DNA of 24,186 bases, from positions 1 to 24,186 of IMG/VR virus record IMGVR_UViG_3300025396_000073, one strand, 5' to 3'. Below, piece after piece: positions 1 to 24,186 of the stretch. A program made the position numbers and the translations under genes. Numbering within the stretch: the first letter of the stretch is position 1; every line of letters begins with the position of its first letter. A model generated the notes under the pieces. It did no database searches, was not told the DNA's origin, and worked only from the letters and a program-made list of their open reading frames with translations. Origin of the DNA: a virus. Taxonomy: Duplodnaviria; Caudoviricetes.

Positions 1-3000
1 GCACCTGCATTAATTACATATTCACCATTTGAAAGCATTGCTGGAATTGAATCAGATGTTGAAGTTCCTGGGCCAGTAATATCTCCGCCAGTTGCTTTTG
101 TTGTAACTGGTATAACAGAGTTATTTGGGCCATACCATTCTGACCCACCTTTTGGATTATATACCAACCTATACTTTTGTCCACTTATTTTATCGTTCCA
201 GACTGTTCCATTTTTAGCTTTTATATCAGCAGTGCTATTTAAAGTTGGTGGGGTTCCTACTCTTTTACCTGAATCTGGACTTGTATTTAGTGTTCCGCCT
301 GCTGCTATCTTAGCCTGAAGATCTGAAATTTGTTTATTTAAAGCTGCTAAAGCTGACGTGTTATTGTTAGTTGCTGTTGTTTGAGCTTGAGTTACTGCAG
401 CATTTGCTGCATCTAACGCCGTTCTATTTGCGTCAGCAGCCTGCTGTGCTTTGTCAACATTTGTTTGAAGGTTAAAGTCTTTTGTTGTTCCTATAAGTTG
501 TTGCTGTAATAACTGAGCTTTAAGGTTATCTCCTGTAGCCTGGGCCATTAAAATTTGATTTTTTAAATCTTCTTTTGTTGTAGCATAATTTGTATTTTGA
601 GTTTGTTGTTTTTGCAAATCTTGCAATGCTTTAAGATTTGCATCAAGAAGTTTTTGTTGTTTTGTTAATCCTGAGACATTATTGCTAACTGCTGCGTTAT
701 TTGCCGCTGTTGTTACAGCAGAACCACTTTGCAAATCATTTGCTTTTGCTTGAAGATCGTTTAGTTGCTTTTGTAATCCAGACTTTGTTTTCATTGCAGC
801 TATTGTGTCTTTAACTGTTTTACCAGAAGCTAAATCTTTTGACAGGGTGTCAAAATTGACTGTTGCCCCTGAAGTTAATGCACTTAGTGCAGTAACTACG
901 TCTGACCCACTAAATCCGCCTTTTGACTGCATTAGTGTTATCAGTTGTATTGCACCACTATTACCTAGCTGGGTGAAGTACTGTAGTAGACCTGCTACTT
1001 GCTGTGCAGATGATGCAGCTGACAAACCAATTGCTTTTATTGCATTTTGGACATTTGTTAACGAATTTGAATTTAATGCTGCACTTGTAATTTGTCCTAT
1101 TACTTGTGCAAATTGCTTTGCATTTGGCAAAGCTGCATTTAAAGATGCTTTCATTGCATCAATTTGATTTGAAATTGGTGTTAATGCAGAACCAGCATCT
1201 TTTCCTCCTGCTGTCAATATCAGCTGCTCTAGTTGTTTTGCTTGGGCTGCAGATATTCCATTAACTGCTATTTGAAGGTTTGCAAACTCAGCAGCTAACT
1301 TAGCAGCGGAACCTGAGTCTCCAGCATCTTTTACCTGCTTTATAACCAAGGCCAACGGGTTATTCGTTGGAAGAGTTTTTACCATTGACATAAAATTAGA
1401 AAGTTGCGTAGTTGTATATGTAATGTTTTTACCCAATGCAACTATACCATTTGATACTGAAGCTGGAGATGTAGACATAACAACGTTAAATGAAGTTAAT
1501 AGAGATTTAGTATCTGCAACTTTACCGCCCATAATTTGTACTGCATCAGCACTTGAAGTGAAATCAGCTTGTGCTTCTGCTGCATGTTGTTTTTCTGCAG
1601 CCATTAATGATTTAATGCCACCTGTTACAAGACTTATTGCAGCTCCCGCCGCCATACCCCAAGGACCGAAGCCTGCTCCCATGCCAGCACCAGACATAGC
1701 ATCCGTGATTAAACTACCTCCAGGCAGTTTATTAAGGAGCGGGGAAGCAATTTGTGATGCTGTTGTTATGCCCATACCAACACCCATACGGCCCATCATT
1801 CCCATACCAGAGAACTTAGACATCATTCCTCCTAGGCGGGAATTAGCTCCAAAAGCTCTACTAAATATTGACTGTATCTTTGATTGACCTGCAGATCCAT
1901 TAAGTCCTTCATCAACACCTTGATGTATTTTTTGTGCAGCATCTCTTCCTTCTGTCCATAAAGATGGAGCTGTTTCTTCCATGCCTTGTTTAACGCCAGC
2001 AAAATAATCTTTTCCAGTTTTAATTCCTTTTTTAGAAGGAGAACGCTCTTCAAAACCTTCTCTTGTTGCAGCATCTGTTTTTACTGCAGTTTCTCTACCA
2101 TAGGCTGGTATTCCTTTAATTCCTAGACTTTCTGCGGCGGCTAAGTTTTCTGGTTTATCATCAACAAGACCATTAACTCTATATTTTTCTAATAGCTGCT
2201 GAAGCTTTTGGCCTTTATATACATCGTCAGGTTGATTATCTCCCTTGCCACGCATGACTAACTCATCAAATGGAATATCATTTGCTTTAAGCCAAGCTAG
2301 TGTTTGAGCTTGATGATGCTCTGTTCTTGCCGTAAGGATAACAATTTTGTTGCCTTGTTCCTTTAACTTATTTAATCTTGCAACTTCAGGACCAATAGGT
2401 TTTGCACCTACTGTTGAATCTATCCATTTTTCACCTGGACCATTAATTCCCTTAGTCTCTGCAAGTGTCTCATCTATATCATAAGCTACAGCCTTTGGAA
2501 GCTTTTTACTTGTTTCTGCACCTTTGATGTCATATGCACTTTTTGTTGAAAATAAATTTTCCTTTTGACTTGGTGTTAATTTATCTAAATCTTTATATCC
2601 TTGTAATTCTTTACTTTCAGATAATGGAACAAAATTTCCTGGAGTTTCTTCAAAGAATGCATTTCCTGTTGCAGATTTTCTGCCTGATCTTAAACCTCTT
2701 GTTCCCGCAATTCTTGATAAAATGCTGCCAAAGCTGCTTCTTCCTGCAGTTTGAGTTTGATTAAGAGTAGACATAATTGGTCCATTTGACATACCTGTTT
2801 CAGCTTCAAGTGTGCCACCATATACCTTACCTTCTTTTTCAGCTCTTTCTTTTGCCTTTTTACCGCCAAATATATAATTAGCTTTTGTTGTTTCTAAAGT
2901 TTTTAGGAAGTCTTCAAACGCTGCATTAATTTTTGGCTCAAATGTTGCCATATCTACGCCGAGTGCTTTTGCTTGATCTTTTAAGTTTTGAAGAGGATCT

Positions 3001-5390
3001 ATGCCTGTAGATTGTACATCTCTATATCCTTGAGCAATTTCAGCTCCCGTTTTTCCTTTATTTGTTGATTTTGTTCCTTGATTAGTATTAGCATGCATCA
3101 AAAGCATCAGGCCTCTTACAAGTGCTGTTGCTGGCCCTTCTAATCCTGTTGAATCTTGTCCAACATTTGCATTAAAGTTTGCCAACTCTTCTGGCGAGTA
3201 TTCTTCGGCGGCATGACCACGCTCTACCTTTACTCTTTTACCAAATTTTCCAACTCCAAATGCATGCTGTGGCAAGTTGCCTTGTATCATAGCATTAATA
3301 AATGGTGCATATTTTTCTGCTTGCTTTGTAGGAATAACTGCTTCCCCGCCCATTAATAGTGCAGGATATACATCGCCTTGTGCAGGATTTCCTGGAACAT
3401 ATCCGCCTGTAGCCATTCCTGGTAATAATAATGTACCTGCTGCTGCTTCGCCAGCTGCTGCTGCTTCCACTCTACCAAGAAGTGATGTGTCTGTACCAAC
3501 TTGGAAATTCATATTTAGTGCTTCAAGACTTGTAATTAATCTTTGAAGTGCTGCATTGAGTGTATCTACTGCTGTAACATTTTCAAGAACACCAGTGTTC
3601 ATAGCATCCATTGCTACTTTTGCTGCTACCCCCGCTGGGGTCATTAAGTCTTTCCACTTTCTTGTTCCATCAATCATGCCAAGGATTGCATAGCCTACCT
3701 TCATTCCTTGACCCATAAGGTTTGCAAGCAAACCAGTAATCATGATAATTGGTCCAGCCAAAACTCCAAGTGTTAGTAATATACCCAGACCATTTTTAAT
3801 TGGTCCTGGCAATTTATTAAAGAAATCAGCAATCTTTTGTCCAAAATCAATTAACTTTGTTCCAACTTCAAGAATCTTTTGTCCTATTGGATATAAATCT
3901 GCTTTAAGTGTTTCAATAGCTCTTTGCCATTTAGCTGTACTTGACTCAGTTGCTTGAGCCATTTCTTGATTTGCAAGTCCCGCCAACTGTGAATTAGTAG
4001 CACCCGCTACCTTTAATGCATTTTGAGTTTGAGATCCAACTTTTCCAAAGTTATCAAGCAATGCTGAAATACGTGCGAATTGGAACTTGCCAAAAAGCTT
4101 TTCAATAAGTTGTTCTTGAGCCATCTTATTTAATGGTGCAAGTGCTGACTGTAAAGCCATAAGCATTTGAGTAGGCGTTCCAGCATTTCTAATATTTGTT
4201 AAGTTGATTCCAAAAGACGCAAATTCTTTATTGGCAGCTGCTGTTGGTGCAATGATAGATGCAAATGCTGATTTAAGTGCGTTAGCAGCTTGAGCGGCTG
4301 GTACACCAGCTTCACGCATTGCAAGCAACATAACAGCGGTATCTTTATATCCTCCACCAAGCTGGGCCATAATAGGTCCAACACGTGGAATCGCATCAGT
4401 CATATCTTGGAGTGACATTGTTGTTTGCTTCTGCATAGATGACAAGAAGTTAACAGCATTACCTAAATCTGTTGAGCTTACCTTGTAAACATTTTGTAAA
4501 GAAACAATTGCATTTGTTGCTTGAGTAGCATCAATTGCTCCCAGCTTAGAAAGTCTCTGTGCCTGATATGTTACATCCAAAAGCTTTTGTCCTTGTATGC
4601 CCATAGCTGCAAAGTTAGCTGCGACCTGTACTGTTGCAGACTGAGCAATACCCATTTGTTGAGCAACTTGCTTTCCTAGGTTAATTACTTGATTTGAAAT
4701 AGCATTAAGTTGAGCTTGTGATGGAGGTGTAAGACCTTCACCATAAAGTCTTTGAAGTCTAGTAAGCTCTGTATTTACCGCTTTAAATGAAGCAACTGCC
4801 TGGCTACCAAACAAGATGGCGGGCATAGAAAGACCAACAGTAAGCTGACGTCCTGCCCATTGTGTATTCTTACCAAAATTAATAAGTTCTTGTGAACCAT
4901 TCTTTACTGCAAGATTAAATATGTTTTGCTTAGCTGCAGCTATTTCTACAGATTTAGCAATAGGATCAATTGTGGTTGGTGTGAATACACTGTATACACC
5001 CTGCTTTGTAATATCTTGCTGGACTATAGAATTATTTAATTTAACTTGCTCTTGAGCAAGAGCATTTACTGAAGCTTTAGCAGAAGCTGATTTTCCAGTT
5101 ATAATGCCAAAATATTGACCTAGGCTCAGCTGACCTTTTTGTAATGCCTGGCCAAACCTTTCTGTTTCAGAAGTTAGTTGAACAGTTTGTTTTGTAAAGT
5201 TACCACTAGATACCAGTGCATTACTAAATTCTGATTGAATAGTTTTAAGTTGATTTGCAAGACCATTATTTAGTCCAATGCCAGCAATGCTCTTTTGAAG
5301 TGAAGTTACCTGAGTTTGAAGGGCTTTAAGTTGATTATTAACGCTACTAAAATCACCAAGTGCGGTAATCTTTAATTGTATATTAGCCAC
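1..5390 (-). CDS. Tape measure protein, truncated at the window edge (>=1796 aa), with internal cargo region including a HAD phosphatase domain
   Basis: Manual translation from GTG at 5390 (SD-like AGGAAGGGTG upstream) gives MANIQLKITALGDFSSVNNQLK... No stop was found before base 1, and no ORF in the track ends in this frame. It has an Ala/Gln/Leu-rich helical sequence, a TP901-like TMP core (NFGKNTQWAGRQLTVG...MREAGVPAAQAANALKS...LFGKFQFARISALL), and hydrophobic segments at about 3715-3790 and 1620-1830. It lies directly after the tail chaperones. Confidence 0.95.
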   Translation of the reverse strand, partial: MANIQLKITALGDFSSVNNQLKALQTQVTSLQKSIAGIGLNNGLANQLKTIQSEFSNALVSSGNFTKQTVQLTSETERFGQALQKGQLSLGQYFGIITGKSASAKASVNALAQEQVKLNNSIVQQDITKQGVYSVFTPTTIDPIAKSVEIAAAKQNIFNLAVKNGSQELINFGKNTQWAGRQLTVGLSMPAILFGSQAVASFKAVNTELTRLQRLYGEGLTPPSQAQLNAISNQVINLGKQVAQQMGIAQSATVQVAANFAAMGIQGQKLLDVTYQAQRLSKLGAIDATQATNAIVSLQNVYKVSSTDLGNAVNFLSSMQKQTTMSLQDMTDAIPRVGPIMAQLGGGYKDTAVMLLAMREAGVPAAQAANALKSAFASIIAPTAAANKEFASFGINLTNIRNAGTPTQMLMALQSALAPLNKMAQEQLIEKLFGKFQFARISALLDNFGKVGSQTQNALKVAGATNSQLAGLANQEMAQATESSTAKWQRAIETLKADLYPIGQKILEVGTKLIDFGQKIADFFNKLPGPIKNGLGILLTLGVLAGPIIMITGLLANLMGQGMKVGYAILGMIDGTRKWKDLMTPAGVAAKVAMDAMNTGVLENVTAVDTLNAALQRLITSLEALNMNFQVGTDTSLLGRVEAAAAGEAAAGTLLLPGMATGGYVPGNPAQGDVYPALLMGGEAVIPTKQAEKYAPFINAMIQGNLPQHAFGVGKFGKRVKVERGHAAEEYSPEELANFNANVGQDSTGLEGPATALVRGLMLLMHANTNQGTKSTNKGKTGAEIAQGYRDVQSTGIDPLQNLKDQAKALGVDMATFEPKINAAFEDFLKTLETTKANYIFGGKKAKERAEKEGKVYGGTLEAETGMSNGPIMSTLNQTQTAGRSSFGSILSRIAGTRGLRSGRKSATGNAFFEETPGNFVPLSESKELQGYKDLDKLTPSQKENLFSTKSAYDIKGAETSKKLPKAVAYDIDETLAETKGINGPGEKWIDSTVGAKPIGPEVARLNKLKEQGNKIVILTARTEHHQAQTLAWLKANDIPFDELVMRGKGDNQPDDVYKGQKLQQLLEKYRVNGLVDDKPENLAAAESLGIKGIPAYGRETAVKTDAATREGFEERSPSKKGIKTGKDYFAGVKQGMEETAPSLWTEGRDAAQKIHQGVDEGLNGSAGQSKIQSIFSRAFGANSRLGGMMSKFSGMGMMGRMGVGMGITTASQIASPLLNKLPGGSLITDAMSGAGMGAGFGPWGMAAGAAISLVTGGIKSLMAAEKQHAAEAQADFTSSADAVQIMGGKVADTKSLLTSFNVVMSTSPASVSNGIVALGKNITYTTTQLSNFMSMVKTLPTNNPLALVIKQVKDAGDSGSAAKLAAEFANLQIAVNGISAAQAKQLEQLILTAGGKDAGSALTPISNQIDAMKASLNAALPNAKQFAQVIGQITSAALNSNSLTNVQNAIKAIGLSAASSAQQVAGLLQYFTQLGNSGAIQLITLMQSKGGFSGSDVVTALSALTSGATVNFDTLSKDLASGKTVKDTIAAMKTKSGLQKQLNDLQAKANDLQSGSAVTTAANNAAVSNNVSGLTKQQKLLDANLKALQDLQKQQTQNTNYATTKEDLKNQILMAQATGDNLKAQLLQQQLIGTTKDFNLQTNVDKAQQAADANRTALDAANAAVTQAQTTATNNNTSALAALNKQISDLQAKIAAGGTLNTSPDSGKRVGTPPTLNSTADIKAKNGTVWNDKISGQKYRLVYNPKGGSEWYGPNNSVIPVTTKATGGDITGPGTSTSDSIPAMLSNGEYVINAG
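2105..2498 (-). other. HAD-superfamily phosphatase domain (PNKP/PseT 3'-phosphatase-like) within the TMP, about aa 965-1096
   Basis: Motif I PKAVAYDIDETLA (DxD at 2480-2472), motif II KIVILTAR (T at 2333), then TLAWLKANDIPFDELVMR, motif III GDNQPDDVYK (K at 2216), motif IV LVDDKPENL...LGI. Confidence 0.9.
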
Positions 5391-5393
5391 TTA

Positions 5394-6010
5394 TCACCCT
5401 TCCTGACTCATAAAACCAAGTCCTTCGTTTATACCAAAGCCTTCGTCTCTTGCAGTTTTTGCATCAAGCAAAGCTTTAACATCTTCTGGTTCTTTATCTT
5501 GTTCATCCAGATCAATGCCCTGCATTGCTGCCAGGAACTTCCTTTCACGATGTTCTCTATCTCTAGCTGCAGTTAATGTTGCCATCAACTCATCTAACGA
5601 TAGGTTGCTTTCAAGCTCATCATAATTTTTCCAATGACCGAGCAAGAAAACTTCGGACTCAAGGGAGGCTAGATCTAGTTCGTCCCAACTAGAGCTGCTC
5701 CCAGTAGGTTTGGGTCGTTAAGCTTCAAACCTCCGCAAACTTCAAGAATCTTCATCATTGTAGGAACTTCAACGGTTTCTTCAAACAAATCTTTGTTAGT
5801 TGCTAGTGGCGACTTTGATGCCTCTAGGCACACCATTGCTGCTTTGATGAATACGTCCATTGCTGCATCTTCAGATTCATTCTCTGGCAGTTCCATTTCC
5901 TTGACAATATCCATAAACTTCTTTAGCTGCTTAATAGGCAGCGGTTTTAGAGTAACAGTCTCGCCGTTACTTAGTTCAATCTCTACTACATCATATACTG
6001 TTGTTGCCAA
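5394..6010 (-). CDS. Tail assembly chaperone, long form via -1 programmed frameshift (about 205 aa)
   Basis: The -1 frame opens just before the slippery heptamer and reads PTGSSSSWDELDLASLESEVFLLGHWKNYDELE... to TGA at 5394-5396. The listed ORF 5394..5645 is its C-terminal part. Confidence 0.8.
5675..6010 (-). CDS. Tail assembly chaperone, short form (111 aa)
   Basis: Small acidic ORF between major tail protein and TMP, with AGGAG SD. This is the lambda gpG-like position. Confidence 0.85.
   Translation of the reverse strand: MATTVYDVVEIELSNGETVTLKPLPIKQLKKFMDIVKEMELPENESEDAAMDVFIKAAMVCLEASKSPLATNKDLFEETVEVPTMMKILEVCGGLKLNDPNLLGAALVGTN
5708..5714 (-). promoter_or_regulatory. -1 ribosomal slippery site C CCA AAC
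   Basis: X XXY YYZ heptamer in the correct phase (gaC CCA AAC, D-P-N). It lies inside the short window where the 0 and -1 frames are both open. Confidence 0.8.
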
Positions 6011-6034
6011 TTTATAGCTCCTTTGTTTAGTTAA

Positions 6035-6043
6035 ATTATACCA
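6035..6043 (-). promoter_or_regulatory. Extended -10 promoter element TGGTATAAT upstream of tail chaperone
   Basis: Perfect TGnTATAAT in the intergenic gap, just downstream of a terminator-like hairpin. Confidence 0.65.
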
Positions 6044-6063
6044 AGATATATGGTGAACACAAA

Positions 6064-6099
6064 TTCAGAACCCCCGCCTTTTATTGACGGGGGCCTGAA
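6064..6099 (-). terminator. Intrinsic terminator-like hairpin after major tail protein
   Basis: Minus strand TTCAGGCCCCCGTC-AATAAAA-GGCGGGGGTTCTGAA followed by TTTGTGTT. Confidence 0.75.
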
Positions 6100-6128
6100 A
6101 ACTATATTAAGTTTTATTTATTTATTGA

Positions 6129-6917
6129 TTAGTATGTTCCCCATACACGGTCAATAACGACACCGTATTCCATACCTGAATAGTTTGGATCGCTGTCTGG
6201 CAAGCAACGGAATGATACTGGGAACACTGTTGCTGTGTCACGCTTCAAAGCATGTGCAGTAGTATCAATTGATACTACACGACGTGCAACATAAACACGC
6301 TCTTTTTGACGTGCAACTGTTGTTGTTGTGCCAGCTGCAACTGCAGTTCCTGCATCTGTTGTTGCAACAGATGAACCGATCTGAGCTGGAGCTTGTCCAA
6401 CTGCAACCAATACACGCTCTACTGGAGCATCTCCAAGAGCACCTGCAGCCATCTTCAATGTTGCTGCTGGGTTATCTGCAATAGTAGTAACTGTTGAGTC
6501 GTTAGGAATCAAAGTTGTAATTGCTTGTGTAGCAGTACCAGTTGAGTTCAAGCCATAGACATAGTCTAGCTGACCCCATGAAAGTTGAAGATTCTCAAGT
6601 GTTGCTTCTGTAAGTTCGGTCTTTAGCATAACCTTTAGAGTTTGCTTAAACAAACGAGCTGCGTCAAGAAGCTGATCAACCATAACCTCACCATAGTTTG
6701 GCTCGTATGAAACTTCTAGTCCTGTGTTGGTATAACCAACTTCACGGTAAGTAGAAGGTGCACCAAGAAGAGCTGAACGAGCTGAAGTTGTAGCTGGCAT
6801 AAGTGCTGCTAGATCTGAAGCCTTTGTAGATGGGCGACCGTTATCGTTAGAGCTGTTACCAACGCTTACGAAAATAGATGCTGCACCAACGATAATATTT
6901 TTTGTACTTGTAGCCAT
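6129..6917 (-). CDS. Major tail (tube) protein
   Basis: N-terminal KNIIVGAA, YREVGYTNTGLEVSYEP, TELTEATLENL, and C-terminal KRDTATVFPVSFRCLPD are typical siphovirus tube features. Located before the chaperones and TMP. Confidence 0.88.
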   Translation of the reverse strand: MATSTKNIIVGAASIFVSVGNSSNDNGRPSTKASDLAALMPATTSARSALLGAPSTYREVGYTNTGLEVSYEPNYGEVMVDQLLDAARLFKQTLKVMLKTELTEATLENLQLSWGQLDYVYGLNSTGTATQAITTLIPNDSTVTTIADNPAATLKMAAGALGDAPVERVLVAVGQAPAQIGSSVATTDAGTAVAAGTTTTVARQKERVYVARRVVSIDTTAHALKRDTATVFPVSFRCLPDSDPNYSGMEYGVVIDRVWGTY

Positions 6918-6920
6918 TTT

Positions 6921-6940
6921 TTTATTTCACCACCTTATTT
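6921..6940 (-). promoter_or_regulatory. 20-nt translation-initiation element AAATAAGGTGGTGAAATAAA (copy 1)
   Basis: Identical to 11308-11327. Contains SD-like AAGGTGGTGA. Confidence 0.7.
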
Positions 6941-6987
6941 ATTTTTAGAATAAAGAAAAAAGATAGCAATTTACTTCCTCATAGAAA

Positions 6988-6996
6988 ACTATAGCA
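6988..6996 (-). promoter_or_regulatory. Extended -10 element TGCTATAGT upstream of major tail gene
   Basis: TGnTAnnnT match in the intergenic gap. Confidence 0.5.
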
Positions 6997-7017
6997 TTGA
7001 AGGGAAATAATTCAAAT

Positions 7018-7533
7018 TTAAAGCATTTTGCCGTTGCCAGATACATCAACTTCTCGTGTGTATCCATATACTATTGATAGGTCTCCACTCATGAAACCGC
7101 CTTCATCAGCAAAAGATTGGACTGGATCTGAGGTTTCTAGTCTAAACCAGAGGAACTTAAATGGGCTATTTGATGCCAGGGAGACATTTATATCTCCTGC
7201 AGAAAGCTCATATCTTCTAAAAAGGTCAATCAAGAAGTTTGTTATTGTCTGAATTTGAGCAGGATTTCTTGAAACAATCTCCATAATAAAGCTTTCTTCA
7301 GATACCCACCACTGAACACCATAATGCTTCTGGATAATGTTATAAGTTATATAGGTTTTTCCTGGTAGTAGGTTGTTAAATTCTGGAACCTGCTGTGCAG
7401 GAATAATTGGAATAAGTGGCTCATTAAATCCATCAGCCATATAGTCTGATGGGTGTAAAAGTCCAGCTGTTTGTAATTCTGCCCAGATAAAGTTTCTTAC
7501 ATCATATCCCGCTACGTGTGTATAGTCTGTCAT
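7018..7533 (-). CDS. Putative tail terminator/completion protein
   Basis: 171 aa, immediately upstream of the major tail gene, with a PxxxxxxxPxxTYITY pattern. ATGA overlap with the upstream gene. Confidence 0.6.
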   Translation of the reverse strand: MTDYTHVAGYDVRNFIWAELQTAGLLHPSDYMADGFNEPLIPIIPAQQVPEFNNLLPGKTYITYNIIQKHYGVQWWVSEESFIMEIVSRNPAQIQTITNFLIDLFRRYELSAGDINVSLASNSPFKFLWFRLETSDPVQSFADEGGFMSGDLSIVYGYTREVDVSGNGKML

Positions 7534-8249
7534 ACTATTTCTACCTTCCCGCCTGAAGCAGCCTCTGAGACCCTTTGTACGGCTTGTCTGACCTGTGTTA
7601 CGCCAGCACCTGTGACATTTAATGCCTCTTCTGTTGCTGATTGCAAGCTGCTATAAAAACCAGATGCATCCATAACTACATTACCATTCTTAGTATACCA
7701 ATCTAGCAGGTAGGTAGCAAAAGCATCTTTTGTTTGCAAGCCTCCTGGGTGATTAATATTAATGGTAGTTCCTTTAGCAATAAATGCAATTCCTTGACTA
7801 TCAGCAAAAGCTAAAATTCTTTTTGCTGCAAAGCTTACCTTTGCACCCTTTTCCATAACGGCTGCCTTATCTGCAAAAATGCTTCTTTTTGTTACTGCCT
7901 TTCCTGTTGGTCCAGCTGTTAAAAGTGCTGGGTTGATCGGGACGGGAAGTCGTGAAGGCAAAAATTTAGTGTTAATAACAAGATCACCATATAGAATAGC
8001 TGCTCTTTCTAACACAAATAGCCTTGAAGTTGATTTTCCAATTCCGCCCCATTCATAAATATGGTGCATCTTTTTTGGATTTCTTCTTGCATAATTGTCT
8101 AGGTCAGTTACAAATCTTTTACCTGTAATAGCAAATGTAGCTTTTGCAATCTCTGTCAAAACAGTTGGAGATGTTAATTCTTTCATGCCAGATATTTTAT
8201 TATCTAGCTCCTCTATCATTTGCTTTGTATCAATTTGCAGTTGAATCAT
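7530..8249 (-). CDS. Putative neck/tail-completion protein
   Basis: 239-aa ORF (HHIYEWG motif) between head-closure and tail terminator genes. Call is based mainly on synteny. Confidence 0.5.
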   Translation of the reverse strand: MIQLQIDTKQMIEELDNKISGMKELTSPTVLTEIAKATFAITGKRFVTDLDNYARRNPKKMHHIYEWGGIGKSTSRLFVLERAAILYGDLVINTKFLPSRLPVPINPALLTAGPTGKAVTKRSIFADKAAVMEKGAKVSFAAKRILAFADSQGIAFIAKGTTININHPGGLQTKDAFATYLLDWYTKNGNVVMDASGFYSSLQSATEEALNVTGAGVTQVRQAVQRVSEAASGGKVEIV

Positions 8250-8682
8250 CGTCTTGCACCTGCACTCTTGTCACAATTGTCTCATAGTAAGAAATTTTGC
8301 CAAACGGATCCAGCACGGCATGTGAAGCGGTTACTTCAAACTTAGTGTCAGGTTGATCAATCTTATCAACTTCAATATAAACTTTTTGTCCATCATTTGA
8401 GCGAATATTTTCTATTCTCCAACGCTTGGACATTAGCTCAAGTCCTTTAAACTTTAACTGCATTCTTTCTGTATATGCACCTTCTGCATTTGTGGCATAG
8501 GTTCTGTTATCACCTTTTGTTGATGCCCCGCCCACAGCAATTGGCTCTACCTTACACTGAACAGTTTTCTTGTAAACCCATTGGCGGGTAACAGCTCCAG
8601 TGTTTGGATCTTGACCATTTTGTTGTACGTATATATCAGCCTTCATGTTCATTACAGAGGCTACAAAAGATGCATTAAACAT
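8230..8682 (-). CDS. Putative head-closure (stopper) protein
   Basis: 150-aa beta-rich ORF (ADIY...QDPNTGAVTRQW...VQC) after the adaptor gene. SPP1 gp16-like position and pattern. Confidence 0.65.
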   Translation of the reverse strand: MFNASFVASVMNMKADIYVQQNGQDPNTGAVTRQWVYKKTVQCKVEPIAVGGASTKGDNRTYATNAEGAYTERMQLKFKGLELMSKRWRIENIRSNDGQKVYIEVDKIDQPDTKFEVTASHAVLDPFGKISYYETIVTRVQVQDDDSTAN

Positions 8683-9632
8683 TAGATTATCACAATGTTG
8701 ACGTTGCGATATTGGTCAAGGATATTATCAACAGTCACATTGCCTGTACCGTTAAATGCACCCTTTGCCATTTCAAATGAAATTTCACTGAGGTCAACTT
8801 TCTGCAAATATTTGTTTCTCCAGTTGTAATCGTTTGAAAGAAGATCTTGAATTAAAAGCATTGAAGCTTGTTTAATATCTTCTGGCACATACTTATAACC
8901 CATTTGCCCAACAAAACGGTATCTTGCATTATCTCTGAATTTGCCATAGTACATAACAGTTGGATCAACTTGATTGTCGTATTGAACATCCCAACCTGGG
9001 TTCACAATGCGTACACCTTTTCCTGTTGGAGTTATTTCTACTCCGAACCCAAATGTGTTCAGGTACGGCTGCAAAGTATTATCAATAACTACATAGTCAT
9101 TTTCATAAACCTGATCAATGCTCAAAATTCTTTCTGTAAGCTCAACAATGTCTGAACCAATTCCACGTACTTCTTGTGAGCCATAATATGTATAAAACTT
9201 AACGCCTGTATAACCTTCAATTATTGTTCTTGCCATTTTTTCAGCATTAGCAATTTGCTTTGGGTCAACATAATTGTCATCTGATGGTGTTGATCCAAAT
9301 CCTAGAAAGTCAATGACTTCAGATACTGTGGCATATGGAGATTCTATGCGGTAAAAATCTGTTTGTACCGCTGTTACTCCTCCAAGAGTATATGTCCATT
9401 GTACTTCTAGGACTCGGTTTACACTTGTAATTGCGGGGGTTAATAGAAAAGAATATATACCCGCTGGGGATTCATCTATAACAGACAAACCAGAAAAACC
9501 AGTCAAAGCTGTTGCATCATTATCAGCATCAAATAAAGATACTGTTGGATTACTATCTGCTTGGGTTAGAACTCCATCGCTGAATACTTCTAACTTTATT
9601 TTTACTTGGCTGTTGTTTGCTATTGTCTGCAA
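8682..9632 (-). CDS. Head-tail adaptor protein with N-terminal beta-sandwich extension
   Basis: YATVSEV...ARTIIEGYTG...GYKYVPEDIKQASMLL...VDNILDQYR is an SPP1 gp15/HK97 gp6-like pattern. The N-terminal ~100 aa look Ig-like (GIYSFLL...VQWTY). TTG start. Confidence 0.75.
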   Translation of the reverse strand: MQTIANNSQVKIKLEVFSDGVLTQADSNPTVSLFDADNDATALTGFSGLSVIDESPAGIYSFLLTPAITSVNRVLEVQWTYTLGGVTAVQTDFYRIESPYATVSEVIDFLGFGSTPSDDNYVDPKQIANAEKMARTIIEGYTGVKFYTYYGSQEVRGIGSDIVELTERILSIDQVYENDYVVIDNTLQPYLNTFGFGVEITPTGKGVRIVNPGWDVQYDNQVDPTVMYYGKFRDNARYRFVGQMGYKYVPEDIKQASMLLIQDLLSNDYNWRNKYLQKVDLSEISFEMAKGAFNGTGNVTVDNILDQYRNVNIVII

Positions 9633-9649
9633 TCAAATCGCCCCCTTTT

Positions 9650-10066
9650 TTATGCGTAGTACTCTTGAGCCTCTCGTGGAGTCGCAAGGCGGAACCCTGG
9701 CTGTGTGTCAAAAATACGCTGTGCGTCTGCCTCTGACATAGCAACGAAGGGGTGTTCTGAGGTGAATGTAAATCCACCTGTCTGGTAAGAATGATTCATT
9801 CTTTCCATCTTTACTAAAACCGAAGTTGTAGGCTTGAGAATCTTCTTTTCTCTTTGAACCTTTTCCATCTCTGAGATTTGTGGTTCTTGTTTTTCAGCAC
9901 CATCAAACTTGGCATACATCTGATAAGATATGCCTTCTTCTTCAATTGCAGCAATGATTTCTTGTTTTGTCTTTAATCCATCAACATCAACGCCAAATGA
10001 ATCTGCAACTTTTCTTAGTTCTGTAACTTTTAAATCTGAAAATGACATTAAATTTCCTTTCGTCAT
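9650..10066 (-). CDS. Hypothetical protein with N-terminal Rho-N/HeH-like helical motif (alternative start 10048)
   Basis: FSDLKVTELRKVADSFGVDVDGLKTKQEIIAAIEE. The SD-like AAAGGAAA precedes the ATG at 10048. Confidence 0.65.
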   Translation of the reverse strand: MTKGNLMSFSDLKVTELRKVADSFGVDVDGLKTKQEIIAAIEEEGISYQMYAKFDGAEKQEPQISEMEKVQREKKILKPTTSVLVKMERMNHSYQTGGFTFTSEHPFVAMSEADAQRIFDTQPGFRLATPREAQEYYA

Positions 10067-10071
10067 TGTTT

Positions 10072-10080
10072 ATTATAGCA
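10072..10080 (-). promoter_or_regulatory. Extended -10 promoter element TGCTATAAT
   Basis: Perfect TGnTATAAT immediately downstream of the capsid terminator. Confidence 0.65.
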
Positions 10081-10086
10081 GAAAAT

Positions 10087-10120
10087 GATTAAGGGAGCTA
10101 CTCTCGTAACTCCCCCAATC
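10087..10120 (-). terminator. Intrinsic terminator after major capsid gene
   Basis: GATTGGGGGAGTTAC-GAGA-GTAGCTCCCTTAATC (GNRA loop) followed by ATTTTCT. Confidence 0.75.
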
Positions 10121-10137
10121 TTGCAACTAATTAAGAA

Positions 10138-11304
10138 TTAGTATGTAGTTGTGTAACCAGCAGCGTTAGCACCACCAGTAATACCAGAACCATTGGTTAT
10201 TGAACCAAGAGCTCCACCAACTGAACCTGCAACCTTAACGTTCTTAACGATAACGTGTGCATCGTAGTTTTCCATTACACAGCCAACACGAATGTAGAGT
10301 GTATACTCAATTGTGTCCTTCTTTGGTTGGAACAAACGATAGACTGTTACGTCACGCTTGATACCAATGATGAAGTTCTGTGGGAATGTCAAGTGAATCT
10401 CGCCATGAAGACCAGAAGCACCTGCATAATCGCCTGAACGGGTCTCGTCAAACAACGGAACGTTGATGACTGGAATACCGAAAGCGAATGGAGTTACTGT
10501 ACCTGGACCACCGTCGTTAGCTGCAACATCACCACGGATGATACCTGAAGCGATATCAAATGGGGTAAAGCCAGAGCTAGTCTCTGCGGTTAGGTTGAAC
10601 AAGTAGTCTTGTACCAAGTTAGATCCTGTAAAGAAGCGAAGTTGGTTACGACGTTGCTTGTACTTACGAGGCAATGCCTTGATTGCTGCGTTGAAAATTG
10701 TCTTATCTAGACCGTTACCATTAGCATCAACAACGTGAGCGTTGTTAAGAGCCAAAGAACGGAAACCCTGGAACGCTGAAAGCAAACCTGAGCCAGTACC
10801 GAGACCATTGATGAGAACATCCTCAATATCGTTACCTGCTTGGGTAGCCATCAAACGTGCAATGTGGTCTTCTAGATCTGGACCCTCAACATTGTCTTCA
10901 AGAGACTCTGCTGAAAGTTCCCAATCAAGACGTAGCTTACGAGTAGTAAGCGATACCTTGTTAAATTGTGCATTCTGAGCAGAGAAAGTTGATCCATTAG
11001 CATTTGTATAGCCATCTGGAGTTCCACCTGCAACAAAGTTGCGTGGATTATCTTCCTGTGCAACTGTCATGATACGTTGTCCAACTGCGACACGATCAAT
11101 TTCAGTTGTGTTTGAACGCATGCGGATTGTACGTGCTGTCTTAGCAAGAATCGTAGCATCCCACATGTAATCCAGGAAGCGGTTAGCTTGATCTGGATAT
11201 AGGAGACCATTACCTGAAAGGGTAGATGCGTCACCTGATGCATTGACTGCTGACGAACCGAGATCCGTAGTATCAATTACTTTTTGTAGAAGTTCATTAC
11301 TCAT
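10138..11304 (-). CDS. Major capsid protein (HK97 fold)
   Basis: GLLYPDQANRFLD...LTTRKLRLDWELSAESLEDNVEG...LEDHIARLMATQAGNDIEDVLING...ALPRKY...FGIPVINVP...NFIIGIKRDVTV. Follows the protease gene. Confidence 0.93.
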   Translation of the reverse strand: MSNELLQKVIDTTDLGSSAVNASGDASTLSGNGLLYPDQANRFLDYMWDATILAKTARTIRMRSNTTEIDRVAVGQRIMTVAQEDNPRNFVAGGTPDGYTNANGSTFSAQNAQFNKVSLTTRKLRLDWELSAESLEDNVEGPDLEDHIARLMATQAGNDIEDVLINGLGTGSGLLSAFQGFRSLALNNAHVVDANGNGLDKTIFNAAIKALPRKYKQRRNQLRFFTGSNLVQDYLFNLTAETSSGFTPFDIASGIIRGDVAANDGGPGTVTPFAFGIPVINVPLFDETRSGDYAGASGLHGEIHLTFPQNFIIGIKRDVTVYRLFQPKKDTIEYTLYIRVGCVMENYDAHVIVKNVKVAGSVGGALGSITNGSGITGGANAAGYTTTY

Positions 11305-11307
11305 TTA

Positions 11308-11327
11308 TTTATTTCACCACCTTATTT
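11308..11327 (-). promoter_or_regulatory. 20-nt translation-initiation element AAATAAGGTGGTGAAATAAA (copy 2)
   Basis: Identical to 6921-6940, at the same 3-nt distance from the ATG. Confidence 0.7.
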
Positions 11328-11340
11328 TTTGTTAGATTTT

Positions 11341-11856
11341 TTATAGGTTATTAACACCGAGGAAGTGTCCTTGCCATATACTTTTTTGGATTTTTGTATC
11401 CTCTACTGGTCCCGAAAGATCAGTAGACTTCTTAACTGCAGTTGCGGACTCAAAGCCCTTTAGCTGGTGATCAACATAGTCAATCTTTCCATACATATCC
11501 GTAACTGACTTTTGTAGGGCTTCATGCTTTTCTACAAGCTCTGTGTGGGACTTCTTCATTTCCTCAAATGAATCATTCACCTTTGCAAGCTCTGCAGTGG
11601 TTACATCAATAACCTTCTGAAGATCTGCAATCGTAGCTGATTGTAGGGCATAATTCTTTTCAATAGACTCACCAAAGAAGGTCTTGAGGTCAGTGACCAT
11701 CTTTGTAAAATCAAGTGTATCTTCAACTTCAGAGATTTCTACAGCCTTTTCAATTTCGGTTGTAGCATCTGATGTCTCATCTACAGATGAAACTTCTTCG
11801 GCTGGAGTCTCTGCATCAATTGACTTCTCAATTTCAACATTTGTATCTTCTGCCAT
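11341..11856 (-). CDS. Nested in-frame scaffolding protein (171 aa)
   Basis: Perfect SD AAGGAGGT (11863-11870) 6 nt before an in-frame ATG (MAEDTNVEIEKS...) at the protease/coiled-coil boundary. Confidence 0.7.
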   Translation of the reverse strand: MAEDTNVEIEKSIDAETPAEEVSSVDETSDATTEIEKAVEISEVEDTLDFTKMVTDLKTFFGESIEKNYALQSATIADLQKVIDVTTAELAKVNDSFEEMKKSHTELVEKHEALQKSVTDMYGKIDYVDHQLKGFESATAVKKSTDLSGPVEDTKIQKSIWQGHFLGVNNL

Positions 11857-12741
11857 TTTGTTACCTCCTTCGTTGAGTGAAATATCATCACTCTTTTTAA
11901 GTCCGTCCTCAAACGTGACTTTTTTCTTGCTATTTTGATCAGGATAAAGATTGATTGTGCCTGAGCTATCAATTACATTTCCCGTCAAACCTGGTGCTGC
12001 AGACTCTGTATCTGCATGTGCTGCTGTTGGAGCATCATCTTTCTTGAAATAAGAATCAATTACTTTTTCAATTGTTTCAAGCTTCTCAACATCTGCTTGC
12101 TCTACCCATCCAATGTTTGTCATTTCTCCATCGCAAACTACACAACTTTTAGTTGTTGCAGTTGATGTTGAAGCAACTTCATCTGTTGAACACCAGAAAA
12201 CATTTTCTGTTACAATGCCTTCTGCCATCTTCTGAATAGAAAAAATATTTGCCAGCTGATTTGCTGGTGAGTCTACTAGTGAAAGCTCATGCAATTCATA
12301 GTCATGGATAACACGACGATCTTGTCCGCTTCCGTCATCTGACTTCTCCATCTTTGCATCATTGATGTTTCCACCAATTGAAAAACCTGAATATGTTCCA
12401 TCAAGAACTTTTTCCCAGGCATCCTGTGCACCCTTTGAGATATAGGCTGTTACATAAATTCCGTTATATTTCTTATTAGTCTCTGGATCAAAAAATGAAT
12501 CCTCTTTAAAGTTGATCATCTTGCCTACTGCAGATGGGCCATGCATTTCTCGGATATTTCCCCTGAATCTTTCAAAGGCCTTCTTGCTGGCATCCGCCGT
12601 AACTATATCGCCGTGGCGATCAACATTGTCTAGTGAAGCAAATCCTGAAACTGTTCTCTTTTCCTTATTTACCTTAGAAATAGGAAAGGACAAAGCCATT
12701 GATGATTCGCTATTGTTCCAATAAGTTTTTTGTAATTTCAT
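11341..12741 (-). CDS. Prohead maturation protease fused to acidic coiled-coil scaffold
   Basis: HK97-type protease motifs VSGFASLDNVDRHGDIV, IREMH, YSGFSIGG, ELSLVDSPAN. The C-terminal part is acidic and heptad-rich. Confidence 0.9.
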   Translation of the reverse strand: MKLQKTYWNNSESSMALSFPISKVNKEKRTVSGFASLDNVDRHGDIVTADASKKAFERFRGNIREMHGPSAVGKMINFKEDSFFDPETNKKYNGIYVTAYISKGAQDAWEKVLDGTYSGFSIGGNINDAKMEKSDDGSGQDRRVIHDYELHELSLVDSPANQLANIFSIQKMAEGIVTENVFWCSTDEVASTSTATTKSCVVCDGEMTNIGWVEQADVEKLETIEKVIDSYFKKDDAPTAAHADTESAAPGLTGNVIDSSGTINLYPDQNSKKKVTFEDGLKKSDDISLNEGGNKMAEDTNVEIEKSIDAETPAEEVSSVDETSDATTEIEKAVEISEVEDTLDFTKMVTDLKTFFGESIEKNYALQSATIADLQKVIDVTTAELAKVNDSFEEMKKSHTELVEKHEALQKSVTDMYGKIDYVDHQLKGFESATAVKKSTDLSGPVEDTKIQKSIWQGHFLGVNNL

Positions 12742-12751
12742 AGTTAAATAA

Positions 12752-12760
12752 ATAATAGCA
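12752..12760 (-). promoter_or_regulatory. Extended -10 element TGCTATTAT upstream of protease
   Basis: TGnTAnnnT 10 nt from the ATG, with no SD in between. Confidence 0.55.
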
Positions 12761-12793
12761 AGTTTTATAAATAACTCATAATTTTGGGTGAAA

Positions 12794-13135
12794 TTATTTT
12801 ATAATACCGCTATTGATTTGGATGACTTTTTTGACATCCGCCCCTTCTGGTTTGTATTCTAATCCTGCCGTTGATGGAGGCGGGGTGTTTGGATTGTGAT
12901 CTTCTATGTTAGAAACATAGGGAGTTTGAATATGTGAATCTGGAGCTACATTTGGACTAGCCATAGAGTTGTGGGATACAAGACCACCTGTTACAAATCC
13001 TACTGCTACATAGGCTAAATGTGATATATCATGCTGAAATCCAGTAGCTGCCCATGTTGAAAATGAACTTGTCATTGCAATTCCCAGGGTTTTAGCATCA
13101 AAAATATTGAACTTAAAATGATGTTTTAGGCTCAT
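12794..13135 (-). CDS. Putative holin/membrane protein
   Basis: Two short hydrophobic segments (TLGIAMTSSFSTWAATGF; LAYVAVGFVTGGLV) and a hydrophilic tail. ATGA-coupled to the endolysin. Confidence 0.5.
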   Translation of the reverse strand: MSLKHHFKFNIFDAKTLGIAMTSSFSTWAATGFQHDISHLAYVAVGFVTGGLVSHNSMASPNVAPDSHIQTPYVSNIEDHNPNTPPPSTAGLEYKPEGADVKKVIQINSGIIK

Positions 13136-13998
13136 AGTGAACCCTTTAATGTATCATAAACTATTTGTGGAACTGCTCCTGCTTTTACTATAATTCCCGC
13201 CTTTTTATCAAATATAGCAAGAGCTGCTTGAGTTTGAGTATTCATAGTTCCTGTGGCGTATTTTGCTACAAGAAGTCCTTTTTTAACAAGAGCTTTTTGA
13301 ACTGTTAGAACTGCATCATTAGTTTGACCCAAGGCAAAAGACTTTGATGTTGTAGGAAATGGTGGTGCATAAAAAGCTGTCGGAGTTGGTGTTGGAACAA
13401 CTTTAGCTGAACTGGTTGTTGCTGCTGTACCATGCAATGCTGCTGCCGTTGCTGCTGCGGCTGTCCCAGTGGCTGCTACACCTGCTGTTGCCTTCTTGCT
13501 TGTGACACCCTTTGAAACAGGTTTTAATGGCACTGGATACCTAGGTCTTACAATTGCCATGACATAAAGATATGGGCGATGCTCTCTATAACATCCGCCG
13601 CCATTTGCTGCTGCTCTTGTATTTTGATCACCAGTATTAAAACCAATTGTTGTTAATCCATCTGCAGATGCTGCCTCAACAATTTCAACATGCTCTGCTA
13701 CGCCAGTTCCCCATGAAAAGAAAACAAGGTCTCCAGGCTGTGCTTGATATTTATTTACAACTAATCCTTGGCGTTGAAACCAATTTAATCCTGCAGGACA
13801 ATACGCAAAACCTTTTGGAGTTTGTGCTGCAACAAGACTAGACAAGCCTACTTGTGCAAAACACCAACTAATTCCCATTGCACAATAACTAGCGTTTGGA
13901 ATACCATACCAAATTCCGTATGGATTTTCATTAATAGGTCCTTCAATAAAACCTATCTGGCTTCTGGCAACATTTAATACATCTTGTGCTGTTGCCAC
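13132..13998 (-). CDS. Endolysin: CHAP amidase/peptidase, Ala/Thr linker, peptidoglycan-binding domain
   Basis: ARSQIG.EGP, YCAM (C39), PGDLVFF, HVEIV (H103), TIGFNT. C-terminal LGQTNDAVLTVQKAL...G.MNTQTQAAL..F...G is PG_binding_1-like. Confidence 0.88.
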   Translation of the reverse strand: MATAQDVLNVARSQIGFIEGPINENPYGIWYGIPNASYCAMGISWCFAQVGLSSLVAAQTPKGFAYCPAGLNWFQRQGLVVNKYQAQPGDLVFFSWGTGVAEHVEIVEAASADGLTTIGFNTGDQNTRAAANGGGCYREHRPYLYVMAIVRPRYPVPLKPVSKGVTSKKATAGVAATGTAAAATAAALHGTAATTSSAKVVPTPTPTAFYAPPFPTTSKSFALGQTNDAVLTVQKALVKKGLLVAKYATGTMNTQTQAALAIFDKKAGIIVKAGAVPQIVYDTLKGSL

Positions 13999-14001
13999 TT
14001 T

Positions 14002-15576
14002 TTATGCCTGTTGTCTTCCTTCTCCTTGTGGAGCACGACCCGTTCCCATTTTATCAGGAGCGTTTAAAGTTCTTTCTTGGTCACGTGTTTTATTTCCACT
14101 GAAATCAGATGCTGCGTCTTGTTGTGCTTTAGGATTAATAATTAGCACTGCATCGCCGCCTGTAAGAGGAGCCATGCCACGACGTGCACGAACTTCGTTA
14201 GGAGTAATAACTTGATCCTTGAGATATCTATCATCAATGCGAGATTGTGTTTCTTCATCTGTAAGTGCAAGTTCATTAAATCGCAATACAAAAGCATCAG
14301 TAAATTCTCTGATTATCAAGTTAACTTTAAACTCAAGCTCTTCTTGTCTTGGACGACACACTTGCTCTTTAAATGTCTTATCAGCATCTTTAGCATTTGC
14401 TAGCGATACACCTTGTGGCATGCCAATCTTAGATACTGGAACTCTATGTGCAATAAGAATACGATCTCTATTTTCTACTGCATAGTTTTTAAATGATGAA
14501 TCTTGAACTCCCGCCTCAACTGGCTTCATTTCAAACTCAACACGACCCTGCTCTCCGTCTGATGGAAGCGGGATATAAAGTGTTCTATGGTTTCTTCCCT
14601 TGAGTCCAGTCTGGAAGAATTCAAGCAATTTACGCTCTGAATCAGCAGTTAGCTTTGCACCCTTTACAACAATAATATAACGTGGGACAGCTTTGTTCTC
14701 AAAGTAATCCAAGTTAAATCTTTGTGCAAATTCATCACCTGCTACTGCATTCTTTGCTGAAAGAATATCTGGTACTCCATAGTAAGTATTGGAAGGAGTA
14801 AAGACTTTGAAGTGAATTACTTCGTTTGGCTGGGGGTCAGTTCCAATCTGATCTGGGGTCTCGGTATCACCGAAGTTTCTAAAAAATGTATAACGATTAT
14901 AAACAACCTGAACAAAGCCATCACGGTGACGACGAATTCTCATAGTTGTTGTAGGAATATGTCCGATATAGCCAATCTTACCCTGAGTTGTACGACCAAC
15001 TTCAAGATAAGCATTTCCTGTTGACTCTAGGTCAATGAATACTTTCTTCATTGTTTCTGTAAATGAATCATCAGAGTTTAAAGACTCTAGGTACTCACGC
15101 AATTGAACTTTTGCTTGCTCAATCTTTGAACGAAGCTTATCAAGCTTCTTTGGTGTATCCATTGAATCTTCAATTTTCATTGTTGTTGCCCATGTATTAT
15201 CAAATTGATATCCTAGACCAACTACGTTTGCGGCCTTAGCATTTACTGCTGAGTGATGATATGGAGATACATCATAAAGCTGTGCTAGATAAAGTACGTT
15301 GTATGGTGGCTGAACAATCTGAAAAAGTGAATAACCTGTAAGATCAAGTGGATCAAGTTTCTTAGACTTTGCATCTCCCTGCCCCGTAAATGACTTTTGC
15401 ATTCTATCAACTTTGCGTCGGAAATTTGGACCTAGTCCGTCTGCCTTTTTAATTTCATCCCAGGTCAAGCTGAATGGGTCAGCAAAATCAGACTCTACTG
15501 TATGCTGTGTTCCCATCTTAATAGTAACGCCCTTATCGTCGTCATCAAAGTCATCTGCTACTGTTAAATTAACCAA
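14002..15576 (-). CDS. Portal protein
   Basis: DLESTGNAYLEVGR, NEVIHFK, YYGVPDI, YFENKAVP, ILIAHRVP..IG, ITPNEVRARRGMAPLTGGD are HK97/PBSX-type portal motifs. TTG start overlaps the upstream gene. Confidence 0.93.
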   Translation of the reverse strand: MVNLTVADDFDDDDKGVTIKMGTQHTVESDFADPFSLTWDEIKKADGLGPNFRRKVDRMQKSFTGQGDAKSKKLDPLDLTGYSLFQIVQPPYNVLYLAQLYDVSPYHHSAVNAKAANVVGLGYQFDNTWATTMKIEDSMDTPKKLDKLRSKIEQAKVQLREYLESLNSDDSFTETMKKVFIDLESTGNAYLEVGRTTQGKIGYIGHIPTTTMRIRRHRDGFVQVVYNRYTFFRNFGDTETPDQIGTDPQPNEVIHFKVFTPSNTYYGVPDILSAKNAVAGDEFAQRFNLDYFENKAVPRYIIVVKGAKLTADSERKLLEFFQTGLKGRNHRTLYIPLPSDGEQGRVEFEMKPVEAGVQDSSFKNYAVENRDRILIAHRVPVSKIGMPQGVSLANAKDADKTFKEQVCRPRQEELEFKVNLIIREFTDAFVLRFNELALTDEETQSRIDDRYLKDQVITPNEVRARRGMAPLTGGDAVLIINPKAQQDAASDFSGNKTRDQERTLNAPDKMGTGRAPQGEGRQQA

Positions 15577-15907
15577 GTTCCATCTCCCTCATCTCTTTAA
15601 CATATTCCATCATAGCTGGTAGATCTTGTGGATCTGGCACTAGGCCCATCTCAGCTCTCTGGCGTTGTTCTTCCAATTCTTCATCAGTTACAACTCTATG
15701 TCCTGCAAAAAACATTGGCTTACCCTCAGATACACCATAATTCTTTGCTGCTTCTTTTAGCTTTTTAATCTGGCGAATATCGCCTTTCATGGACGGGATG
15801 CTCAAATAGGCTCCTTCATCATCCATAACAATCTTGTCATCTGGCATAACCCAAGCGTAAATACCATAATTTACTTCATCTACGGGGGTAATCTTCATTC
15901 TAGGCAT
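15569..15907 (-). CDS. Hypothetical protein translationally linked to portal
   Basis: 112-aa ORF overlapping the portal start by 8 nt. Confidence 0.75.
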   Translation of the reverse strand: MPRMKITPVDEVNYGIYAWVMPDDKIVMDDEGAYLSIPSMKGDIRQIKKLKEAAKNYGVSEGKPMFFAGHRVVTDEELEEQRQRAEMGLVPDPQDLPAMMEYVKEMREMELG

Positions 15908-15913
15908 ATATGT

Positions 15914-15922
15914 ATAATACCA
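15914..15922 (-). promoter_or_regulatory. Extended -10 element TGGTATTAT, probably a leaderless transcript
   Basis: The hexamer ends 6 nt before the ATG at 15907, with no SD. Confidence 0.6.
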
Positions 15923-15967
15923 TTATATTTGGATAAAGCCCAAAATTTGAACATCTGCCTGCCATTT

Positions 15968-17983
15968 TTAGTTGATATGGCGATGATATCCGACAGCTTG
16001 ACCGTTATTTATATTGGTTATTGAACCAGAGTATTCCAAAATAGAGCCCAAAGAAGTCACTGAATCCCGAGCAATTCCTGTATAAACAGATATAAATGAC
16101 AGATATCTGGTTTGAACCTGAGAGGATGATTGTGCTGATGGATATACAGTTATATAGCCATAACTAGCCTCTGAAGGTGCTTTAGAGCCATCATAAGAGC
16201 CATTTAATAGTATATTATGGGTTTTTGTAGATGCATATACAACAACTACATGGTAAACCTCACCATTTACTAATGTTAGTGGAGAAGATGTTCTTTCAAT
16301 TCCATTAACATATAGGTATCCACCAGAGTAGTTCTTATGCAGAATATTAGATGAGTCTATATACAAATCTGAAGATCCCGCCCCTGTATCCAAAACTGCT
16401 GAGCCTGACCCATCGTATTCAAACCAAAATTCTATTGACTCATAAGATGCACTTGAAATTGGAGATATTGTTGCTGAACCTGGAGTACCTCCTGGATCTT
16501 GTGCTGAGAATCTAATGCCTAAATTCTTTCCTCTTGAGAGTATATTTGAATTATCTTTTTTAATCATATATGTACTGCTTGATGTTGGGGTAAGCTGGAA
16601 TAGTCCAGAGTCAGAAACCTCGCTGATATCGCTGTATAGATTAATACTTAAATTATCAAGTCTTGGCTGATTATCAAGAGAAGTGTCTGGAGAATACAAT
16701 GTAACTTTAATTAATGCTTGAACACTAACTGCTGATGAATATAGTGACAAGAAATATGGAAAATTCTTTCCATTTGTAACATTATAATAAGTTGTTCCAC
16801 CATCATATGATATTGATACTGTTACATATTTACTGTATGCTGTTGATGAATTGTATGAACCTGAATCCCAAGATAACTCAATGTTTGCAAAGTTGGAGTA
16901 AGATACTGCTGAAATTGGATATATCCAAGTTCCCGACCCGCTTTGTGCAGTAGTTGTTTGTGCCAGCGTTATACCCGTGCCGTCTGTTATAACATTTGAA
17001 AATGTTCCAAAATTATAACCTGCGGGGGATGTAAGTTGTTTAGATAATATCATCTGGCCTGTAGTATTATCAAATGAAAAATGAGATGCATCTGTTTGTC
17101 TTGAATAGTTAGCTGGATCAGAATCTCTATGAGCTGCTGTCATGTGTGCTCTTATTTGATTTACAGTTAATTCATAATCATAAAATGCAAGACCATTAAC
17201 AGTAAAATGTTGTCCTGATGCTGCTGGTCCAATACTAAATCTGCTGTGATCTGCTGCATTATAATATGATGCACCTTGATTTCCAGTTGGTACTCCTGGG
17301 TCTACATAATATGCAAGAGTATTAGCAAAAGAAATCTTTTCATCTGATATGCCGTTTATTGATATTTTAATGCTGTCATCTTTAGCTATTGCAAATACAT
17401 GAAATGGCTGATCCCATGAGTATATCTGCTTCTTTGTAGTAGAACTTGTACCATTTGAAAAATAGACCTGAAAGTATATAGAATCCCCGTTTATATAGAT
17501 TCTCATTCTTGGACTTGATGCTGAATGTAGTGTGACTAGCGGGAAATCAGAAGTAGTTGGACCTGGTATTAATGCCCAAAACTCTATACCAAAGTTTTTA
17601 TTTTCATATCCCGCCTCAAAACCCTTATAAATATTAAGGATATCTACGCCAATGTTATCTGTAATTCTGCAACCATTATTTTGTGTATCATAATTAGCAT
17701 GGGTAATAAGAGTCATTACATCTTGAAAATTCGGGGAACCCAAAGTGTATGCTGCTGAGTTTCCACCATAACCATTTGAAATATTATAATCATTCTGATA
17801 TGCAGATACATCCTGCAAATACATAGATCCAACTTCTTGCAAATATGTTGATTCATTATCTAAATAGTCTTGATATGTTGCATATTCAAGCAATAGTGTG
17901 CCATATGTCCTAAGTGTTGAAGGACCATCAAGTAACCAAAATCCAATTGGATTATCTCTAAGAACGGCTTGTTTATATGACAT
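15968..17983 (-). CDS. LamG/concanavalin A-like domain virion protein (putative minor tail or fibre base)
   Basis: MSYKQAVLRDNPIGFWLLD start, FGIEFW...FHVFA...ISING...LAFYDYELTVNQIRAH, and a second lectin-like unit SIEFWF...LYVNG...YHVVVVY. Confidence 0.75.
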   Translation of the reverse strand: MSYKQAVLRDNPIGFWLLDGPSTLRTYGTLLLEYATYQDYLDNESTYLQEVGSMYLQDVSAYQNDYNISNGYGGNSAAYTLGSPNFQDVMTLITHANYDTQNNGCRITDNIGVDILNIYKGFEAGYENKNFGIEFWALIPGPTTSDFPLVTLHSASSPRMRIYINGDSIYFQVYFSNGTSSTTKKQIYSWDQPFHVFAIAKDDSIKISINGISDEKISFANTLAYYVDPGVPTGNQGASYYNAADHSRFSIGPAASGQHFTVNGLAFYDYELTVNQIRAHMTAAHRDSDPANYSRQTDASHFSFDNTTGQMILSKQLTSPAGYNFGTFSNVITDGTGITLAQTTTAQSGSGTWIYPISAVSYSNFANIELSWDSGSYNSSTAYSKYVTVSISYDGGTTYYNVTNGKNFPYFLSLYSSAVSVQALIKVTLYSPDTSLDNQPRLDNLSINLYSDISEVSDSGLFQLTPTSSSTYMIKKDNSNILSRGKNLGIRFSAQDPGGTPGSATISPISSASYESIEFWFEYDGSGSAVLDTGAGSSDLYIDSSNILHKNYSGGYLYVNGIERTSSPLTLVNGEVYHVVVVYASTKTHNILLNGSYDGSKAPSEASYGYITVYPSAQSSSQVQTRYLSFISVYTGIARDSVTSLGSILEYSGSITNINNGQAVGYHRHIN

Positions 17984-17990
17984 ATATCCT

Positions 17991-17996
17991 ATTATA
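17991..17996 (-). promoter_or_regulatory. -10 element TATAAT upstream of LamG gene
   Basis: TATAAT 7 nt before the ATG at 17983, directly after a terminator U-tract. No TGn extension. Confidence 0.45.
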
Positions 17997-18000
17997 TCTC

Positions 18001-18034
18001 AAAAACAAAAATGCCAGGAAATGTATTCCTGGCA
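18001..18034 (-). terminator. Rho-independent terminator
   Basis: Perfect 9-bp stem TGCCAGGAA-5 nt-TTCCTGGCA followed by TTTTTGTTTTT on the minus strand. Confidence 0.85.
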
Positions 18035-18052
18035 AATTTGTAATATGTTTTA

Positions 18053-18592
18053 TTATGCTTGTGGTACTGCAGGTGCTTCTGTCCAGACCTTTGTCTCTTC
18101 GTTCCAGAAGTAAGACTTTCCGTCTGTTGGATATGCAACTGGTGCTGTCCAGAACTTTGTCGTAGCATCTTGTGTCCAAGACGGGAATGGTTGTGTGAAG
18201 TCCCAAGCCTTTGTATCTTCATTCCATGTAACAATCTGCATGTTATCTGGATACTTAGTTCTATCAAGTGTTGGTGCAGCTACTGGAGCGTTCCAAAAAT
18301 AAGTTGTTTTATCTAGAGTCCATGATGGATAAGGTTGTGGTGCAGCAAATCCTGTACCGTCCCATGTGTATCCGATACCAGCATAGTTGAAACCAATTTG
18401 TGTTCCATTGTCTGGCTTACCGTCTGCACCGTAGTGAACTCCACCACGAGTGTTGTATGAAGTTTGAACCCATGTACCGCCAAGGCCCAACTTGTTTGCA
18501 AGGAAGTCATGGCCATTTACTGCATCTGCATCAGATACAACAAGGACACGCACCACCTTATTATTTGAATCAATTTCTGCGAAATGTGCCAT
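18053..18592 (-). CDS. Phage protein (MAHFAEID-type) with duplicated Trp/Pro repeat, possible fibre-associated factor
   Basis: AGGAG SD, WVQTSYN and NYAGIGYTWD motifs, and two copies of QP(Y/F)PSWTxDxTTxFWxAPVAxP...WNExTKxW. Confidence 0.7.
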   Translation of the reverse strand: MAHFAEIDSNNKVVRVLVVSDADAVNGHDFLANKLGLGGTWVQTSYNTRGGVHYGADGKPDNGTQIGFNYAGIGYTWDGTGFAAPQPYPSWTLDKTTYFWNAPVAAPTLDRTKYPDNMQIVTWNEDTKAWDFTQPFPSWTQDATTKFWTAPVAYPTDGKSYFWNEETKVWTEAPAVPQA

Positions 18593-18617
18593 TTTATCTC
18601 CTTTTAAATCTGATTAA

Positions 18618-18626
18618 AGTATATCA
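18618..18626 (-). promoter_or_regulatory. Extended -10 element TGATATACT
   Basis: TGnTAnnnT in the intergenic gap, upstream of the AGGAG SD. Confidence 0.5.
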
Positions 18627-18635
18627 CAAATCTTA

Positions 18636-18824
18636 TTATTTGCCATGATGCAAAATAACTTGATCTGCTAGAGATACTTCTCTCTTTCCTACAAATCCGC
18701 CCTCTTTATCAAGCTTTTCACGGGCTTCTGTTTCATTCTTTGCAAATACATGAATAATCATATTTACATTGTATGAAAAACATTTAAATTCTTCTTCTCT
18801 TGGGAGATTTGTTACTTTAGCCAT
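18636..18824 (-). CDS. Small hypothetical protein (62 aa)
   Basis: Fills the gap on the coding strand. AAAGGA SD and its own -10 element. Confidence 0.7.
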   Translation of the reverse strand: MAKVTNLPREEEFKCFSYNVNMIIHVFAKNETEAREKLDKEGGFVGKREVSLADQVILHHGK

Positions 18825-18846
18825 TATTATCCTTTGTTAGGTTTTA

Positions 18847-18855
18847 ATTGTAGCA
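18847..18855 (-). promoter_or_regulatory. Extended -10 element TGCTACAAT
   Basis: TGnTAnnnT in the intergenic gap. Confidence 0.55.
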
Positions 18856-18865
18856 TATGGGGATG

Positions 18866-19915
18866 TTATCCACCAACTTGTGAACGAGTATAACGAAATA
18901 TTACAACCCCTGAACCACCAGAATAACCCGAATTTGAATTGCTTGTAGTACCGCCGCCGCCAGCGCCACCTCCAGTATAGGCAACTCCATTGCTTCCATT
19001 GACAAGTACAGCTCCCGTAGAGCTTCCAGAAGCACCTAAGCCGCCGCCGCCAGAACCGCCAGGTCCGCCTGTAAGAGTTCCTCCAGAATAGTTGTTGGAT
19101 ATAAATCCTCCGCCGCCGCCTGCAAAGTAATAAGTTCCACTATGATTATCACCAACTCCAGTTGCTGCTCCCCAAGACGAATATGCTGAAGATCCAGTTC
19201 CTCCAGATGCTCCTGTAGTTTGGTAAGAACTTGAATTTGCTCCAGCGGTGCTTGAACCGCCGCCGCCGCCTGCTGCATAGTTTCCAGGAGTAGAGCCGCC
19301 AGTAAAACTTCCACCGCTATTTCCTTGATTTAATGTACCAGATGCTCCATTCCAAGTACTGCTATTAGTTACAGCTCCGCCGCCGCCAGATCCACCAGTT
19401 TGTGCCAAATAAGTTGTTGATCCTCCTCCAGAAGAACTGTATCCTCCTCCTAGGGCTGTAGTTAAAGATAAGCCAGATACGCTTGAATTGCCACCATTTG
19501 ATCCTACAGAACCACCAGCCCCTACCGTTACCGTGTAACTATTTCCTGCAGTAATAGTGGTAGCTGTATATCCAAGAAGTCCTCCTGCTCCTCCACCTCC
19601 AGAACAATAAGCACCATTACCCCCGCCGCCAGCAACTATAAGTATGTCTGAAATTAAATTTCCACCACTTACCGATAAAGAGCCAGTGCTTGTAAAAGTT
19701 CTATAATAATATGTTGTGTCAGAGGTTAATGTTCCGCCAGTTACTACTGGTGGCAAGCCTTGCAATCCAGCGCCTACCCATCCAACAGTTGAATATGTAA
19801 TCAATTCTTGTAATGTTGTATCATAATATTCTTGTCCAGTATATGGAGATGCAGGACGTGATGATGTTGGTCCTATTGCATAACTTGAATTAGCTAAATC
19901 TCTTGCACGTGTCAT
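18866..19915 (-). CDS. Glycine-rich putative fibre/adhesin, paralogue 4
   Basis: MTRARDLA, RPASPYTGQEYYDTTLQ, VTGGTLTSDTTYYYRTFTS, polyglycine runs, end GGSGVVIFRYTRSQVGG. Confidence 0.75.
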   Translation of the reverse strand: MTRARDLANSSYAIGPTSSRPASPYTGQEYYDTTLQELITYSTVGWVGAGLQGLPPVVTGGTLTSDTTYYYRTFTSTGSLSVSGGNLISDILIVAGGGGNGAYCSGGGGAGGLLGYTATTITAGNSYTVTVGAGGSVGSNGGNSSVSGLSLTTALGGGYSSSGGGSTTYLAQTGGSGGGGAVTNSSTWNGASGTLNQGNSGGSFTGGSTPGNYAAGGGGGSSTAGANSSSYQTTGASGGTGSSAYSSWGAATGVGDNHSGTYYFAGGGGGFISNNYSGGTLTGGPGGSGGGGLGASGSSTGAVLVNGSNGVAYTGGGAGGGGTTSNSNSGYSGGSGVVIFRYTRSQVGG

Positions 19916-19928
19916 TTAATCTCCTGTG

Positions 19929-19947
19929 TATATTTTATCATTCTTTT
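19929..19947 (-). repeat. Duplicated 19-nt intergenic block containing TGATAAAAT (copy 1)
   Basis: TATATTTTATCATTCTTTT (+ strand), identical at 22023-22041. Confidence 0.8.
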
Positions 19948-19949
19948 GA

Positions 19950-20927
19950 CTACCCGCCTACTTGTGCTCTGGTATATCTTACAATTACTATTCCCGAACC
20001 GCCTGTGCCACTTGTATATTGATAATTCCAAGGTGAATCTCCTCCACCGCCGCCGCCAGTATTTGTCATTCCATTAGCTGAACCATTCCAAGCATTACCG
20101 TATCCTCCACCACCAATTCCAGGATTAGCTTGTGAATTCCAGCCAACTCCGCTTCCTCCTCCAGCATAGTAATTTCTATCACCTGTTGAAGTCGCACTTG
20201 CAAAATCTGGAAAACTTAAACCATTTCCTCCAGCAATGCCACTAGCCGCTGCTCCTGCTCCACCACCACCTCCAGAAAACTGTGGATTGCCAGCAGCTCC
20301 TCCATCGCCATCATTACCTTGTCCAGGCGTTCCAAAACCATGTAAGTGACCCGCAGTAAAATTATTAAAAGAGGTTTCGTAAGCTCCGCCACCGCCACCA
20401 GATCCGCCATCTATTCCAATGGTAGCATCTGATCCATTAGATATATATCCAGTGCCTCTTCCTCCTCCTATTGCAGTTAAACCATTAAATATACTATTAT
20501 TTCCTTGAACATTTATTGCACCACCTGAACCAACTGTTACAGAATATGTTCCTGCAGTAATTAAAGATGATGTTGAATAAATTAATCCTCCAGCTCCACC
20601 GCCGCCATTTAAATAAAAATATCCTCCACCACCGCCACCGCCAGCTACCATTAAAATATCTGCTGTAACTCCGCTATTAGAAACAACTAAAGAAGATGTT
20701 GATGTAAATGTGCGATAATAATAAGTTGAATCAGAAGTTAATGTTCCTCCAGATAAGCTAGGAGTAGGGGGAGCAATATTTACTGGAACCCATCCACCTA
20801 AAGTATAATTAAGCATTTGTTGCAAAGTTGTATCATAATGTTTTTGACCAGGATGTGGGTTAGCAGGACGATTAGAAGTAGTATTAATAGATCTTGCTGA
20901 TTGTGCCATATCTCTAATGCGACCCAT
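19950..20927 (-). CDS. Glycine-rich putative fibre/adhesin, paralogue 3
   Basis: Same architecture: RPANPHPGQKHYDTTLQ, GGTLTSDSTYYYRTFTS, end GGSGIVIVRYTRAQVGG. Confidence 0.75.
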   Translation of the reverse strand: MGRIRDMAQSARSINTTSNRPANPHPGQKHYDTTLQQMLNYTLGGWVPVNIAPPTPSLSGGTLTSDSTYYYRTFTSTSSLVVSNSGVTADILMVAGGGGGGGYFYLNGGGGAGGLIYSTSSLITAGTYSVTVGSGGAINVQGNNSIFNGLTAIGGGRGTGYISNGSDATIGIDGGSGGGGGAYETSFNNFTAGHLHGFGTPGQGNDGDGGAAGNPQFSGGGGGAGAAASGIAGGNGLSFPDFASATSTGDRNYYAGGGSGVGWNSQANPGIGGGGYGNAWNGSANGMTNTGGGGGGDSPWNYQYTSGTGGSGIVIVRYTRAQVGG

Positions 20928-20933
20928 TATTTA

Positions 20934-22007
20934 TTACCCGCCAACTGATGCTCTTGTATATCTTACTATTACTACTCCAGAACCACCGTTGCCAGCTCTC
21001 CAAACCCCACTAACGTAAACGTCTGGGTTTCCTCCGCCACCTCCACCAGTGTTTGCTAATGCATCTACAATTGAAGAGGTTGTTGATGTATTACTTGAAT
21101 ACTCTCCTGAGCCTCCTCCGCCATAACCTCCAGTAGCACGGGTATTTGATTTAACAGATCCTCCACCACCGCCGCCTGCATAATATACTGTTCCAGAAAC
21201 ATTTTGTCCAGTTGAAGTTGCTAATCCCCATGCAGAATATGCTGAAGTTCCATTTCCTCCTGTTCCTGCACCGCTTGAAGTACCATTATTTCCAGATACT
21301 CCTGCTCCGCCGCCACCGCCTGCATCAATACTGTTGTACAAACCACCATTTCCTCCAGAATTACCATAAACAGTATATCCACTACCCGTGGTTTGATTTG
21401 ATGAACCGCCTGCTGCCGTGCTTGCACCGATATTGTACATTGCTCCGCCGCCGCCTGAACCACCTGCTGCTCCTGCTGAGCTTACACCTTTATTGTTTTG
21501 ATAAAGTCCTCCGCCACCTCCGCCAATAGCTTGAACTAGGGAGCCAAAACCACTATTATTTCCATTGCTTGCTTGTCCTCCACTTTGAGCATCTCCAGCA
21601 TAACCAGTTGCTCCTGCACCAACAGTTACTGAATATGATTGTGGGGTAAGTGATTGAGAATTTATATAAACAACTCCTCCTGCACCTCCACCACCGCCAT
21701 ATCTTCCACCAGATCCGCCTCCTGCAACTTGCAAAATATCTGCAGTTAAAGATTGACCAGAGACTATTAAATTTGAAGAAGATGTAAACAATCTATAATA
21801 ATATGTTGCATCTGAAAAAAGTGTTCCTCCAGTAACTACTGGTATTGCAGATGTTCCTGCTGCCACCCATGTGCTTAAAGAAGTATAAGTTAAAAGTTGT
21901 TGTAAATCTGTATCAAAATACTCTTGCCCTACAAATGCATTAGATGGACGGGATGCAGTATTACCCTGTGGCATTGATGACATTGATAAATCTCTAGCTC
22001 TTGACAT
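20934..22007 (-). CDS. Glycine-rich putative fibre/adhesin, paralogue 2
   Basis: MSRARDLS, GNTASRPSNAFVGQEYFDTDLQ, end GGSGVVIVRYTRASVGG. Confidence 0.75.
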   Translation of the reverse strand: MSRARDLSMSSMPQGNTASRPSNAFVGQEYFDTDLQQLLTYTSLSTWVAAGTSAIPVVTGGTLFSDATYYYRLFTSSSNLIVSGQSLTADILQVAGGGSGGRYGGGGGAGGVVYINSQSLTPQSYSVTVGAGATGYAGDAQSGGQASNGNNSGFGSLVQAIGGGGGGLYQNNKGVSSAGAAGGSGGGGAMYNIGASTAAGGSSNQTTGSGYTVYGNSGGNGGLYNSIDAGGGGGAGVSGNNGTSSGAGTGGNGTSAYSAWGLATSTGQNVSGTVYYAGGGGGGSVKSNTRATGGYGGGGSGEYSSNTSTTSSIVDALANTGGGGGGNPDVYVSGVWRAGNGGSGVVIVRYTRASVGG

Positions 22008-22022
22008 TTAATCTCCAATTAA

Positions 22023-22041
22023 TATATTTTATCATTCTTTT
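22023..22041 (-). repeat. Duplicated 19-nt intergenic block containing TGATAAAAT (copy 2)
   Basis: Identical to 19929-19947. Both copies are followed by GGAGATTAAATG. Confidence 0.8.
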
Positions 22042-22043
22042 AG

Positions 22044-22949
22044 TTACCCGCCTACTTGAGTACGAGTATATCTAACTACAATAATTCCTGATCCACCAGC
22101 ACCTGAAATTGGTGCATTACCTGATGCTGCTGCACCTCCGCCACCGCCGCCGCCAGTGTTAGCAGTTCCTGCTGTTGCATCTGTTCCAGTTGAAAATCTG
22201 TATGAGTTACCTCCTGCACCGCCTCCGCCATAACCTCCTGCTGCACCTAGCAGATCCCATCCACCTCCGCCACCGCCGCCGCCATAATAATAGCTTCCAC
22301 TAACATTTTGTCCTGTTGAAGTTGCTGAAGATATTGAATTTATAGTTGAGCTTGTATATCCATTTGATCCCGCTACTGGAGATGAACCTGTTCCATATCC
22401 ACCCATTCCTCCAGATCCTGCTGGAGAAGTAGCGATTCCTCCTGCGCCATTTCCACCTGCAGAGCCTCCTGGACCACCTGTTGCTAATCTAGCATTTATT
22501 GAACTTGTAGACCCAGCAGAACCTGATCCACCTTGATTAGCATAAGATCCACCAGCACCTATCGTTGCAGAATAAACATTTGGAGTTAAAGTTACAGAAG
22601 ATGTTAGAGAAGGAACTCCGCCAGCTCCGCCGCCGCCGCCTGGGCCGCCGCCGCCAGAACCTCCTCCTCCTACAATAAGTAAGTCTATAGTTAATGGCAT
22701 TGTTGATATTACTAAATTAGAAGTTGATGTAAATGTTCTATAATAATAAGTTGAGTCTGAGGTTAAAATGCCTCCTGTTACTACAGGTAATGGTTTTTGA
22801 TTTACTGGAAACCATCCTCCAGTTGTATAAATATAAAGTTGTTGTAGGGTCGTGTCGTAATATTTTTCCCCAACAAATGAATTTGATGGGTATGAAGAAG
22901 AATTACCAGATAGTCTGATTGTATGAATTAGATCTGTTTTTCTTGACAT
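22044..22949 (-). CDS. Glycine-rich putative fibre/adhesin, paralogue 1
   Basis: YPSNSFVGEKYYDTTLQ, VTGGILTSDSTYYYRTFTS, end GGSGIIVVRYTRTQVGG. AGGAGG SD. Confidence 0.75.
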   Translation of the reverse strand: MSRKTDLIHTIRLSGNSSSYPSNSFVGEKYYDTTLQQLYIYTTGGWFPVNQKPLPVVTGGILTSDSTYYYRTFTSTSNLVISTMPLTIDLLIVGGGGSGGGGPGGGGGAGGVPSLTSSVTLTPNVYSATIGAGGSYANQGGSGSAGSTSSINARLATGGPGGSAGGNGAGGIATSPAGSGGMGGYGTGSSPVAGSNGYTSSTINSISSATSTGQNVSGSYYYGGGGGGGGWDLLGAAGGYGGGGAGGNSYRFSTGTDATAGTANTGGGGGGGAAASGNAPISGAGGSGIIVVRYTRTQVGG

Positions 22950-22958
22950 ATTTCCTCC

Positions 22959-24143
22959 TTAAAGCATTTGATAAGTTTGTACTGAACCATTTCCACCACG
23001 ATTATTACCATTTCCTGGTGATCCCGCCCCTACTGCTCCCGCAACTGTTCCATCTGCTTGTACACCTGAAGCTGTTATACTTCCTGAATTTGAAAAACCA
23101 TTTTTATACAAAATAACAATTGCTCCGCCACCAGAACCACCGCCATAAGTTGACATACCACGACTTCCGTTTGCTTGAATACTTCCAGTAGAGCCAACGG
23201 TCAAAGTTCCACCAACAACTAAAAATAGCAACCCGCCTGTTCCATCTTTTGCAGCATAAGAACCTAGATTAGAATCCCAGTTATTTCCATCATTCCATGT
23301 GGCTCCATGTGGATTTCCTGCTCCACCGCCACCATATCTATTGTATTGTGTTCCATAAATAGCACCACCTGAAGATCCCTGTCCACCTGCTCCACCATAA
23401 GCAGCACCGCTGCCACCAGCAGAAATACCGCCATTGTTTGTATTATATCCACCACCTCCTGCACCGCCAGAAAAACAAGTTCCCGCAGCACCGCTTCCTG
23501 GATAAATATTTGAGCCACCTGCCCAATAACCACCACCTGCTGCTCCGCCACCAGTAAATCCAGCTGCGGCATCTGGGGGAGTAACTCCACCATTTCCATT
23601 AACATTTGTTGTAGCACCTGCTCCTGCAGATCCAGATCTTGAAATTGTTACAACCTTATAATTTGTTCCAGATCCGCTCTTTTGATTTGCAATAGCAGCT
23701 CTTGCTCTATTTCCTGTTCCGTTAAAAGTTGATGCAGACATTGTTAAAGAATCAGTTCCACCTGAATAAGCAAATCCATATTGTAAACCTGAAGAGCTTA
23801 CTGCATTATTATCTGATGCTCCCGCAATTGTTGGGTTTGCTGCTGCACCTCTTGCAGTCATAGATAAAGTTCCATTAATTGTACAATCACCTTGAACATA
23901 TATAAACATTCCTCTGCAAGGCTGATCTGGAGTAAGTGAACCAGTTGAAGTTATATTTAAAGATTTAAATTGAAGCATGACCATATCTCCGTCATATGAA
24001 CCATTTTTATTTTCAACTGCCTGTTGAGTTGCAGAACTATATATAGCATTTCCACTTGAACCATCACCTAAATAGTTTCCAAATGTTGTGTAATTAAGAG
24101 ATGCGGATGAAAATCCAAAGAACCCTTGGAATGCACCCGTCAT
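22959..24143 (-). CDS. Glycine-rich protein of a second type (putative fibre tip/adhesin)
   Basis: GDGSSG...FIYVQGDCTINGTLSMTARG...GGLLFLVVGGTLTV...SIQANG...GGGSGGGAIVILY...GSITASG. Lacks the N- and C-terminal motifs of the four paralogues. Confidence 0.7.
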   Translation of the reverse strand: MTGAFQGFFGFSSASLNYTTFGNYLGDGSSGNAIYSSATQQAVENKNGSYDGDMVMLQFKSLNITSTGSLTPDQPCRGMFIYVQGDCTINGTLSMTARGAAANPTIAGASDNNAVSSSGLQYGFAYSGGTDSLTMSASTFNGTGNRARAAIANQKSGSGTNYKVVTISRSGSAGAGATTNVNGNGGVTPPDAAAGFTGGGAAGGGYWAGGSNIYPGSGAAGTCFSGGAGGGGYNTNNGGISAGGSGAAYGGAGGQGSSGGAIYGTQYNRYGGGGAGNPHGATWNDGNNWDSNLGSYAAKDGTGGLLFLVVGGTLTVGSTGSIQANGSRGMSTYGGGSGGGAIVILYKNGFSNSGSITASGVQADGTVAGAVGAGSPGNGNNRGGNGSVQTYQML

Positions 24144-24186
24144 TATGAAATTCCATTTCCACTAATTATCCATGATGTTGGTGTTA
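24143..24186 (-). CDS. C-terminal fragment of an upstream gene (possibly a tail-fibre protein)
   Basis: Reads ...TPTSWIISGNGIS-stop. Its TAA overlaps the next ATG (TAATG coupling). Confidence 0.6.
   Translation of the reverse strand, partial: TPTSWIISGNGIS

Follow-up and report, generated by a model that had tools for sequence, protein, structure and literature searches.

We studied a stretch of 24,186 nucleotides (the window) from a tailed phage of the IMG/VR collection (IMGVR_UViG_3300025396_000073). The minus strand of the window encodes a virion operon that comprises portal, prohead protease, capsid and head-tail genes, two small chaperone-like ORFs and the tape measure protein (TMP). 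The TMP ORF starts with a GTG at 5390 and runs for 1,796 codons without a stop, continuing beyond the left edge of the window (<3); the full-length protein, taken from locus L001, has 1,995 aa, of which 1,796 lie inside the window. Its matches to PF10145 and phrog_10030 and its position in the tail operon are those of a siphophage TMP, with the two chaperone-like ORFs before it and ORFs of 186 aa and then >1,164 aa after it. A previous sequence-only reading had described this frame as absent from the list of ORFs; it does appear there once open-ended frames are included.

The conserved block of the TMP matched 178 of 50,697 phage records (127 of Streptomyces, 31 of Gordonia, 10 of Rhodococcus and 6 of Tsukamurella), and the best 25 of these 178 were all Streptomyces phages, with 32-36% identity. 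As the matches were predominantly actinobacteriophages, the host is probably actinobacterial. According to CheckV, the 39-kb contig of the phage is 36% complete. The TMP is of ordinary size, near that of its cultured Streptomyces phage relatives; lengths among relatives ranged from ~1,640 to 4,970 aa.

Table 1. Features of the tape measure protein gene, from the N-terminal to the C-terminal side of the protein; positions are those of the window.
Feature	Position	Strand	Evidence
Tape measure protein (TMP) ORF	3..5390, open past left edge	-	PF10145; phrog_10030, E 2.1e-95
PF10145 PhageMin_Tail region, aa 240-434, part of the conserved N-terminal scaffold	4089..4673	-	Pfam, E 3.3e-25
Hydrophobic block, aa 531-561, candidate membrane-inserting segment ahead of the slot	3708..3800	-	Kyte-Doolittle peak 2.34
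Left slot border: ~55-aa linker module ATGG..PG...GE.VI, aa 656-712	3255..3425	-	Module profile
First slot module (module 1), aa 713-945, His726...Asn770, strand-strand-helix order	2556..3254	-	Alignment A2, motif count, AlphaFold
Predicted HAD phosphatase domain, aa 965-1096, 132 aa	2103..2498	-	Pfam, PHROG and PDB matches
HAD motif I, D971-I-D973-E-T975 (T4 Asp165/Asp167)	2466..2480	-	Alignment to T4
HAD motif II, T1020-A-R1022 (T4 Ser211/Arg213)	2325..2333	-	Alignment to T4
HAD motif III, D1055...K1059 (T4 Asp254/Lys258)	2214..2228	-	Alignment to T4
HAD motif IV, D1077-D1078 (T4 Asp277/Asp278)	2157..2162	-	Alignment to T4
Right slot border: conserved SPS(K) motif, aa ~1114-1153	1932..2051	-	Alignment
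Gly/Met-rich apolar stretch, aa ~1190-1262, past the slot	1605..1823	-	Read from sequence; under hydropathy threshold
ATGG linker module again, aa 1765-, close to the C-terminal end of the TMP	3..98	-	phrog_23013, aa 1766-1816

The sequence-only reading had placed an intact HAD phosphatase of the polynucleotide kinase-phosphatase (PNKP) type, with all four motifs, inside the TMP, and profile searches confirmed a complete, PNKP-related HAD domain in frame. The Pfam family PF25109 (HAD_PNKP) matched aa 965-1091 with E 7.7e-13 and 49.2 bits, against a cut-off of 27.6; phrog_415, annotated as polynucleotide kinase, matched aa 961-1117 (E 2.1e-26); phrog_505, of the same annotation, also matched the domain; and the only PDB sequence matches up to E 0.1 were the PNKP structures Pnkp1 (4xrp, E 5.8e-9) and T4 Pnkp (5uj0 and 1ltq). 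These full-length matches to solved HADs support a Rossmann-like HAD fold for aa 965-1096. The chemistry of DxDxT HAD enzymes is Mg2+-dependent and proceeds through a phospho-Asp intermediate. All four motifs were intact: the DxDxT of motif I, whose D, D and T are invariant in 6/6 TMP-borne HADs, T1020 as the S/T of motif II, K1059 in motif III and the DD pair of motif IV. The catalytic residues of the T4 enzyme given by Das and Shuman (Asp165, Asp167, Ser211, Lys258 and Asp278; PMC3592404) align with D971, D973, T1020, K1059 and D1078, so that the whole set is kept with Thr in place of Ser211; equivalents of T4 Arg213, Arg246 and Asp254 are also present. Across all six TMP-borne HADs, the catalytic D, D, T and K and the Mg-binding D are invariant.

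The parallel with PNKP drawn in the sequence-only reading thus stands as relatedness but not as equivalence: the TMP HAD is not a PNKP, as judged by its missing kinase half and the replacement of three PNKP-typical arginines. A family scan of the TMP chain matched neither AAA_33 nor any other P-loop family that would represent an N-terminal polynucleotide kinase; the P-loop kinase was present in 4/4 hits of PNKP length (285-305 aa) that were scanned. The equivalents of T4 Arg176, Arg252 and Arg279 are Ile982, Gln1053 and Lys1079, in columns where 59, 47 and 59 of 60 PNKP-length hits, respectively, have R; Arg176 is reportedly essential in T4. A partner kinase or ligase was not seen in the partial genomes G001 (36% complete) and G002 (27%), where a PF09511 search gave no match. 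Because the kinase half is missing and the three arginines are replaced, healing of tRNA ends, a role raised by the earlier reading, is just one candidate. Nor do the motifs fix the substrate, since T5 Dmp, a 5'-dNMP phosphatase, has the same DxDxT/TAR/DxxYK/DD order; its match to the TMP HAD runs end to end but is weak (probability 16%, E 0.0016, 20% identity). For the predicted substrate class, the comparisons favour PNKP-type 3'-phosphatases as relatives.

The domain sits in a sharply bounded slot of the TMP (aa ~711-1100). Identity to the TMPs of L010 and L011 drops from 63-83% to ~10-30% past aa ~711, and recovers at aa ~1101 (L010) and ~1161 (L011). The ATGG linker module of the left border was found at aa 650-760 in 73/105 TMPs, with 0 reversed-decoy hits. 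TMP homologues were surveyed for the domain in 199 loci, which yielded 196 TMP ORFs, 171 of them reaching 600 aa past the conserved block, and 103 clusters at 90%. Only three of the 103 carried the HAD, among them the studied phage and P0005 (included in the set because of its HAD match), so the domain is dispensable; the HAD of a further TMP, L032, is more distantly related (E 8.4e-4). The domain is missing from the TMPs closest to that of the studied phage, L010, L011 and L012 (84-87% in the conserved block). In a tree of the N-terminal block from 38 chosen TMPs, the studied phage grouped with the HAD-less L011, L156 and L155 (0.998) and lay well apart from L134 (= L003) and P0005; constraining the three HAD-bearing scaffolds together was 404 log units worse (20 taxa; AU p 5e-40, for which IQ-TREE warned of too few replicates). 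By these trees the HAD-bearing scaffolds are not monophyletic; therefore the module was either exchanged between scaffolds or lost repeatedly. L003 shares the first slot module (E 4.6e-18), and P0004 and P0005 have a different His module ahead of the same HAD, which makes the HAD itself a sub-module. We thus regard the predicted phosphatase as optional cargo, one module among those that the variable slot can hold. The variable slot with its optional module, the conserved His...Asn domain that precedes the HAD (see below) and the departures from PNKP had not been covered by the earlier reading.

A profile built from three TMP HADs gave 5,294 hits at E <= 0.001 among 1.84 billion representative sequences. 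Among the best 150, which were listed, the first past the query set was another TMP (P0007, 3,607 aa, E 5.5e-21) and the fifth was also a TMP (P0011, 4,971 aa), both with PF10145; most other matches listed were, by length, kinase-phosphatases of ~300 aa or solo domains of ~140 aa (22 were scanned). The six TMP-borne HADs formed one clade in a FastTree of 152 domains (support 0.988), a set collected with the TMP-HAD profile and in which L032 is a long branch. The TMPs P0007 and P0011 are strings of modules bounded by GG linkers. Iterative profiles over the 105 TMPs, which took in no decoys, recovered kinase-like modules in two groups, of 9 and 2 proteins, and modules resembling ADP-ribosyltransferases (ART-like) in two more, of 6 and 1; both kinds occupy the slot of the HAD or an equivalent one bounded by linkers. 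We take DxDxxxxN...DxG to mark the former and R, SxS and ExE the latter. Neither kind had a significant Pfam, NCBIfam or PDB profile match: the kinase-like module (model pLDDT 73) reached just E 0.37 to Snf1 kinase and the ART-like profile had no match in PDB. The slot fillers of the relatives are therefore named kinase-like, ART-like and other modules on motif evidence only. In 60 TMP C-terminal parts scanned, we found 2 HAD, 2 M23, 1 NlpC/P60 and 4 LysM domains, the last three types near the TMP C-terminus.

Module 1 of the slot directly precedes the HAD in the studied phage and in L003, and His...Asn modules are common in TMPs that have no HAD. Its grouping with other His...Asn domains rests on a MAFFT alignment (A2) of 22 slots with 11-27% identity, where the Asn is invariant and the His nearly so. 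A small residue followed by His occurred in 58/73 slots, as compared with 25 +/- 4 in shuffles and 13 in a control region, counts that give no clean probability because the pattern was derived from the same related sequences. In the AlphaFold model (pLDDT 68), a strand bears His726, and the helix following the second strand bears Asn770. The core of His-Me nucleases has this order: a strand with the His, a strand, and a helix with the Asn. Fold searches with module 1 returned no match at Z >= 5 and no solved nuclease; the best was an unrelated protein (Z 4.5, rmsd 3.2, 92 aligned residues) and helical parts filled the list. A Pfam nuclease search of 25 segments had no hit, PDB profile searches of module 1 gave helical or chance hits only, and the ESM Atlas gave scores <0.9 for this TMP and low-recognition hits for a relative. 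Iterations from the module 1 sequence gathered 2-4 sequences, and one of them took in a reversed decoy. From the model and the alignment, module 1 is possibly a His-Me/HNH nuclease-like candidate.

In siphophages, the TMP occupies the tail tube until infection, when it is expelled. The TMP of phage JBD30 fills the tail with a density of ~20 A, and its expulsion is proposed to yield the DNA channel (PMC11445458); a tail lumen of ~40 A has been described (PMC8718954). Three folded HADs cannot fit a lumen of ~40 A, which would oblige the domain either to pass through unfolded and fold again or to be cleaved from the TMP. We propose that the TMP HAD would lie unfolded within the tail and enter the host together with the ejected TMP, with the slot ending on the cytoplasmic side. 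The position of the slot between the hydrophobic block and the Gly/Met-rich apolar stretch is compatible with a cytoplasmic loop, and 62 of the 73 linker-bearing TMPs have a hydrophobic block on both sides of the slot. Once in the cell, the enzyme would strip 3'-terminal phosphates off nucleotides or the ends of nucleic acids ahead of phage gene expression, a substrate suggested by its closest characterised relatives. Virion delivery is the most plausible reading of the sequence data, and that an active enzyme reaches the host seems to us reasonably probable. An injected predicted phosphatase acting on 3'-phosphate ends is the best explanation overall, one that we hold tentatively and with rather less than even confidence. 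The phosphatase domains of T4 and Pnkp1 act as dimers, as described in PMC4411300. A need for dimers counts against an injected 3'-phosphatase, as the few copies injected may not pair.

The injected enzyme might instead be a mononucleotide or signal phosphatase in the manner of T5 Dmp, removing dNMPs or related nucleotides (such as those sensed by Kongming or Metis, or ADPR-1P) and, should the adjacent His...Asn domain be a nuclease, possibly working downstream of it. The loss of the three PNKP-typical arginines, the absence of a kinase and the end-to-end motif match to Dmp all suit this proposal. Nucleotide phosphatases of phages are established as counter-defences: Dmp defeats Kongming and a phage ADPR-1P phosphatase reverses aRES, as summarised in a review (PMC13728456); in T5, both Dmp and the host-DNA degradation gene A1 lie within the first-injected DNA, and a His module stands directly ahead of the HAD in the studied phage, L003 and P0004/P0005. 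However, the similarity to Dmp is far weaker than the E 5.8e-9 obtained for Pnkp1, neither fold nor Pfam searches prove module 1 to be a nuclease, and His...Asn modules are common where there is no HAD at all. We consider this alternative possible but distinctly less likely than action on 3'-phosphate ends. By analogy with T5, one could go further and view the TMPs of these aquatic, probably actinobacterial siphophages as a modular injection platform, through which the studied phage would inject a nuclease-plus-phosphatase cassette, a protein analogue of the pre-early A1/Dmp pair, that would cut nucleic acid and destroy the nucleotides or 3'-phosphates acting as defence-trigger signals before phage genes are read; this is a speculation that we regard as improbable.

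Another alternative is that the HAD acts in the producing cell, made late, within the TMP precursor, and then cut off, or working, before tail assembly, so that the next host would never receive it. The lumen and TMP density given above, which leave no room for a folded HAD, would be no obstacle to such an enzyme; TMPs are often processed (JBD30 and T5; PMC11445458), and the linker modules could serve as cleavage sites. Against it, the slot is internal, with scaffold parts kept by relatives on both sides, and a late cytoplasmic enzyme would gain little from fusion to the TMP, yet a TMP-specific HAD clade persists. This seems to us unlikely, slightly more so than a Dmp-like role.

The domain could also be a passenger without a needed catalytic role in a protein whose length is flexible: an insertion that is tolerated, or a module that binds phosphate or is structural. 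Its rarity and the wide range of TMP lengths would allow this. Its conservation argues otherwise. The TMP is 41% identical to that of L003 over the aligned N-terminal 1,397 aa, and the HAD, at 73%, is the best-conserved region. Its pN/pS of 0.30 (95% bootstrap 0.21-0.42) was the lowest of the four TMP regions compared, the others being the conserved scaffold block (0.56), slot module 1 (0.85) and the C-terminal part (0.83); these values come from one pairwise comparison (with L003) using Nei-Gojobori-type counts, with synonymous divergence near saturation everywhere. Since synonymous sites are near saturation throughout (dS 1.31 in the HAD and 1.0-1.7 in the other regions), the identity of the HAD reflects purifying selection rather than a fresh transfer. 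With this and the invariant catalytic and Mg-binding residues, a passenger of this kind is quite unlikely. A recent horizontal gain behind the 73% identity was rejected, as synonymous sites have diverged as much as elsewhere. A close stand-alone donor gene was likewise rejected: of 46 candidate proteins of 75-240 aa, a single one matched, at 37%. The best match in phage isolates was <40%, and a scan of metagenome contigs found only 2 identical copies.

Misassembly around positions 2100 and 2500 was checked at the level of contigs. All 24 runs listed with sequence matches were freshwater metagenomes, none of them an RNA data set; 7 contain at least half of the sampled words, and 4 are possible source runs; assembled contigs, not raw reads, from four runs other than the source (X5 to X8) were compared. 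A single 3.6-kb contig of X6 covered positions 1200-4188 with 17 substitutions and no gap. Contigs of X5 bridged each HAD edge separately, X7 bridged the edge at 2105 and X8 covered the stretch in part; no assembly joints were listed across the HAD region in the contigs of the four runs. The fusion recurs in L002 (a 99% variant), L003 (a divergent phage, 73%) and P0004/P0005 (66%). Although the source is metagenomic and contigs stood in for reads, a chimera is ruled out because an independent contig spans both HAD edges and other phages share the fusion, and with a Pfam match above the cut-off the chance that the feature is an artefact of assembly or a fortuitous motif match is negligible.

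We conclude from these comparisons that the feature is real and under selection: a predicted HAD phosphatase related to T4-type PNKP but outside it, carried as exchangeable cargo of the TMP. If the proposed delivery is true, the tail ruler would be a delivery route for enzymes active in the first minutes of infection, a view that a conserved phosphatase, exchanged at fixed linkers alongside kinase-like and ART-like modules, would underlie. The idea is directly testable, since the 132-aa domain lends itself to assay and the TMP is of ordinary size, like those of cultured Streptomyces phage relatives.

Among known systems, the domain most resembles the C-terminal 3'-phosphatase of T4 Pnkp/PseT (1ltq, 5uj0), Pnkp1 (4xrp) and PF25109, all DxDxT HADs with a minimal cap, and it shares with T4 Pnkp the equivalents of Asp165, Asp167, Ser211 (here Thr), Arg213, Arg246, Asp254, Lys258, Asp277 and Asp278. 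Unlike T4 Pnkp and Pnkp1, it has no N-terminal kinase, is embedded in a structural protein and has the Arg176, Arg252 and Arg279 equivalents replaced; unlike the T4 system, it has no ligase partner in the partial genomes seen. Where Iyer 2021 speaks of PKN-HAD, it is only as a kinase-fused or stand-alone domain. The TMP also recalls polyvalent and MuF-fused effectors, in which MuF or another virion protein carries enzyme domains that, as Iyer et al. propose (2017, PMC5512222), are delivered along with the DNA; neither 'tape measure' nor 'phosphatase' occurs in the main text of that paper (0 hits each). Polyvalent proteins combine several disparate enzymatic domains in one virion protein; the studied TMP has one assigned enzyme and one further module, while relatives carry, by motif only, ART-like and kinase-like modules. 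The carrier here is a tail TMP rather than a head protein.

For the TMP passengers known to us, the target is the cell wall or the TMP itself; the TMP of mycobacteriophage TM4, for example, carries cell-wall motifs. The T5 TMP pb2 has a peptidase motif (PMC11445458). The studied TMP is like these in holding a predicted catalytic passenger, and its relatives add M23, NlpC/P60 and LysM domains. Unlike them, it has the passenger in a central variable slot, and whereas their motifs act on the cell wall or the TMP, a HAD needs a phosphorylated, probably cytoplasmic, substrate. A full-text literature search, covering titles and the beginnings of abstracts outside subscription journals, gave no report of a HAD phosphatase inside a TMP. 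T5 Dmp, a pre-early, anti-Kongming deoxynucleoside-5'-monophosphatase, has the same HAD motif order and acts at the very start of infection, a timing to which that of the TMP HAD may be likened; Dmp, however, is expressed from the first-injected DNA, whereas the TMP HAD would be carried as protein, and the similarity is low, as noted above. Virion-borne enzyme passengers are already known, and the studied TMP would add a predicted HAD phosphatase to them.

Many unrelated contigs matched the window solely in the ~34-nt stretch that encodes the ATGG..PG linker, at the left border of the variable slot of the tape measure protein (TMP), and diverged beyond it, as seen in loose ends in three independent metagenome runs (X5, X6 and X7). 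Slot contents may be exchanged by recombination at this linker DNA. Strain differences in X6 and in L002, a 99% variant of the same phage, were concentrated directly past the slot, at aa ~1165-1187 (window 1605-1900), and their clustering suggests a recent recombination patch adjoining the right border.

Coordinates of features in the window
Feature	Position	Strand	Remarks
Linker DNA, ~34 nt	3390-3423		encodes ATGG..PG linker; partial contig matches
Two small chaperone-like ORFs	5394-6010	minus	precede TMP; overlapping frames
Small hydrophobic ORF	12794-13135	minus	
CHAP-domain endolysin-like gene	13132-13998	minus	PF05257
Five tandem glycine-rich paralogous ORFs	18866-24143	minus	301-394 aa

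Related TMPs varied in their modules. Arrays of modules bounded by GG linkers made up P0007 (3,607 aa) and P0011 (4,971 aa), two TMPs from the profile search, and included His modules, HAD, kinase-like and several ADP-ribosyltransferase-like (ART-like) domains, with M23 in P0011. Two or three tandem ART-like modules per TMP were present at loci L025, L029/L162, L031/L167 and L034/L161, none of them recognised by Pfam. The TMP at L032:9504-11165 carried a divergent HAD with the motif DLDDT and, immediately after it, a kinase-like module; the two are possibly a phosphatase/kinase pair sharing one slot. In some slots (L039, L041, L048, L050, L072 and L075) the small-residue-His motif lay near the end instead of the start, which resembles a circular permutation of the His...Asn module (the first slot module in the TMP of the window).

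Elsewhere in the window, the gene for the portal and that for the prohead protease were separated by an insertion of the endolysin-like CHAP gene and the small hydrophobic ORF. The chaperone-like ORF pair lacked a canonical slippery heptamer; its downstream frame (-1) was already open ahead of the stop of the upstream ORF, and the junction CTAGT|TGG was conserved in all five close loci where it could be placed. These two ORFs look like the tail-assembly chaperone pair.
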